A stretch of 64,000 nt of DNA from the IMG/VR virus record IMGVR_UViG_3300024265_000044. One strand, written 5' to 3'. Origin of the DNA: an uncultured virus (IMG/VR IMGVR_UViG_3300024265_000044). Lineage: Duplodnaviria > Heunggongvirae > Uroviricota > Caudoviricetes. A program made the position numbers and the translations under genes. Within the stretch, counting starts at the first letter, position 1. Every line of letters begins with the position of its first letter. The notes beneath the pieces were generated by a model. That model did no database searches. It was given only the letters and a program-made list of their open reading frames with translations, and was not told the DNA's origin. This document shows positions 1 to 64,000 of the stretch, piece by piece.

Positions 1-84
1 GTTCAGATTCGCGACGGCCCTTCTTGGACAATTTCAAAAGTCCGGATCGTTTTTAACCTGGAGGGCTCGACGTTTTAGAGGACG

Positions 85-753
85 GTGCCGAAGCAAACCA
101 AGCGACTCGAAAGCCGGTCGCAATTTGCCGCGACGTGCGGCGTGTCACCGGCGGCAATCACCAAGGCATGCCGGAACGTCCTATCGGCTGCGAAGGTCCG
201 CGACCGCATCGACATCGACCACCCGGCCGCCAAGAAATACGCGCGAGGCCACAAGCGCCGACCCGCCCGCGCTCAGATGGATCCGGCCAAACCGGCGAAA
301 GCCAAGGCCCGCGCCAAGAAGAAACCCGGTGGTCCTCCTCGAAGTGATACCGCGGAACCGACCGAGCTCCGCTCGAATGCCTTCGACATCAACGACTATC
401 TCGACCTTACCTTGCGCGAGCTCCTCGACCGGTTCGGAACGGAGCGCACGGTCAAGGACTGGCTCGAAGCGGCCAAGAAGATCGAGGACGTCCGATCGTC
501 GCGGCTCGCGTCCGACAAGCTCCAAGGCAAGTTGATCTCGCGCGAGCTCGTCAAGCAACACGTTTTCGGATGGCTCGATTCGGGACTACGCCGGCTCGTC
601 ACCGATTCACCGCGGACAATTAGCCGGCGCGTCTACGCCGCGGCGAAAGCCGGCGAGTCACTCGAGCGCGCGGAGGCCATCGTACGCGAGCTCATCGAGT
701 CACAGCTTCGACCGATGAAAGCGAACGCGGCGCGCATCCTCCGCAAGGGATGA
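85..753 (+). CDS. Terminase small subunit, Nu1-like (TerS-1)
   Basis: N-terminal HTH (SRSQFAATCGVSPAAITKAC) and C-terminal KKIEDVRSSRLASDKLQGKLISRELVK helix typical of Nu1-type TerS; upstream of a GpA-type TerL. Confidence 0.7.
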   Translation: MPKQTKRLESRSQFAATCGVSPAAITKACRNVLSAAKVRDRIDIDHPAAKKYARGHKRRPARAQMDPAKPAKAKARAKKKPGGPPRSDTAEPTELRSNAFDINDYLDLTLRELLDRFGTERTVKDWLEAAKKIEDVRSSRLASDKLQGKLISRELVKQHVFGWLDSGLRRLVTDSPRTISRRVYAAAKAGESLERAEAIVRELIESQLRPMKANAARILRKG

Positions 754-855
754 TCCCCACGATCCCTCGGTCAATCGCGCGCGCACAAGACCACCGACCG
801 AGACGGCGCGTATAGCTAGAGCCGTCGAGGTTGCGAACAGCATCGGAGGTGAACC

Positions 856-939
856 ATGCCGGGAACGTGGCCGAAAGGTCACACGCGGCGGCCGCGGCCG
901 TCATCGTTCCCTACCAACCACAACCATTTCAAGTTTTGA
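856..939 (+). CDS. Putative 27-aa peptide MPGTWPKGHTRRPRPSSFPTNHNHFKF (not in ORF track)
   Basis: Strong SD GGAGGTGA at 845-852, ATG 856, TGA 937-939, followed by a hairpin. Confidence 0.4.
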   Translation: MPGTWPKGHTRRPRPSSFPTNHNHFKF

Positions 940-946
940 AATGCCA

Positions 947-980
947 GGCGGCGGCCCGTCAAGCTAGCGGGTCGCCGCCG
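947..980 (+). terminator. GC-rich hairpin between convergent genes
   Basis: GGCGGCGGCCCG-TCAAGCTAG-CGGGTCGCCGCC; 12-bp stem with a G-U pair on the + strand; no clear U-tract. Confidence 0.5.
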
Positions 981-986
981 AATGAC

Positions 987-1586
987 TTACCAACCGGTGC
1001 CGGAATCGGGCGGTCCGCCATCGTCCTCGTCGGACTCCTCGTCGAGTACCTCGATTGTGACGCGACACCGCTGTCCGTCAAAGTTCATCGGGGCAAACTG
1101 ACACACAACGTCTACCTCCGCCGACGACTCGCTAACCATCGACAGCGGCCCCTGGATCGGTTCGATCGCCTTCGTATGCTTCGCGCGGAAAACCATGCGG
1201 TGCAGCCCTTCGTCGTACTCGACAAGTCCCTCCCACACATATTGCGTTGCGTCGCCGACACCGTTGAAACCGGTGAAGGTGATCGCCTCGCCGCTACCAA
1301 ACTTTATCAAGGCTTTGCTCGCGGCGTAGTAAGGCCAGCAGTAATCGATCACGGCGACACTCTTGCCGTTAGGGTGGACAGCGGCACCAAACGGAGCGAG
1401 CACCTCGGCCAATGCCTCTAGTGAATCCGCCGCACGTTGAATGATCTCGTTCTTTCCGTCTGCGCCACAATCGCAGACCGGATTAGACGAAGCATCGAGT
1501 GTCGCCTTGGGGCAATTCTCGTTGGAGCCCGTATCGAAGAGGTGCTCGACCTCTACGGCTCGAAGCTGTTTCGATGTGTCGTTCAT
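987..1586 (-). CDS. Hypothetical protein (starts MNDTSKQ)
   Basis: ATGA overlap with the upstream gene; last gene of the leftward cassette. Confidence 0.65.
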   Translation of the reverse strand: MNDTSKQLRAVEVEHLFDTGSNENCPKATLDASSNPVCDCGADGKNEIIQRAADSLEALAEVLAPFGAAVHPNGKSVAVIDYCWPYYAASKALIKFGSGEAITFTGFNGVGDATQYVWEGLVEYDEGLHRMVFRAKHTKAIEPIQGPLSMVSESSAEVDVVCQFAPMNFDGQRCRVTIEVLDEESDEDDGGPPDSGTGW

Positions 1587-1867
1587 GACTTCACCAACCG
1601 ATCGGGCACACGGCCCCAAGTGCCAAACTTGTCGCGGACCGCGGCGAGCTCGCTCGAGTCCGCGATCCAAGTCGTGAGGGATCGCGAGGTGATGCCAAGC
1701 TCGTCGGCCGCGGGGATGGTGCGGCCCTTGTGCTTTCGCAAGACCTTGCAAACGTGAGCGACCGCCGCGGCCTTGAGGCGCGGGATCGAGCACCTCAGCG
1801 CATGCCCGAGGGCTTGGCCGTCGGTGGCGATGGTGCGGCCAGTGCGGCCGTCTGTTTTAGTTTTCAT
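1583..1867 (-). CDS. Small HTH DNA-binding protein (Fis-like)
   Basis: IPAADELGITSRSLTTWI helix-turn-helix; ATGA-coupled to both neighbours. Confidence 0.7.
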   Translation of the reverse strand: MKTKTDGRTGRTIATDGQALGHALRCSIPRLKAAAVAHVCKVLRKHKGRTIPAADELGITSRSLTTWIADSSELAAVRDKFGTWGRVPDRLVKS

Positions 1868-2844
1868 TGAGGTCCTCTGCTTTCAAGTTGCTTGATGATG
1901 TGTCCGATCACTTCGGCGCATTGCGGGACGACGGAGTTTCCGAGGGCTCGCAGTCGGTGTGCCCGATTGGGAATCCCATGAGTGCCTCGACGAACCACGG
2001 GTTCAGGACCACCCGCTCGGACATAGGCGTCCCAGTCACCGTTGGGTCCTGGCGGCCAGTTGACTCCCCGGTCGTCACCGCGTCTGTCAGACTGAGTCCC
2101 GCGTGAGCTTTGCTCGTCGGTGTGTTGCGGGAGCCGCCAGCCCTCGCGTCGCCGGCTGTCGCTGTCGGCCACATCGTTCGCACCGTGTGTGTGAGTGACC
2201 GCCCTTGTTTTCGATTCCGTCGATCGTTGCTGCGCTTCGTTTCGGTTGCCAGAGGCGTCGGCCATTCGATCGCATCCGTCACCAGATCCCGTTGACCCCC
2301 GCGACCTGGCCCCTTCGGCGTTCGTCGCGGTCCTCGCCCAGCGTCGCCCGCCATGGGCGTCGTCCAGTCTCCAGGCAACGATAAAGATCCGCTCGCGGCG
2401 ATGGGGCGCTCCAACGTCGGCAGCTCGTAAAGGGAGCCAGATCGCATCATACCCGCCCGCGGCAAGGTCACTGAGGACGTGATCGAGTCCTCGAATAACG
2501 AGCGCTGCAACATTTTCAATGACGACGAAGCGCGGTCGAAGCTCGCGAATGACGCGCGCCATTTCGAACCAAAGGCCGCTTCGATCACCGTCGAGGCCAG
2601 CGCCCTTGCCCGCCGAGCTGATATCTTGGCAGGGAAACCCTCCGCAGATGAGGTCGACTCTTTCGAGGCACTCGGCTCCGACTGTTTCGATTTGTTCATG
2701 GCGTTTTACCTCCGGCCAATGTTTGCTCAGGATGCTTCTACAAAACGCGTTGGATTCGACTTGCCACACCGTGCGACCGAGCCCGGCCCATTCGAGGCCA
2801 AGCTCTAAGCCGCCGATCCCGCTGAACAGTGAACCGATCCGCAT
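1864..2844 (-). CDS. dcm: C5-cytosine DNA methyltransferase, large (alpha) subunit
   Basis: Motifs I (SLFSGIGG), IV (GGFPCQD), VI (ENV), VIII (HRRERIFIVA) and X (LGNSV); motif IX not in this frame. Confidence 0.92.
   Translation of the reverse strand: MRIGSLFSGIGGLELGLEWAGLGRTVWQVESNAFCRSILSKHWPEVKRHEQIETVGAECLERVDLICGGFPCQDISSAGKGAGLDGDRSGLWFEMARVIRELRPRFVVIENVAALVIRGLDHVLSDLAAGGYDAIWLPLRAADVGAPHRRERIFIVAWRLDDAHGGRRWARTATNAEGARSRGSTGSGDGCDRMADASGNRNEAQQRSTESKTRAVTHTHGANDVADSDSRRREGWRLPQHTDEQSSRGTQSDRRGDDRGVNWPPGPNGDWDAYVRAGGPEPVVRRGTHGIPNRAHRLRALGNSVVPQCAEVIGHIIKQLESRGPQ
1908..2699 (-). CDS. C5 methyltransferase small (beta) subunit in an overlapping frame
   Basis: Own SD GGAGGT 8 nt before ATG 2699; WTTP/WPTP/WPTA repeats; motif-IX-like LNPWFVEALMGFP. 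Confidence 0.8.
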   Translation of the reverse strand: MNKSKQSEPSASKESTSSAEGFPAKISARRARALASTVIEAAFGSKWRASFASFDRASSSLKMLQRSLFEDSITSSVTLPRAGMMRSGSLYELPTLERPIAASGSLSLPGDWTTPMAGDAGRGPRRTPKGPGRGGQRDLVTDAIEWPTPLATETKRSNDRRNRKQGRSLTHTVRTMWPTATAGDARAGGSRNTPTSKAHAGLSLTDAVTTGESTGRQDPTVTGTPMSERVVLNPWFVEALMGFPIGHTDCEPSETPSSRNAPK

Positions 2845-2848
2845 GGCC

Positions 2849-3097
2849 TCAGTCCTCGATGATGAATGCGTGGAATTTGTCGACCTTGCCAACGCGACGC
2901 TCGCGGCCTTCGGCGATGATGCGATAAACGATGCCTTCGGCGTCCACGCGGTAGCCGGCCTCGGGTCGGTGCGGCGTTTGGTGCCATGAGCCATCGACAT
3001 CGGACCAACGGAGGTAGCCGCTTGTGAGGGCGCTGTTCTCGATGCCGGTGAGGACCCAACGAAGGGCGGCGTTCAGGTCGGTGCGTCGGTCGGTCAT
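2849..3097 (-). CDS. Hypothetical protein
   Basis: 82 aa; SD GGAG; coupled to the upstream ORF by ATGA. Confidence 0.65.
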   Translation of the reverse strand: MTDRRTDLNAALRWVLTGIENSALTSGYLRWSDVDGSWHQTPHRPEAGYRVDAEGIVYRIIAEGRERRVGKVDKFHAFIIED

Positions 3098-3225
3098 TTG
3101 CTGATCTCCGTGGGATTGAGCTCGCGGACGAAGCGCCCGGATGGGTTTGAGTTTCCGGCGAGGACTCCGACGAGGGCCGCGACGAGAGCCGCCGCTTGAA
3201 TCGCCCTTCGAGTCCCGTTCGCCAT
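3094..3225 (-). CDS. 43-aa protein with hydrophobic stretch, probably leaderless (not in ORF track)
   Basis: MANGTRRAIQAAALVAALVGVLAGNSNPSGRFVRELNPTEISK; ATG at the predicted +1 of promoter P1. Confidence 0.55.
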   Translation of the reverse strand: MANGTRRAIQAAALVAALVGVLAGNSNPSGRFVRELNPTEISK

Positions 3226-3231
3226 GAGTTA

Positions 3232-3260
3232 GTTATAGGAAACCGCTTTCCGATACGCAA
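3232..3260 (-). promoter_or_regulatory. Sigma70 promoter P1 with palindromic operator in the spacer
   Basis: TTGCGT-ATCGGAAAGCGGTTTCC(17)-TATAAC. Confidence 0.85.
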
Positions 3261-3339
3261 GGCCAAATCGGATCTATTTTCGAGGGCCTCGCCTGTTCAG
3301 TGGGAGGGGCCCCGGTGGCCCCCCCCCTCTCGCCGTGGC

Positions 3340-3693
3340 TCAGTAGCCCCAAGCCGCGTCGCTGTAGCCCTTGAGCTGGCGACACGCCGCCGAGAGGATG
3401 GCCTCGCACACCTTGGCGGCGTGGCTGTCGGCCCAGCCCTCATGCTCACAGGCCTGGTACTGGTAGCAGTGGACGGCCTTGAGGATGCGGACCGGCTCGC
3501 CCGCGGTGGCGACACGCTCGAAGGTGAAGGCGTCGGCGTCGCTCTCGCTGTAGCGATGGTTCACGCTTCGGACGTTCTCGGCGTGGAGCTCGATGGCGAG
3601 CGCCTCGGCCTCGTTGCGGTCGCAAATGTTGTTCTCGCTGGCGAAGGTGGCGAGGGCTGAGATGTGGCGGTCGTCGCAGATGAATGAGCTCAT
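3340..3693 (-). CDS. Phage early-region hypothetical protein (starts MSSFICDD)
   Basis: SD AAGGAGA; first gene after P2; ENVRSVNHRY and CYQYQACEH motifs. Confidence 0.8.
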   Translation of the reverse strand: MSSFICDDRHISALATFASENNICDRNEAEALAIELHAENVRSVNHRYSESDADAFTFERVATAGEPVRILKAVHCYQYQACEHEGWADSHAAKVCEAILSAACRQLKGYSDAAWGY

Positions 3694-3729
3694 GGGTCGG
3701 TCTCCTTGGTGGTTCCTGTTGACCCCCTT

Positions 3730-3758
3730 GTTATAGGAAACCGCTTTCCGATGGTCAA
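3730..3758 (-). promoter_or_regulatory. Sigma70 promoter P2 with palindromic operator
   Basis: TTGACC-ATCGGAAAGCGGTTTCC(17)-TATAAC. Confidence 0.9.
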
Positions 3759-3807
3759 CAATAAAACGCACCCGAGGCGATCTTTTTTCTCCCTCCCCTC
3801 TGTTCAG

Positions 3808-3848
3808 TAGAAAAGGCGACGGCCCCGAGCTTTCGCCAGGGGCCGTGG
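3808..3848 (-). terminator. Intrinsic terminator after the 67-aa gene
   Basis: Minus strand ACGGCCCC-TGGCGAAAGCTC-GGGGCCGT followed by CGCCTTTTCT. Confidence 0.65.
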
Positions 3849-3867
3849 GACGGGCGGGCCAGAAGCC

Positions 3868-4071
3868 TTAGGCGAGGTCCTCGGTGTGCAAGGCGAGCTC
3901 CTCGGCATCGCCATCGAAGTCGTCGGAGGCCACGAGAGCATCAACGTCGATGAGGTCGGCGGGGTAGTCGGTGAAAACAGCGCCGTGAGCGCCGACGCGG
4001 ATGCGGCCGTCCTCGGTCTCGGCAACGAAGCAATCAACGGTTTCGTGGATGATGTTGGTGATGGTGTTCAT
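3868..4071 (-). CDS. Small highly acidic protein (67 aa)
   Basis: 17 D/E versus 2 R and 0 K; SD AAGGAG; monocistronic between P3 and a terminator. Confidence 0.8.
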   Translation of the reverse strand: MNTITNIIHETVDCFVAETEDGRIRVGAHGAVFTDYPADLIDVDALVASDDFDGDAEELALHTEDLA

Positions 4072-4104
4072 GGTCTCGGCTCCTTGGTTCCTGCTGACTC
4101 CTGA

Positions 4105-4133
4105 AGTATAGGAAACCGCTTTCCGAAGTGCAA
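4105..4133 (-). promoter_or_regulatory. Sigma70 promoter P3 with palindromic operator
   Basis: TTGCAC-TTCGGAAAGCGGTTTCC(17)-TATACT. Confidence 0.85.
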
Positions 4134-4152
4134 GCCCAAATCGGATCTATTT

Positions 4153-4180
4153 TTGACGCGGCGCGCTTGTTCAGTATCCT
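4153..4180 (+). promoter_or_regulatory. Candidate rightward promoter for TerS-2/TerL, divergent from P3
   Basis: TTGACG-16 nt-TATCCT, 9 nt before ATG 4190. Confidence 0.5.
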
Positions 4181-4189
4181 GTGGGCACG

Positions 4190-4690
4190 ATGGCGAAATC
4201 GAAGCTCACCCCTGAAAACGTCTCGACGTTCATCGAGGCCATCAAGGACGGCAACTATCGGAAGCACGCGGCCGCGCTCATCGGGGCCGACGAGCGGACG
4301 GTCAAGCGGTGGATGAGCCTCGGCGAGCTCCCCAAGGCCAAGGAGCCGTTCAAGTCATTCGCGGCCAAGGTCGTCGCGGCCGAGGGCGAGTCCCTCACCG
4401 AGCAAGTCCGGAACATCACGCGAGCCGGCAAGAAAGATTGGCGCGCTTCGGCGTGGTACGTCGCGCGCAAAGCCGGCAACGAATTCGGAACCAAAGCCCT
4501 CCAAGGAGCGACCCACGATGACCGCATCAAGGATCAACTCAACGCGCTCCTCGAATGCGTTGAGGACGTTCTAGGTCGCGACGATGCCGCAAGGGTCCTT
4601 GACGAGATTGCTCGGCGAGCTGGCAAGCCAGAGGTCGGCCCGGCTGTCGATGACGACGCCGGAACCGGAAAGCGACCCAAGCTCCACTGA
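4190..4690 (+). CDS. HTH protein, probable second terminase small subunit (TerS-2)
   Basis: KLTPE...IEAIKDGNYRKHAAALIGADERTVKRW and DWRASAWYVARK pattern recalled from an HTH-type TerS family; overlaps the TerL start. Confidence 0.65.
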   Translation: MAKSKLTPENVSTFIEAIKDGNYRKHAAALIGADERTVKRWMSLGELPKAKEPFKSFAAKVVAAEGESLTEQVRNITRAGKKDWRASAWYVARKAGNEFGTKALQGATHDDRIKDQLNALLECVEDVLGRDDAARVLDEIARRAGKPEVGPAVDDDAGTGKRPKLH

Positions 4691-6728
4691 GGAGCACACC
4701 GACGACGTCCAGATCCGAAACTTCGACCGCTACGGTGAGATCGATTGGGAGGCCGAGGAGCGCGAATGGTTGGCGCTTCAATTCGAAGCGCTCACGACCG
4801 AGCTCGTTGTTGTAAAGCCCAGCGAATGGGCCGAGGCGTCGCGCTACCTTCCGCCAAGCGTCACCTCGATGCCGGGCTATTATCGGTTCGACGTCGCGCC
4901 GTACCTTCGCGAGATCCTCGATTGCCTGAGCGTCAACAGTCCGATCCGTTTGATCGCGATCATGAAGGCGGCCCAGATCGGGATCACCGTCGGCGTCATC
5001 GAGAACGCGATCGGTTATTTCATCGCGCACATCAAGACGGCGCCGGTGATGATGGTCACCGCCGACGGCGAGCTCGCAAAGCTCCGCATGGAGGCGAACA
5101 TCACGCCGATGCTCGTCCACTCTGGTTTGGCCGACCTCATCAAGGCGTCGGACGCCAACCGCGGACGCAAAACCGGTTGGACTGAGAAAAAACTCGAATG
5201 GGAGGGCGGCGGCTATCTCGTCCCCCTCGGAGCTCAGAACGCGAACAAGCTCCGATCGGCTTCGATCCAAATCCTACTTCGCGACGAGATCGACGGCTGG
5301 CCACTGGCCAACAAGGACGGCGACCCGCTCAAGCTCGTCGAGGCGCGTACCAAGGGCTTCGAGGAGTCGCGCAAGATCCTCGACTGCTCGACGCCGGGCA
5401 TCAAGGGCGCCTCGAAGATCCACGAGCAATTCATGCTCGGCGATCAACGTTTCTACTTCGTCAAGTGCCTCGGGTGCGAGCACTCGCAAACGTTGCGGTG
5501 GAAGCGCACCAACAAAGAGACCGGCGAGATCACCGGCATCGTGTGGGACATGAAGGGCGGCAAGCTCGTCCCCGGTTCGGTTCGATACAAGTGCGAGGAG
5601 TGCGGACACCCGCACATCAACGATGACAAAATGCGTTTGTTATCGCCGGACCATGGCGCCGAATGGCGGCCGACCGCGGTGCCGGCGCATCCCGACAACC
5701 GGAGCTACCACATCAACGCGCTCTATTCCCCGGTTGGAATGCAAACCTGGGAGGCTTGCGTGCGAGAGTGGTTGCAGGCTTGGGACGAAGAGCGGAACGA
5801 ACCGATCGACGTCACGGCCCTCCAGACTTTCTACAACAACATCCTCGGCGAACCCTTCGAGGTGCGCGGCGAAAAGGTCCGCTTCGAGTCGGTGTCGGCT
5901 CACCGGCGCGACTATCACTTTGGCGAGGTGCCGAACAAGCTGGCCGAGGCCTACACCGGCGCGCCGATCATGTTGCTCACCGGCGCGGTCGACATTCACA
6001 AAGACAATCTCGCCGTCGCCGTTTTCGGATGGTGCCACGGTCGGACGTGCTTCCTCATCGACTATTGGCGTTTCGAGGGGGACACCGAGAACCTCGAGGA
6101 CGCCGGGACATGGGGACGACTGCGCGAGCTCGTCGAAGGAGCGGCCTATCACGGCGACGACGGCAAGCGGTATCCGCTCCCCGTTGTTCTCGTTGACTCA
6201 GGGTATCGCGCGGATCAGGCGTACCAATTCGCCAACGAATATGCGTCCAACGTCTACCCGATCAAAGGTCGCGAGATGGCGCCGAAGGGCGCGACGCTTC
6301 GAGAGTTTTCAGAATTCACGACGCCGATGGGAACCGTCGCGTTTAGCGTCACGGTCGACCTCTACAAAGAACGATGGCACGGCGCGCTCAAGCGCAATTG
6401 GAGCGGCATCGATCGCCAACCAACCGGACACTTCAACGCACCTCGAGACGCGGACGATAAGCAGCTCAAGGAGCTCACCGCCGAGTCGAAGCGTCCAAAG
6501 GTTCACAAGACCACCGGCCGACGCATCGGATTCGAGTGGCACCGACCATCGGGATCGCGAAACGAGCTTTGGGATCTCCTCGTCTACAACGCCGCCGCGC
6601 TCGACATGTTGGCTTGGAATGTTTGCGTGGGGCAGCTCGAAATGGACAACGTCAATTGGCCCGAGTTTTGGCATCTCTGCAAAGAGGGCAACGCCGAGGG
6701 TGGGCCGATGTTTTACGAGAACAAGTAA
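4650..6728 (+). CDS. terL: Terminase large subunit, lambda GpA family
   Basis: KAAQIGIT Walker A, LLRDEID Walker B, CSTP, CLGC/CEEC zinc site, GAVDIH and VDSGY nuclease motifs, NELWDLLVY. Confidence 0.95.
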   Translation: MTTPEPESDPSSTEEHTDDVQIRNFDRYGEIDWEAEEREWLALQFEALTTELVVVKPSEWAEASRYLPPSVTSMPGYYRFDVAPYLREILDCLSVNSPIRLIAIMKAAQIGITVGVIENAIGYFIAHIKTAPVMMVTADGELAKLRMEANITPMLVHSGLADLIKASDANRGRKTGWTEKKLEWEGGGYLVPLGAQNANKLRSASIQILLRDEIDGWPLANKDGDPLKLVEARTKGFEESRKILDCSTPGIKGASKIHEQFMLGDQRFYFVKCLGCEHSQTLRWKRTNKETGEITGIVWDMKGGKLVPGSVRYKCEECGHPHINDDKMRLLSPDHGAEWRPTAVPAHPDNRSYHINALYSPVGMQTWEACVREWLQAWDEERNEPIDVTALQTFYNNILGEPFEVRGEKVRFESVSAHRRDYHFGEVPNKLAEAYTGAPIMLLTGAVDIHKDNLAVAVFGWCHGRTCFLIDYWRFEGDTENLEDAGTWGRLRELVEGAAYHGDDGKRYPLPVVLVDSGYRADQAYQFANEYASNVYPIKGREMAPKGATLREFSEFTTPMGTVAFSVTVDLYKERWHGALKRNWSGIDRQPTGHFNAPRDADDKQLKELTAESKRPKVHKTTGRRIGFEWHRPSGSRNELWDLLVYNAAALDMLAWNVCVGQLEMDNVNWPEFWHLCKEGNAEGGPMFYENK

Positions 6729-6737
6729 CCGCACCGC

Positions 6738-7001
6738 ATGGCAACAACCGCACTCGACGATCAATGGCTCGCGGATCGAATCGCCGCAACCAAGGCGCTC
6801 ATCATCGCCACAGAAGCCGCGATCACTCAGGTCGCGGCCGGGGCGCAGTCGTACACACTTGACAGCGGACAGACTCGCCAGAGCGTCACGCGCGGCACGC
6901 TCGGATCGCTTCGGCTTTCGCTCGATCAACTCGACAACCGGCTTGCAACCCTCGACGCTCGTCGGTGTGGTGCTGGCTTCTACGGGCGGCCGGTGACCTG
7001 A
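6738..7001 (+). CDS. Head-tail joining protein, gpW-like
   Basis: 87 aa between TerL and portal; AQSYTLDSGQTRQSVTR. Confidence 0.75.
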   Translation: MATTALDDQWLADRIAATKALIIATEAAITQVAAGAQSYTLDSGQTRQSVTRGTLGSLRLSLDQLDNRLATLDARRCGAGFYGRPVT

Positions 7002-8689
7002 TGGGAAAGAAGAGCAAACGGCGAAAGAAGAAAGCCGCCGCGCTCGAGGCGATGCCGGTCGGTCAGAGTGCGTTAGCAACGATCGACGCGACGCACCTAC
7101 CAACGGCGCCGGCGCCGTTTCGCAACGTTTGGCAGGACGGCGAAAAGTTCCCCGGTGGTTTTGGCAACACGCACCTTTTCGTTCCTGACTACTGGACGTT
7201 GCGCGCGCGCTCCGCGCAGCTCTTCGAAGAAAACCTTTACGCGCGCGGATTGATCCGCCGCCTTGTCATCAACGAGATCAACACCGGCCTCCATCTCGAA
7301 GCGATCCCCGAGGAGAAAGTTCTCGGCTTCGAGCTCGACGAGCTCGCCGATTGGACCGAGCTCACTGAGAGCCTCTTCGAGGTTTGGTCGGACATGCCTC
7401 GACTTTGCGACCACGTCGAGCGGCAAACGTTCGGAGAGCTACAAGCGGCGGCGAGGATGGAGGCGCTCGTCGCCGGTGACGTCCTCGTGATGATTCAACA
7501 GGATCAACGTACGCGCCTCCCGCGGATCCGCCTTGTCAACGGCGCCTTGGTTCGCAACCCGCTCATGGTTCAAGGTGGACGCCTTCGAAACGGTAACCGG
7601 GTCTTGCATGGCGTCGAGCTCGACAAGCAAGGCCGCCAGGTCGCCTATCACATCCAACAAGATGTTCACGCGCGCGGCGTCCTCAAGTTCGAGTCGAAAC
7701 GGGTCCCGGCATTCGGCGAGAAGAGTGGCCGGCGCCTGGCTTGGTTGGTCTATGGCACCGACAAGCGGCTCCACGATGTCAGGGGCAAGCCGATGCTCTC
7801 GCTTGTCCTGCAATCGCTCAAGGAGCTCGACCGGTACCGCGACGCGACGTTGCGCAAAGCTGTCCTAAATTCCTTCGTCGCGATGTTCATCAAAAAAGGG
7901 ACGGACAAGATGGGCACAAAGCCCATGTCCGGCAACGCAGTCCGTAAAGGTCACGAGCTCGTCAACGACTCACAAGGCACGGATCGAAGCTTCAACGTCG
8001 CCGAGTTCATGCCAGGGCTCATCCTCGACGAGCTCCAAACCGGCGAGGAGCCGGTTGGCTTTCGGGCGGATGGCACGGACGAAAAGTTTGGCGAATTCGA
8101 AGAGGCGATCGTCCAAACGCTGGCATGGGCGAACAACACGCCGCCCGAGATTTTGCGCCTCGCGTTCTCGAATAACTACAGCGCAAGCCAAGCGGCGATC
8201 AACGAATTCAAAATCTACTTGAACGCGATCCGCACCGAATTCGGATCGCAGTTTTGCAAACCCATCTATTTCGAGTGGCTCGTTTCCAGCGTCCTCAACG
8301 GAACGATCACCGCCGAGGGATTGCTCCAAGCGTTCCGCAACCCGCGCGAGTTTGCGCTCTTCGCGGCTTGGTGCCGATCGGATTGGTCGGGACACGTCAA
8401 GCCGGCCGTCGACTTGACGAAGCTCGCCAAGGGTTACGAGCTTTTGATCGCCATGGGACTCATCACGCGCGACCGCGCGGCGCGCGAGCTCACCGGGACG
8501 AAGTTCTCGCGCAACATTCGAAAGTTGAAACTCGAAAACGTAGAGGTCGCCGAAGCCAACGAGCCACTCGAGCCCGCACCGCCGGCTGCGCTTCCAGCGC
8601 CACCGCCGACCGACGACGGCGAGGGCGGTGAGGTCGACATCGACGAGGACGATCGACGCGAAGAGAAAGAAGAAAGGGAATCCGCCTGA
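7001..8689 (+). CDS. Portal protein, lambda family
   Basis: LRARSAQL, HGVELDKQGRQVAYHI, RGKPML and NYSASQAA motifs; position. Confidence 0.92.
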   Translation: MGKKSKRRKKKAAALEAMPVGQSALATIDATHLPTAPAPFRNVWQDGEKFPGGFGNTHLFVPDYWTLRARSAQLFEENLYARGLIRRLVINEINTGLHLEAIPEEKVLGFELDELADWTELTESLFEVWSDMPRLCDHVERQTFGELQAAARMEALVAGDVLVMIQQDQRTRLPRIRLVNGALVRNPLMVQGGRLRNGNRVLHGVELDKQGRQVAYHIQQDVHARGVLKFESKRVPAFGEKSGRRLAWLVYGTDKRLHDVRGKPMLSLVLQSLKELDRYRDATLRKAVLNSFVAMFIKKGTDKMGTKPMSGNAVRKGHELVNDSQGTDRSFNVAEFMPGLILDELQTGEEPVGFRADGTDEKFGEFEEAIVQTLAWANNTPPEILRLAFSNNYSASQAAINEFKIYLNAIRTEFGSQFCKPIYFEWLVSSVLNGTITAEGLLQAFRNPREFALFAAWCRSDWSGHVKPAVDLTKLAKGYELLIAMGLITRDRAARELTGTKFSRNIRKLKLENVEVAEANEPLEPAPPAALPAPPPTDDGEGGEVDIDEDDRREEKEERESA

Positions 8690-10056
8690 TGCCGATGTGG
8701 TTACTTGAGCAAGAAGTCGCTGAGCAGTTGCGCGCGCTCCGCGCCGCTGGGATCGATTGCAGTGAAGCGCAACGCGCAGACTTTGCGGAGCGTTGCGTGG
8801 CGGAGACCGCGCGCCACGGTGGCACGCCGCGCAACCTCAACGTCGCGGGTGACGTCGCTGAGATCACCGTTGAGGGGATCCTGACTGAGACGCCGGACTT
8901 TTTCGCCTGGCTTTTCGGCGGTGGAAACACGACCTACGCAAGCATCCGCCAAGCGGTCGCGCTCGCGGACGCGGATCCGGGTGTCAAAAAAGTCGTTTTC
9001 AAGATCAACAGTCCCGGAGGTGAGGTCAACGGATTGTTCGACACCCTCGGCGCGATCGAGGCCTCCAAGAAGCCGAGCTCGGTGACGGCCTCATTTGCAG
9101 CCTCGGCGGCCTATGCCATCGCAGCGACGGGCGGCAAGATCACGGCGACCAACGCGGCTGTCCAATTCGGGAGCATTGGCGTCGCGGTGAGTTTCTTCCA
9201 CATGGAGGAAGTCATCGACATCACGAGCACCGAGGCTCCTAACAAGCGACCAGATCCGAGCACACCCGAGGGCAAGGCGGTCATCATCGAACATCTCGAC
9301 GCGCTACATGCGATCTTCGCGGATGCCATCGCGCGCGGGCGAGGTACCACGGTCTCGAACGTCAACAAGACCTTCGGCCGTGGGGGTATCCTTCTGTCGG
9401 CCGAGGCTCGGCGTAGAGGCATGATCGACCGCGTCGCAAAGACGGGGATCGCCGCCGTCGTGGTGCCCCCACCCTCGAGCTCAGAGATCGACGAGGACAT
9501 GAGCGCGCGCGGCGGCCAACAGGCAAACGCGCACGCGACCCCCGAACCGGTCGCATCCGTTGGCGATGTCGTGGCGGTGTCCGTTCCTGATCTCGCACTC
9601 GTCACCGATCCACCAACCCCAACCGACGACGCTCCGGCCACCGGAGTCGCACCAACCGCAACCGCCGCAAGTGCGGCTCCAAACGAAAAGAGAAAACCCA
9701 TGAATCTAGAAGAGCTAAAAGCACAGCACCCGGAGCTCTGTGCCGTCATCCGCGAGGAAGCGGTTGCGACAGAGCGCGATCGGGTCGGCGCACATTTGAC
9801 GTGCGGCGAGGGTAGCGGCGACATGACCACCGCCATCGCGGCCATCAAGGACGGGTCAGAGATGACACAAACCTTGATGGCCAAATACTCGATGGCCGGT
9901 CGCAACCGCACCGACATCGAGACGCAGCAAACCGACAGCGCCGCGGCCGGCGAGGCCGTCGATGGCGCAGCAACCACAACGGGCGAAGGCCCGGACCTCG
10001 GCGACAACATCGTCGCGATCCTCGACGGCAAGAATGGAGTGAGCGCAAATGCCTGA
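8689..10056 (+). CDS. Capsid assembly protease (S49) fused to scaffold
   Basis: INSPGGEV, AASAAYAIA, GSIGV; low-complexity linker then scaffold domain. Confidence 0.9.
   Translation: MPMWLLEQEVAEQLRALRAAGIDCSEAQRADFAERCVAETARHGGTPRNLNVAGDVAEITVEGILTETPDFFAWLFGGGNTTYASIRQAVALADADPGVKKVVFKINSPGGEVNGLFDTLGAIEASKKPSSVTASFAASAAYAIAATGGKITATNAAVQFGSIGVAVSFFHMEEVIDITSTEAPNKRPDPSTPEGKAVIIEHLDALHAIFADAIARGRGTTVSNVNKTFGRGGILLSAEARRRGMIDRVAKTGIAAVVVPPPSSSEIDEDMSARGGQQANAHATPEPVASVGDVVAVSVPDLALVTDPPTPTDDAPATGVAPTATAASAAPNEKRKPMNLEELKAQHPELCAVIREEAVATERDRVGAHLTCGEGSGDMTTAIAAIKDGSEMTQTLMAKYSMAGRNRTDIETQQTDSAAAGEAVDGAATTTGEGPDLGDNIVAILDGKNGVSANA
9700..10056 (+). CDS. Nested in-frame scaffold protein (Nu3-like)
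   Basis: A-rich leader GAAAAGAGAAAACCC then ATG (MNLEELKAQHPEL) inside the protease gene. Confidence 0.6.
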   Translation: MNLEELKAQHPELCAVIREEAVATERDRVGAHLTCGEGSGDMTTAIAAIKDGSEMTQTLMAKYSMAGRNRTDIETQQTDSAAAGEAVDGAATTTGEGPDLGDNIVAILDGKNGVSANA

Positions 10057-10450
10057 TCCAGTCATCACCAACGTCGACACCGGAAGTGTCGAGCTCGAAG
10101 ATGGAAAGTTCGGTGACGAGCTTCTCACCTTCGGTGGCGCGGGCACTGTCGTTGCGGGGACAATCCTCGCGCGCGATAGCGTGAGCCTCAAATTGATCCC
10201 ATACGTCAAAGGTGGGGTCACCAACGAGGACGGCATCGCGAAGGCCGTTCTCACCTATGACGTCATCGCCGCGGGCGCTGGCGACGAAGCCATCCGCGCG
10301 CTCGTGCATGGCGTTGTCAACCGGGACCGCCTGATCATCGACGCCGATGGCGACGGCTCCAACATCGACGCCGTAGAGCTCGACGGGCTCCGCGACTTCA
10401 ACATCACAACGCAAGACGTTGAGCAACTCGCTCAGTTGGACAATCAGTAA
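10049..10450 (+). CDS. Head decoration protein (gpD-like)
   Basis: 133 aa between protease and capsid; VVAGTILAR...AKAVLTYD. Confidence 0.8.
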   Translation: MPDPVITNVDTGSVELEDGKFGDELLTFGGAGTVVAGTILARDSVSLKLIPYVKGGVTNEDGIAKAVLTYDVIAAGAGDEAIRALVHGVVNRDRLIIDADGDGSNIDAVELDGLRDFNITTQDVEQLAQLDNQ

Positions 10451-10481
10451 GCCAACCGGCTGAAGCGAAAGGAATCGAAAA

Positions 10482-11561
10482 ATGAGTGATGCATCAACCA
10501 TCCGAATGATCGAGCTCTACCTCGAAGAGGCAGAAGCGCCGATGTTCCTGAGCGGCTTTTTCCAGAGTCCGCCGCGCAACTTCCACAACACCGAGTTTGT
10601 GGAGATCGACATCGTTCGCGGTGACGAGGACGTCGCGATCGTGATTCAGGACATCTCCGCAGGAGCTCGACAGAACGAGTCCAATCTCTACACCAACAAG
10701 CGGTTCACGCCGCCGGTGTACGATGAGGAAGGCACGATCACCGCGTACAATCTCCTGAAGCGTGAAGCCGGCGCGAATCCTTTCGAGGATCCGAATTTCG
10801 GCGCGAACGCTTTCAGGGAATCGACGCGGATCTTCCGCAAGCTGGAACGCAAGATCCGGCGCGCGGTCGAACGTCAATCCTCGCAGGTGTTGCAAACGGG
10901 TCAACTTGATCTGCCCGACAAAAACGGTGTCACGCTTTACAGCTTGGATTTCAAGCCGAAGGCGAGCCACTTCCCGACGGTCACCAACGATTGGGGCGGC
11001 GGCTCCGAAACTCCGCTCGCGGACCTCGATGCCCTCGCGGTCATCATTCGACGCGACGGAAAAAAGACGCCGAACAAACTGATCTTTGGTCGCCTCGCGT
11101 TCGAGGACTTCATCTCCGACACCGAGGTGCAAGCGCGCCTCGACAATCGTCGCATGTTCGTCGCCGAGATTCGGCCGCAAGCGCGCGGTGAGGGCGCGAC
11201 CTTCCAAGGGTTCGTCTGGATCCAAAACTATCTCTTTGAGATGTGGACCTATGACGGCTTTTTCAAGGACCCGCAAACCGGTCTGGACACGCCATACGTC
11301 ACCGATGATCTCGTGATCATGATGTCGGAAGGCGGCCGGATGGATCTCACCTTCGGATCGATCCCGATGGTGGCTCAACCGGAGACGCGCGCGATGTCAT
11401 TCTTGCCACCGCGCATCTCGGACGGCGGCGTTGGGATCGACCTGACAACGAACGCGTGGATCACTCCCGACAATCGCCACCTCAAGGTGAGTGCCGGAAC
11501 GCGTCCGCTCACGATCCCGACGGCGATCGACACATACGGAACCCTCAACACCAGGGCATAA
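10482..11561 (+). CDS. Major capsid protein, lambda gpE family
   Basis: 359 aa; FLSGFF, VEIDIVRG, IRRAVERQSSQVLQTGQL, RPLTIP. Confidence 0.9.
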   Translation: MSDASTIRMIELYLEEAEAPMFLSGFFQSPPRNFHNTEFVEIDIVRGDEDVAIVIQDISAGARQNESNLYTNKRFTPPVYDEEGTITAYNLLKREAGANPFEDPNFGANAFRESTRIFRKLERKIRRAVERQSSQVLQTGQLDLPDKNGVTLYSLDFKPKASHFPTVTNDWGGGSETPLADLDALAVIIRRDGKKTPNKLIFGRLAFEDFISDTEVQARLDNRRMFVAEIRPQARGEGATFQGFVWIQNYLFEMWTYDGFFKDPQTGLDTPYVTDDLVIMMSEGGRMDLTFGSIPMVAQPETRAMSFLPPRISDGGVGIDLTTNAWITPDNRHLKVSAGTRPLTIPTAIDTYGTLNTRA

Positions 11562-11577
11562 GAAGGGAGAAAAAACA

Positions 11578-11922
11578 TTGGCTGAACCAACATCACCGAC
11601 GGTCGGAGCGTCGGCGGGTCCAGATCCGAAAGTTGCGGCGGAACAACGCAACCGACAGATCAAGGCCCGCAAGGAATCGGACGAAGCGCTTCGGAAAGAG
11701 GCCGCCCAAAAGAAGGGCATGCATCACCGGGTTGCCGAAGGCAAATCGTTGACGTGTGCGCGTGGCGTCCTCGGACCGGATGAACCCGTCACCGCGCGCG
11801 ACTTCTGCAAGCGCGCGGAGGACGTCGAACAAGGCAAGGAGCAACTCGCGAAAATGGTCGAGCTCGGCTACGTCACGGCACCTAAGAAGGCCGCGAAGAA
11901 AGTCGACGAGACCAAGAAGTGA
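11578..11922 (+). CDS. Hypothetical head-associated protein
   Basis: SD GGGAGA with TTG start; follows the capsid gene. Confidence 0.6.
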   Translation: MAEPTSPTVGASAGPDPKVAAEQRNRQIKARKESDEALRKEAAQKKGMHHRVAEGKSLTCARGVLGPDEPVTARDFCKRAEDVEQGKEQLAKMVELGYVTAPKKAAKKVDETKK

Positions 11923-12302
11923 ACCTGAGAGATCAGGCGGCGGCGGATTTCAAGACAATCGTCGAGGACTCCGCCGCCGGCTTCGGCCGGTCGATCGAGC
12001 TCACGTCCCCGGAGGGTCAAGTGCGGACCTTTGTCGGTTTGACGAATGACGTGAGCGAGCAGATCGATCCCGAGACCGGCCAAGCGGTGAGCGGTCGGAT
12101 CGCGTCCGTCGTGTTGAACATGGACACCGTCATCGCCGCCGGCATGGACCTGCCGATCGGGATCCCCGATGCCAAGCGCAAGCCATGGGTTGTGAAGCAC
12201 ACCGACACCGACAACGTCGAGCACTTTTACAAGGTGAGCGACACGCGGCCCGATCGGGACTTCGGCGGCACGGTTCTGATCCTTGAGCACTACGTTCCAT
12301 AA
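11919..12302 (+). CDS. Head-tail connector / head closure protein
   Basis: Position; IDPETGQAVSGRIASV beta-rich sequence. Confidence 0.65.
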   Translation: MNLRDQAAADFKTIVEDSAAGFGRSIELTSPEGQVRTFVGLTNDVSEQIDPETGQAVSGRIASVVLNMDTVIAAGMDLPIGIPDAKRKPWVVKHTDTDNVEHFYKVSDTRPDRDFGGTVLILEHYVP

Positions 12303-12844
12303 TGCATTCCACTCGGAAAGCTGCACTGGCATCCGGAGCGACACGGTATTTCACTGGCAAGGAATGCAAGAACGGGCACCGTAGCGAAAGATTCGCGACG
12401 AGCGGTGGTTGCGTCACATGCCAGTCGCTTCGCTCGGATCCAGTAAAACATCTCGTCTATAGCAGACGATGGAAATCCAGAAACGCAGCTCGTTGTGCGA
12501 CTGTGTCCAAAGCTTGGATAGCGCAGAACATAGAGAAGCGACGCCGACACATCCGCGAGGGAAGGCGACGTTGGGCCAGGGATCCCGCCAACAAAGCGAA
12601 GGTTAACCTGTGGGCTGCGAACCGAAGAGCGGCAAAGCTGAAACGCACGCCATCTTGGGTGGACAAGAAAGCCATCGCGGCAATTTATGAGAGCTGTCCA
12701 GACGGCTTCCACGTCGATCACATCGTTCCGCTGCAAGGGCAAACCGTGTCCGGTTTGCATGTGCCTTGGAATCTTCAGGTAATTCCGGCACGCGAAAACC
12801 TACGGAAGAGCGCAACATGGCCACAGCAAGAATCGTTGAGCTGA
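12302..12844 (+). CDS. Free-standing HNH endonuclease
   Basis: YFTGKECKNGH N-terminus; HVDHIVPLQG...GLHVPWNLQVIPARENLRK. Confidence 0.9.
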   Translation: MHSTRKAALASGATRYFTGKECKNGHRSERFATSGGCVTCQSLRSDPVKHLVYSRRWKSRNAARCATVSKAWIAQNIEKRRRHIREGRRRWARDPANKAKVNLWAANRRAAKLKRTPSWVDKKAIAAIYESCPDGFHVDHIVPLQGQTVSGLHVPWNLQVIPARENLRKSATWPQQESLS

Positions 12845-13515
12845 TCGATAAAGATGACACGTTCGAGCTCGTCCGCGACGAGCTCGCGGCCATCCTCGTT
12901 GTCGAAAGCGCGAATCAAGAGGCATTGGCCTCGGCGGCGGACAAGGATCCACGCCTTTGGAAGCTCGACGTTTTCTCAGAGACCACCAACCCTTGGCAAG
13001 CGTTCATCGATGCGCCTCAGAGCCAAAAGGACGTCACGCCGATCATCAACATTTGGTACGACGCGTGGAACACCGACCGCGGGCGGAGCAACAACGTCAA
13101 GCGACAACAAGGGCCGGCGATCTTCAACATCGATTGTTACGGCTACGGAGTGAGCTCCGCGGATGAAACGAGCGCGGGCCATGTCCTCGGCGATGCGAAG
13201 GGCGCGAAGGAAGCGCAACGCGCGTTGAAGCTCGTCCGGAATATTCTCATGCATGGCGCGTACACCTATCTTGGCTTTCAAGGTCAAGACCTCGTCGCCG
13301 GTCGCGAGGTGAGCGCCATCAACACTTTCCAACCAAACATCGAAGGCCGCGAGATCGAGAAGGTTCACGGCGTGCGGCTCGCGCTGTCCGTTTCAATCAA
13401 CGAACTATCACCCCAAGTTGTGCCAACCACATTGGATCTCATCTCGATCCTCGTGAAGCGCCAAAGCGACGGCAAGGTCATCCTCGAGGCCGACTTTGCA
13501 GCCACCCCCCCCTAA
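12817..13515 (+). CDS. Tail completion/terminator-like protein
   Basis: Directly before the sheath; starts MATARIVELIDK. Confidence 0.6.
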   Translation: MATARIVELIDKDDTFELVRDELAAILVVESANQEALASAADKDPRLWKLDVFSETTNPWQAFIDAPQSQKDVTPIINIWYDAWNTDRGRSNNVKRQQGPAIFNIDCYGYGVSSADETSAGHVLGDAKGAKEAQRALKLVRNILMHGAYTYLGFQGQDLVAGREVSAINTFQPNIEGREIEKVHGVRLALSVSINELSPQVVPTTLDLISILVKRQSDGKVILEADFAATPP

Positions 13516-13530
13516 TGGAGAAATCAGATC

Positions 13531-15015
13531 ATGGGTATTGATTCATCAGCAATCGCCAGAGTCGTCGGTGTCACGACCGAATTCGAGGACCTCCGCGACG
13601 CCTCGGTTTTGTTTCTCCCACAACGGATCGCGGTGTTCGCGCAAGGCGCGACCGCGGTGACATTCGCGACAACCAAGAAACAGGTGACGAGCGCCAAACA
13701 AGTTGGCGACACCTATGGTTACGGCTCGCCGGCGCACCTCATCGCGCGCGAGCTGTTTCCGGTCAACGGCGACGGCGTCGGGACGATCCCGGTGACGATC
13801 TATCCGCTCGAGGATGATGGCGGTGGAGCCGCGTCGGCCGGTGACATCACGCCATCGGGTGCCGCGACATCGGCCGAAGAGTATCGGGTGCGCGTGAACG
13901 GGATCCTTTCGAGTGGCTTTACCATCCCGGTCGGCGCGGTCGTCGTTGCCACGGTCGTCGCGCAAATCGTCGCCGCGGTCAACGCGGTCCTCGAGATGCC
14001 GACGATCGCGACCGATGGCGCGACGGTCGCAAACTTCGTATCGAAGTGGTTCGGCGCGACGGCCAACGATATCTTCATGGAGATCATCGGGCCGAGTGCC
14101 GGCGTGACCTTCGCGATCACCCAACACGTCGGCGGCACCGTCAACCCGTCACTCACCGCGGCGCTCGCTCAGGTCGGCAACATTTGGGAGACCATCGGGA
14201 TCAACCAAATGGAGTTTGACGACGCCGTCACGCTCGACGAGCTCTCAGCGTTCGGTGAGGGTCGATGGGGCGCGATCGTCCGCAAGCCGATGGTGTTCTG
14301 TTACGGCAACACCGAGATCGACCAGCCGACCGCGGTGAGCGTAACCTCGACGCGCGGCACCGACCGGACCAACGTCCAACTCGTTGCACCCGGGTCGGTC
14401 AACCTGGAATTCGTGGTTGCGGCGCGCGAGGTTGCTCGGGTCGCTCGGGTCGCGAACAGCAACCCGCCGACTGACTACGGGAGCCAACGCGCGACCGGTC
14501 TCATCCCCGGCCTCGACGGCGACCAGTGGGACTACCCGACGCGCGACGCGGCGGTGAAGGGCGGGAGCTCGACGGTCGAGGTTGTCGATAGCGTCGTCAA
14601 CATGGCCGACACGATCACCATGTATGCGCCGGTCGGCGAGACACCTCCCGCCTATCGCTACGTTGTCGACATCGTCAAGCTCCAACAAATCCACTTCAAC
14701 GTGGCGCTCATCTTTGCGACGCCGGAGTGGGATGGAGCTCCACTCATCCCCGACGATCAACCGACGGTGAACCCGAACGCCAAGACGCCGAAGCAAGCCA
14801 AGGCGGAAATCGCCGGCCTCATCGACGCGCTAGCGTTGCAGGCGATCATCAGTGACCCCGCGAAAGCCAAGAAGTCGATCACCGCGGTCATCAACTCGCA
14901 GAATCCGAAACGGCTCGACATCGTGTTCACGGTGCAGCTCTCGGGCAACTCGAACATCATCGACGTCACCCTCAAGTTTGGCTTCTTCTTCGGAGCCCAA
15001 GCCGCCGCGGCGTGA
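13531..15015 (+). CDS. Contractile tail sheath protein (Mu-like)
   Basis: 494 aa; YGYGSPAHL and INSQNPKRLD motifs. Confidence 0.9.
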   Translation: MGIDSSAIARVVGVTTEFEDLRDASVLFLPQRIAVFAQGATAVTFATTKKQVTSAKQVGDTYGYGSPAHLIARELFPVNGDGVGTIPVTIYPLEDDGGGAASAGDITPSGAATSAEEYRVRVNGILSSGFTIPVGAVVVATVVAQIVAAVNAVLEMPTIATDGATVANFVSKWFGATANDIFMEIIGPSAGVTFAITQHVGGTVNPSLTAALAQVGNIWETIGINQMEFDDAVTLDELSAFGEGRWGAIVRKPMVFCYGNTEIDQPTAVSVTSTRGTDRTNVQLVAPGSVNLEFVVAAREVARVARVANSNPPTDYGSQRATGLIPGLDGDQWDYPTRDAAVKGGSSTVEVVDSVVNMADTITMYAPVGETPPAYRYVVDIVKLQQIHFNVALIFATPEWDGAPLIPDDQPTVNPNAKTPKQAKAEIAGLIDALALQAIISDPAKAKKSITAVINSQNPKRLDIVFTVQLSGNSNIIDVTLKFGFFFGAQAAAA

Positions 15016-15047
15016 GTGCGGCCGCCTAACAGAAAAGGAAAAAGCAC

Positions 15048-15431
15048 ATGACAGCAATCGGCGGCTCCATCGAGAGCGTTTCAATTCGCGGGCGACTGTT
15101 TCCCGTAGCGGCCGACGCCGACTCGGGTCGGCAGATCGGCGGCTTTACCAACGAGGTGCAGCCGAACGGCAACGGGACGGCGCGACTGATCAAGACGCGC
15201 GTCCCTTGGCAGCTCGACGGCCTAGCGGTCGAGATCGACGAGTCGCGCGGCGACAGCGACTTTTTGCAAGAGGTCGCGGATCAACTCGACTTCGTCACGA
15301 TCGCGGTGACGTACGCGTCGCGCGTCACCTACCAGGGCAAAGGCACCATCACCGGCGAATTCCCGACAGGATCGCAGAACACGACGTCGGATGTGACCCT
15401 CATGGGTCCGCAGAAACTCACGCAACAGTGA
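15048..15431 (+). CDS. Tail tube protein
   Basis: 127 aa beta-rich protein right after the sheath. Confidence 0.8.
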   Translation: MTAIGGSIESVSIRGRLFPVAADADSGRQIGGFTNEVQPNGNGTARLIKTRVPWQLDGLAVEIDESRGDSDFLQEVADQLDFVTIAVTYASRVTYQGKGTITGEFPTGSQNTTSDVTLMGPQKLTQQ

Positions 15432-15451
15432 CAACATAAGGAGCAACTCAA

Positions 15452-15925
15452 ATGCAAAATACGGGCATCGACTCGGGCGAGGGAGACGCGCAGTCGAAGG
15501 AAGCCGCCAAGGCGGTAGAAAAAGAAAAGGTCGCGCGCGACGCCGCGCAAGCCGACTTCGATCGGTTCATCGAAAAAATGGATCTCGACGTCGAGCCGGA
15601 AGGCATGGACGACGAGGACCTCCAAGCGTTCAAATCGGCCGAGCGCGTAATGAGTCGCGCAATCCGCAAGGGCCGCCTCGTTGTCAACGCGGAAGGCGAG
15701 CCGATCTATACGCCGGTGATGGGAGCTAGCAAGGATCCGATCATCTTTCACGAGCCGAAGGGCTCGACCTACTCGGCCATGGACCAGAAAAAGAAAGGAC
15801 ACGACATTTCGAAGATGTTCGCCTCGATGGCCGAGATGACTCAGACCAGCGCGGTGACGTTCGAAAACATGCACGGCCGCGATCTGAAAGTCTGCCAAGC
15901 GATCGTGACGCTTTTTTTGGCCTAG
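15452..15925 (+). CDS. Tail assembly chaperone (short form)
   Basis: Between tube and tape measure; ends at a slippery T7G. Confidence 0.8.
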   Translation: MQNTGIDSGEGDAQSKEAAKAVEKEKVARDAAQADFDRFIEKMDLDVEPEGMDDEDLQAFKSAERVMSRAIRKGRLVVNAEGEPIYTPVMGASKDPIIFHEPKGSTYSAMDQKKKGHDISKMFASMAEMTQTSAVTFENMHGRDLKVCQAIVTLFLA

Positions 15926-16167
15926 AGGTAGCCACGTACCTCGTACGCGTCGGGAGCGACGAGCGGCTACCAAGGGACAGAGAAAGCGGAAGCCCGCGCC
16001 ATACTATCGAAAGCGTTTACGGTGAGATGTTCCTACAAATCTGTTTGGAATATACGTCGCTCCCTTCACCGTTCGATTTGAAGAACCATCAGATCAAGTT
16101 CTTTTACGACGCGATCCGCAAATCACTCCACAAGCACACCAAGCCAAGACCGAGGCCGAGGAAGTAA
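15913..16167 (+). CDS. Tail assembly chaperone -1 frameshift extension
   Basis: T TTT TTG at 15913-15919; -1 frame open as FFGLEVATYLVRVG...EMFLQICLEYTSLP...IKFFYDAIRKSL to TAA 16165-16167. Confidence 0.8.
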   Translation, partial: FFGLEVATYLVRVGSDERLPRDRESGSPRHTIESVYGEMFLQICLEYTSLPSPFDLKNHQIKFFYDAIRKSLHKHTKPRPRPRK

Positions 16168-16788
16168 ATGCCACGCCGCAAAGTCAGCAGCATTGAGCCG
16201 TGCAGATTCGGACACGTTGCAGAACGCAGCGCGCGCGACAACAGGTGTTTAGCTTGTAGGCGAATTGCAAATCGCGAGCGGCGCGCGTCGGTCGTCGTCA
16301 AAGAAGAGGATCGCCGTTACACTGCTGAGAGGCGGATTCGTTGCCGAGAACAAGTACTCGCAGAACAGCGCGGTTCGCAAAACCGTAGGTATGCCAACGA
16401 CGCAGCGTTCCGAGAACGCGCGAAAAGACGCTCTCGGGAAGCCAAGAGAGAAAAGCGGCTAGATGGGAGCTACTTAGCGAGCGAACAAGAGTACCGAGCA
16501 GAATGGCGCAAGCGGAATCGCGCAAGATGCACAGCGGATTACAAGATGTATCAGGCTCGGAAGATCCGACAGTCTCCGCAGTGGTTGAGCGACAAACTCA
16601 AGCGCGAGATTTTGGCCCTGTATGAGTTGGCATACCGTCTCTCCAATGAGACGGGCGTGCCGCATCATGTTGATCACATCGTGCCGTTACGCGGCAGCAC
16701 GGCATGGGGGCTTCACGTTCCCTGGAATCTGCAAGTCATCACCGCACAAGAGAATTTGAGAAAGGGATCGATCATTGCCCAAGGGTAG
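16168..16788 (+). CDS. Free-standing HNH endonuclease
   Basis: HHVDHIVPLRG...GLHVPWNLQVITAQENLRK; same subfamily as 12302. Confidence 0.9.
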   Translation: MPRRKVSSIEPCRFGHVAERSARDNRCLACRRIANRERRASVVVKEEDRRYTAERRIRCREQVLAEQRGSQNRRYANDAAFRERAKRRSREAKREKRLDGSYLASEQEYRAEWRKRNRARCTADYKMYQARKIRQSPQWLSDKLKREILALYELAYRLSNETGVPHHVDHIVPLRGSTAWGLHVPWNLQVITAQENLRKGSIIAQG

Positions 16789-18946
16789 GTTTTCCGTGGA
16801 AGCCATCTTCAAGGCGCGAGATCGTTTCAGTCGACCGATCGCGAAGATGTCGCGAGGGGTGGCCCGCTTCACGCGTAAGGCGGAGGCGGGCCTTCGTCGT
16901 ATGAGCCGCGTGTCTGCGCGCGTCGGTGCCGGGCTGAGAAAAGCCGGCATCGCGGCGGCGGCTATGGGAGCGGCGGCCGGCGCGGCATTGTTGAACATTG
17001 GGCGGACCGGGGCGAGCTTCGAGCAAGCGATCACCAACGTCGGCGCGGTGTCGCTGAAAACGCGAGACCAAATAAAACCGTTGGAGGACCAAGCGAAGTC
17101 GCTAGGCGCGACCACGAAATTCACCGCAACGCAAGTCGCCGCGGGGATGGAGATCATGGCTCGCGCCGGTTTCGAGACGAACGAGATCATGAGCGGGATC
17201 CCCGGTGTGCTCGATGCCGCGGCCGCCTCTGGCTTGGAGCTCGCCGAGGTTTCCAACGTTGTCTCGAACGTCCTCAAGGGCATGGGCCTCGAAGCGAGCG
17301 AGGCCAGCAACGTCGCGGACGTCCTCGCTCTCGCGTCGGCGCGCACCAACAGCACGATCGGGACGCTCGGCGAGTCGATGAAAAACGTCGCGTCGACAGC
17401 GCGGCAACTGAACATTCCGCTCACCGACGTCGTCGCCGGTGTCGCGTCGCTCCAAGATGTCGGCCTCGACGCGAGCGTTGCAGGCTCGGCGATGAACACG
17501 ATGTTGACGAAGCTTGCCGCGCCTTCGAAGTCGTTGCGGAAAAAGTTCAAGGACCTCGGGATCGCATTCGAGGACACCGCCGGCAACGCGCTCCCCTTCA
17601 ACGAGATCCTCGCCAACCTCTCGAAGGGCGCCAAGAAGTCCGGCGGCAATATGAAGCAAGTCGCTTTCCTCGCCGAGCTCGTCGGCCTTCGAGGTCAAAA
17701 GGCGGCCTCGAATTTGTCGAAGCTCTTCGAGACGGGCAAGTTGGAGAGGCTCACCAAGGAGCTCGAAAAGGCTGGCGGGTCCGCCAAGAAAATGGCCGAC
17801 ATCCGGATGGACACGCTCACCGGCGACTTGTTGAAACTCGAGGCCGCCGCGGACAGCGTCAAGATCCAACTATTCGACACCGAGAGCGGACCCTTGCGCG
17901 CCATGATTCAAGGCATGACGAAGTGGATCGAAAAGAATGACGAGCTGATCCAATCTGAGTTTGTCAGTTTCCTCGAAAAGACACGCGAGAACATGGACGG
18001 GATCGTCCTTGTCCTCAAGGCGATCGGCGCCGGTGTCGCGGTTTGGCTTGTGATGACGATCGCCATCAAGGCCGCGGCCGTGGCGCTGTTCATTTGGAAA
18101 GGCCTTGTTGCGCTCGCGACGGCGGCGGTGTGGCTGTATAACGCCGCGCTCTTCGCTGGAAAGATCGCGATGTTCGCTTTTCAGGTTGCGGCCGGCATCG
18201 GCCTCGGCGTTGTCGTGGCCGGCGTTCTAGCGCTCACGGCGGTTGTGTTGTCTCTCATCGCAATCTGGGATCAGCTCAACAAACTCGCCGCCGAAACAGA
18301 AGGCCTTGGCATCACCGGCACGATTTCGGAGATGTTCGAGCAAGGCACTTTCAGCCCGTTCGAAGCGATCGACGAATTCCAAAACCGCAAGGCGCGCGAG
18401 CGCGCAGGTGAGCGACAACTCGAAACGAGCGTTGGACGGAAGAAAGGCGAGGAGGTTGTTGGCCGAGTCCAAGCCGTTGCCGGTGCAGGCGCCGGAGCCG
18501 GTACGCTCGGCCAGCAATTCGACATCGGAGCCGCGAACGCAAAGTTGGGGCCGTCATTCGATAGTCTTTTGGCAAGCCAAGAAGGCGTGGTTGGCGCCAA
18601 CGCCGAGTTTGAAAAAGCGATGAACCTCCAACAGGAGATGAGCGCGGCGTCAGCCCAGCAATTTGACGACACGATCGCGCGCGAGGGCGCAGCCATCGCG
18701 GCATCGAATACGCGCCTCCAGGCCTTCGAGGGCTTCCTCAGCGGTCTCACTCAATCGGCCATCGCCGCGCAAGGTGGCGATCCACAAGTCGTGACACCGG
18801 GCGAGGTGACCTCGCGCGCGATCACCGAGTCGACCGAGACCCAACGGAGCGAGGTGACGATCATCGACCAATCCGGGCGAGCTCAGATCACCAAGCAACC
18901 AAAGGGCGCCGGATCGTTGAAGCTCCAACAGAGCGGAGCTCTCTGA
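16775..18946 (+). CDS. Tail tape measure protein (TP901-type core)
   Basis: LGATTKFTATQVAAGMEIMARAGF and GLDASVAGSAMNTML; hydrophobic segments. Confidence 0.92.
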   Translation: MPKGRFSVEAIFKARDRFSRPIAKMSRGVARFTRKAEAGLRRMSRVSARVGAGLRKAGIAAAAMGAAAGAALLNIGRTGASFEQAITNVGAVSLKTRDQIKPLEDQAKSLGATTKFTATQVAAGMEIMARAGFETNEIMSGIPGVLDAAAASGLELAEVSNVVSNVLKGMGLEASEASNVADVLALASARTNSTIGTLGESMKNVASTARQLNIPLTDVVAGVASLQDVGLDASVAGSAMNTMLTKLAAPSKSLRKKFKDLGIAFEDTAGNALPFNEILANLSKGAKKSGGNMKQVAFLAELVGLRGQKAASNLSKLFETGKLERLTKELEKAGGSAKKMADIRMDTLTGDLLKLEAAADSVKIQLFDTESGPLRAMIQGMTKWIEKNDELIQSEFVSFLEKTRENMDGIVLVLKAIGAGVAVWLVMTIAIKAAAVALFIWKGLVALATAAVWLYNAALFAGKIAMFAFQVAAGIGLGVVVAGVLALTAVVLSLIAIWDQLNKLAAETEGLGITGTISEMFEQGTFSPFEAIDEFQNRKARERAGERQLETSVGRKKGEEVVGRVQAVAGAGAGAGTLGQQFDIGAANAKLGPSFDSLLASQEGVVGANAEFEKAMNLQQEMSAASAQQFDDTIAREGAAIAASNTRLQAFEGFLSGLTQSAIAAQGGDPQVVTPGEVTSRAITESTETQRSEVTIIDQSGRAQITKQPKGAGSLKLQQSGAL

Positions 18947-18947
18947 G

Positions 18948-20300
18948 ATGACTCAATCGATCCTCCCCGGATCCTCCGGGCTCAGTGGTATCGACCGCGA
19001 CACTTGGCAAGATCGTTTGCGCGAGGCCGCGTACACGTCGCCAGGCGGAACGCGCATCACTTTCGATTTCACCGACGTCCGCCGGTTGAACCGAAAGCGG
19101 ACAACCGCCTTCGAGTTTCCCGGTGTCGACGGCGCGTATATTCAAGACAACGGATCGGGTCCTCGTCGCTATCCGTTGCGCTGCTTTTTCAGCGGTGGGC
19201 AACACGATCTATTTGCGACGGCCTTTGAGCAGTCGCTACTCGAGCGCGGCGTTGGCAAGTTGCAGCATCCGCTATACGGGACATTTAATGTCGTGCCGTT
19301 CGGTGAGATTGTGCGACGCGATGATCTCGTCACCGCGGCGAATCAAACGGTCGTCGAGGTAACGTTTTTCAAAACGCTCGGCGCGATCTTCCCGTCCGCT
19401 GGAAAGAGTGCCGAAAGCGAGATCCTCGCGGCGCTCGCCGGATTCAATCTGGCCGAGGCTCAACAGTGGGCAAACAGCATGAACCTCGCCGGAGCACTCG
19501 AAGAGGCCTCGACGAAGGCGACGATCCGCGACTTCCTGTTGAGCGTTAGCGATGCGTTGGGCGATGTTTCTGAGGCTACGCTAAGCGTCACCCGCGAATT
19601 TCGAACCATCCAACGAGACATCAATCTTGGCCTCGACATTCTCATTGGCCAACCGTTGCAGCTCGCGCAACAAATCTCGAACATGATCACGCTTCCCGCG
19701 CGCGCGCTCGCGGGAATCCAATCGCGCCTCGATGCATACGGCGATCTAGCCAACAGCATCTTCGGATCCGATGCCGGCAATCCGGCGATCTCGCTTTTGC
19801 CAGGCACCGCGAATCAGTCGTTGACCACAAGGGTCGCGAATGACTTCCACACGGCCGATCTACATGCGAGCTCGGCGGTTGCTGGTAGCGTCTCATCCGT
19901 CCTCAACAACACGTTCGAGACGAAGCCGGACGCCATCGAAGCCGCCGAGGCCGTCCAAAATCAATTCGACGCATGGACCGAGTTTCGTGAGCCCGGCTTC
20001 ACCGCGCTCGAAGCGATCCCCGCGCTTGGCAACTTCCAGCTCGACACCGGCGAGGGGTATCAAGCGCTTCACCAAGCGGTGGCTCTGTCGGTTGGCTTTC
20101 TCATTGAGGTTTCGTTCTCGCTCGTTCCTGAGCGCGTCATCGTCCTCGACCGCGCGCGCACGATCATCGACCTATCGGCCGAGGTCTACGGAAGCGTTGA
20201 CGACCGCCTCGACTTCCTCATCAACACCAATGAGCTCAGCGGGAGCGAGATCCTTGAGCTCAAGCGTGGCAGAGTCATCCGCTACTATCCGGATCCGTGA
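18948..20300 (+). CDS. DNA circularisation / tail-DNA protein (Mu gpN-like)
   Basis: WQDRLREAAY, FEFPGVDGAYIQDNG, GVGKLQHPLYG. Confidence 0.85.
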   Translation: MTQSILPGSSGLSGIDRDTWQDRLREAAYTSPGGTRITFDFTDVRRLNRKRTTAFEFPGVDGAYIQDNGSGPRRYPLRCFFSGGQHDLFATAFEQSLLERGVGKLQHPLYGTFNVVPFGEIVRRDDLVTAANQTVVEVTFFKTLGAIFPSAGKSAESEILAALAGFNLAEAQQWANSMNLAGALEEASTKATIRDFLLSVSDALGDVSEATLSVTREFRTIQRDINLGLDILIGQPLQLAQQISNMITLPARALAGIQSRLDAYGDLANSIFGSDAGNPAISLLPGTANQSLTTRVANDFHTADLHASSAVAGSVSSVLNNTFETKPDAIEAAEAVQNQFDAWTEFREPGFTALEAIPALGNFQLDTGEGYQALHQAVALSVGFLIEVSFSLVPERVIVLDRARTIIDLSAEVYGSVDDRLDFLINTNELSGSEILELKRGRVIRYYPDP

Positions 20301-20303
20301 GCG

Positions 20304-21371
20304 ATGGAGGAAGTCACGATCCGGATCATCGATCCGAACACTGGCAGCATCTTCGAGAGTGGTGCCGATTTCAAGTTTTGGACGAGCGTCGAGATCGTTA
20401 GATCGATCGATACGTTTTCGACCGTATCATTCAGCGCACCATTCGAAGCCGAGCGGAAGGAATTGCGCGAGGTGTTTCGGCCGTTCAGTTTCAAAGGCAT
20501 GGAGGTCTTTGTCGGGACCGAGTGCGTGTTCACCGGCACGCTTGTCGACATCAAGCCGGAGAAAACACCGGACGCGCGCACGGTCACTTGTGCGGGCTAT
20601 GCCTTCCCGGCGGTGATGGAGGATTGTACCGAGCCACCGGCGGAAGTCCCGACCGAGTTCAATAAGCTCGGACTCAGAGACATTGCACTCAAACTCGCCC
20701 GCGCGTTCAACATCGGCGTGGACTTCCGCGCTGAGGAGGGCGCGCGCTTCGACAAGGTGGAGCTCACCCCACAAGACACGCCGCACGGTCTTTTGGTGAA
20801 GCTTGCGAAGCAACGAAACCTCGTCATCTCGAACACGCCCGAGGGCAAACTATTGTGTTGGAGGTCGATAGAGGTTGGCTCACCGGTGGCGCGCTTCAAA
20901 GACAACGAGCGACCGTTGCCCTCGGTGTCGCCATCGTTCTCACCGCAAGACTACTTTTCAGAATTGACCGCATTCGTTCCGGCCAAAAACGGCAAAGCCG
21001 GGTCAAGGTTCACCGAGCTCAATACGTTCCTACGCAAAACGCTACGGCCGCGATCTTTCACCGTCGAAGATACCGACGACGCTGACGCGGAGGCCGCCGC
21101 CAAAGCGAAGATGGGTAGAATGTTCGGCAATGCGGTCTCATTCGCGATCGGGCCGATCCCATCGTGGCGCGATCCTCAAGGCGACCTATGGAAAGAAAAC
21201 ACGACAGTTACCCTCCACGCGCCGGACGCCATGATCTATCGCGAGACCGAGTTTCTAGTGAGGTCGGTGAAGTTGAATCAAGACGCCGACACCGAGGTTG
21301 CAACACTCGAGCTCGTCTTACCCGGCGCATTTAGCGGCGAGCTCCCCAGTGAGTTACCATGGGAAGAATAG
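20304..21371 (+). CDS. Baseplate hub protein (Mu gp44-like)
   Basis: WTSVEIVRSIDT, WRDPQGDLWKENT; position. Confidence 0.85.
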   Translation: MEEVTIRIIDPNTGSIFESGADFKFWTSVEIVRSIDTFSTVSFSAPFEAERKELREVFRPFSFKGMEVFVGTECVFTGTLVDIKPEKTPDARTVTCAGYAFPAVMEDCTEPPAEVPTEFNKLGLRDIALKLARAFNIGVDFRAEEGARFDKVELTPQDTPHGLLVKLAKQRNLVISNTPEGKLLCWRSIEVGSPVARFKDNERPLPSVSPSFSPQDYFSELTAFVPAKNGKAGSRFTELNTFLRKTLRPRSFTVEDTDDADAEAAAKAKMGRMFGNAVSFAIGPIPSWRDPQGDLWKENTTVTLHAPDAMIYRETEFLVRSVKLNQDADTEVATLELVLPGAFSGELPSELPWEE

Positions 21372-21928
21372 CCACAGTCCTAGAGTTCATCCGTGAGACG
21401 GTTGGAACCAACGAGATCGCACAAGTCAAAGGCGATCCCGGTGGCGGTGCGGCCTTCACCGCTCAACACTTCGACGGCACCGGAGTCGATGCACAACCGC
21501 TCACGGGCGACATCATGGCAACCGGCGACTCGCCGGGCACCAACTCCCAACACATCACCGGCTACGCCGACCCAAAGAAACGAGGCAAGGCGAGCCAAGG
21601 CGAGCGGCGGCTTTATTGTCGCGACGCCTCGACGGGCGAGGAAGTCGGGGAGCTCTGGCTCAAAAATGACGGAACGCTCGCGATTGACATGACAGTTGCG
21701 ACGTCGATCAAGTCTCCGGTCGTAAACCTAGACAGCCCGGATGTGAGACTGAGCGACGCGGCCGGCGCCGACATCATGCGCGTCGGTGATCTCGTTGCAG
21801 TGACGGTGCCGCCGATGGTTGCGGGCTTGGTCCCTGTGACGCCTGTTCTGCCAATCCACGCATCGCCGACCGGCGGTATCCTCGCCGCGGGACAAGGGAT
21901 CAGCGGCAATCCGAAAGTCAAAGGGTGA
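21359..21928 (+). CDS. Baseplate spike (Mu gp45-like)
   Basis: GVDAQPL, GERRLY, ELWLKNDGTL. Confidence 0.75.
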   Translation: MGRIATVLEFIRETVGTNEIAQVKGDPGGGAAFTAQHFDGTGVDAQPLTGDIMATGDSPGTNSQHITGYADPKKRGKASQGERRLYCRDASTGEEVGELWLKNDGTLAIDMTVATSIKSPVVNLDSPDVRLSDAAGADIMRVGDLVAVTVPPMVAGLVPVTPVLPIHASPTGGILAAGQGISGNPKVKG

Positions 21929-21931
21929 GGC

Positions 21932-23011
21932 ATGGGCATCGAGCTCGTCGGCACGTTGCCGGTCTCGGCCCTGAACATTGGTTTGGGCGCTTCGACCGTC
22001 GCCTTCACCGCGGACGTCACCAAACTCACCGGCGACATCGCGGGGCTCACCGCGGCGATCGAAACTCAGATCCAATTTAGCGCTGACTTCCCTCCCAACC
22101 TTGCGGGCTTCGCGGCGGCGTTCGCTTTAGCTCTCAATCCAGCGAATCTACTCGCCGCATTCAATCCGGCCGCTTGGATTTCTCTGAGCGGGGATGCCAA
22201 TCTTGAGCTCGTTGCGAATCTCGGCCTCGTCGATGCGCAAATCACACTCGTCCAACCGGTTGTCGCGGATCTTAATCTTGGGGCAGATGCGTCGAGCCTC
22301 CAGGGTTGGAGCTACTCAGGCCAGGCCGAAGGCTTCGGCCGAACGCTCGAAAGCGCCACGGCGCAAGGCTTCGCCAACACCGCACCCAACGACAACATCG
22401 ACGCGCTCATCATCGCGACAAATCTTTTTGCATCGTGGGAATCTTTCTCGCTCGGGTTCAACACCGGCGAGAGCTCCAACAAAGACCTCGGCAACACGAC
22501 CGACCAACAGCAACTTCAAAGCCTCGGCACGCTCACCGGCGACGATTGGAACGTTGGAGTAAAGCTAATCCTCGAACCGGTGCGACTCATCCTCACCGCC
22601 CTCGAGCAAGCCAAGGCCGCGCTCGAAGCTCAGATCGAAGTGTCGCTCGGTGTGAACCTCCCCGACCCGGGCACGATCGTCGACTTCGGCCTTTCAATCG
22701 ATCTCGATGCGGCGTTGGGAAGCATCGAAGTCCAAACAGACCTTGAAGCATCTATCAGCGGGATCCAATTCGACATCGACGCAACGCTTGCATTCATCGC
22801 CGACATCGATCTTTTACTCGAAGTCGGCGGCCTCACTTTTTGGAGCTACACCGGGCCGGCTAGCGAGCTTGGTACGGCCCTCGCGGACCAACTGAGCGAC
22901 GGCCTACCAGGGACACCGGACGGCCCAGAGGCGCCAATCTACGGCGTCGCGGTGGCGTCCTCAAACAGCGCGGCGTGGGCCGCATTCGGGAGCATCTTTA
23001 GGACCTCATGA
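21932..23011 (+). CDS. Acidic hypothetical virion protein with internal duplication
   Basis: Two related halves (WSYSGQAEGFG / WSYTGPASELG); very few K/R. Confidence 0.6.
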   Translation: MGIELVGTLPVSALNIGLGASTVAFTADVTKLTGDIAGLTAAIETQIQFSADFPPNLAGFAAAFALALNPANLLAAFNPAAWISLSGDANLELVANLGLVDAQITLVQPVVADLNLGADASSLQGWSYSGQAEGFGRTLESATAQGFANTAPNDNIDALIIATNLFASWESFSLGFNTGESSNKDLGNTTDQQQLQSLGTLTGDDWNVGVKLILEPVRLILTALEQAKAALEAQIEVSLGVNLPDPGTIVDFGLSIDLDAALGSIEVQTDLEASISGIQFDIDATLAFIADIDLLLEVGGLTFWSYTGPASELGTALADQLSDGLPGTPDGPEAPIYGVAVASSNSAAWAAFGSIFRTS

Positions 23012-23757
23012 CAGACGTCGCGACAATGTTTTTCATATATGCGCTCTGCGAGCCAGGTCCTTGTGGCCGGATCAGATATATCGGCCAAACGCGCAACGCG
23101 ATGGATCGTATGGCGGCGCATCGCCACCGAAAAGACGACACCGACAAAGCGAAGTGGATTCAAGAATTGAGCGACAAAGGAGAAAGTTTCTCTGTCCGAA
23201 TTCTTGAATACTGCGATGAGGCACAACTCGCAGAACGCGAACGCTTTTGGATTGCGCTTGCACGTTCACTTGGAGTCGACCTGACAAATATGGTGGCTGG
23301 CGGAAACGGTTCAACGGGCTGGCGTCCGACATCAGAGCAACGTTCCAAGATGTCGGACGCACAACTCGGAAACAAGAAGGCCATCGGCAATACTCATCGG
23401 TTAGGGAAATTTCACTCCGACGCTGTCAAAAAACGCATGGCGGTTGCGCATATTGGCCGTCGTCACTCCGAGGCTACCAAACAACGATTGGCCGAATTGC
23501 GTACGGGTCAGAAGCACTCCGACAAAACAAAAAGAAAGATTTCGTCGACCAAGGCGAAGTCTGGAGCGCCACACGGCTCCATGCATGGACGAGCGAAGTT
23601 GACCGATTCCGATGTGGTCCAGATGATTGCTCTTCATAACGCTCAAGTCACCATCAGCAGCCTTTCAAAAAGGTTCGCAGTTGGTCGGACCCAAGTGCGA
23701 AGGATCGTAAATCGAGAATCCTGGAAACATTTGAATCTTGAGAGGGCGCATCAGTGA
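23008..23757 (+). CDS. GIY-YIG endonuclease with NUMOD3-like repeats and C-terminal HTH
   Basis: FIYAL...RYIGQT, ERERFWI, HSEATKQRL/HSDKTKRKIS, HGRAKLTDSDV. Confidence 0.88.
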   Translation: MTDVATMFFIYALCEPGPCGRIRYIGQTRNAMDRMAAHRHRKDDTDKAKWIQELSDKGESFSVRILEYCDEAQLAERERFWIALARSLGVDLTNMVAGGNGSTGWRPTSEQRSKMSDAQLGNKKAIGNTHRLGKFHSDAVKKRMAVAHIGRRHSEATKQRLAELRTGQKHSDKTKRKISSTKAKSGAPHGSMHGRAKLTDSDVVQMIALHNAQVTISSLSKRFAVGRTQVRRIVNRESWKHLNLERAHQ

Positions 23758-24197
23758 CGGACGTCCGACAGTTTCAGACAGACGATGGCGGCGAGATCAC
23801 ATATACGAACGGCCAAGCTGAGCTAGACGATGGCTTGGTTGGGGCCGCGTATCTATCGCTTTTCGGAGGCAATGAGCGCGACACCGGCGGAGACGCCACC
23901 AAGGATCTCGAATGGTGGGGAAACAAGACCGAGCCCGAGGAAGTCAGGCACTATCGGAGCGAGTTCCAATCGCTACTTCGCTCCATCCCCGCGATCCCTT
24001 CTAACCTCCGGCGCATCGAGGACGCGGCCAACCGCGATCTCGCGTGGATGACGGAAACCGATCTCGCAACCTTCGTCGGCGTCGAGGCGACGATCCCAAG
24101 GATCAACACCGTAAAAATCGACGTCCAAATCGAGATCGGTGACGATGACTTTCAATTCGTGTTCACCGCGACCGGTAGAGACTTGAACCAAGACTGA
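23754..24197 (+). CDS. Baseplate wedge protein (Mu gp46-like)
   Basis: AAYLSLFGGN, WWGN, ANRDLAWM. Confidence 0.8.
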   Translation: MTDVRQFQTDDGGEITYTNGQAELDDGLVGAAYLSLFGGNERDTGGDATKDLEWWGNKTEPEEVRHYRSEFQSLLRSIPAIPSNLRRIEDAANRDLAWMTETDLATFVGVEATIPRINTVKIDVQIEIGDDDFQFVFTATGRDLNQD

Positions 24198-24206
24198 CCG
24201 CAAACG

Positions 24207-25406
24207 ATGGCCCTCCAAGTACCCACAACCCAACAGATCAACGATGCGATCATTGCCTCGCTCGAGGCGTCGCTTTCGCAGACGATCCCGTTGTTGCCAC
24301 GCTCGTTCTCGCGAGTGTTGGCCAAGGCGCTCGCTGCCGTTTTCATCCTCATCTACAAATACGCCGGCTTCAACTTCCTCCAAATGTTCGTTGCGCATGC
24401 GACTCTGGAAGAAACGGAAGTCAATGGCATCCTCGTCAAGCCGCTCGAGCTGTGGGGTGATCTCATCGGGATCGGTAAACCGATCGCGGCGGTGCAAGCC
24501 GAGCTCACGATCGACATCACGGTCACCAACCAAGTCGGAAACCTCCCAGCACAAACCCAACTGCTCAGGTCCAACACCGGGATCGTCTACCTCACCAAGA
24601 ACATCATCGCGCTCGACGCGCCAACCAAGCCCGTCGACATGGTCGCGTCATCCGATCAACAGGGCGGCGATGGATCTGGCGACATCGGCAACCTCGTCGC
24701 GGGCGACGTCGTCACGTTTGCAAACCCGCAAGCAAACGTCGCGCGCGAGGCCGTTGTCACCGCGGAAGTGATCACGGGTTCGGACGCCGAGAGTACCGCG
24801 GCCTACCGAGCTCGCATCATCAAGAAATTCCAAGCCAGGCCGCAAGGCGGCGCGTATGCGGACTATCGCGTTTGGGGTGAGGAAGTCGCCGGCATCATCA
24901 ACATTTACCCCTACACGAGCGACAACCCTGGCGAGGTCGACGTTTTCGCGGAGGCCGACACCGCGACCGGTGGGCCCGATGGTATCCCGACCGGCCCACA
25001 ACTCACCGCCGTTTTCGATGCCATCCAATTGGACGTTGCGGGCCTGGCAACTCGAAGGCCGGTAACCGCGGCGGTCAATGTATTCGCGATCACAAGAACG
25101 GGTTTCGAAGTGACGATCGCCGGCCTCGTTGTTGAGAATGAAACCCAGGTCAAGGCGGACATCGCGACGGCTATCGATGAACACATGCGGTCACGCGAGC
25201 CGTTCATCCTCGGGCTCTCAGTTTTTCCACGCGACGATCGGATCACGACAGCGGCGATCGGCGGCGTTGTTGACGCGGTCGTGAGTGCTGCGGGCGGGAC
25301 CGTCACTCTCGTGACTCTCAGCCAAGCGGGTTTGCCGATCTCGGCCGCCACGCTTGGCAACGGCGAAAAGGCAAAGCTAGCCGCCGGTCAACCCATCTAC
25401 ATTTGA
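24207..25406 (+). CDS. Baseplate J-like protein (Mu gp47-like)
   Basis: GSDAESTAAYRARI...PQGGAYADYRVWGEEVAGI. Confidence 0.9.
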   Translation: MALQVPTTQQINDAIIASLEASLSQTIPLLPRSFSRVLAKALAAVFILIYKYAGFNFLQMFVAHATLEETEVNGILVKPLELWGDLIGIGKPIAAVQAELTIDITVTNQVGNLPAQTQLLRSNTGIVYLTKNIIALDAPTKPVDMVASSDQQGGDGSGDIGNLVAGDVVTFANPQANVAREAVVTAEVITGSDAESTAAYRARIIKKFQARPQGGAYADYRVWGEEVAGIINIYPYTSDNPGEVDVFAEADTATGGPDGIPTGPQLTAVFDAIQLDVAGLATRRPVTAAVNVFAITRTGFEVTIAGLVVENETQVKADIATAIDEHMRSREPFILGLSVFPRDDRITTAAIGGVVDAVVSAAGGTVTLVTLSQAGLPISAATLGNGEKAKLAAGQPIYI

Positions 25407-25412
25407 GGCGCG

Positions 25413-26687
25413 ATGGCACTCGAACCAAAACTCACCTATCCCGGACAGATCCTAACGTCGGATCCCGCGTATCCGCTTGGCAAGGCGCGCAACGTCGCCG
25501 TCCCTGGCGATGGCACCGGCACGCCTTGGGAAGCACTCCTCGTCAACGATCTGTTCGGCTTTCAACAAGCCATGTTGGACGAAGCCGGGCTCACGGCGAC
25601 GAACGTCCCCGACAAAGTTGGCGCGAGCCAATACCTCGACGCGCTCAAATTGCTCTTCGAGGCGGCCGGCGCCGGTCGCGATTTGCAGAGCTGGCTCGGA
25701 GCTCCTAGCAACGCGATCAACAACGACATCGAGCCGCGCGGCATGGCCTGGCAAGAAAAAAATCTCGTCTGGATGGTCGCGGGATTCAGCGATGAGGCGA
25801 TGATCTCACACGATGATGGAGCTACGTGGACCGACGCTAGCAGCGGCATGACCGACAACATTGGTCTGGTAGACATCGCGCACAGTCGAGCCAACGACAT
25901 TTGGCTCGCGGTCGGTGACGACGATACAGCCTATTCGCGCACCGGGATCAGTGGCGCATGGGGGACGACACTCTTGCCCGGTGGCTCGACGGTCAACATC
26001 CAAAGCATCGTCTATGATCCGAGCGCTGATTTGTTCATTGCGATCGGACGCACTAGCGGACCCATCGCCGCGTGGATAGCGACCGCACCCGGCGGGTCCC
26101 TCACATGGACGCTAAGAACCGCGAACGTTACCGCGACTTTCACCGACGACATCCTCGAGAGCCACGCCGTGAGCGAGTCGGGCGTTTCGGTAATCTCTGC
26201 GGCGTCCGCTGCTAAGACGAAGCTCATGCGCTCGACCGACGGGATCACATGGGCGGACATCACTAGCGTCCTCGTGTCGGACACTTACACCGTCGGCTAT
26301 AATCCGAAGCTCGACAAGTTTCTCGCGTATGGCACGAGCCTCGGAAACATCTACACGTCATCCGATGGAGATACTTGGGTCTTGGTCGGTCCGGCTGCAC
26401 TTCCGCTCAACGCGCAATCAATCACGCACGAACGAAGCGTTGGATCTCTCGGCGGGATTTGGGTGATCGGCGGGAACATCGGGAACATCGGCCATATCTT
26501 TTTTGCACCGAGCGACGCGGATCTTACCGTGACAGGATGGCGCTTCCAAAAACTCTCGCCGAACATCACGCGCCTAAATTCTGTGGGCTTCGGAGAGGAC
26601 GGACTCAATGGAAAAGTGCTCGCAGGATTTGAGCCATTGCCAACGGCAACCGTCCTCGGATCGTTGCGCGCGTTGCCAATGAGATAA
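25413..26687 (+). CDS. Tail fibre / receptor-binding protein with probable beta-propeller
   Basis: N-terminal GDGTGTPW...SQYLDAL attachment domain; SxDGxTW repeats (SHDDGATW, STDGITW, SSDGDTW). Confidence 0.75.
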   Translation: MALEPKLTYPGQILTSDPAYPLGKARNVAVPGDGTGTPWEALLVNDLFGFQQAMLDEAGLTATNVPDKVGASQYLDALKLLFEAAGAGRDLQSWLGAPSNAINNDIEPRGMAWQEKNLVWMVAGFSDEAMISHDDGATWTDASSGMTDNIGLVDIAHSRANDIWLAVGDDDTAYSRTGISGAWGTTLLPGGSTVNIQSIVYDPSADLFIAIGRTSGPIAAWIATAPGGSLTWTLRTANVTATFTDDILESHAVSESGVSVISAASAAKTKLMRSTDGITWADITSVLVSDTYTVGYNPKLDKFLAYGTSLGNIYTSSDGDTWVLVGPAALPLNAQSITHERSVGSLGGIWVIGGNIGNIGHIFFAPSDADLTVTGWRFQKLSPNITRLNSVGFGEDGLNGKVLAGFEPLPTATVLGSLRALPMR

Positions 26688-26699
26688 CGGGCAAGCTCG

Positions 26700-27470
26700 A
26701 TGCCGTTCTTTCGACAATTCCAACACCTACTTCCGCAGGCGCGCGCCTGGCGACTCACCATCGACAAGACGCTCAGGCGTTTTTTCGAAGGCCTTGCGGG
26801 CGGTGCGCCAGTCGATGCGCGCGCATACATCGACGACGTTTTTGATGACGTGTTCCCACCGACGACGCGCGAGCTCGAGCAGTGGGAAGAGCAATTTGGA
26901 ATGTTCCTCCAAGGGACCGAGCCGCAACGCCGGCTCGCACTCGCCGCAGAGTGGGCCGCGACCGGTGGCCAGTCACCGAGCTACATCCAAGGCATTATCC
27001 AGGCGGCCGGCTTCACCGACGTTTTCATTTACGATTGGTGGAGCTCGGGTCCGCCTTACGTTGCAATCGATCCTCGGCTTCACACGAACAAGCCGCTCAT
27101 CGGTACTGAGCAGAGCTCGGCGTTCCCTGACCAGCCTCAGTGCCAAGCGGCGACCGATGCATTTGGCAATCCGATCCCGGGGCAACCTCAGTGCAACCGG
27201 TTCCTCGCCAACGAGGTCGGCTACATCGTCAACAACACGCTCACACCGGTCGCGCCTCCCGAAGTCCCCGACGATCCGGCGTTCTGGCCGTACTTCATAT
27301 ATTTCGCGGGGCCCGTGTTTCCAACACCCGCGGTCGTTCCCAACTCCAGGCGGTTCGAATTCGAGCGTCTCTTACTGAAACTCAATCCCATGCAAAACTG
27401 GATAGTGACAATCGTGGACTATCAAACGGTCGGCCTTTTCGGCCCGTCGTTCGATTCTACCTTCGAGTAA
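26700..27470 (+). CDS. Baseplate protein (Mu gp48/YmfQ-like)
   Basis: HLLPQARAW, LEQWEEQFG, TGGQSPSYIQ, FERLLLKLNP. Confidence 0.82.
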   Translation: MPFFRQFQHLLPQARAWRLTIDKTLRRFFEGLAGGAPVDARAYIDDVFDDVFPPTTRELEQWEEQFGMFLQGTEPQRRLALAAEWAATGGQSPSYIQGIIQAAGFTDVFIYDWWSSGPPYVAIDPRLHTNKPLIGTEQSSAFPDQPQCQAATDAFGNPIPGQPQCNRFLANEVGYIVNNTLTPVAPPEVPDDPAFWPYFIYFAGPVFPTPAVVPNSRRFEFERLLLKLNPMQNWIVTIVDYQTVGLFGPSFDSTFE

Positions 27471-27474
27471 AGCC

Positions 27475-29580
27475 ATGGCAGTAGTTACAAGATCACAATC
27501 ACTCGCCGATGCGCAAACGATCCGCGACGAGGTCGCGGCGGGCGCGAACACTGCCACTCGTGTTGGCGGTTGGATGGTCGATGTTGCCGATTCAACGCAA
27601 TTCAGCGCGGACAGCGCCGCACTGATCAAGGTGCGAGCTCTTGCGGATGTGAACGTCGCAAGCCTCAACGGTCTCGCGAATGTTGTCGACACCGTCGCCA
27701 TCGACACCGACGGCGACGGCGTCACTTTGACGGCGCAGTCGACGGGCAGCCAAAACGGTCCATGGATCGCGCATGCGGGCGCGTGGACGCGACCGCTCAA
27801 CTATCAGCCCGGAGGAAGCGCAGCCGGCACGCTAGTCCAGGTCACCGAGGGCGCGACATACGCGGACCAGACTTGGACATGCACGACCGACCCGCCCAAC
27901 GATGTCATCGACACCGACCCAACGGCATGGTCGAGGGCGGTGCTCATGGGCGACGTCACGGGAGCTCTAGGTGCGACCAACGTCGCGGCCATCCAAGGCG
28001 TCGAGTGGGAAAACGCGAGCCTCGGGACCGGCAACGTCGCGGACAACGTCATCGCGCGTCATCGCACCGCGGGCGGCTCACGATGGGCGGCGACGGCCTT
28101 CACGCTTGCGGCGATGCTCGCGGTCGCGCCGGGAAGCAACGCGACCGGAGGGACGAACCTCGACCTCACCGGCGGCGATGCGATCGACGCGCTCGGTGAG
28201 CTCGACTTTAGGCGACAAACCGAGCCAGTCATCCGCACGACGGGGAGCGGTCTCGTCCTCAACGGATACACCGGACAAGACCGCACGATCATCCAAGACA
28301 TCGCGTCCGCCGAGATCGCGCGCTTCGAGACGGGTATCGCAACGATCGCGAGCGGCAACCATCTCCGAGTGAGTCAAGCGGGCGGGACATTTTCGGATGA
28401 GGGCGACATTCGCGGGACGGTCTCCTTTCAAATCTCCGCGTTCATCGTTGGCGAGTCCGGACACTTCAACGTCATCAATTACAACGCGGGCGCGATCATA
28501 ATCGGTGAGCAGTCGATCGGCGGCAATCTCGAGCTACGTTCAAGTACAGGCCTTGTCTATAACCAAGACGGCACGCCCCGGATGAACATCGGTAGCGCGC
28601 TGGCCAATTTTATGGGCAGCGAGATCCGCACGACTGGTTTTGTTACGACCGGCGCAATCCCTGCGATCTCAGGTGCGTTTCGTGGCGCGAATAACGCGGC
28701 GCTGAAGTTTCGCAACTTCCTCGACGATGGGGACCTACGCGCTGTGTTCGTCTCCGTGAGTGACATTCTGACCTACGGGCAAAACAACGTCGCAATTCTC
28801 GGAATGGACTTTTTGCTTCCGACCGGATCTGCTTTTAAATTCAGTATCGCGGGCGTCACACAACTTGCCCTTCCATCCGGCTTTGCCGACTTTGGAGGCG
28901 CGATGCGGTTCCTCGGTCAAGGTGGAAGCGGATTGATCACAGCCGTTGCGCAAACGGGATCCGCGAAAAACTTTACGTTTGCAGCGCCACCGGCGCCCAC
29001 TGGCGCGTTCGTAGGTGGAACATTTCTCACGGAGGCCGGCGGCTGTGGCGACAGCAGTGGCACGGGCGGAAACTGGCAAGCGACCCTCGGTGACATCAAC
29101 GGCGGCACCTATGGTGCTTTTCTGTTCAAGGACGAGTCGACTGGGATCAACGTTCTGAAAATCGATCCGAGCATCGCAAGCGAGACGGTGTTCACCTATA
29201 CGCCGGTCGACGTCTTACTCGTCAGGCACAAGGCGGTCGGCAACCCGGTCGACGCGAAGGGTGTCGCGATGTCTTTCGACGGCGGCGCAGCGCTTGGCGG
29301 CACCAACAACGATGGCGGCGATGTCGGAATGCGCGGCGGCGCGCCAATCGGCAGCGGTCTCACAGGAATCGCGTTCATTCTGGGCGGCAACGTCTCGCTC
29401 CAATCGCAGGAAGCAACCGCGTTTGGTGGAATGGTCGGCGGCATCGTCATCGACGAAGCGACGACAAACCCGAGCTCGGCTCCATCTAGCAGCCCGGAAC
29501 AAATCTTTCTTTACGTTGATGGCGCCGATGGGCTTCTCAAGTATCGCGACAGCTCGGACGTGACACACACGCTAACGTAA
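27475..29580 (+). CDS. Tail fibre protein
   Basis: 701 aa, G/T/A-rich beta repeats; IRDEVAAGANTATRVG N-terminus. Confidence 0.7.
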   Translation: MAVVTRSQSLADAQTIRDEVAAGANTATRVGGWMVDVADSTQFSADSAALIKVRALADVNVASLNGLANVVDTVAIDTDGDGVTLTAQSTGSQNGPWIAHAGAWTRPLNYQPGGSAAGTLVQVTEGATYADQTWTCTTDPPNDVIDTDPTAWSRAVLMGDVTGALGATNVAAIQGVEWENASLGTGNVADNVIARHRTAGGSRWAATAFTLAAMLAVAPGSNATGGTNLDLTGGDAIDALGELDFRRQTEPVIRTTGSGLVLNGYTGQDRTIIQDIASAEIARFETGIATIASGNHLRVSQAGGTFSDEGDIRGTVSFQISAFIVGESGHFNVINYNAGAIIIGEQSIGGNLELRSSTGLVYNQDGTPRMNIGSALANFMGSEIRTTGFVTTGAIPAISGAFRGANNAALKFRNFLDDGDLRAVFVSVSDILTYGQNNVAILGMDFLLPTGSAFKFSIAGVTQLALPSGFADFGGAMRFLGQGGSGLITAVAQTGSAKNFTFAAPPAPTGAFVGGTFLTEAGGCGDSSGTGGNWQATLGDINGGTYGAFLFKDESTGINVLKIDPSIASETVFTYTPVDVLLVRHKAVGNPVDAKGVAMSFDGGAALGGTNNDGGDVGMRGGAPIGSGLTGIAFILGGNVSLQSQEATAFGGMVGGIVIDEATTNPSSAPSSSPEQIFLYVDGADGLLKYRDSSDVTHTLT

Positions 29581-29622
29581 ATCCGTCAATGGGATCGACG
29601 GGCAACAAAGGGAGAAAAAACA

Positions 29623-30102
29623 GTGACCAGAAAAGCAGAAGAGAAAGTCGTCCTTCGCTATCCGCTCATCCCGGATGACGCGGACGTCGAAGGGCTAGGC
29701 CTTCCGATCAAGGGCAAGCTCGTCAAGCTACTTTCGTTCGCAGACTTTTTCATCAACTTCATTCTCGTCGAATTGCCAATTGGGACCGAGGACGAAGATC
29801 GGATCGTCGCCGAGCTCGTTGAGGCATTCAGTGAAGTCAAGGCAGGCAACGAGCGGGAGATCCGCGAGGTCGCACACGCGACGCTACTCGCCACGATGCT
29901 GCTCGTGAAAAGCGATCCAGCTTCTCAACGCTCGCTGAATCCTTACGTGTTCCTACAGGTTCGCCGGTTCTATGGCTGCATCGCCGGAGCTCCGACCGAG
30001 CGACGGGAAATGAAAGAGGCCGGCACCGACGAGGATCGCGACGAAACCGACAACGAGGAAACCAACGAAGGCGCGGCGGAACCCGTGCGACAAACGGCGT
30101 AA
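29623..30102 (+). CDS. Hypothetical protein (possible fibre chaperone)
   Basis: SD GGGAGA with GTG; follows the fibre gene. Confidence 0.55.
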   Translation: MTRKAEEKVVLRYPLIPDDADVEGLGLPIKGKLVKLLSFADFFINFILVELPIGTEDEDRIVAELVEAFSEVKAGNEREIREVAHATLLATMLLVKSDPASQRSLNPYVFLQVRRFYGCIAGAPTERREMKEAGTDEDRDETDNEETNEGAAEPVRQTA

Positions 30103-30129
30103 GCCAAACCATAGGAAAGAGAAACCATC

Positions 30130-30561
30130 ATGAGCCTATCGAACGCGGCAGAAAACGCCCTCGGCCTGTTGATCTTCAACGCGGTCACTTGGGCAAACAT
30201 CGCCGACGACGCGGCGGCATCACCGATTGCCACCTTCGACGTCGCGCTGCACACCGCCGACCCCGGCGAGGCCGGAACGATGTCCACCAACGAGTCGGCA
30301 TATACCGGCTACGCGCGCCAGAGCGTTGCGCGGACGGCCGGCGGTTGGCTCGTTGTCGCTGAGACGGTCGACAACGTCGCGGCGATCACCTTCCCAGAGT
30401 CGACGTCCGGCCCTGAAACGCAAACTCACTTCTCGGTGGGCAAGCCCGGCGGCGGCGCGACTGAGATCACCGTCTCTGGAATTCTCGACGCATCGCTCAT
30501 CGTCAACCCGGGAATTACGCCTGAATTCGCAATCGGCGCCCTCAATATTGTCTGGAATTAG
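30130..30561 (+). CDS. Small beta-rich virion fibre subunit
   Basis: VALHTADPGEAG...YTGYARQSV...ITFP...THFSV; recalled phage structural family. Confidence 0.7.
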   Translation: MSLSNAAENALGLLIFNAVTWANIADDAAASPIATFDVALHTADPGEAGTMSTNESAYTGYARQSVARTAGGWLVVAETVDNVAAITFPESTSGPETQTHFSVGKPGGGATEITVSGILDASLIVNPGITPEFAIGALNIVWN

Positions 30562-30574
30562 TGAGTGATATACG

Positions 30575-30636
30575 GGAGTTAAGCCGGGCCTAGCAGGTTG
30601 CACTTTGACAAAGTTACCGCAGGCCCGCTTAACTCC
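30575..30636 (+). promoter_or_regulatory. Long hairpin enclosing a TTGACA box, upstream of the HNH gene
   Basis: GGAGTTAAGC(C)GGGCCT pairs with AGGCCCGCTTAACTCC; inner ACTTT-GAC-AAAGT. Confidence 0.65.
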
Positions 30637-30641
30637 ACGGT

Positions 30642-31433
30642 ATGAACAATGTAGAAAAAGCCCGCAAACTCTACGAAGAGCACGGCACGGGGCGAGCGGT
30701 TGCGCGTGAGCTTGGCGTCTCGCACACACAGGCATATCGATTGCTCACGCGGGCGGGAGTCGATCTTTCTGGCGGTATCCAGCGATGGCGTGACGGCTAT
30801 CGGCTTTTCGATGATGCGCAAGCGAGATCTCTCGCGGCCGAATACGAAGAAGCGAAGTCACTGACGGTTCTAGCGAAACGGCATGAGTGCAGTATCCAGA
30901 CAGTTCGCGATGCGGTTCATAGAGTTGGTGGTGTCATCAAGGGTCGCGGCAATCGTTGCCAAGAATTCTCGGATGAGCATGCCGCGGAAATCTTGAAGCG
31001 ATACAAATCCGGAGAGTCACAAGAAGTTATCGCAGCGTCGCTTTCAAGTTCGCAAGGTCGCGTTTCTCGGCTTCTACACGCCAACGGCATCGCAAAATAT
31101 CCAAGGATGGGTGGTCCTAGTCACAGGTCTTGGAAAGGCGGAAGGGTCCGCCATGTTGCTGGATACATGATGGTGGCAGTCGCTATCGATAGCCCGTTCG
31201 CATCCATGCGCACTGCTCACGGCTACGTCATGGAACACCGCCTAAAGATGGCGAAGCAACTGGGCCGTCCACTTCTGCGCTCCGAAACAGTTCACCACAT
31301 CAACGGCAAACGTGATGACAACCGCATCGACAATCTACAATTGCGTCAAGGCAAGCACGGCAACGGCCAAGTTGCAGTTTGCCTGGACTGCGGTTCGCGT
31401 CGCATCGGTCACGCAAAGATCGACGACGCATGA
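30642..31433 (+). CDS. Free-standing HNH endonuclease with tandem HTH domains
   Basis: YVMEHRLKMAKQLGRPL...VHHINGKRDDNRIDNLQL; three HTH-like segments. Confidence 0.9.
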   Translation: MNNVEKARKLYEEHGTGRAVARELGVSHTQAYRLLTRAGVDLSGGIQRWRDGYRLFDDAQARSLAAEYEEAKSLTVLAKRHECSIQTVRDAVHRVGGVIKGRGNRCQEFSDEHAAEILKRYKSGESQEVIAASLSSSQGRVSRLLHANGIAKYPRMGGPSHRSWKGGRVRHVAGYMMVAVAIDSPFASMRTAHGYVMEHRLKMAKQLGRPLLRSETVHHINGKRDDNRIDNLQLRQGKHGNGQVAVCLDCGSRRIGHAKIDDA

Positions 31434-31498
31434 GCTGAGGGACTCAGCGGCGTCGTGATGGCGTTCCAAGGGCGTCGCCCCACCGCGCCATAATGTAA

Positions 31499-33424
31499 AT
31501 GGCCGCCGTCATCTCAATCGAAAATCATTCGATCACACTCGCCGATGGTGTCGCGAGTGCGACCGTCAATCTATCCGTCGGCAACGTTGCCGATTGTACG
31601 CCGCGTATCTCCGTCAACACCCAGCCCGGAGCAGACGACTACACAAATTTTATGGTTCGCGCTCGGTTCCTAACCGGACCGAATCGGCTTGAGGTCGGCC
31701 GCGCAAATACGGTCGGGCAACTCATCATCCAAGCCGTCGTCATCGAGTGGGACACCGGCGAAGTAACGATCCAATCTGGAAGCGCGACTTTCTCCACCGC
31801 GACTCATGACGAGACGATCACAGCGGTTGATCTCACAAAGGCGTTCGCACTCTTCACCTATGAGATCACCGGCGGTGATAACGATACCGTTTCGATTCGC
31901 GCGATGCTTTCGAGCACCACGAATCTACATTTCGAGCGCGACACCGCGACGGACACAATCACGCTCGATTGGTGGGTAGTCGAAGATACCTCGTCGGGGG
32001 GACTCTTCAACGTGGAGCGCGTTCAGGCGCTCTCAATTCCAGGCGTAACCGCGGACGCGACGATCACTGCGGTAGCTCTCGATCGGACTCTGCTTTTCGG
32101 ATCGCAAGAGCTCGACAACTTTGGCGACGAGCCGGACGAGTGGGGTGTCTGCTTTCTCTTCGACACAACGACCGTCCGCTACGTGCGCGACGATCCCGCT
32201 GGCACGGCACAACTGGATGCTTTTGTCGTCGAGTTTACCGTCGCCGCAGGTGTCACTGTCCAGCGGGGCAGCATCGTAAATGGTTCGGGTGTGACCGTTG
32301 GAACGGATGCGATCAGCGCCGTTGTTCTGTCACGCTCATTTGCCCACTGCCCGATGGCGCCCAACGCATCGAGCACGGAAGCGAACGACCAAAACACTTT
32401 GATGGGCTCAATTGAGTTCAACAGCACGACCGAGGTCGAAGCCAACACGACGGATTCTCTCAGCACGGAAACTCTCTTTTACGAAGTGATCGAGTTTCCC
32501 GCAGGCGTATCTCCGATCACCGCGACCGCGACCGTCGGCGCTCAAGCGAACGCGGCGCTCAAAGGTAGGGGACGCCTCGAAGCAACGGCGACCGTCGGCG
32601 CGACGGCCAACGCCGACCTCGATGGCCGAGGAGTTCTCGACGCCACCGAGCCCGTCGGAGCTACCTCCAACGCCGAGCTCAAGCCATTCGTCCGAGCTAC
32701 CGCCACCGAGCTCGTCGGCGCGACAGCCAATGCGGACCTCCAAGGTCGAGGCCGGCTCGAAGCCACGGAGCCAGTCGGTGCTACCGCGAATGCGGCGCTC
32801 AAGGCGATCGGTCGTCTCGAAGCGACGGCCAATGTCGGTGCAACGGTTAGCGCAGACCTGAGCGATCTAGGACAACTCCGCGCCACCGAGCCCGTTGGCG
32901 CGACGGCCAATGCGGCGCTCAAAGCCAAAGGCCGACTCGAGGCGACAGCAAACGTAGGGGCGACAGCGAATGTCGATCTCAACGGTCGCGGAGCTCTGGA
33001 CGCCACCGAAGGTGTTGGCGCGACAGCGAACGCCGACCTCAATGCCACCGGCCGCCTCGAAGCCACCGAAGGCATTGGCGCCATCGCCACCGCCGACCTC
33101 AAAGGCGCGGGCAAACTCGAAGCGACCGAGTCGGTTGGAGCTCAGGCGAACGGAGTTGTCAGTGCCACGGTCAACATCGCCGCTACGGCCAATGTCGGCG
33201 CAACGGCGAACGCGGATCTCGACGGCAAGGCATTCGCAACGGCGACGACGTCGGTTGGAGCGACTGCAACCGCCGACCTTAATGCGACCGGCAAGCTCGA
33301 AGCGACCGTTAACGTTGGAGCGACGGCGAACGCGGCGCTCAGTCTACGGACGCCGGACGAAGGCGAGCTCATGACGGCCGAACATATCCCGCCGATCCCA
33401 ATGACTGCCGACGAGGTCGACTAG
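31499..33424 (+). CDS. Fibre protein A: N-terminal beta domain plus 14 x 20-aa repeats
   Basis: Repeat ATxxVGATANAxLxxxGxLE; C-terminus MTAEHIPPIPMTADEVD. Confidence 0.75.
   Translation: MAAVISIENHSITLADGVASATVNLSVGNVADCTPRISVNTQPGADDYTNFMVRARFLTGPNRLEVGRANTVGQLIIQAVVIEWDTGEVTIQSGSATFSTATHDETITAVDLTKAFALFTYEITGGDNDTVSIRAMLSSTTNLHFERDTATDTITLDWWVVEDTSSGGLFNVERVQALSIPGVTADATITAVALDRTLLFGSQELDNFGDEPDEWGVCFLFDTTTVRYVRDDPAGTAQLDAFVVEFTVAAGVTVQRGSIVNGSGVTVGTDAISAVVLSRSFAHCPMAPNASSTEANDQNTLMGSIEFNSTTEVEANTTDSLSTETLFYEVIEFPAGVSPITATATVGAQANAALKGRGRLEATATVGATANADLDGRGVLDATEPVGATSNAELKPFVRATATELVGATANADLQGRGRLEATEPVGATANAALKAIGRLEATANVGATVSADLSDLGQLRATEPVGATANAALKAKGRLEATANVGATANVDLNGRGALDATEGVGATANADLNATGRLEATEGIGAIATADLKGAGKLEATESVGAQANGVVSATVNIAATANVGATANADLDGKAFATATTSVGATATADLNATGKLEATVNVGATANAALSLRTPDEGELMTAEHIPPIPMTADEVD
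32525..33360 (+). repeat. Degenerate 60-bp coding tandem repeat (about 14 units)
   Basis: Counted from the translation; boundaries approximate. Confidence 0.85.
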
Positions 33425-33426
33425 CC

Positions 33427-36072
33427 ATGCGGCTTTGTATTCAGTGGACCCGCGCGACGGTCGCCGCATACGACGAGGTTGACTCGACCGCATGGGGGTC
33501 GACGGTAGCAAAGTCAGTGCCGTCCGGCACTGAGACGATCGACAACGTCATCGGTTGGATCTACGCGCTTTGCGTACAAGGCGTAACGCTGAAAGGATTC
33601 GACCATTACCACGTCGAGCACGTCGACTCGGAGACGATCATCGTCACCGCATGGAACGACGACGCGGATGATTGGGCGGACCATCGTCACGCCGAAGTTT
33701 GGACGTTCAAAACCCTCGCGGCCGACAGTTACCTTGGAGGCGCGATCAACACGCGCCAAACCAAGGTCATCTATGCGGAGGACGCCTCTGACTTTATCAG
33801 CGACCCGGAACCTTGGAGCGACTTCGTAGCGCCGACTTCAAACGTGCGGCATGGCGTTTGGACTACCGACGAGAAGGCCACCGAACACGACGACGCGCGA
33901 CCGGCGACAACGTGGCGCGCGTGGACGGAAGGGCTAGACGCATCCGAGCTCGATGTTGATGGCCTCGTTAAACCGCAACGCTCGCAAGGCCGCTATCGCG
34001 TTCCTGACGGAACAAAGACCTACTTCCTAAATAACCCGACGCGGACCGGCCCGCACACCATCGCATCGGGCAACGCACGCTCGATGGATCTCATCCAGGG
34101 CACTGCCGCCACGATGTTCGGCGGCAACCTCGGGATCAACAGTGACGCGCTCTATGCATCGCATATCACCGCCGCGGGTGAGCCAAATCTAACGCAATGG
34201 CCGACCGGGAATTATCGCGCGCAGATTGAAGTCAGCGCGACCGAATCCGGTCTGACTTTCGGTTACACGACCGCAGGCTCATCGGTCGGACACTTTGCGC
34301 GAGTAAGTGCCGGCGGTGGCGCCGACCAAGAAACCAAAGCGCAAGTCGAATCGCTCGCGAGCGGAACCGGCATCCATCTTTTCACGACTGGATCAGTATC
34401 GTGGAGCGCGGGAGCCGCGGGTGACATTTTTGAAGTCGTACTCGCGTGCGCGCGCGACGGCGTAGGTCATGGAAACCAGTCCATGGACTACCTCATGGGC
34501 GACGTCGATGCGTTTGCCGATGCGCCGTTCGATGGCGTCGATCCAATCACCGCGACGGTCAACGTCGGCGCGACTGCAAACGCGGACCTCAACGCAATCG
34601 GCAAGCTCGAAGCGACGGTCAACGTCGGCGCGACGGCGAACGCGGACCTCAACGGCACCGGCGCGCTCGATGCAACGGAGCCGGTCGGCGCGACAGCGAA
34701 CGCGGATCTCAACGGTCGAGGAGCTCTCGACGCGAGCGAGCCGGTTGGCGCGACGGCCAACGCCGATCTCAAAGCGATCGGCAAACTTGAAGCGACCGAA
34801 ACGGTTGGAGCTCAGGCCGACGGAGCTCTCAGTGCGACCGTCAACATCACCGCCACCGCGAACGTCGGCGCCACGGCCAATGCGGATCTCGATGGCCGAG
34901 GGCGCCTCGAAGCCACCGAGCCAATCGGGGCCACGGCGAATGCGGACCTCAAACCCTTCGTTCGAGCAACCGCGACCGAGACGGTTGGAGCCGCGGCGAA
35001 TGCCGACCTCAAGGCCCGCGGGCGGTTATCAGCGACCGCCACGGTCGGCGCGACCGCGAATGCGGACCTCAACGCAAGGGGGCGCCTCGAAGCCACTGAG
35101 CCCGTCGGCGCCACCGCGAACGCAGACCTCAACGGGACCGGTCGACTCGAAGCGACTGAGCCGGTCGGCGCAACGGCCAACGCGGACCTCAAGGCGACCG
35201 GCCGGCTATCAGCCACTGCGAGCGTCGGAGCCACCGCCAATGCGGCCCTCGATGCCAAGGGGCGCCTAGATGCCACCCAGGGCGTCGGAGCCACGGCTAA
35301 CGCCGCCCTCGACGCGACCGGTCGGCTCGAAGCCACCGAGCTCGTTGGCGCTCAGGCCGACGCCGACCTAAATGGAACCGGCCGGCTCGAAGCTACCGAG
35401 GGCGTCGGCGCTACCGCCAACGCGAACCTCACCGACGTCGCGTCGGGTGCGATCACCGCCACAGTCAACGTCGGAGCCACGGTCAATGCAGACCTCAACG
35501 CCAAGGGTCGCATCGAAGCGACCGAGGTGGTTGGAGCTCAGGCCGACGCGGACCTTCGCGGCATTGGCCGACTCTCGGCGACCGCCACAGTTGGCGCTAC
35601 AGCGAACGCGGCTCTCAACGCGGCGTCGATGCTGGCGGCGACAGAGCCAGTCGGCGCGACGGCGACCGCGGCGCTCAAAGCCAAGGGTCGCATCGAAGCG
35701 ACGGCCACAGTCGGGGCTACGGCCACCGCGGACCTCGACGGCAAGGCATTCGCGACGGCGACGGTCGCGGTCGGAGCTCAAGCCAACGCCGCTCTCGATG
35801 CCACAGGACGCCTTGACGCGACGGAAGGTGTCGGCGCTACCGCAAACGCGCTCCTGAAAGGCAATGGCCGCCTCGATGCCACCGAGCTCGTCGGCGCAAC
35901 CGCGAACGCCGATCTCACGATCGTCCTCACCGAGCCGATCACCGCCACCGTCAACGTCGGAGCGACGGCAAATGCGAAACTCAGCCGGCGAACAATCGAC
36001 GAACGCAAGACGATGACAGCGGCCGCCGTACCACCGATCCCAATGACCGCCGAGGTCGTAAGGAAAAAATGA
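33427..36072 (+). CDS. Fibre protein B: different N-terminal domain plus 24 x 20-aa repeats
   Basis: Same repeat; C-terminus MTAAAVPPIPMTAEVVRKK. Confidence 0.75.
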   Translation: MRLCIQWTRATVAAYDEVDSTAWGSTVAKSVPSGTETIDNVIGWIYALCVQGVTLKGFDHYHVEHVDSETIIVTAWNDDADDWADHRHAEVWTFKTLAADSYLGGAINTRQTKVIYAEDASDFISDPEPWSDFVAPTSNVRHGVWTTDEKATEHDDARPATTWRAWTEGLDASELDVDGLVKPQRSQGRYRVPDGTKTYFLNNPTRTGPHTIASGNARSMDLIQGTAATMFGGNLGINSDALYASHITAAGEPNLTQWPTGNYRAQIEVSATESGLTFGYTTAGSSVGHFARVSAGGGADQETKAQVESLASGTGIHLFTTGSVSWSAGAAGDIFEVVLACARDGVGHGNQSMDYLMGDVDAFADAPFDGVDPITATVNVGATANADLNAIGKLEATVNVGATANADLNGTGALDATEPVGATANADLNGRGALDASEPVGATANADLKAIGKLEATETVGAQADGALSATVNITATANVGATANADLDGRGRLEATEPIGATANADLKPFVRATATETVGAAANADLKARGRLSATATVGATANADLNARGRLEATEPVGATANADLNGTGRLEATEPVGATANADLKATGRLSATASVGATANAALDAKGRLDATQGVGATANAALDATGRLEATELVGAQADADLNGTGRLEATEGVGATANANLTDVASGAITATVNVGATVNADLNAKGRIEATEVVGAQADADLRGIGRLSATATVGATANAALNAASMLAATEPVGATATAALKAKGRIEATATVGATATADLDGKAFATATVAVGAQANAALDATGRLDATEGVGATANALLKGNGRLDATELVGATANADLTIVLTEPITATVNVGATANAKLSRRTIDERKTMTAAAVPPIPMTAEVVRKK
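34550..36005 (+). repeat. Degenerate 60-bp coding tandem repeat (about 24 units)
   Basis: Counted from the translation; two units are 22 aa; boundaries approximate. Confidence 0.85.
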
Positions 36073-36443
36073 CCCTCGCCCTCACAACCAAACGCGGCGA
36101 CACCTTCGTCCGCCAATTTCGCGTGGTACGCGGATCCGATCCGGTGCTCGTCTCGCCCGAGGAAATTCTTTTCACGATCAAAGCGCTCGCGTCCGATCCG
36201 GATCCTGGCCTCGCTCAGGTCTCGTTGACCGGTGGCGGCGTTGTCATCGACGATCCCGGCCCTCCCGATCCGTTGCTTGGTGTCGATGCTCTGATCACCG
36301 TCCGGATCAGCGACGCCGTCATGGAGGGCATCGCCGTCGGCGACTACTTCCACGATTTGCAGGTCAAAGAAAACGGCGGCCGCAAAACAACCCCGCGATG
36401 TGGGCGCTTCATCGTGACGCAAGATTTCACGGCGACGGTATGA
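36069..36443 (+). CDS. BppU/LtfC-like fibre anchor protein
   Basis: KRGDT, FTIK, GDYFHDLQV and GRFIVTQDFT Ig-like pattern. Confidence 0.65.
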   Translation: MTLALTTKRGDTFVRQFRVVRGSDPVLVSPEEILFTIKALASDPDPGLAQVSLTGGGVVIDDPGPPDPLLGVDALITVRISDAVMEGIAVGDYFHDLQVKENGGRKTTPRCGRFIVTQDFTATV

Positions 36444-36482
36444 GTCCGAATCTTCGGACGCTTCTCAACTCGAGGTGACGAA

Positions 36483-36803
36483 ATGCATTCATCAACGAAA
36501 TATGTTCTAGCTCGCTTCATCCTTTGGGTCGCACTTTGCGCAATCGTGTTCGGATGCGCGGCTCTTCAAAAAGTCAGCGACGCGCACAAGACCGCTTGCG
36601 AGCTCCTCGGCGAAAACAACCAAGCCGAGATCCAGGCCGAAGCCAAGCGACTCGGGATCGATCCGCTCCAAGTCTGGAAGCTCTGGCAAAAGTCGTGTGA
36701 GGCGCGCCATCTACTCGCCGCCGACCAATCTGTCGGCACCGTGCGAGCCGGCGCGGGCGAGTGCGACGAGGAGCCGACGATCTTCGAGGTGTGCGGTGAG
36801 TGA
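36483..36803 (+). CDS. Putative lipoprotein
   Basis: Hydrophobic signal ending IVFG-C; SD GAGGTGA. Confidence 0.65.
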   Translation: MHSSTKYVLARFILWVALCAIVFGCAALQKVSDAHKTACELLGENNQAEIQAEAKRLGIDPLQVWKLWQKSCEARHLLAADQSVGTVRAGAGECDEEPTIFEVCGE

Positions 36804-37557
36804 ATTCGAGACCGGCTATGTGATGGACATTCCGACTTGGGATGAGGTCCATGACAGCTTGTTACGGATCGACGGCGTCACCGAGCGACTCGGCGCGTTG
36901 AGTGATGGCGGCGGTTTCATCGACGAGCCGCTTTGGTATTTGAACCAACGCGGCCAAAGCTGCACCGGTCATTTCCTCGCGCGTTCTGCGTATTGGATCC
37001 TCGGGATCAAAATGTCGCCGTACTTCCCTTGGACGTGGGGGCGGATCCACGACTCCGGCAAAGAGAATATTTCGGACGTTGGCGTGAGCTCGCGATCGAT
37101 TCGCACCGCCGCGCGCGATCATGGGCTTTGCGCTTTCGACGCGTGGGATCCGGACCGCGATCGGCTCCACTCGATCCCGAATGCCATCGCCCGAGGAATG
37201 GCCCAAAACTACCTCGTCGACATCAAGCCGATTTATGATGTCGGCGACGCGCTCGTCAATCGCTTGTGCGATAGCCTCGACCTCAAGCAACCCGGCGGGA
37301 TCGTCGTCACCGCCGACGACGCGTTCAACCGACCGATCGACGGAATGGTTGGGCCGCCGAGCTCGGGATCGCGAGGGCTCCACATCGTCGCCGCCAAACA
37401 CTATCGGACGCGGAGCGACGGCCGTCGCGAAATCTTCATCGAGAATTCATGGTCGAAAAACTACGGGATCGACGGTGGCGCCTGGCTCCATCCGGACCGG
37501 GTCGGTCGAGCTCCCTTTGCCTGCTACGTGAAAGGGATCGAAGCGGTGGCGGCATGA
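36796..37557 (+). CDS. Papain-like (C1) cysteine peptidase
   Basis: NQRGQSCTG (Q, C), GLHIV (H), IENSWSKNYGIDG (N). Confidence 0.85.
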   Translation: MSEFETGYVMDIPTWDEVHDSLLRIDGVTERLGALSDGGGFIDEPLWYLNQRGQSCTGHFLARSAYWILGIKMSPYFPWTWGRIHDSGKENISDVGVSSRSIRTAARDHGLCAFDAWDPDRDRLHSIPNAIARGMAQNYLVDIKPIYDVGDALVNRLCDSLDLKQPGGIVVTADDAFNRPIDGMVGPPSSGSRGLHIVAAKHYRTRSDGRREIFIENSWSKNYGIDGGAWLHPDRVGRAPFACYVKGIEAVAA

Positions 37558-37859
37558 CACGGCGCGCAAATATATGTTGGACGTATGTAGGTGCGGCGCT
37601 CCTCGCCGCCGGCTGTACCTGGCCCCCGCCGGAGCCTGAGCCGCCCCCTCTGCCGCCGCCGGATGGCGCGGGTGATTGTTCGTCCGCGTGCCAGAACCTG
37701 GAATCCATCGATCCTGGCAAGGGTTGCGGCATGCCTCAGCCCCGTTGCGAAAAGCAGTGTGCGGGCGCCTCGAAGGCCGAGGCCAAGGAGGGGATCCGCT
37801 ACCCGGTCGGGTGCCTCACCGCGGCCAAGGACTGCGACGAGGCGGGCCTCTGCGAGTAG
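37554..37859 (+). CDS. Pro/Cys-rich lipoprotein
   Basis: Lipobox LAAG-C, poly-Pro linker, 8 further Cys. Confidence 0.8.
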   Translation: MTRRANICWTYVGAALLAAGCTWPPPEPEPPPLPPPDGAGDCSSACQNLESIDPGKGCGMPQPRCEKQCAGASKAEAKEGIRYPVGCLTAAKDCDEAGLCE

Positions 37860-38038
37860 CTTGAGCGCTCAAGCAAAAGCGGTCAGTTTGGCAAAAAGAG
37901 CAAGTTGCCATGTTCCATCGGAAACACCCGGGATCGTTGCATACTTCGCGACGGCAAAACCGGACGCCGGAAAGGTGTTCCATCCCAACGGCGCATAACT
38001 ACGCCGTATTTACGTCGTAATTATGGCGCACTATCCAC

Positions 38039-38314
38039 ATGTCCAAAGTTGAGGTCGAGGTCGAGGAGCTCCGACAGCTTCGAGACACCGCGCGTGAGGT
38101 CCTCGGGCTCATCCCCGATCTCGTGCGAGCCAAGCCGGCCCTCGAAAAGTTAGAGCTCAAAGCCGCCCTCGACGCGCTCGATGACCTTCGAAAGAAAGGC
38201 GTCGATCTCAACGTGCTCATCGGGAGCATCGACGAGGTCCTCGCGCGCGCGCCGCAAGACGAAATCACCAAGGTCGAAACACCCCACCCACAACACCCGC
38301 CGAGGAAAGCATGA
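38039..38314 (+). CDS. Hypothetical protein
   Basis: 91 aa; ATGA-coupled to the endolysin. Confidence 0.6.
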   Translation: MSKVEVEVEELRQLRDTAREVLGLIPDLVRAKPALEKLELKAALDALDDLRKKGVDLNVLIGSIDEVLARAPQDEITKVETPHPQHPPRKA

Positions 38315-39057
38315 GCAAGTTTCAAATCGTCAAGACGGTCAACACGTCGATCAGCGCGGGCGATCTCATGCCTCACGTTTCGAAGTGCTACGCGGAGATC
38401 ACCGGCGACGCACCGGACGCGGCGTCCCTCTGTCTCATCGTCGCTCAATCGGCGCTCGAAACCGGCGCTTGGAAATCGATCCTCAACAACAACATCGGCA
38501 ACATCCGACCCGGTCGCGGTTGGCGTGGCCAGGTTTGCCAATTCAAGTGCAACGAGCGGATCATGCGCGATGGAAAATGGGTTGTCGAGTGGTACACGCC
38601 GAAGGATCCGCGGACCAACTTTCGCGCGTTCCCCACGCTCGAGGAGGGAGTGCGCGACTATTGCCGATTCCTCGGTGTCGACACGACGCCGCACAACGGC
38701 AAGCCAAACCGTTATCAGGATTGTTGGGATGCGATCGTCGAGGCCGACGGTGATGACGCGGACGTTTACGAATTTGTGACGGAGCTCTATCGCGCTGGCT
38801 ACTTCACCGCACCGCCGGATCTCTATTACGACGGCCGCAACGGCCGGGGCGGCGTCTTGGCGCTCTATCGTCAATTCATGCCGGTCGTCGAGGCGTTCGT
38901 TGGCGCGAGCTCTGACAAGACACTCGCACCGCCACCTCCGGGCGAGATTGAAACCGGCACGCTCGACGAGATGAACCGCCGTCTCAAGGAGCTCGAAGCT
39001 GAGATGTCGAAAATGCAAAACTGGCGCACCGGCCTCGCGGAAGCGGCGGCGGCATGA
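38311..39057 (+). CDS. Endolysin, GH73 glucosaminidase-like
   Basis: AQSALETG, NNIGNI, FRAFPTLEEGVRDY, GYFTAP. Confidence 0.85.
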   Translation: MSKFQIVKTVNTSISAGDLMPHVSKCYAEITGDAPDAASLCLIVAQSALETGAWKSILNNNIGNIRPGRGWRGQVCQFKCNERIMRDGKWVVEWYTPKDPRTNFRAFPTLEEGVRDYCRFLGVDTTPHNGKPNRYQDCWDAIVEADGDDADVYEFVTELYRAGYFTAPPDLYYDGRNGRGGVLALYRQFMPVVEAFVGASSDKTLAPPPPGEIETGTLDEMNRRLKELEAEMSKMQNWRTGLAEAAAA

Positions 39058-39734
39058 CCGAGATCGCAGAATTCGCAAAGGAGCTACGCCGCACGCGCGA
39101 GGAAGATCGCAAGGAGCAACGCGAAGATCGCAAGGAGCTCCACGGCAAGATCGGCGCGCTCGATAAGACCATGACCGGCATCAAGATCGACATGGGCGAA
39201 GTGAAGTCCAAGGTCGAGAGCGTCACCGAGCGCGTTGAAAAAGCCGAGAACGACGTCGAGCGCATCCGCGACAAGGAGGACGAGCCTCCAAAGTCGCGGA
39301 TCCAGCAAGCCAACGGCGCGATCACCGAAACCCCGTGGAAGAAAATCGGCGGCATCCTCCTCGGCGCGCTCACCGTTGTTGGTGTGCCTACGGTGTTCGT
39401 CGGTGGGTCGCTCGATCGTGAAGCGGCAGCGTCCTACGATATGCAGCAAAGGATCGAAGAACAGGCGCTTCGGGAATACGAGGCCGAACGGCGCGCATTT
39501 GAAAAACAAAAACTGGATCGCGACCTTTACGGAGCACAACTCGCCGCCGCCAAAGCGCAATCGCGCGGCGCCAAGGCGTCAGCTAGCCTCGAACCTCTCG
39601 ACGAGAAGGCCGCACTCGAAGCGTCAGCTCTGGCGGACGTGACCATCGCGAAGATCGAGCGGAAACTTGCGGCCGCAAAAAAGGCAGCGCCACCGCAGGC
39701 GCCGGCTCGCCCAGTGCCAGTGTCCCCTAAGTAG
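39054..39734 (+). CDS. Coiled-coil membrane protein (lysis-associated)
   Basis: One central TM helix IGGILLGALTVVGVPTVFVG flanked by coiled coils. Confidence 0.6.
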   Translation: MTEIAEFAKELRRTREEDRKEQREDRKELHGKIGALDKTMTGIKIDMGEVKSKVESVTERVEKAENDVERIRDKEDEPPKSRIQQANGAITETPWKKIGGILLGALTVVGVPTVFVGGSLDREAAASYDMQQRIEEQALREYEAERRAFEKQKLDRDLYGAQLAAAKAQSRGAKASASLEPLDEKAALEASALADVTIAKIERKLAAAKKAAPPQAPARPVPVSPK

Positions 39735-39778
39735 CTTTTTCCAAACTCAAAACCTGAGCAACCTCGGAGGGTTTCTCC

Positions 39779-40243
39779 ATGCCAGATATCCAGACAATCG
39801 TGATGCTCCTTGTCGGCATCGCAGCCGTCGGCGCGCTCGTGTGGTCCGTCGTTCGTCAAAACAGACACGAAAAAGAAAATCCGCCCGAGGTGCCGACGTG
39901 TGTCGCGTGCGGCCAAGTCGCGACCGATCCCGTCCCCATCGCCGCACAGTCGCGACGCAACGCGATCATCGGCGCGCTCGTCGATGGCGATGCGGGGAGC
40001 CAATACGGGCAAGGCACGCGCGCGATCGTCGCTTACGACACGAGCGCGGCTCGCCTTTGCTCGCAACATCGCCGCGTTGGTGAACACCTCGTCGAACAAT
40101 TCGAATTGCACCAAGCCTCGGAGTCCGCCGAGCTCAAGGCAAAGCAAAGCCACGAGGCCGCCGACTTCGAGTCGACTTTCTTCGACCGGATCCGCGACTT
40201 CGGAAACACGCCGACGCACTATCGAGATGATCCGACCGCTTAG
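39779..40243 (+). CDS. Membrane-anchored protein with CxxC
   Basis: N-terminal TM helix; CVACG; SD GGAGG. Confidence 0.6.
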   Translation: MPDIQTIVMLLVGIAAVGALVWSVVRQNRHEKENPPEVPTCVACGQVATDPVPIAAQSRRNAIIGALVDGDAGSQYGQGTRAIVAYDTSAARLCSQHRRVGEHLVEQFELHQASESAELKAKQSHEAADFESTFFDRIRDFGNTPTHYRDDPTA

Positions 40244-40784
40244 TTACATCATCGCCGCTTTGCAGTGCGCGATCCCGAACATGTCCGACGCGGTCGCGCG
40301 CCCATACGCCCGCGTGATTAGTCGGCTCGCCGTCGAGCATCACTTCGATCCGGTGACGATGATCTCGATGGGCGAGTTTGAAAGCCGTTGGAGGCCTCAC
40401 GCCAAAAACGTCGTCGGCCGCGAAGAGTACGTTGGGATCCTCCAGATCCGTTTGCGCAACTATCCCGAGTGTCAAAAAAGCCGATTCACTCCCGAATGCG
40501 ACAAGCGGCGACAGCTCCTCGAAGATTGGCGGACCAACCTCCAAACCGGCGCGCGCTACATCACGATCAACCGCGACATGTGTCGCGAGAAAGTCGGGGG
40601 CGCGTTGTTCTGGCAATGGCTGTTCAGCTTCCAAGGCTTCAACAAGCCCAAACTCAAGATTTTGTGCGGCATGCAACAGACCAAGCGCGGCCAGTGGCGA
40701 CAGCTCAAGCGGCCTGAGCTCGTGAGCCAAGTTATGCGCGAAAGACTTCGAATCATCAAAGAACTAGACGCGAAAAGAAAATAG
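40227..40784 (+). CDS. Lytic transglycosylase (SLT-like)
   Basis: FDPVTMISMGEFESRWRPHA, VGILQI, TNLQTGARYI. Confidence 0.8.
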   Translation: MIRPLSYIIAALQCAIPNMSDAVARPYARVISRLAVEHHFDPVTMISMGEFESRWRPHAKNVVGREEYVGILQIRLRNYPECQKSRFTPECDKRRQLLEDWRTNLQTGARYITINRDMCREKVGGALFWQWLFSFQGFNKPKLKILCGMQQTKRGQWRQLKRPELVSQVMRERLRIIKELDAKRK

Positions 40785-40831
40785 CCAGCCTGCAAACTCC
40801 CTCGCCCAAGCTCCGACTTGGGTCGAGCCCA

Positions 40832-40880
40832 GCCCCCTCACGTAACCGGTCACCTCCGGGAGCGTGGGGGGGCACTTTTC
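40832..40880 (+). terminator. Intrinsic terminator of the late operon
   Basis: GCCCCCTCACG...CGTGGGGGGGC then ACTTTTC at the convergence point. Confidence 0.75.
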
Positions 40881-41157
40881 ATTTTGTAGCTTCGACAACC
40901 TCGATGTCGAGCTCGATGGTTTCAAGGCGCGCGTATTGGCCGGCCTCGATCGTGATGTTGATGAGGTTGTCGCAAGGGACCTCGACGTGTAGCGCGCAAA
41001 AAAAGTAGTGCTCGATCTCCAACTGAGCGCGGAGGATGTCGAGGATCAACGGTCGGCCGAATGTAGGCCTAACGTGGTCCATTGTAGGCACACCGTGGAC
41101 CATCGAGCTCGCAACGCTCGCCACCGAACCGACGATCATCGCGCGACGGGTGATCAC
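40879..41157 (-). CDS. Hypothetical protein with RR-signal-like N-terminus
   Basis: ITRRAMIVGSVASVA; GTGA-coupled. Confidence 0.55.
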   Translation of the reverse strand: MITRRAMIVGSVASVASSMVHGVPTMDHVRPTFGRPLILDILRAQLEIEHYFFCALHVEVPCDNLINITIEAGQYARLETIELDIEVVEATK

Positions 41158-41420
41158 GTGATCCACTTCCCGTCATCGAGCGTTTTGAGCTCGATCTCCA
41201 TCATCTCCCGCAACGACCCAACGCCCTCGCGGTTGTCGGGCGAGATGAGCATTGCGGCGAGATGGGCGCGCGCGTGATCCTCGTCGGTGACGACTCCCGA
41301 CGACTGGATGATCGCGCACAAGCCCGAGATCATCGTTACCATCACGGTCGCCGCGTTCTCGTCGAGGATCGCTTGGTTGATCTTCGACCAAAGGACCGGA
41401 TCCGGTTTGAAACCTCGCAT
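41154..41420 (-). CDS. Hypothetical protein
   Basis: 88 aa in the leftward operon. Confidence 0.6.
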   Translation of the reverse strand: MRGFKPDPVLWSKINQAILDENAATVMVTMISGLCAIIQSSGVVTDEDHARAHLAAMLISPDNREGVGSLREMMEIELKTLDDGKWIT

Positions 41421-41613
41421 TTTCGGTCATACCTTTCCTGAGCTGAAGCGTCGATGTCGTCTCAATAGTTTCACGAGCCGATCCTTAGCTTTGCGAATGC
41501 GCCGCGAGGTGCGCTTGCTTCGCTTCCCAGTCCTGAAGCCAGCCGGTTCACACTTTTCATTCGCGCGCCGTTTCCGCAGCGCGACGAAATCTCCCCACTT
41601 CCAGTGCATCGCA

Positions 41614-42198
41614 TCACTCGCCCTTGACGAGCTCGCCACTGAGCACGCCATCGATCGCAAACTTCAACCGATCGGCGCGGCGCTCGATGGTGATCTTGGT
41701 TTCGAGTCGATCCTCGAGGCCATACCCACGACAAAACGCGGTCATCGGTGTCAGGGCCATGGAGCCTTCCGGCGGATAGAACCCGCAACCGCCGCCGATC
41801 GTTTCGGAGCTCATGTGCCCATCGTCCGGCGCCAAAAACTTGACGTTGAAAGGCGTCTTGCTCTTCGAGCCGCGGGCCTCGAACGTCATCTCGATCCCGC
41901 CGTTGACGATCTTGCCGTCCTTGGTTGCGGTTCCAATTTCGGCATCGACCCAACGGCCGAGGACCTTGGACGGATCCGAAACGAAACGCCAACGCTCCGG
42001 CGGTGGCGGCGACGTCGAGGGCTTCGGCGGTGATGTCGACGTCGAGGGCGCGGCGACCGGCGTCGAGCTCTGCTCAGGGCACTCGCAATCGACCATGCCG
42101 CGTCCGATAGCGATCGCGCCCATCGTCCAGGCGCCGACGGCCCCGATGAAACAGAAAACGATCTGTGCTGAAAATGCTGAGGTATTCTTTTCGGTCAT
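41614..42198 (-). CDS. Membrane-anchored exported protein
   Basis: N-terminal TM, Pro/Ser linker, beta-rich domain. Confidence 0.65.
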   Translation of the reverse strand: MTEKNTSAFSAQIVFCFIGAVGAWTMGAIAIGRGMVDCECPEQSSTPVAAPSTSTSPPKPSTSPPPPERWRFVSDPSKVLGRWVDAEIGTATKDGKIVNGGIEMTFEARGSKSKTPFNVKFLAPDDGHMSSETIGGGCGFYPPEGSMALTPMTAFCRGYGLEDRLETKITIERRADRLKFAIDGVLSGELVKGE

Positions 42199-42683
42199 CA
42201 CTGGCCTTTCGCTGAGATCCATTGACAGACGCGTTGCAACTCGGGCGAGAAGTCACCGCGCTCGCGGAACATGGCGCGCAGCTCGATGGCGGCCTCGCGA
42301 AACTCGGCGCGCGTTGGTGGCTTGTTACGTCCGATCGGATCGTGAGGCAAGGCCGAGGTGACGTCCCATTCAATGCACATCCGGCCCGACACTCGACAAG
42401 GCCGTTCGTCGGTCTCCTTGAGCACGCCACGATCGCGGAGCTCGGTGAAGCGCGCGCGCGATTGTGACAACGGACTCGCGTCGGAGGGGAGCTTGCCTTG
42501 CATCATTTGAAAAGCCTCGCCGCTCGTCATCGGCCCGTGACGGAACACGGTTTGATAGACGCGCAACCGCCACTCGCTCAACAGGCCCTCGGACTCGATC
42601 GCGTGGTACGCCGCGACGCTCGTGTCGCGCGTTGTGAGCGTCACCGGTGGCGCGTCGAAATCGAGCTCCGTTTGCCCCGTCAT
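42198..42683 (-). CDS. Winged-helix DNA-binding protein
   Basis: TSVAAYH, GPMTSGE, RARFTELRDRGV. Confidence 0.7.
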   Translation of the reverse strand: MTGQTELDFDAPPVTLTTRDTSVAAYHAIESEGLLSEWRLRVYQTVFRHGPMTSGEAFQMMQGKLPSDASPLSQSRARFTELRDRGVLKETDERPCRVSGRMCIEWDVTSALPHDPIGRNKPPTRAEFREAAIELRAMFRERGDFSPELQRVCQWISAKGQ

Positions 42684-44377
42684 GAGATCAGCCTTTGAGC
42701 CGCGCGCATCGCGGTGTTTCCGCCGAGGATGAGCGCGAGGGTTCGAAGCTTGCTCGCGGCATTGCGGACACCGCCCGACGTCGGACGGTAGCCAACGATC
42801 TCGGCCGCCTCGGCGAGTGAGACGGTGCCCGGATAGGCGTCGATGACGGCCTTGAGGATCTCCCGCTCGGCTTTCTTCAGTTGGCCATACCAACGATCGG
42901 CGAGGGCCGCGCCGGTGGGGAGCTCCTCGACGGGCCCGAGGGCCCCGAGGCCGCTCTCAGTTACGTCGAGCGATGCATTGGAGCCCTCGACATAGCCGAT
43001 GGTGCGGAGGGCGCTCGCGGCGTTACGGACGCCGCCAGAGGTCGGCCGGTAGCCGGCGATCATGGCCGCTTGAGTCAATGACAGCGTCCCATGTTGAGCG
43101 AGAGCGGTGAGGATCTTCCGCTCGGCTTTCTTCATGCCGCGATCGACCGGCCCACTGGGCAAAACTCGACTCGCGGTGCGGGAGCCCGGCGGAGCCTTGG
43201 CGAGCACCGTCCCCGCTCCCTCGGGCTTACCGTTGGAGCTCCTCGCGCGGGCCGGTTTGGGCAAAACCCTCGGCGCGTTCGGAGCCGCCCCGATCTTGTC
43301 GGTGAGCTCGGTCATCCGGTTGCCGATGTGGAGGATCGATCGCTTGAGGTCGATGATCTCGCGGCGCGCCTCGTCGGTGAGGATCGGCACTTCGACGCGT
43401 TCAATCACGGGCTCCGGCGTTGGGTACGGGTGGCGTAACGCCCTGTTCTGCTTTTCGAGCTCGGCGAGCTTGCGCCGGAGCAACTTCGGATCCTCGGCCT
43501 CGGCTTTCTCGATGGTCGCGCTCATCAAGCCGCGGATCGCGGTGACGTCGACATCGGCGATCGTCCGCTGGCGTCGTCGCTTGCCAACCGTCGGAGTCGC
43601 ACCCGAGTCGAACGTTTTGGAAAGGCGGAAGCGGACGCGCTTGGTCACCTTGAGAAACTGAGGCGACCAGATCCAGGCTTCGCCATCTTCGAGGCTCGAA
43701 AGGCTTTCGAGAATGTCGCGGCTCTGGTCGTTGTATTGGACCCAAGCCTCGACGGCCTTGCGGTCTTGCGGCGATGTCGTCCGCATGGCAATCAACGTCT
43801 GGACTTGAGTCAGCACGTCCTTGGCGACGACGGCGCTCCGTTGCGTGATCAGAGTGATCCCGAGGCCGCGAGCTCGACCGCGGCGCACAATGTTTGACCA
43901 CGCGCGCACAAGCCGCGCCTCATCGCGCATTGGCTTTTGTGGAATGTAGTCGTCCGCCTCTTCGAGAAACAAATGCAACGGCTCCTCGTTGAGGCGATAG
44001 AGCTCGGTTGCGAAGTCGAGAAGGAATTGCTTTCGCGCGGCCTCGCTTTCGAACGTGGACACATCAACGACGGCGCTCAAATGTTGTTCGACGATGAGGC
44101 TCGCGACGAGCTTGCCACCGGTGCGCTCGAGCGGGACATCGCCATGCTTCCCGCCGAAGATCGGGATCGGGATGCCGCTCTTTTTGCCATCGCGCGAGGA
44201 CCGCAGACCGGGCCACGATCCGACTGGGTCGATGGCGACGAAGCGAAGCCCGGCCGCGAACATCTCCTCGGCGATGACGCGCGCGGTGTTGGTCTTACCC
44301 GCTCCCCGCGCGGCGAGGAGCCCGAATGTTTCGGTGACGGCCTCCGGCGGGAGCGATAGCCCGGTTGCGATCTTCAT
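42680..44377 (-). CDS. HerA/FtsK-family ATPase with two C-terminal wHTH repeats
   Basis: ARGAGKT, IDPVG, LFLEEAD, RGRARG, ITQRS. Confidence 0.85.
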   Translation of the reverse strand: MKIATGLSLPPEAVTETFGLLAARGAGKTNTARVIAEEMFAAGLRFVAIDPVGSWPGLRSSRDGKKSGIPIPIFGGKHGDVPLERTGGKLVASLIVEQHLSAVVDVSTFESEAARKQFLLDFATELYRLNEEPLHLFLEEADDYIPQKPMRDEARLVRAWSNIVRRGRARGLGITLITQRSAVVAKDVLTQVQTLIAMRTTSPQDRKAVEAWVQYNDQSRDILESLSSLEDGEAWIWSPQFLKVTKRVRFRLSKTFDSGATPTVGKRRRQRTIADVDVTAIRGLMSATIEKAEAEDPKLLRRKLAELEKQNRALRHPYPTPEPVIERVEVPILTDEARREIIDLKRSILHIGNRMTELTDKIGAAPNAPRVLPKPARARSSNGKPEGAGTVLAKAPPGSRTASRVLPSGPVDRGMKKAERKILTALAQHGTLSLTQAAMIAGYRPTSGGVRNAASALRTIGYVEGSNASLDVTESGLGALGPVEELPTGAALADRWYGQLKKAEREILKAVIDAYPGTVSLAEAAEIVGYRPTSGGVRNAASKLRTLALILGGNTAMRAAQRLIS

Positions 44378-44757
44378 CAATAGCGATCCCCGGTGATCGC
44401 TTTGCGGACCGCGTCGGCCATCCGCTCGACGAGTCGCTCTTGTGCGCCGTCCGCGTGGAAGGCTTTATTGACGGCCTCGACGAGGAGCCGCTTGATCTCG
44501 TTTTCGATCTCGGGTGTGCGGCAATGCTCCTCGGCGATCTTGAGCGCGATCGTCGTGACGGCTTGGTTGAAGATTTGCTGGATCCGCGATGCCGCTTTCG
44601 TGCCGTAAAGCTCCACCGCGCTATCATTGGGACGCGCGAGCAATTCTTTGACCGCGGTCTTGATGAGCTCGTCGCGCTTCTCGGGCCCCATGCCGTCAAG
44701 GATCGCCTTTTGAACGATCAACGACATCTCGTCATCGTTTAGTGTCACATTTGCCAT
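44377..44757 (-). CDS. Hypothetical protein
   Basis: SD GGAGGTGA; first gene past the terminator. Confidence 0.7.
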   Translation of the reverse strand: MANVTLNDDEMSLIVQKAILDGMGPEKRDELIKTAVKELLARPNDSAVELYGTKAASRIQQIFNQAVTTIALKIAEEHCRTPEIENEIKRLLVEAVNKAFHADGAQERLVERMADAVRKAITGDRY

Positions 44758-44770
44758 TTGGTCACCTCCT

Positions 44771-44844
44771 GAAAAAAGGACGGGGCCCGACTTGGCTTGT
44801 CAACAGGGATCCAAGGAGACCACCGAACCAAGCCGAGCCCCGTC
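44771..44844 (-). ncRNA. Terminator hairpin with 32-nt anti-leader loop (candidate antisense RNA)
   Basis: 17-bp stem with two G-U pairs on the minus strand, U6 tail; loop complementary to leaders at 3699-3723, 4080-4098 and 51224-51247. Confidence 0.65.
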
Positions 44845-44847
44845 GAG

Positions 44848-45162
44848 TCATGCTTGCGCCCGATGTGGGCAACTCGCGCATTTCGGTCCTCGTCGCTCGA
44901 CCGCCCATTCGCAATGCGTGTTGCTGCAAAGTGCGTCAACGCGCATGCCGATCGCCCGGTGAGCCACGGGGCCGACACCGCGGAGCACTTGATCGCACCG
45001 GCGACAAATGTCGTCGCCGTCGCGGTCTAGGAATTCGGCGCCTTCGAGGATCGAGGCGCGAACCTCCTCGGGCGTTTGGGCGCCGTCGTGTATCGCGAGC
45101 ACCATCGCGGTTGCCCTCTCGCACCTGGCGCAATCGATGTGCGCAACGATTCGGATCGTCAT
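44848..45162 (-). CDS. Cys-rich (zinc-binding) hypothetical protein
   Basis: CARC, CRRC, CSNTHC, CASC. Confidence 0.55.
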   Translation of the reverse strand: MTIRIVAHIDCARCERATAMVLAIHDGAQTPEEVRASILEGAEFLDRDGDDICRRCDQVLRGVGPVAHRAIGMRVDALCSNTHCEWAVERRGPKCASCPHRAQA

Positions 45163-45380
45163 GTGACCCCCGTGCCGTTGCGGACCGTGCAACCGTTGAT
45201 CGTGAATTCGTGCGGTGGATCGCCAAGGTGGATCGCCGCGGGGAGTTTGCCGCAAATGAATTTCCAAACCATCTCGAAAGCGTTCGGCGTGAGGCAGATC
45301 AACGCGCATGCGCTTTCGGGAATCGCCTCGATCGCCAAGTAGATGTCCTCGCCGGTCGGATTGTCGTGAATATCAGGCAT
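45159..45380 (-). CDS. Hypothetical protein
   Basis: Coupled small ORF. Confidence 0.55.
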   Translation of the reverse strand: MPDIHDNPTGEDIYLAIEAIPESACALICLTPNAFEMVWKFICGKLPAAIHLGDPPHEFTINGCTVRNGTGVT

Positions 45381-46689
45381 CGCGGACCTCACCATCCTCG
45401 ATGATGACGGCCGCCTCGTCGCCGTCGCCGACGCGCTCGAGCCAAACTTGCGATCCGGTCTCGGCCGCGAGCTCGGCGAGTAGTTTCATCCCTTTCGCGT
45501 CGAGGTTGGAGCCCTCGCGGATGAGCATGACTTTTACGCGTGGATTCAAGGCCGCACCGATCGCGACGCTCGCGCGGAGCTTGTCGGCGCTGTTGACTTG
45601 CTCGAAGGGGATCCCGTTCAGAGTGACGCCGACGTCCTCGAAGCCGAGGCCCTCGATCGGCATCTTGGCCTCGGCGATCGTTTTGCTCTTTTCGGCGTCG
45701 ATGTCCTCGATCCGCGAAGTCAATCCGCTCGCCTTGTCCTTGAGCTCCTCGACCTCGTCATCGAGTGCGGCGATCTTTTGGTTGGCGCGGACCTTGTCGT
45801 TGGTTTCCTCGACCGTGCGGAGGCTTTCGCGGATGGCGGCGACACCGGGATCGACGAAGTCCTTGATCTCGCGATGCTTGTCCATCGCGTCGCGGTTGGC
45901 AGCATCGAGCTCGGCGTCGACTTGCGGGAGTCCCTCGCGCGCTTCCTTGAGCTCCGCCTCGATGGCCTTGACCCTCGCGCCGAGCTCCTTGCGTTTGCGC
46001 TCCAAGCCGGCGGTGTTGCGGTCGAGGTCGCGCGCGCGATCCCTGAGCGCTTGGAGGTCTCGGATCTTGCCTTCCGCGGTTTCAACCTCGAGCGCCAACT
46101 CGACCACGCTCACGAGCTCACCGGGGGCGTCGTCATAGTGCGTTGCGGCCTCGGCTTGCGCTTCGATGCGTTTGGCGTCGCGGTTGACCTCGGCGCGCGC
46201 CTCATAGAGGCGTTTGCGTTTCGCGTCGAGCTCGGCGAAATCGAGATTGCAAAGCGTTTTGAGTGTCTCGTCTTGTTCCTCGGGTTTTTGCCGCGCGAAC
46301 GCCACCGGGTCGAAGGTCACCTTTTTGCACAACGCATCGAGGATCGCTTGCGGCGACTTTTGTACGACGCCGTCCGCATTCTTGACGGTGAGAACCGTTT
46401 TCGTCTCGCCGGCCTTGACGGTGAAGGTACGCTCAACGGTGAGCTCGTCGCCGAGCTTGACGAGGCCCGAGGCCTTGCGAGCGCCATGGCGGACCGGGTC
46501 CGGCGGGATCCCTTTCTTGCCTCCAAGGACGATCTCGATGGTGTTGAGGACCGAGGTTTTGCCCTCGCCGTTGTCACCTCCGATGATGACGACCGGATCG
46601 CCGCCAGGTTTGATCCTTACCGCTCGGAGCCCGAGGATGTTGGTGGCGCGGAGCTCAACAACGTGGAGCGTTTTCTCTTCGTCTGACAT
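45373..46689 (-). CDS. SMC/Rad50-like ABC ATPase
   Basis: GDNGEGKTS Walker A, long coiled coil, VNSADKL signature, LIREGSNLD Walker B-like. Confidence 0.85.
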   Translation of the reverse strand: MSDEEKTLHVVELRATNILGLRAVRIKPGGDPVVIIGGDNGEGKTSVLNTIEIVLGGKKGIPPDPVRHGARKASGLVKLGDELTVERTFTVKAGETKTVLTVKNADGVVQKSPQAILDALCKKVTFDPVAFARQKPEEQDETLKTLCNLDFAELDAKRKRLYEARAEVNRDAKRIEAQAEAATHYDDAPGELVSVVELALEVETAEGKIRDLQALRDRARDLDRNTAGLERKRKELGARVKAIEAELKEAREGLPQVDAELDAANRDAMDKHREIKDFVDPGVAAIRESLRTVEETNDKVRANQKIAALDDEVEELKDKASGLTSRIEDIDAEKSKTIAEAKMPIEGLGFEDVGVTLNGIPFEQVNSADKLRASVAIGAALNPRVKVMLIREGSNLDAKGMKLLAELAAETGSQVWLERVGDGDEAAVIIEDGEVRDA

Positions 46690-46700
46690 GTCAATCCCTT

Positions 46701-46946
46701 TCATTCGCTGCAAGCGCGGCGCATTGGGCATGAGGTACGCCCGACGCACTTGCGAGGGGAGTGGCAGAATGACGGGCAATCGCTATCGACCACGATGCGA
46801 GGGTCCGCCGGATAGGGGATCACTCTGGCGCGTCGAGGCTTTCCGAAGTTGTTGGCTAGCTGCAACGCGGCAAATTCGTTGTTTGCTTCAATCGTTCCGC
46901 TTGCGCGGTTGTCGAATTCGACCCAAAAGAAATCGTTCATGCCCAT
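46701..46946 (-). CDS. Small Cys-rich protein
   Basis: PYPADP, CPSFC...CVGRTSC...C. Confidence 0.6.
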   Translation of the reverse strand: MGMNDFFWVEFDNRASGTIEANNEFAALQLANNFGKPRRARVIPYPADPRIVVDSDCPSFCHSPRKCVGRTSCPMRRACSE

Positions 46947-47236
46947 GGCGCCCCTCGTTTCAAATCGTCGATGCGATGGTTGATTGTTCGGATTTCGCCA
47001 TCGACGCGGTAGCCAATCGCCTGCACGTCACCACTGAGGCGACTGGCGACGCGGTCGAGATTGGCGGTCGCGTTCGATTCGCTCTCGTCTTGACGTCGGT
47101 CGAGCCCGTCGAGCCGTACTTCGACGAGCCGCGTTTCCCTAGCGAGCTCCACAACTAGATTGCGGAGTTTCTCGAAAGAGTAGCCGTCGGAATGGTCGAA
47201 TTGCTCTAGCTCGACGATGATGCTTTCGAGGTTCAT
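46937..47236 (-). CDS. Hypothetical coiled-coil protein
   Basis: SD GAGG; 99 aa. Confidence 0.55.
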   Translation of the reverse strand: MNLESIIVELEQFDHSDGYSFEKLRNLVVELARETRLVEVRLDGLDRRQDESESNATANLDRVASRLSGDVQAIGYRVDGEIRTINHRIDDLKRGAPWA

Positions 47237-47242
47237 CGGGGC

Positions 47243-48103
47243 TCAATCCTCGCCCGGCTCGCGTTCGCGGCCGCCATCGGGGATCGTCTGTTGCGCGCCT
47301 CGAGGGCCGCCCTTGTGCCGATTGGCGAGCTTTTCCGCTTGGCTCTTCGAGTCGTCGCCGGTCGCCGGCAACGCGTGGCCCTCGGCCTCGATCACATCAT
47401 GATCGTCGAGGTCCCCCTCCGGCGTCTTGACGCCGCTCAGTTTTTCGTGGAGCCGAGCGAGGACCTTGCGGCGCGCCTTGCCAAGGACGGCGTCGATGCC
47501 CATGCCCGAATTGACGCGGACCGGGATCCGCAAGTCGAGCTCGCGATCTCCGACCTTGACGATGTCACAAATGAATTGCAGCGACCTACCTCCAACCCTG
47601 TAGTCGACGTGATACGGGACAAGGGCCGTCGCGCTGTCTTTGCCTTGAACCGGGACGCCTGGCTTGAAGTCTAGATCCGTCACGCCGGGAAACTCCGCAA
47701 CCGCGCGCTCAAAGCCCTCCTTGGTGAAGTACGCGTTGCCGGCGATGATGTTGACCTCGTTGCCGACGAGGAGAAAGCCGCGCATCATCGCCTCGATCGC
47801 GACCTCGCGCACCGTTTCGATCGAGTAGTTTTGCGGCTTGTCGTCGCGGTCCGTTTTGAAACCGAGGCGCGTGCCCATCAATGGCATAAACACATCGGCA
47901 ACGATCGCGTCGGTGAGCAAGTGCCTGAGCTCGCTCACACCCGCCGAGGTTTTGATTGTTCGTATCATCGCCGGCTTGGCCGCGAGCGCTTGCACCGAGC
48001 AACCCTCGACGATCGCTTGCGCCATCTCCATTGCCTTCTCGGCTTTCTCGATTGCCTCGCTCGAGGTGCGCGCGAGTGCCTTGGTTTCTTTTCTTTGGTT
48101 CAT
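47243..48103 (-). CDS. Probable single-strand annealing protein (divergent RecT/Bet-like)
   Basis: Coupled to YqaJ exonuclease; EAMMRGF...NIIAGNAYFTKEGF; C-terminal REPGED tail. Confidence 0.55.
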   Translation of the reverse strand: MNQRKETKALARTSSEAIEKAEKAMEMAQAIVEGCSVQALAAKPAMIRTIKTSAGVSELRHLLTDAIVADVFMPLMGTRLGFKTDRDDKPQNYSIETVREVAIEAMMRGFLLVGNEVNIIAGNAYFTKEGFERAVAEFPGVTDLDFKPGVPVQGKDSATALVPYHVDYRVGGRSLQFICDIVKVGDRELDLRIPVRVNSGMGIDAVLGKARRKVLARLHEKLSGVKTPEGDLDDHDVIEAEGHALPATGDDSKSQAEKLANRHKGGPRGAQQTIPDGGREREPGED

Positions 48104-49224
48104 CGTTTCGCCCTTCGTCTTTTCCGTGTGAGCCGAGCCCTTTCGGCGTGTTCTGGTAGCGTTGACTCCTCAAGTATTTCTTCGAGCTCCGACTTGCCCG
48201 GACTCGGCGCGATCGGCATCCGCTCGGGTGCATGCTTCATGGTGATCAGGCTTCGGACGTCGGTGCCCTTGTTCGCCTTGTTCCGCCAACACTCAACGCC
48301 GCCGACCGGCTCCGCCAAGATCCCGTGCGTTGCATGTCCGATGTGGGAGCGGATCAAGTTTTTCATCAGGTCGCGCCGCTTGGTGTCGGCGGTGATGCGC
48401 TCGCTCAACGCCTGAAACTCTCGCGTCCATTCGAGCGCTTCCTCTGGCAACCGGACCGCCGAGCCATCGCCGCGCGGATAGATGCGCGCGAGCGCCGTCC
48501 GCGACGACTCGGAGCCGTCCGGCGGTGGCGGCACTCGACGGCGGAGATGGTCCATAAACCAATCGGTGTACTCGGTGATGATGCGGTGGAGCTCGACGGA
48601 AGGCGTCACGACGATCTTGACCTCGCGACTCCTGTTCAAGAGTGCATAGACCATGTTGCGCGACGCGCCGGTCACCAACAATTGAACCTGGCTTTGGATG
48701 AGGACCCATTCGGGCATCGTCTCCGCTTCTTGATCCCAATCCTCGGTCACTTGCGTCGTCTTGCCCTCATTCGGGATCCAGCCCTCGCCGTCATTGCAAT
48801 CGATCTCGGCGTCGAGGGTGCAAGCCAGATCCGGCACGCTCCTCGACGCGAGCAAGAAGCCACCGGCCCGGTACTTCCAACCGTAGTATCGCGCCGCATT
48901 GGTTAGGATCGGTTGTTCGAGGACGTTGCCCCAAAACATCGGCGCGTTGGGTTTGTCGGGGCCCGGCTCAACCTTCGGCCCTCGCTCGGTTGTCTTGTCG
49001 AGAAACACTTCGAGCGCCGATTTGTTTTTGTTCTCGCCCATCACCGCGGCGACGTCGGAGGCGGTCAGAAAGTCAGCACGCCGCGCAAGCCAACGCTCGC
49101 GCGACCTCGGATCATTGTTGTCGTGGTAGACGCCTGTATACTCGCAATGCTGGCCGAAGGCCGTCACCTCGATCGTCGACAGCTTCGACGGATCCGTTGC
49201 CGGGTGGAGCTCGTGGACGGTCAT
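48100..49224 (-). CDS. YqaJ/lambda-exonuclease family protein
   Basis: WLARR..LTASDVAAVMG, WGNVLE, TLDA, EGKT, QSQVQL. Confidence 0.9.
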   Translation of the reverse strand: MTVHELHPATDPSKLSTIEVTAFGQHCEYTGVYHDNNDPRSRERWLARRADFLTASDVAAVMGENKNKSALEVFLDKTTERGPKVEPGPDKPNAPMFWGNVLEQPILTNAARYYGWKYRAGGFLLASRSVPDLACTLDAEIDCNDGEGWIPNEGKTTQVTEDWDQEAETMPEWVLIQSQVQLLVTGASRNMVYALLNRSREVKIVVTPSVELHRIITEYTDWFMDHLRRRVPPPPDGSESSRTALARIYPRGDGSAVRLPEEALEWTREFQALSERITADTKRRDLMKNLIRSHIGHATHGILAEPVGGVECWRNKANKGTDVRSLITMKHAPERMPIAPSPGKSELEEILEESTLPEHAERARLTRKRRRAKR

Positions 49225-49225
49225 T

Positions 49226-49876
49226 TTAGTCCGTCCACCAATCTTGCAGCTTCCCGCGGATGAATACAGCGGCGGCCGCGTGTCGATCGCGCTTGGTCTC
49301 GATAACCATCACCGGGCCCTCGTCGCTTAACCAAGCTGCCAGCCTCAAAGCGGTTAGGATTGGGAGCTCGCGCGCAACGCATCCATGTTGTTCGCTGTCG
49401 ACGCGAAACGCAGCGACGTCGCTCATCCGCGAAACCTCAACATCGCGCGAGCGGTCTCCGGATGTTGTTGGCGCCACTCGTCCCAAGTCGGCTTGAACAG
49501 CACCCGCAAGCGATCACCATGCCGCGAGAGCGTCGCCACCGTGCCGCATGAGGCGCAACAGATCGGCACACCGACATAGCACTTGGAGTGTCCGCCACAG
49601 TGGCAACGGACCTCGGCCGAGATCACCGGATCGCTAGACATGCGGATTGAGCCTCGCGCGCTTGTCGAGGCCGCGATCGTGGAGGTCCTCGAGGGTCTCT
49701 TCGAGGTCGCTCACTCGCGATTGGAGGCTTTCGATTTCTTCTTGGTGATGTTCCTCGAGAAGCGTGAGCGCCATGCACCAACCCTCATGCGTCTCCATGA
49801 TCGTGTGATCGTCGTCGTCGGTGGACTCGCGGCGATGCCCATGGCACCGCTCGCATTTGGTGAACACGAAAGCCAT
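49226..49876 (-). other. Three coupled small ORFs (49226-49426, 49423-49641, 49634-49876)
   Basis: Overlapping start/stop codons; two carry CxC/CxxC motifs. Confidence 0.55.
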
Positions 49877-50175
49877 TAGCGATCGAGCTCCTCGCGCGCG
49901 ACCTTCGTCATCGCGGCGACGACTTCGCCGAAGGCCTCGGCCGCCGCGCGCGGGTCCTTGCCTTGGCTCACCGCCCAAGCTCGAAGCGCTTGCGCGCATG
50001 TCCGCGCCTCGGCGATCTGCTCCTTGTCGGCCTCGCCGAGCCTCTTGCGCGTCTCGGCCCACAACACGACAAGCAACGACGCCGTCGCATCGCGACCGAG
50101 CAGAACGAAGTAAGGCTCATCCGGATCGGCCTTGGCTAGGCAATCGTAAATGGCTGGTTTGTTTTTCGTTCCCAT
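49876..50175 (-). CDS. Conserved phage hypothetical protein
   Basis: YDCLAKADPDEPYFVLLGRD motif; SD GGGAG. Confidence 0.7.
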   Translation of the reverse strand: MGTKNKPAIYDCLAKADPDEPYFVLLGRDATASLLVVLWAETRKRLGEADKEQIAEARTCAQALRAWAVSQGKDPRAAAEAFGEVVAAMTKVAREELDR

Positions 50176-50176
50176 T

Positions 50177-51222
50177 CTAGCGATCTCCCTTCGTTTCGTT
50201 TCGAGCTGCTCGCTTCCGCACCGCCCAAATGCCGATCACAGAGGCACCGAACCGTCCTTCAGTCGCGTGCGTGTCGATGAGATGCCAGTCGTCGCCAGTC
50301 CGTCCCGCCGGTGGGTTCATCGTGGTTTCGCTTTTTGGGATCGCGTCCGCCACCGCAACAACAATCCATTTTCTGCGGTCAAGCGGAAACACTGGAGAAT
50401 CGGTCGGACGCAAGGATGCTTTGAGCGTTACGCCGCGCCGCGCGAAAAACTCGTGGATGGTGATCATGAGTGAATCACACCGGCTGGCTTCCTCGTCGTT
50501 CGGCGGCTCGGCTTCGAGCACATCGAGCCGCGCACTGAGCTCCTTGATGACGACGAGCAATGCGAGATTTTGCAACGCCAACCGCTTCACATCGTTGCTA
50601 ACCGTCGCGTATGCGATCCTCTTCGCATCTCGCTCGAACGCGTCCGCGTTGAATTCGAGCTCAGGCATCTCAACCCAACTCCGAGATGTGCGGAACCTCG
50701 GGCGGCGGCCGCGGAAACCACTGGATCAAGTTTTCTTGTTCGAGATAGGGCGGCGGCGACGGTTGGTTGCACCACTCGAGCGGTCCACCTTTTCGAAACG
50801 ACTTGGCCCACATCGCGTTTGATCCATGCGCGTCGCCGAGGTGACCAAATCCTCCAGGTGTTGGTTCTCGTCGGTGCTCGTTGCCGTCTTGGTACGTCTC
50901 GACTTTTTCGCGCGTCATCAACGCGATCAATTCTTCTTTGGTCGCCGCGCATGCGACCGGTTGGACTTCCTCCGAGTGCGCGGTCCTCATGTCGTTGAGG
51001 AGCAAAACCCACCAACCGGGCTCAAGTTGCATGAGCTCGCTCCCATGCATCGACTGAGAATTCAGTCGGGACCTCGTCGGTGTGACAGGGCTCCACGAAT
51101 TCGATCGACCTCGGCGCGTCGCCAGGCTTGATCGCTTTGATGGTGTAGCAGTGTCCGCGAAACTTCACGCGGTCGCCGACGTCGATCGGCTCGCCGGTTG
51201 AATCCATTGGGGCTGTTGACAT
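50177..51222 (-). other. First three ORFs of the leftward operon (51022-51222, 50670-51032, 50177-50668)
   Basis: SD AAGGAGA before 51222; tightly packed. Confidence 0.6.
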
Positions 51223-51329
51223 ATTCGGTGATTCTCCTTGGATTCCCCTACTACAGCAGTCAATACCGAGGCGTCAAACTTCTTTACGGCCTTGCCTTTT
51301 TTCCTTACCTCCGATAAACCACGTTTCCG
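51223..51329. promoter_or_regulatory. Divergent control region
   Basis: AT-richer gap between oppositely oriented operons; leftward TTGACG at 51277-51272 and rightward TTGCCT at 51292-51297; -10 boxes imperfect. Confidence 0.6.
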
Positions 51330-51548
51330 ATGGCTACGGCAGCGAAACAGACGACCCGCGGAATCAAAAGTTGGATTGAGTTTCACAACATTACAGTTGC
51401 CAGCATCGCGGAGAAATCTGGCGCGTCGAAGCCGACCGTATACGCATGGCTCGCCGGAACCTCGGCGCCTTCTGTCGACCAAGCGCGCGAGCTCGAGGTT
51501 TGGAAGCCCGGCTTTCTCTCGCAAATCAAGTTGGAGTCATCGACGTGA
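51330..51548 (+). CDS. Cro/XRE-like HTH regulator
   Basis: TVASIAEKSGASKPTVYAWLAGTSAPS. Confidence 0.8.
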   Translation: MATAAKQTTRGIKSWIEFHNITVASIAEKSGASKPTVYAWLAGTSAPSVDQARELEVWKPGFLSQIKLESST

Positions 51549-51672
51549 TCCGCCAACTCGCCATCGTCGCCGACGTCATCGCATCCGCGATTGGCCACAT
51601 GTTCTATCTGTTGATTTGTTGGGTCCTCGGGCATGAGCCGATCATGTGGATCGACGGCGAGGACCTCGCGCG

Positions 51673-52182
51673 ATGAAATACGTGACGAGCGCGGCGGAGT
51701 TTTCATCCGATCGCCGCTACCGATACAGCCTCACGCGGATTTGGGATCGAAAGGCGCCGATGCTTTTGGTGTGTGGGCTGAACCCGTCGAAGGCAGGCGC
51801 GGCGGATGACGATCAAACGGTGCGCAAATGGGTCGGCTTTGGGGAGCGTCTCAAGTATGGCGGTTTCATTGCGGTCAATCTGTTTGCGTGGATCGCGACG
51901 AGGCCGGCGGAGCTCGGCCAGGCCGCGCGGTGCAGTCACGACATCATCGGGCCCTTGAACGACCTCACGCTTTTCGGCGAGGCCGCGCGCGCCGATCGCA
52001 TCATCGTTTGTTGGGGCGTTCAACCTTATCCGGGACGCGCGGCCGTCGCGCTCAAGCTCATGAACAATCCGGAAGGCCCGCGGAAGTTCTGGTGTTGGGG
52101 TTTGACGAAGGACGGCCACCCGCGACATCCATTGCGGCTTGCTTACGCGACGCCGCTTCAACGCTTCAAGGTCGCAGGATGA
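51673..52182 (+). CDS. DUF1643 family protein
   Basis: YRYSLTRIW, GLNPSKA, DDQTVRK, VNLFAWIATRP, GHPRHPL. Confidence 0.9.
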   Translation: MKYVTSAAEFSSDRRYRYSLTRIWDRKAPMLLVCGLNPSKAGAADDDQTVRKWVGFGERLKYGGFIAVNLFAWIATRPAELGQAARCSHDIIGPLNDLTLFGEAARADRIIVCWGVQPYPGRAAVALKLMNNPEGPRKFWCWGLTKDGHPRHPLRLAYATPLQRFKVAG

Positions 52183-52871
52183 AAAACCTCCAACTTTCGG
52201 ATCAACTTTCCGAACGTGAAGCGGCCGGCGCGAAGGACGTCACGCGGCGGATCATCACCAAGGTCGGGCCCGACTTTGGACGCGCGCGCCTCAACGGTTG
52301 GGACGGCAAGATTGCGACGTTCGGCGATTCGATCCCCGATGACCCGGTCCCGATCAAGGTGCGAGCTCGCTACCTCGAGGGCGATGTTGTGTACCTCGGC
52401 GAGTCGCTCGTCAAGCGCGACGGCTTGGAAAAGCGCGACGACTTCCGGGTTGCCAAGTATCGGCGCGACCTCGGCCCGGTCCTGGCCGACGATGGTTTTG
52501 CCGTCGTTTGGCGGTGGCAGGTCAAGACGCTCCCCGCTCGCTATTGTCCGGCCGTCCACGCGCGTCGGTTCGGTCGCATCGTGAGCGTCCGACCTGAGCA
52601 ACTGACCGAGCTCGACGCGGCCGAGGCGAGGCGTGAGGGCTTCCCGTTGCCAGGTATCCAACCGGCGAAACTCACAGTCACCGACGCCGGCAAGTCGACG
52701 ACGAGCGATGCGCAAATCATGTTCGTGTGTCCGCTCGTCGCGATGGTCGCATATTGGCGCGGGCTTCACGGTAGCAAGTGGGACCCGCAAACTTGGGTTT
52801 GGCGCATCGAGTGGAAAAGCATCACGCGCGCGGAGGCCTTCGAGGCCGAGGCGGAAAGGCTCGCCGGATGA
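52179..52871 (+). CDS. ASCH/PUA-like phage protein
   Basis: GAKDVTRR, GDVVYLGE, VRPEQL...EARREG, WVWRIEW. Confidence 0.65.
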   Translation: MKNLQLSDQLSEREAAGAKDVTRRIITKVGPDFGRARLNGWDGKIATFGDSIPDDPVPIKVRARYLEGDVVYLGESLVKRDGLEKRDDFRVAKYRRDLGPVLADDGFAVVWRWQVKTLPARYCPAVHARRFGRIVSVRPEQLTELDAAEARREGFPLPGIQPAKLTVTDAGKSTTSDAQIMFVCPLVAMVAYWRGLHGSKWDPQTWVWRIEWKSITRAEAFEAEAERLAG

Positions 52872-54043
52872 GGACCACAGAAGAGCTGACAGACGAGCAA
52901 AAGCGACAATCGCATTTCGACGAATGGGCGCGGGCTTTGGAATTGTGGAATGACGCGGCCGCGGAAGTCAGGGCCGAGGTCGACCGCTTCCAACGAGTCA
53001 AGAGCCAACACGAAAGTTTGTGGCAACGGCTCATCGAGGCGCGCGAGCTCGCAGCCAAAACGCTCAAAGTGCGGCGCGTAACCCTCGACGAAGCAATGCC
53101 GCGGCCGACCATTCAACAGCGGGACGCGCTATGAAGCACAACGATTGGTGGCGCATCGAAGTCGACGCGACCGGCGTTGTCATCTCCTATGAGAAGGTCG
53201 AGCAAGCGAAGGACAAGGAGGCGGCCGGCGTCGTGGCGTTCAACGAGTATTGTCGCCACCGCTTGCGCGTCCGGCGCGCCATGCTCGAAGCCGAGGGCAA
53301 ATGCCGGTGCGGTGCGGAACGCGAGCAAGACCGTTTCAAGCGGTGCAACCGGTGCCGCGAGCGAGCTCAACTCCACCGAGCTCGTCACCTCGCCAAGAAG
53401 CGCGGCGAGAACATTGCCCCGCTCGACCGGCGCTCCACGTTGCGTGAGCGGAGCGAGAGCGAGCGAGCCGACTTGCGGATCGAGGTCCTCGTTGAGGTCG
53501 AGCGCGCTTGGCTCGACTCGAAGAGCTCCGGCGACTTCACGATTTGGCTCAGTCGGCAGATCATCAAAGGCAAGAAGGACACCGCGGCATGATGACCAGT
53601 GAACGAACGCGCATTACGCGCGCGCTCAAAGTCCTCACTCGGCTCAACGAGGTCAGGGGGCAACCGGACGAAGTCCGCGCGACTCTGTTCGTCGAGGAAG
53701 CCGCGCTGGAGGATGAGCTCGACAACATCGACGGTGAAGGTCGGTTCAACCGCAAGGATACGGAGTGGTATGTGCGCGGCCGACCGGGTCCTATGCAACC
53801 CGGAGAGCGGAAGCGGTGAGCAAGCAACCGACAACCGCGACGAGCTCGCCGATCGAGACCTCGTGGAAAGTTATCCTCAAGTGTCCGAATTGTGACGTCC
53901 GGATCGGGCCGATCGCGGACGTCACAACGCAACGGCATGATGATGCGCTCAAGGCTGCGGAAGCCAAGACCGGGATCCCTCGCGAGTGGCTTGAGGTTGT
54001 GGCCTACGACGTCGGCGCGCTCGGGCCAACGGTGAAGGCGTGA
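52868..54043 (+). other. Four coupled small ORFs (52868-53134, 53131-53592, 53589-53819, 53816-54043)
   Basis: All joined by ATGA/GTGA overlaps; two have zinc-finger Cys pairs. Confidence 0.6.
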
Positions 54044-54477
54044 GCAATTACATCGATCTGACCGGCGCGCGGGTCGGACGCCTCAGGGTATTCGGTCGCG
54101 ATTTCAGTCGAGGAGCGACGGGCCATGTTCGTTGGCTTGCTCGATGTGAATGCGGTGAGATCGTGAGTCGCGAGGGGCGGCACCTTCGATGCGCGATCGA
54201 GAACGATTGGAATTCGGCTTGCCGCAAGTGCCAGAGCATTGGACGGCGCGGGCCCGGTTTCTGTTGCAACGAGTGCGGCCAGAGTGGCCACAACCGAAGC
54301 ACTTGCCCGATCCTCGCGGGAGTCGTCTCGCGGTTCTGTGGGACATGCGCCGGCCTCGCACATCGGCGGCCAAGGAATCGCGTTTGCGACTGTGGCGAGG
54401 AGTATTACCCGGACCGCGTGCGGTGGTCGCGAGTGTTGGAGCTCCCACGAGATGACCGGACGGTGAACCCGGCATGA
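54040..54477 (+). CDS. Multi-zinc-finger protein
   Basis: DLTGARVGRLRV...WLARCECG module and CCHC knuckle CNECGQSGHNRSTC. Confidence 0.7.
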   Translation: MSNYIDLTGARVGRLRVFGRDFSRGATGHVRWLARCECGEIVSREGRHLRCAIENDWNSACRKCQSIGRRGPGFCCNECGQSGHNRSTCPILAGVVSRFCGTCAGLAHRRPRNRVCDCGEEYYPDRVRWSRVLELPRDDRTVNPA

Positions 54478-55182
54478 GCGTTTACATCGTCACCGACGAG
54501 CACGGGATCCGACTCAGGATCCCGCATCCATACGATGAGCGCGCGGTTGCGACGCATTTGCTCGGGATCGGGCCTGAGCTCGCTCGTTCGCTCACCGTTG
54601 TCGAGGTCCTCGAAACGATCAGACACGACCCGGCGCGCTTCTTTTGGCTCGGCGATGACCGCGGGCCTCTCGAGACCATCCGCGACGCGTACAACGAGAC
54701 GAAAGGGCCGAAGCGTTGACAACTTGGTGCATCGACTGTGAGCTCAATCTCGGCGCGGTGATCCGTCCGGACGGCTCGCAAGCGTCGGCATGCAACGAGG
54801 CCGACGCCGAGGACGTCGCGCGCGCCTTCGAGGATGACGAGGACGATGGCCTCGGTGACACCGAGTGGCTCGCCAGGTTTAAGGCATGCCGCGCAGCGGT
54901 GCCCGTTGAGCTCGACATGTTCGATCGGCCGGTGCGGCGATGAGCGTCGTTATCATCCAGAGCGTCGTTGTGATGCATCCACTCGTCGAAGGCGGCGACC
55001 CGATGCATTTCGAGGTCAAGCAGCCCGAGGCCATGTGGTTTTGGGTTGGCTTGTTCCGAATGCCACTCAAGGACGCTTGCGCCGTCATTCACCGGCGCGA
55101 CAACCTCGACGAGTGCAACCGCATTGCCAAGGCCGCATGCGCGAGGGCTTACGGCGAGCCGCCGCCGTTGGTGGAGTTATGA
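54474..55182 (+). other. Three coupled small ORFs (54474-54719, 54716-54943, 54940-55182)
   Basis: Four-base start/stop overlaps. Confidence 0.6.
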
Positions 55183-55877
55183 GATTGCGCGACGTGGAAG
55201 TGAGTCGGCATATCTTCGAGAAGCATCGTCTCGTATACGACGCGCGCGCGGTCCTCATCGATAGACGCGAGCCAGTCGTCTGGATCTCGGTCGCGTTTTC
55301 GACTGTTACACGAGCGGCAAGCGGGGACGATGTTCCACGGCGTCGTTGTTCCGCCCTTGGAGACCGGTACGATGTGATCCCAACTTTCGGCCGGGTTGCC
55401 GCAATAAGCACACTCGCCGTCGAAATAATCAAGCAACACCTCACGCGCCTCCAGAGGCACGGCATCGACGCCACGACGGCGTTTGCTCACTTGGTTTTTC
55501 CGATAGTGTCTAAAAGCGGCGTCGTTTGCATAGCGGCGTCGCTCGTCGGCGTTGCGATGAACCTTGCACCGACCATTGCGGATCGCATTCGTCGGGAACC
55601 ATCGAGCACAATCACAGCACCACGATTCGCCAACGCTCGCGCGCACGCGTCGTTCTCGGTTTGTCGGTCGGCCGTCAGACACTTGGTCGCGACATTCGAT
55701 GCAGGCCGATGCTCGACCGTCGCCGCGACTTTTATCGCGTCCGAAGGCGTCGCGCTGTTTCCACTCCCGACATCGGTTGCACCATTTCTCACCGGACAGA
55801 ATCTTGGACGCATAAGCGGCCGGATTAAGTCCGAGCCGATGCGCGGCAACTTTCATCGCTCCATGTCGACTTCCCAT
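55149..55877 (-). CDS. HNH endonuclease, antisense to its operon
   Basis: CAYCG...WDHIVPVSKGG...NIVPACRSCNSRK. Confidence 0.88.
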   Translation of the reverse strand: MGSRHGAMKVAAHRLGLNPAAYASKILSGEKWCNRCREWKQRDAFGRDKSRGDGRASACIECRDQVSDGRPTNRERRVRASVGESWCCDCARWFPTNAIRNGRCKVHRNADERRRYANDAAFRHYRKNQVSKRRRGVDAVPLEAREVLLDYFDGECAYCGNPAESWDHIVPVSKGGTTTPWNIVPACRSCNSRKRDRDPDDWLASIDEDRARVVYETMLLEDMPTHFHVAQSHNSTNGGGSP

Positions 55878-55891
55878 GCGGAGGCTTCAGA

Positions 55892-56944
55892 ATGACGAAG
55901 ATCGAATGGGCGCGCAACAAGGACGGCTCGGCGGGCAAGACGTGGAACCCCGTCGGCGGTTGCTCGCGGGTCTCGCCCGGTTGCGATCACTGTTACGCGA
56001 TGCGCTTCGAGCATCGATTCAGTGGACCGGGGCAACGCTCGGAAGGGCTCACGATCCGCCGCGACAAGAGCGCGCGGCGGCCTGGCGTTGATTGGTCGGG
56101 CGTCGTGAGGTTCCTACCTGAGCGGCTCAAGGTGCCGATGCGCGTCAACAAGCCGACAACTTGGTTTGTCAACAGCACCTCGGATATGTTTCACGAGAGG
56201 TTGACCAACGCCGAGATCGCCGCGGTGTTCGGTGTGATGGCGGCTTGTCCTCAACACACCTTTCAAGTTCTCACCAAGCGCGCGCGACGGATGCGGGAAT
56301 GGTTCGAGGGCGCCGAGGAGCATGGCGGGGCTTACGACCTATGCCGGTACGACATTCCGAACGCGCTTTTGACCTGTGCATGGGAGGCGTGTACCTCATT
56401 AGCCGGCGACGACCGCCCCGATTGGACGATGCCAACGGCGGAAGTGTTTGGCGACGCTTGGCCGCTTCCCAACGTTTGGCTCGGCGTCTCGGCCGAGGAT
56501 CAACAGCGCGCGGACGAGCGGATCCCTGAGCTCATGCGGACACCGGCGGCGGTGAGGTTCGTTAGCGCGGAGCCATTGCTAAGCGGGATCGACTTGTCTC
56601 CATACATGGTCGAGTGCGACGCGTGCGATCGGGAAGGCGCTACCGCGGGCGGGACCGTTACCCCGCTCGAGTATCATACCCACGGCAGAGCAAAGCTCGA
56701 TTGGGTCATCACCGGCGGTGAGTCGGGCAACGGCGCGCGGGTGTGTCACCTCGAATGGATCCACGACATCGTGACGGATTGCGCGCGCGGCGGTGTCGCG
56801 TGCTTCGTCAAGCAAGTCGGCGCCCATCCAACAACGCGCGACATGGCGCTTGATATGGCTCCACCTTGGAAGAGCTCTGACAAGAAGGGCGGCACACCAA
56901 GCCTATGGGCGGAACCACTTCGAGTGCGGGAGATGCCGCGGTGA
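55892..56944 (+). CDS. Gp37/Gp68 (DUF5131) family protein
   Basis: TKIEW, TWNPVGGCSRVSPGCDHCYA, FVNSTSDMFHE, LTKR, SAEPLL, GGESG. Confidence 0.92.
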   Translation: MTKIEWARNKDGSAGKTWNPVGGCSRVSPGCDHCYAMRFEHRFSGPGQRSEGLTIRRDKSARRPGVDWSGVVRFLPERLKVPMRVNKPTTWFVNSTSDMFHERLTNAEIAAVFGVMAACPQHTFQVLTKRARRMREWFEGAEEHGGAYDLCRYDIPNALLTCAWEACTSLAGDDRPDWTMPTAEVFGDAWPLPNVWLGVSAEDQQRADERIPELMRTPAAVRFVSAEPLLSGIDLSPYMVECDACDREGATAGGTVTPLEYHTHGRAKLDWVITGGESGNGARVCHLEWIHDIVTDCARGGVACFVKQVGAHPTTRDMALDMAPPWKSSDKKGGTPSLWAEPLRVREMPR

Positions 56945-57351
56945 CCGGAGCCATTTCACATCGCAAGCGACGGGAATTGCGCGAGCTCGAAACGCGACTC
57001 GATAAGCCGTCGCCGTTCGTTCCGACATCGATGCGACGCAAAGCACTACCGACGGGCGAGGCAAAGTTGCGCGGCGACATCTTGCGCGAGGTCCAAGCCG
57101 AATTCATGCGGCGGCCGATGCGGATCTTTGGCGAGTGGCTCAAGACCGAGCTCGCCGCGCTTGGACGGACTCACGAATGAGGGAATGTGTTTGCATCCTC
57201 GAAGCGCGGACGTTCAACCGCGCCGAGCCTCGGCCGTGTTGGGTGTGCGGTCGTGGCCGCGATGACCGGCAACCCACCGAGGCACACCGACAAGACTTTT
57301 TCGACTTTCACATTCGACACAACAACCAAGCCACGGCGAGGGAGAAAGCCA

Positions 57352-58245
57352 ATGGACTGCAACAGCGAAGGAATCGCACTTAACCGGGTGGAGCTCGTCG
57401 CGCTCCTCTCATTCACATCAGTCGAGAAGTCGAGCCGCGACTACTATGGCGCGGCGTTCACCGTCGAGGGCGATCGGTGTTACGCGCGCGCGACCGATGG
57501 CAAGAAGGCCGTCGAGGCCGACGGGACAAGCGACAAGAAGTTTGCCAAGGGCGGCAAGCGCGAATGGTTCGTGTATCGCGACTTTTTGATCGCGTGCCGC
57601 AAGCTCATTACCGGCAACCAAGTCGCGCGCCTGATCTTTAACGGTGCAAGCCTCCATGAGGCAAAGTTCGAAGGCGTCGGCGACGACGATGACGGCGACA
57701 TTTCGACGCTCACAACCCGCAAGGACGCGGCGAACGCACAAGCGAACATCCCCGCCATCGCGAAGCAAACGAAGCTACCCTCGACGACACGCGACGTCGC
57801 GCGATGTGTGACGCTCGCCGGCCCGTACCTGGCGACGCTCAACAAGGTCGCCAAGGCCGCGGCAACCGAGGCGATCGATTGCTACCCGCCAAAGGATAAG
57901 GATACCGCTGCGGTGTTCCGAATCGGGGACGGCAAAGAGACGCAATGGACCGTCGCGATCATGCCGGTCAAGAGTGTCGCCTCTCACGAGGCGTCCGCCT
58001 CGACGAAGCGCAACAAGAAGAGCGCGGCGGCGCGCCAACAAGGCCTTTACGACGGCCAAGGCAAGGAGCTCGACCCCAAGACCGGCAAACCACTCGAAGC
58101 CACGGACACCAAGGGCAAGGGCAACGTGAGCAACATCGCCGACGCGCGCAAGAAGAAATCCGGCAAGAAGGCGCCGGCCAAGAAGGCCGCCAAGAAGCCA
58201 CGCAAGAAGGCGCGACCGCGCAAGAAGGCGCCAGGCAAGAAGTGA
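57352..58245 (+). CDS. Beta-clamp-like domain protein with histone-H1-like basic tail
   Basis: YARATDGKKA, YLATLNK, VAIMPVK; KKAPAKKAAKKPRKK tail. Confidence 0.6.
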   Translation: MDCNSEGIALNRVELVALLSFTSVEKSSRDYYGAAFTVEGDRCYARATDGKKAVEADGTSDKKFAKGGKREWFVYRDFLIACRKLITGNQVARLIFNGASLHEAKFEGVGDDDDGDISTLTTRKDAANAQANIPAIAKQTKLPSTTRDVARCVTLAGPYLATLNKVAKAAATEAIDCYPPKDKDTAAVFRIGDGKETQWTVAIMPVKSVASHEASASTKRNKKSAAARQQGLYDGQGKELDPKTGKPLEATDTKGKGNVSNIADARKKKSGKKAPAKKAAKKPRKKARPRKKAPGKK

Positions 58246-58388
58246 GCACGCGCCCCACCGCGATCCTCGTCCGCTTGCCGCTTCCACTTTTGAAGCGCGT
58301 CAAGAAAGCCGCGGGCGATCAAACCCTGAGCGTCGCGGCTTGGGTGCGAACGGCGATTTTAGCGGCTCTCAAAGAGGCAGGCGCATGA
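58242..58388 (+). CDS. Ribbon-helix-helix protein
   Basis: ILVRLPLPLLKRVKKAA...SVAAWVRTAI. Confidence 0.7.
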   Translation: MSTRPTAILVRLPLPLLKRVKKAAGDQTLSVAAWVRTAILAALKEAGA

Positions 58389-59373
58389 TCGGCAAACCAG
58401 TCAGCGCGACCCTGTGGGGCGTCGCGTACCGTTTTCGCAACTTCGATCCGCCGCTTGTGACACTCACCGCGGGTGAGGCGCCTGAGCACATCGAGGGCAC
58501 TTGCAACGTGCTCACCGCGGATCCGACCGGTTGCGACTTGCTCGACGTCACCGCGCGCGAGGTGCTCGGCCCCAAGCTCAAAGCAGATCACGAGTTTACG
58601 TTGACTCACGTCCATCGCGTTTTCGACGTCAACGGCTTGGCCTCGGTGAAAGGTGGCGATGACTAAGCGAGCTCGACCGTTTTGGTCTTTGGTGAAGTGT
58701 CCGCGCCGCGGTCGCAACACCATCGCGCTTCGCGCCGACCTTCCGAAGCACGTCGAGCTCGCATTCGCGCGCAAGTGGCACAAGTTGGTTTGTAGGAGAT
58801 GCGGGGCGGTCCGTCGCGGCGTCGTTGCATACCGCACCGGCCGATCGAAACGGTCGCAACTCTTCCTCGAAGTGATGGACCGCGTGTGGATGGACGAGCA
58901 CGGAGCATGCACATGATTTTTCTCGTCGAGCTACGGAATGAGCCCGGGAGTCTATGTCGCTTTCTGGGATGCCTCGTCAGCGTGAATCTTGTGGGCTTAA
59001 CGTCTTGCCCGGTGCATGGCCATGTGGGGACGATGTTCTTTCTGTTCGAGGCGGAGTCGGAATCACCCGACGTAGAGAGAACGGTGGAGCAGCACACGAT
59101 ACAGTCCCGACGTCTGCCCGAGTGGCCACCAGACTTCTATACCAGCGGCTACCTCGTGCCGATGGCTCCGAAGGGCTCTTCGTAATGAATCGTTCAGAAG
59201 AACAAGCGGCTCAAGTGCCGATCTACTGGGAGGTGGGTTCATTTCCGCCAGATTACATTCTGGATAAGCCTGTCGGGTGTGGGCATTGCCACCTCACGTC
59301 ACGGATGGCGTACGTCGACATAGATGGTTTCATCTTCTGTTCGATGAGGTGTCTCCACTGGGGGCGCCGATGA
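58385..59373 (+). other. Four coupled small ORFs (58385-58666, 58659-58916, 58913-59185, 59185-59373)
   Basis: Overlapping starts and stops; several CxxC motifs. Confidence 0.55.
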
Positions 59374-59990
59374 ATCGTTCAGAAGTCGTAGGCACCACTT
59401 TTGGACTCTGGGTGGTCGTTGAACACATCAGCGGTCGGCATGTGCGCGCGCGTTGCGCCTGCGGTGTGGTTAAGATCGTGCGTTTGGATACTTTGAAGTT
59501 TGGGCAAAGTCGCTCTTGTGGATGTTCGAAAGTCACAGGCCATTGGCAATCGTGCATCGTATGTGGCGCGCCTGTTTGGATAACTGGCAGAAGGAAGAAA
59601 CTGAATTCAAGGTTCTGCTCTCTTTCGTGCTCGGTGAAGGATCAACACCGAAAACGCATTGAGGCTGAACCGGTTGGCGCACGGTTTGCTCGATTCGTTC
59701 GTCTGAATGGTGAGTGTTGGGAATGGAGTGGCGCGGTCAACCTCCAAGGCTACGGAACATTCATGCGAGACGGGCGAGTCGCGGGACCGCGCGCTTCTGA
59801 ATTGGCGCATCGTGTTTCATGGACGTTGATCAACGGGCCGATACCGGATGGATTGTTCGTCTGTCACAAGTGCGACAATCCACCGTGTGTGCGACCAGAT
59901 CACCTTTTTCTTGGTACACCGGCCGCCAACAACCGAGACAGGTGCAAAAAGGGTCGTTGCCGTCATCCTGGTCATCAGAGGGCGTTGTGA
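59370..59990 (+). CDS. HNH endonuclease
   Basis: CWEWSG, GYG, AHRVSW, VCHKCDNPPCVRPDHLFLGT...NNRD. Confidence 0.92.
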   Translation: MNRSEVVGTTFGLWVVVEHISGRHVRARCACGVVKIVRLDTLKFGQSRSCGCSKVTGHWQSCIVCGAPVWITGRRKKLNSRFCSLSCSVKDQHRKRIEAEPVGARFARFVRLNGECWEWSGAVNLQGYGTFMRDGRVAGPRASELAHRVSWTLINGPIPDGLFVCHKCDNPPCVRPDHLFLGTPAANNRDRCKKGRCRHPGHQRAL

Positions 59991-60493
59991 GAATTCCCGT
60001 GTTGGCCGTGGATCCAGGCGTTGCAAATTTCGGCATCGCAGCGATCGACTGGACGCCGCGCGGGCCGCGAGTGATCGCGATGGGTTACATGGAGACCGAG
60101 ATGCGACGCAAGGAGATCGCAGAGGATGCGCGCGAGCGGATCGATCTCATAATGCCGATGCTGGATCAGTGGTACGAACGCCACCGACCGACGCGGATCG
60201 TCGCCGAGGCCTTCACCTTCCAACAACGAGGGATCGATTGGAAGGCGATGCAAACGCTCAGGCTCCTCGGTCGACTCGAAGAGTGGGCCGTCCAACATGG
60301 TTGCACCTATGAGGAGATCCCGACCGGCTCGGTTAAGAGTCGGATCGGTGCCGGCAAGAAGGCGACCAAAGAGGATGTGCAACGGTGCGTCGTGCGGCTC
60401 ACCGGTTGCAAGCTTCCACCAACCAAGAAGAAACGCAGCCACATCGGCGACGCCATCGCCGTCGGTGTCGCCGCGGGAGGTACCAGACGATGA
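59987..60493 (+). CDS. ruvC: Holliday junction resolvase, RuvC family
   Basis: LAVDPG..NFG, IVAE, VKSRIG..KATKEDVQ, HIGDAIAVG. Confidence 0.88.
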   Translation: MRIPVLAVDPGVANFGIAAIDWTPRGPRVIAMGYMETEMRRKEIAEDARERIDLIMPMLDQWYERHRPTRIVAEAFTFQQRGIDWKAMQTLRLLGRLEEWAVQHGCTYEEIPTGSVKSRIGAGKKATKEDVQRCVVRLTGCKLPPTKKKRSHIGDAIAVGVAAGGTRR

Positions 60494-61677
60494 CAGGACA
60501 ATACCAGACACCGAGATCCCTCAAGGAGCAAAGGCGTTTAATGAGAGTCGGGGTGTTTCACGTTTTTGAATGGCGATTCATGCTCACGCCGTTGACCGTT
60601 TCCATCCTTGTCGTTGAAAACGCGACGCATGTAGTCCGGTGGGGCGAGCTTTACGTTTTCGGTGTGCGCTTTGTGCGGTGGAAGTTGGCCGCGCCATGAA
60701 CAACAAAGAAATATTGGAATTCTGGGGTCGCGTCGCTGGTATCGTTCGGCGAGACATCGACGAACCGAATGAAGAAACCGACGACGAGCTAAGGGCGCGC
60801 ATCCTCGACCATCACATGCCAGTCGGGAGTCTCGCGCGGGCCGAATACGAGCTCAGAGATGTCATCCATCAATGGGGCCACGACTGCTTACCGATCACGG
60901 TGATGCTCGGCGTCAACGTCAAGATCGGTGAGCCGGCCGCACCGGGTGAGCTCATGCTCATCGTGAGGACCGAGACGAAGTGGGAGCGGCGGTTTCGTAT
61001 GGCGCGGGCATGGCTCGCGGAGAGGTGGCGACGATGGAGATGACCGAGACCCAGCTCAGGGCGAGCCTCAGAGCAGAGAACGCGCGGCTCAAAGACGAGA
61101 TTGTCGCATTTCGCGATGGTCTCAGACGGATCCTCGCCAAGTTCGACGAGCTCCTACACGTCGAAGAGCCAAGCGGTGACGATTGCCTACACGCGCCGGA
61201 CTATTCGACGATCGCAGAAGCGACGGGCGCGAAAGGGTCTTGTTTGGTCATTTGCTCGCGTTGCGACCGCGGCGGGTATTTTCACTTTGACTTTGCACAC
61301 CGCGCGACGATTTGGTGGACAGGCCCGATCCTGAAACGGCGCAGCGGGGAGCAGAAGCCATGAGACGCGCCGAGCTCGAAGCGTTATTAGCCAAAGCGCC
61401 ATTCACTTGCGACGACGCTTGGAAGGTGTCGCTCGAAGTCCCCACGCTCATCAAAGAGCTCGAAAAGGTTTGGGCCAAGCTACTCGAGGGCCAACGGCAC
61501 AAGGACGGATCCGAATGCAAGGAGGTTGTCGGATGCGGGTTGCCGCATGTGTCGAAGCGAGCGATCGACGCGGCGATGATCAAACACCTCGAAGCCGAGC
61601 TCAACGAAGCCAAGGCGACGATCCGACTCTATGAATCTGAACCCGCAACCGAGGAGACCGCCCCCGATGGAGATTGA
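60490..61677 (+). other. Four coupled small ORFs (60490-60699, 60696-61043, 61034-61363, 61360-61677)
   Basis: Overlapping start/stop codons. Confidence 0.55.
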
Positions 61678-62110
61678 AATCGACACCGCGTCACGCGCCA
61701 CCGCCGAGGCCCTCGAGCCTCACCTTGTCGACGAGCTCGGACGCGTACCGGATCGCGATAGCCTCACCGGCCTCGACTACATCACCGCCGCGGCCGAGGT
61801 CGCCGGTCTAACGGTCGCCGACCTCATCGGCAAGGACAGACACCGCCCGATCTCGCGGCCTCGTCAAGTGGCGATATGGTTGATCCGGCGCGATCTCCGT
61901 TGGTCGCTCCCATACCTCGGGCGCGAATTCGGGAAGCGCGACCACACGACGATCATGGCCGCATGTCGGCGCATCGACGAGCTCCGAAACCGGGAGGATT
62001 CAGACACCTTGCGGCTCATCGCTCGCGTCGAGGCTCGGTTGTGCCGCGCGGGCCCTGGGGTGACCGCGGCGCGACCGTCGTTGACGGTCAACGATGTCAA
62101 AAGCGCGTGA
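61667..62110 (+). CDS. Stand-alone DnaA C-terminal (domain IV) HTH protein
   Basis: DLIGKDR...RPRQVAIWLIR...SLPYLGREFGKRDHTTIM. Confidence 0.88.
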   Translation: MEIEIDTASRATAEALEPHLVDELGRVPDRDSLTGLDYITAAAEVAGLTVADLIGKDRHRPISRPRQVAIWLIRRDLRWSLPYLGREFGKRDHTTIMAACRRIDELRNREDSDTLRLIARVEARLCRAGPGVTAARPSLTVNDVKSA

Positions 62111-62142
62111 TGTTTGACATACGTTTGACGGTTCAGTATCAG
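62079..62142 (+). promoter_or_regulatory. Candidate promoter within a cluster of GTCAA(A)/TTGAC boxes
   Basis: TTGACA 62114-62119, 17 nt, TATCAG; five boxes including two inverted pairs. Confidence 0.5.
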
Positions 62143-62150
62143 GCGTGAAC

Positions 62151-62399
62151 ATGCTCCGAAAGTGGATCTTGGTCAATCGCGGCGCGGTCCCTGAGCCGCC
62201 GCAAAGCGAGATCGAGTACTCGTGCCCACGGTGCGGCAAGGACTCGCTATTGCCGATCCTCGGCGCGGCGATGGCCCAGATCAATGGCGGCGTCGTGTTC
62301 GACGTCGGCCCGCATGCGATGCCGGTCGAGATCCGGTGCCCACATTGTCGGCGCGAGTTTGTCACCGAGGGCGATATCCCTGGCGTGTTCGAGGCCTGA
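62151..62399 (+). CDS. Zinc-ribbon protein
   Basis: CPRC...CPHC. Confidence 0.65.
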   Translation: MLRKWILVNRGAVPEPPQSEIEYSCPRCGKDSLLPILGAAMAQINGGVVFDVGPHAMPVEIRCPHCRREFVTEGDIPGVFEA

Positions 62400-62402
62400 G
62401 CG

Positions 62403-63332
62403 ATGGGTTACGGCAAGTTTTTCGCGAGTGCTTTCACCGGCTCCATGGCTGGATCCGGCGCTGAGATTTTCGCGGTTTGGGGCTACATCATCGCCACGAC
62501 CGTCGACTCTGTCGTCGAGGTCAATCCAATCGTCTGCGGCGCGTCGATCGGCATGCCGCCGGAGAACGTCGAGCGGTGTCTTGCGTCACTCTGCGAGCCC
62601 GATCCGAAGAGCCGCAACGAGGAACACGACGGCCGTCGGCTCATCAAGACCGGCCCGTTTACATACGATGTCGTGAGCCATCGGATCTATCGCGACCTAC
62701 GCAACGAGGAAGAGCGGCGCGAGTACAACCGCACGAAAAAGCGCGAGTCCCGTGAGCGCCAGAGGGTCAAACAGAACGTCAAAGCGTCAAACGCGATGTC
62801 AAACAAGTCAGCCCAAGCAGAGGCAGAGGCAGAGGCAGAGGCAGAGGCAGAGGCAGAAGCAGAAGCAGAAGCAACAGGCGGTGGCGGATCTGAGGCGCCT
62901 CTACTGACGGCCGACGAGCTCCCCGAGGGATCGCCTCGCCGCACCCGCCTCGAGCGGTGGATTGAGCGGACCGGCAAGGACACGATCGAGGACGGACCGC
63001 CAGCGCGTCACGACCCAATCCATGAGCGGATCCGGTTTGTGGATTGGTTCCCGTCGCAACGGCTCGTCGATTGGGTCAAGGCACTCGGACTCACCGATCG
63101 CAACTTCGACGAGATGCTTTCGCAGGCGCGCGAGAACATCACCGGCAAGCATGACGTCGAGTGGCTCGACAACAAGATCGCTCGTTACGTCAAGACGGCC
63201 ATCGCTCAACAGAACGGGAAACCGGCCGGAGGCAAGCGCGGACACCGGCAACCGGATCACGGTGTCGTTAGTCCGGATGACTTCGACGCACCGACGGGCA
63301 CGATCGGATCCTCGAGGAAGGTGCAGGTATGA
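62403..63332 (+). CDS. Replication initiator / replisome-organiser-like protein
   Basis: N-terminal wHTH-like region, RREYNRTKKRESRER helix, repetitive central linker typical of phage initiators. Confidence 0.7.
   Translation: MGYGKFFASAFTGSMAGSGAEIFAVWGYIIATTVDSVVEVNPIVCGASIGMPPENVERCLASLCEPDPKSRNEEHDGRRLIKTGPFTYDVVSHRIYRDLRNEEERREYNRTKKRESRERQRVKQNVKASNAMSNKSAQAEAEAEAEAEAEAEAEAEATGGGGSEAPLLTADELPEGSPRRTRLERWIERTGKDTIEDGPPARHDPIHERIRFVDWFPSQRLVDWVKALGLTDRNFDEMLSQARENITGKHDVEWLDNKIARYVKTAIAQQNGKPAGGKRGHRQPDHGVVSPDDFDAPTGTIGSSRKVQV
62766..62870 (+). repeat. Candidate origin: 4x GTCAAA, then (GCAGAG)6(GCAGAA)3
   Basis: GTCAAA at 62766, 62778, 62786 and 62798; hexamer run 62817-62870. Confidence 0.65.
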
Positions 63333-63706
63333 CCACAGACCTGGAAGAGCGCTCGCTCGATAACTTACGCGAGACCCTGTACCTCAAGCTTGAAGGGCGG
63401 AAGGCGGATGCGCTCCTCGCAGAGGGAACGTTGGTTCACCTCGAACATCTAAGACGCCAACGCGACGATCTCGTTGAGGACGTCAAAAAGCTCAAACTCC
63501 GACACGATGAGGCGATGGCGGCGTTGCGCCGATCGACTGACGTCATTGCAGAGCAACGCGACGCCGCGGCAAAGGAGCGCGACTTGCTCGTCACTTGGAT
63601 GCGCAACCTTCCGAGCCCGGAGGACATCGATCTCGCCAGGCTTGAGATCGAGCGCAGCCCCGATGTCATCGCGGCAATCCGCAAACTGAACGAGGCGAGC
63701 GAATGA
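63329..63706 (+). CDS. Coiled-coil hypothetical protein
   Basis: ATGA-coupled to the initiator. Confidence 0.6.
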   Translation: MTTDLEERSLDNLRETLYLKLEGRKADALLAEGTLVHLEHLRRQRDDLVEDVKKLKLRHDEAMAALRRSTDVIAEQRDAAAKERDLLVTWMRNLPSPEDIDLARLEIERSPDVIAAIRKLNEASE

Positions 63707-64000
63707 CCGATCAAGAAGTCAACGAGCTCGCCTTGCGACTGTGGAGGGCCATCGAACGGGTGCGCCATCTCGGCGGACGCGTCGTGCCTGCGGTGTCAAT
63801 GTTCCAGCCGGCCGACTGTTGTTGTCCGTTCGGCGCGCTCCTCGGCTATCCAGCGGCTCCCTCGCTAATTCCCAACTATCCGCACTACTCGGCGGTTGAA
63901 TCTGTCGGCGTTTCCCGGCTTGATGCTCTGTCGTTCATGCGTGGATTCGACGCACGCGGCGGCCGCCCAGATAGTCCGTACGATCGGCTCCATGACCTCG
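63703..64000 (+). CDS. Hypothetical protein, truncated by the window edge
   Basis: ATGA-coupled; MTDQEVNELALRLW... open to the end. Confidence 0.55.
   Translation, partial: MTDQEVNELALRLWRAIERVRHLGGRVVPAVSMFQPADCCCPFGALLGYPAAPSLIPNYPHYSAVESVGVSRLDALSFMRGFDARGGRPDSPYDRLHDL

Follow-up and report, generated by a model that had tools for sequence, protein, structure and literature searches.

Within the early operon of a tailed phage known from metagenomic DNA, a terminator-like hairpin separates two protein-coding genes, and the long segment between its arms is complementary to ribosome-binding leaders elsewhere in the same genome. A preliminary description of this DNA took the hairpin for a candidate trans-acting antisense RNA aimed at three early genes. 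The locus therefore raises the question of whether the hairpin is an ordinary terminator or whether its upper part also regulates translation, and whether the complementarity on which that idea depends exceeds what chance would produce.

The hairpin and its setting in the early operon

The window (the whole stretch of DNA that was analysed, 64,000 nucleotides) is a tailed-phage genome of 61% G+C, with a lambda-type large terminase at 4584-6728 and with late and lysis genes on the plus strand up to about 40784. Convergent with these is a minus-strand early operon that runs from 51222 down to about 40879, its products including a RecE/YqaJ-like exonuclease, an AAA_23 ATPase and a HerA-like ATPase; the hairpin lies 6.4 kb downstream of the operon start. 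The plus-strand arm opens with the 72-aa HTH gene (start at 51330), and DUF1643, DUF5131, HNH, RuvC and DnaA_C-HTH genes are among its members; at the left end a C5 DNA methylase is preceded by three short cassettes on the minus strand. The phage's gene annotation shows neither an antirepressor nor an integrase context, and searches of the whole window for tRNAs and, at gathering score, for Rfam families found none.

One IMG/VR record (G001, 44,659 nt) is identical to window positions 1-44659, leaving 112 nt between its end and the hairpin. The 126-aa protein encoded just downstream of the hairpin is recorded on a 73,356-nt contig, so the genome is larger than the CheckV completeness of 88% for G001 implies. 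At the junction between the late plus-strand genes and the minus-strand operon lies a separate plus-strand hairpin (40832-40873; -34.8 kcal/mol, 12-bp G+C stem, tail ACUUUUC), which by its sequence is likely to be the late-operon terminator.

Transcribed from the minus strand, the locus under study forms a G+C-rich stem of 17 bp, two G-U wobbles included (19 uninterrupted pairs with two extra ones counted), followed directly by a U-tract, as in an intrinsic terminator on its transcribed strand. The minus-strand RNA folds with a minimum free energy (MFE) of about -42.4 kcal/mol (-41.6 to -42.4), whereas the plus-strand version, with mismatches at both wobble positions, reaches -30.6 kcal/mol. 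Sequence and fold thus agree with the preliminary description on the position, strand, stem length and U-tail of the hairpin, and on the restriction of the two G-U pairs to the minus strand. In its 101-nt context the fold has z = -2.5, and an equal or better fold arose in 1 of 200 dinucleotide shuffles. No other terminator-like hairpin of the 64-kb window is as stable, and no other large-loop hairpin there has as long an uninterrupted stem or is followed by a U-tract. A consensus terminator scan, which considers the loops of 3-8 nt that are typical of compact intrinsic terminators, does not list it; 32 nt lie between its arms. An intrinsic terminator or attenuator within the minus-strand early operon of this metagenomic tailed phage is the best explanation of the element.

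The segment between the arms had been described as an oversized loop. Its length is indeed 32 nt, but it is not open: in the MFE structure it makes 2 + 3 + 5 further pairs and becomes a weak sub-hairpin (-6 kcal/mol alone), leaving nothing unpaired except an apical CCUU tetraloop (44816-44813) and a UUGACA bulge (44803-44798). Pair probabilities agree with this sub-hairpin, with an unpaired probability of ~0.9 for CCUU at the apex. The segment contains CUCCUU, a motif complementary to the Shine-Dalgarno sequence (SD), and so displays the unpaired C-rich loop characteristic of SD-targeting hairpin-loop sRNAs of the RNAIII/Rsa kind. A separate similarity of 16 out of 17 nt, ACTTGGCTTGTCAACAG against ACTTGGTTTGTCAACAG, links 44790-44806 at the junction of the 3' arm and the loop with 56159-56175 in the DUF5131 gene; at a blastn-short E of 0.095 it may be chance.

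The neighbouring genes bear on how often a transcript would end at the hairpin. The TGA stop of the 104-aa gene upstream (44850-44848) lies 3 nt 5' of the stem. The first third of the 153-aa ORF that can be drawn here has poor coding statistics, and the region 44848-45395 seems better read as a 78-aa and a 104-aa gene, overlapping by ATGA, than as that single ORF. In the E. coli terminator tR2, a stop codon at a comparable spot almost abolished termination when the gene was translated (PMC4824070, in excerpt). By analogy, a terminated 3' end may be rare at this hairpin, given a stop codon 3 nt from the stem, and how much terminated RNA is made may vary with the translation of the ORF upstream. 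Downstream, the SD AGGAGG of the 126-aa gene begins 2 nt past the U-tail; this leaves no space for a separate promoter, and the downstream genes depend on read-through of the hairpin. A contig from a ~90%-identical marine-sediment relative (run X3) joins 45162 to 45385 with 222 nt skipped, and this relative accordingly lacks or replaces most of the 78-aa gene.

Other roles for the segment were tried and rejected. A plus-strand gene might have used the AAGGAG copy at 44813-44818, but the next ATG stands at 44850-44852, no start codon comes nearer than 31 nt, and the coding scores of the plus-strand frames are those of non-coding DNA; the earlier remark that this sequence, some 30 nt from the next ATG, is not simply an RBS stands, the measured distance being 31 nt. 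TTGACA in the loop was considered as the -35 element of the downstream gene; by eye no acceptable -10 follows 16-18 nt on, and the promoter scan calls no promoter there. Pairing of the loop in cis with the RBS of the next gene (44757) has a net energy of -0.7 kcal/mol. The 13-nt RBS context of that gene, GAGGTGACCAAAT (44756-44768, minus strand, then the G that completes ATG), recurs identically at 50838-50850, in or overlapping a 126-aa ORF (51050-50670), where it would start an ORF of ~37 aa.

Table 1. Positions in the window of the hairpin, its neighbouring genes, the complementary leaders and the promoter-like modules
Feature	Positions	Strand	Sequence or pairing blocks	Basis
Terminator-like hairpin	44771-44844	minus		sequence, fold, hairpin scans
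Hairpin 5' arm	44844-44828	minus		
Inter-arm segment, candidate antisense seed	44827-44796	minus	32 nt	
Hairpin 3' arm	44795-44779	minus		
Hairpin tail	44778-44771	minus	CUUUUUUC, C-U6	
Upstream gene, 104 aa, Cys-rich, zinc-ribbon-like by eye	45162-44848	minus		coding-potential scoring, ORF inspection
78-aa gene before the 104-aa gene	45395-45159	minus		coding-potential scoring, ORF inspection
Downstream 126-aa ORFan gene	44757-44377	minus		
Leader (a), 117-aa gene starting at 3693	3698-3723	minus	GUCAACAGG 3723-3715 (9 nt); CCAAGGAGACCG 3709-3698 (12 nt, one G-U)	
Leader (b), 67-aa gene starting at 4071	4070-4098	minus	GUCAGCAGG 4098-4090 (9 nt, one G-U); CCAAGGAG 4087-4080 (8 nt)	
Leader (c) and start codon, 66-aa first gene of the early operon (ATG 51222)	51213-51243	minus	AUCCAAGGAGA 51243-51233 (11 nt), then AUCACCGAA 51232-51224 (9 nt, one G-U); CUGUUGACA:UGUCAACAG 51221-51213 (9 nt)	
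Possible fourth target, upstream of the DnaA_C-HTH gene starting at 61667	61649-61662	plus	CCGAGGAGACCGCC	
P1 promoter-like module	3223-3260	minus		by eye
P2 promoter-like module	3730-3758	minus	TTGACC, 17-nt spacer containing TCGGAAAGCGGTTTCC, TATAAC	by eye
P3 promoter-like module	4105-4133	minus	TTGCAC, 17-nt spacer with the 16-nt element TCGGAAAGCGGTTTCC, TATACT	by eye

Complementarity between the loop and the leaders

The complementarity that had been reported for the leaders of genes 3693, 4071 and 51222 is present (exact blocks in Table 1), and, as had also been claimed, the pairing goes beyond the SD; it covers essentially the whole predicted 5' UTR of each gene. In leader (a) the paired region runs roughly from the predicted transcription start site (TSS) to the SD. 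Leaders (a) and (b) belong to paralogous promoter-leader modules, and (b) offers an alternative 8-nt block at 4077-4070. In leader (c) the first two blocks adjoin, giving ~19 bp with one bulged target base. The third block of (c), over the start codon, was absent from the preliminary description and stands in circularly permuted order relative to the loop. Equally new is the match upstream of gene 61667, 14 nt long with two G-U pairs. Searches of the target proteins against Pfam and PHROG gave no matches.

Altogether, ~29-30 of the 32 loop nucleotides are paired with at least one target, and both single-stranded patches are central in complementary blocks, CCUU in the SD block and UUGACA in the GUCAAC block. 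Complementarity and similarity stop exactly at the stem arms. The loop matches leader (a) by way of GUCAACAGG and ..ACC, and leader (c) by way of AU.. and CACCGAA; since these are different flanks, a single copying of either leader cannot explain the loop.

How much of a 5' UTR the loop covers depends on where transcription begins. The modules P1-P3 (around 3253, 3751 and 4126) have the identical 16-nt spacer element, with its palindromic GGAAA-N4-TTTCC, followed by TATAAC or TATACT. A generic sigma-70 promoter scan did not call P1, P2 or P3, so that these promoters and their TSSs are our assignments by eye. The blocks GUCAACAGG and GUCAGCAGG begin ~7 nt past the -10 element, and if P2 and P3 are promoters, the loop is antisense to essentially the whole 5' UTR. 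At P1 the ATG (3225-3223) follows TATAAC by 6 nt; this is the only cassette of the three without the leader motif, it has no complementarity to the loop, and its sequence suggests a leaderless mRNA. A palindromic CGGAAA-N3-4-GTTT occurs in four copies against 0.35 expected, the fourth adjoining the HTH gene start, where a related site, CGGAAACGTGGTTT at 51316-51329, adjoins the start of the 72-aa HTH gene (51330). Judged by sequence, the P1-P3 spacer elements and this site are probably the operator set of a phage repressor.

The complementarity is beyond chance. Duplex energies of the loop were computed for all 40-nt windows on both strands (n = 25,584; mean -17.3, s.d. 4.1 kcal/mol), and the three best non-self windows are 51260-51221 (-40.7 kcal/mol), 3725-3686 (-40.1) and 4100-4061 (-34.5), the third hardly above the tail of the background, in which the next window scores -33.4. 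A second test covered 95 gene starts from a simple gene call and added the opening energies of the hairpin and the mRNA, of which opening of the hairpin loop costs 7.6-10.1 kcal/mol. The net energies were -22.9 kcal/mol for 51222, -18.3 for 3693, -17.9 for 61667, which thus ranks third of 95 after the accessibility correction, and -15.5 for 4071, followed by -6.0 for the next start. The three leaders were expected to outrank other SD regions, and they do, at ranks 1, 2 and 4 of the 95 starts and as the top three of all 25,584 windows. Of 300 shuffles of the loop with the CTCCTT core held fixed, one attained the best score and none the second to fourth scores.

Word counts point the same way. 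Exact occurrences of CCAAGGAGA are confined to 3701, 44811 and 51233, and GTCAACAG occurs six times against 1.73 expected, with three of the six at these sites. Five genes in the simple gene call have a 6-nt SD, three of which are the targets. Leaders (a) and (b) being paralogous, the independent target families number two only, plus 61667.

Candidate function and its rivals

On the sequence evidence, the 32-nt upper part of the hairpin appears to have been selected to match, in antisense, the full length of the short 5' UTRs of phage genes that are strongly translated. Mechanistically, transcripts that end at the hairpin, or are trimmed back to it, would present CCUU and UUGACA as single strands. 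CCUU would nucleate on the AAGG of an SD, and UUGACA on a UGUCAA motif, which leader (a) has at its 5' end and leader (c) has across its start codon; in (b) this block contains a G-U pair. Pairing would then spread and displace the weak sub-hairpin, to give 17-20 bp. In turn, the SD or start codon of 3693, 4071, 51222 and perhaps 61667 would be occluded and translation lowered, and the loop-leader duplex could be a substrate for RNase III. As 51222 heads the very operon that contains the hairpin, pairing would be possible either in trans or within one transcript, from its 5' to its 3' end, as a negative feedback.

In its most complete form, the hypothesis is that of a multi-target antisense regulator in the loop of an internal early-operon terminator. 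The 3' end of the 6.4-kb early RNA would pair with the entire 5' UTRs of 3693 and 4071 (promoter-proximal cassettes) and of 61667 (replication region), and with its own first gene (51222, in circularly permuted order, "around" the closed loop), and would thereby couple the progress of transcription and the translation of the upstream ORF to the shut-off of the earliest genes. We put this forward tentatively and consider it rather unlikely as a whole. The broader proposition, that the hairpin is an antisense regulator at the RNA level, is plausible but unproven and falls slightly short of probable in our judgement. It is favoured by a similarity that ends at the stem arms, a plus-strand copy that is non-coding, the lack of a promoter module upstream of that copy, and the different flanks. 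Set against it is the geometry: a 32-nt loop, mostly self-paired and closed by a stem, would be strained by any continuous duplex longer than 20 bp. Accumulation of the RNA, repression and its timing we infer, and the "timer" role given to the hairpin in the preliminary description is pure conjecture.

The most serious rival supposes an ordinary intra-operon terminator, attenuator or mRNA-stabilising hairpin whose top is an inert inverted copy of a leader module, the relic of a recombination at RBS junctions near ancestral leader sequence, with no RNA-RNA function. The four sequences do form one motif family, CCAAGGAGA plus GTCAACAG, and such an origin suits a mosaic phage genome whose local genes are ORFans, not common to its relatives. 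However, an unused copy should decay, yet ~29 of the 32 nt are intact against two diverged leaders, with different flanks in each. The copy is moreover bounded by a perfect 17-bp inverted repeat in which the G-U pairs indicate selection on the minus-strand RNA, shuffles do not yield such matches, and nothing upstream of the plus-strand copy resembles the promoter module.

Searches among relatives of the phage brought out no conserved copy of the element. No relative carrying the hairpin locus turned up in IMG/VR, in metagenome or genome contigs or in the phage GenBank collection, which gave no match to 44300-45400. Viral contigs searched with the 126-aa, 438-aa, 117-aa and 66-aa proteins returned the phage itself or nothing, and the 126-aa protein, without a relative in 5.8 billion protein clusters, is an ORFan. 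Relatives of the HerA-like gene were found at six non-self loci in viral contigs (45-51% identity) and 24 in metagenome contigs (43-72%). Neither the 126-aa ORF nor the 153-aa ORF (which contains the 104-aa gene) has a relative at any of these 30 loci, just two of them encode the 438-aa neighbour, and T-run and hairpin scans of all 30 (170,610 nt) revealed no comparable hairpin.

Motif searches were equally negative. A scan of viral contigs for GTCAACAGG-N1-8-CCAAGGAG gave 19 loci, namely the phage itself and 18 unrelated chance matches, mostly in coding sequence; a scan for the promoter element gave one unrelated match in viral contigs and one in genome contigs (a Kouleothrix MAG), both chance by their context. 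Three marine-sediment DNA runs (X2-X4) contain ~90%-identical relatives as short contigs, and among the pieces listed none spans 44771-44844; among the sequencing runs listed as matching the region there is no RNA run. As neither conservation nor expression of the element emerged from these searches, an inert relic has to be taken seriously, though we consider it a rather unlikely account.

Regulation confined to cis is a further alternative, and an improbable one. Here the loop at the 3' end would pair with the leader at the other end of its own early transcript (51243-51213) and control either how well the first gene is translated or how stable the 6.4-kb mRNA is, and the matches at P2 and P3 would be side effects of shared leader ancestry. 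It draws strength from leader (c), which has the best net energy (-22.9 kcal/mol) and the most extensive complementarity (29 nt in three blocks, start codon included), and it has precedents in the 3'/5' UTR pairing of icaR (PMC3868564) and the 5'/3' UTR interaction of hbs (PMC5737220), both sources in excerpt. Against it, the 9-mer GUCAACAGG, specific to (a), is colinear with the SD block just in (a) and (b) and not in (c), and the scheme requires termination or processing at the hairpin.

Pairing might also work the other way round: the nascent loop would be bound by P2, P3 or early-leader RNAs, present in abundance, which would hinder closure of the stem and give more read-through into the 126-aa gene, the HerA-like ATPase and others. 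The downstream genes, with an SD 2 nt past the U-tail and without room for their own promoter, would lend themselves to such control, and a long loop duplex should be sterically incompatible with a closed stem. The complementarity does not, however, reach into the stem arms, ribosome proximity already provides a route to read-through, and pairing in trans within the window of ~1 s before the 3' arm is made is kinetically unlikely, all of which leaves this direction of control highly improbable.

Just as improbable is recognition at the DNA level, by a phage protein that would bind GTCAACAGG..CCAAGGAGA, whatever its orientation, both in the hairpin and at the three leaders: the motif is over-represented, and the separate palindromic CGGAAA-N3-4-GTTT (four copies against 0.35 expected) suggests that the phage does use repeated DNA sites, but the motif is itself non-palindromic, includes a canonical SD that is correctly spaced from three start codons and has its parts permuted in (c), and the G-U wobbles and U-tail point to an element that works as RNA.

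Relation to known antisense RNAs

The 514-nt RNAIII of Staphylococcus aureus is a dedicated bacterial regulatory RNA with short UCCC loops, whereas the present hairpin lies between two genes of a protein-coding phage operon. In the 3' domain of RNAIII (H7, H13 and the terminator hairpin H14), C-rich loops pair with the SDs of several mRNAs; repression needs a second contact or an extended duplex, and the duplexes are RNase III substrates (PMC3053349, in extracts). As far as those extracts go, H14 makes RNAIII the functionally closest system, as a terminator hairpin with an anti-SD motif in its loop and several targets. It differs in that the phage hairpin has a 32-nt antisense part, partly self-paired and matching whole 5' UTRs, and that the phage element is known from its sequence alone.

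For the match between the loop and leader (c), the nearest analogy is icaR of S. aureus, where an anti-SD motif in the 3' UTR pairs with the gene's own SD, blocks initiation and makes an RNase III substrate (PMC3868564, in excerpt). The icaR mRNA is monocistronic, and its motif, UCCCCUG, sits in a long 3' UTR outside the terminator loop; in the phage 6.4 kb separate the 5' partner from the 3' one, and other transcripts carry further targets.

The preliminary description had drawn its analogy from phages, with the c4 RNA of P1 and P7 and the CI RNA of P4. Both kinds of RNA pair in a bipartite manner and are made from the operon that they control; they are processed by RNase P from the 5' leader of that operon, upstream of their targets, and are not terminator hairpins. 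The present element, in contrast, is a terminator-like hairpin that separates two genes 6.4 kb into its operon. The c4 RNA of P1 is a phage-encoded, trans-acting antisense RNA that represses Ant synthesis (PMC8546580, in excerpt). Two-segment pairing is what survives of the comparison (9 + 12, 9 + 8 and 11 + 9 (+ 9) nt in the three leaders); the position in a leader and a match in Rfam do not. No family was matched at the hairpin, which by covariance model is thus not a C4-type RNA, and a scan of 44650-44960 at E <= 10 gave four far-sub-threshold matches (two miRNA precursors, an HDV ribozyme and a snoRNA).

Enterobacterial sRNAs derived from 3' ends, such as CpxQ and SroC, have their terminator in common with the parent mRNA; their seed precedes the terminator hairpin, and the terminator is bound by Hfq. 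In the phage element, by contrast, the candidate seed is inside the hairpin. A narrow literature search for phage terminator-hairpin anti-SD small RNAs directed at early genes found no such element. By analogy with these systems, the hairpin would be a variant of the known SD-targeting antisense RNAs, precedented in kind.

If the antisense reading is true, an intrinsic terminator between two protein-coding phage genes doubles as an anti-SD RNA that acts both in trans and in cis, and early phage genes would have a protein-free circuit for delay and feedback. A phage element would then join the few anti-SD regulators located in terminator loops or 3' ends, such as RNAIII H14 and icaR. The hairpin is short and self-contained, so the idea is experimentally tractable, and phage terminators with oversized loops would be worth scanning for hidden regulatory RNAs.
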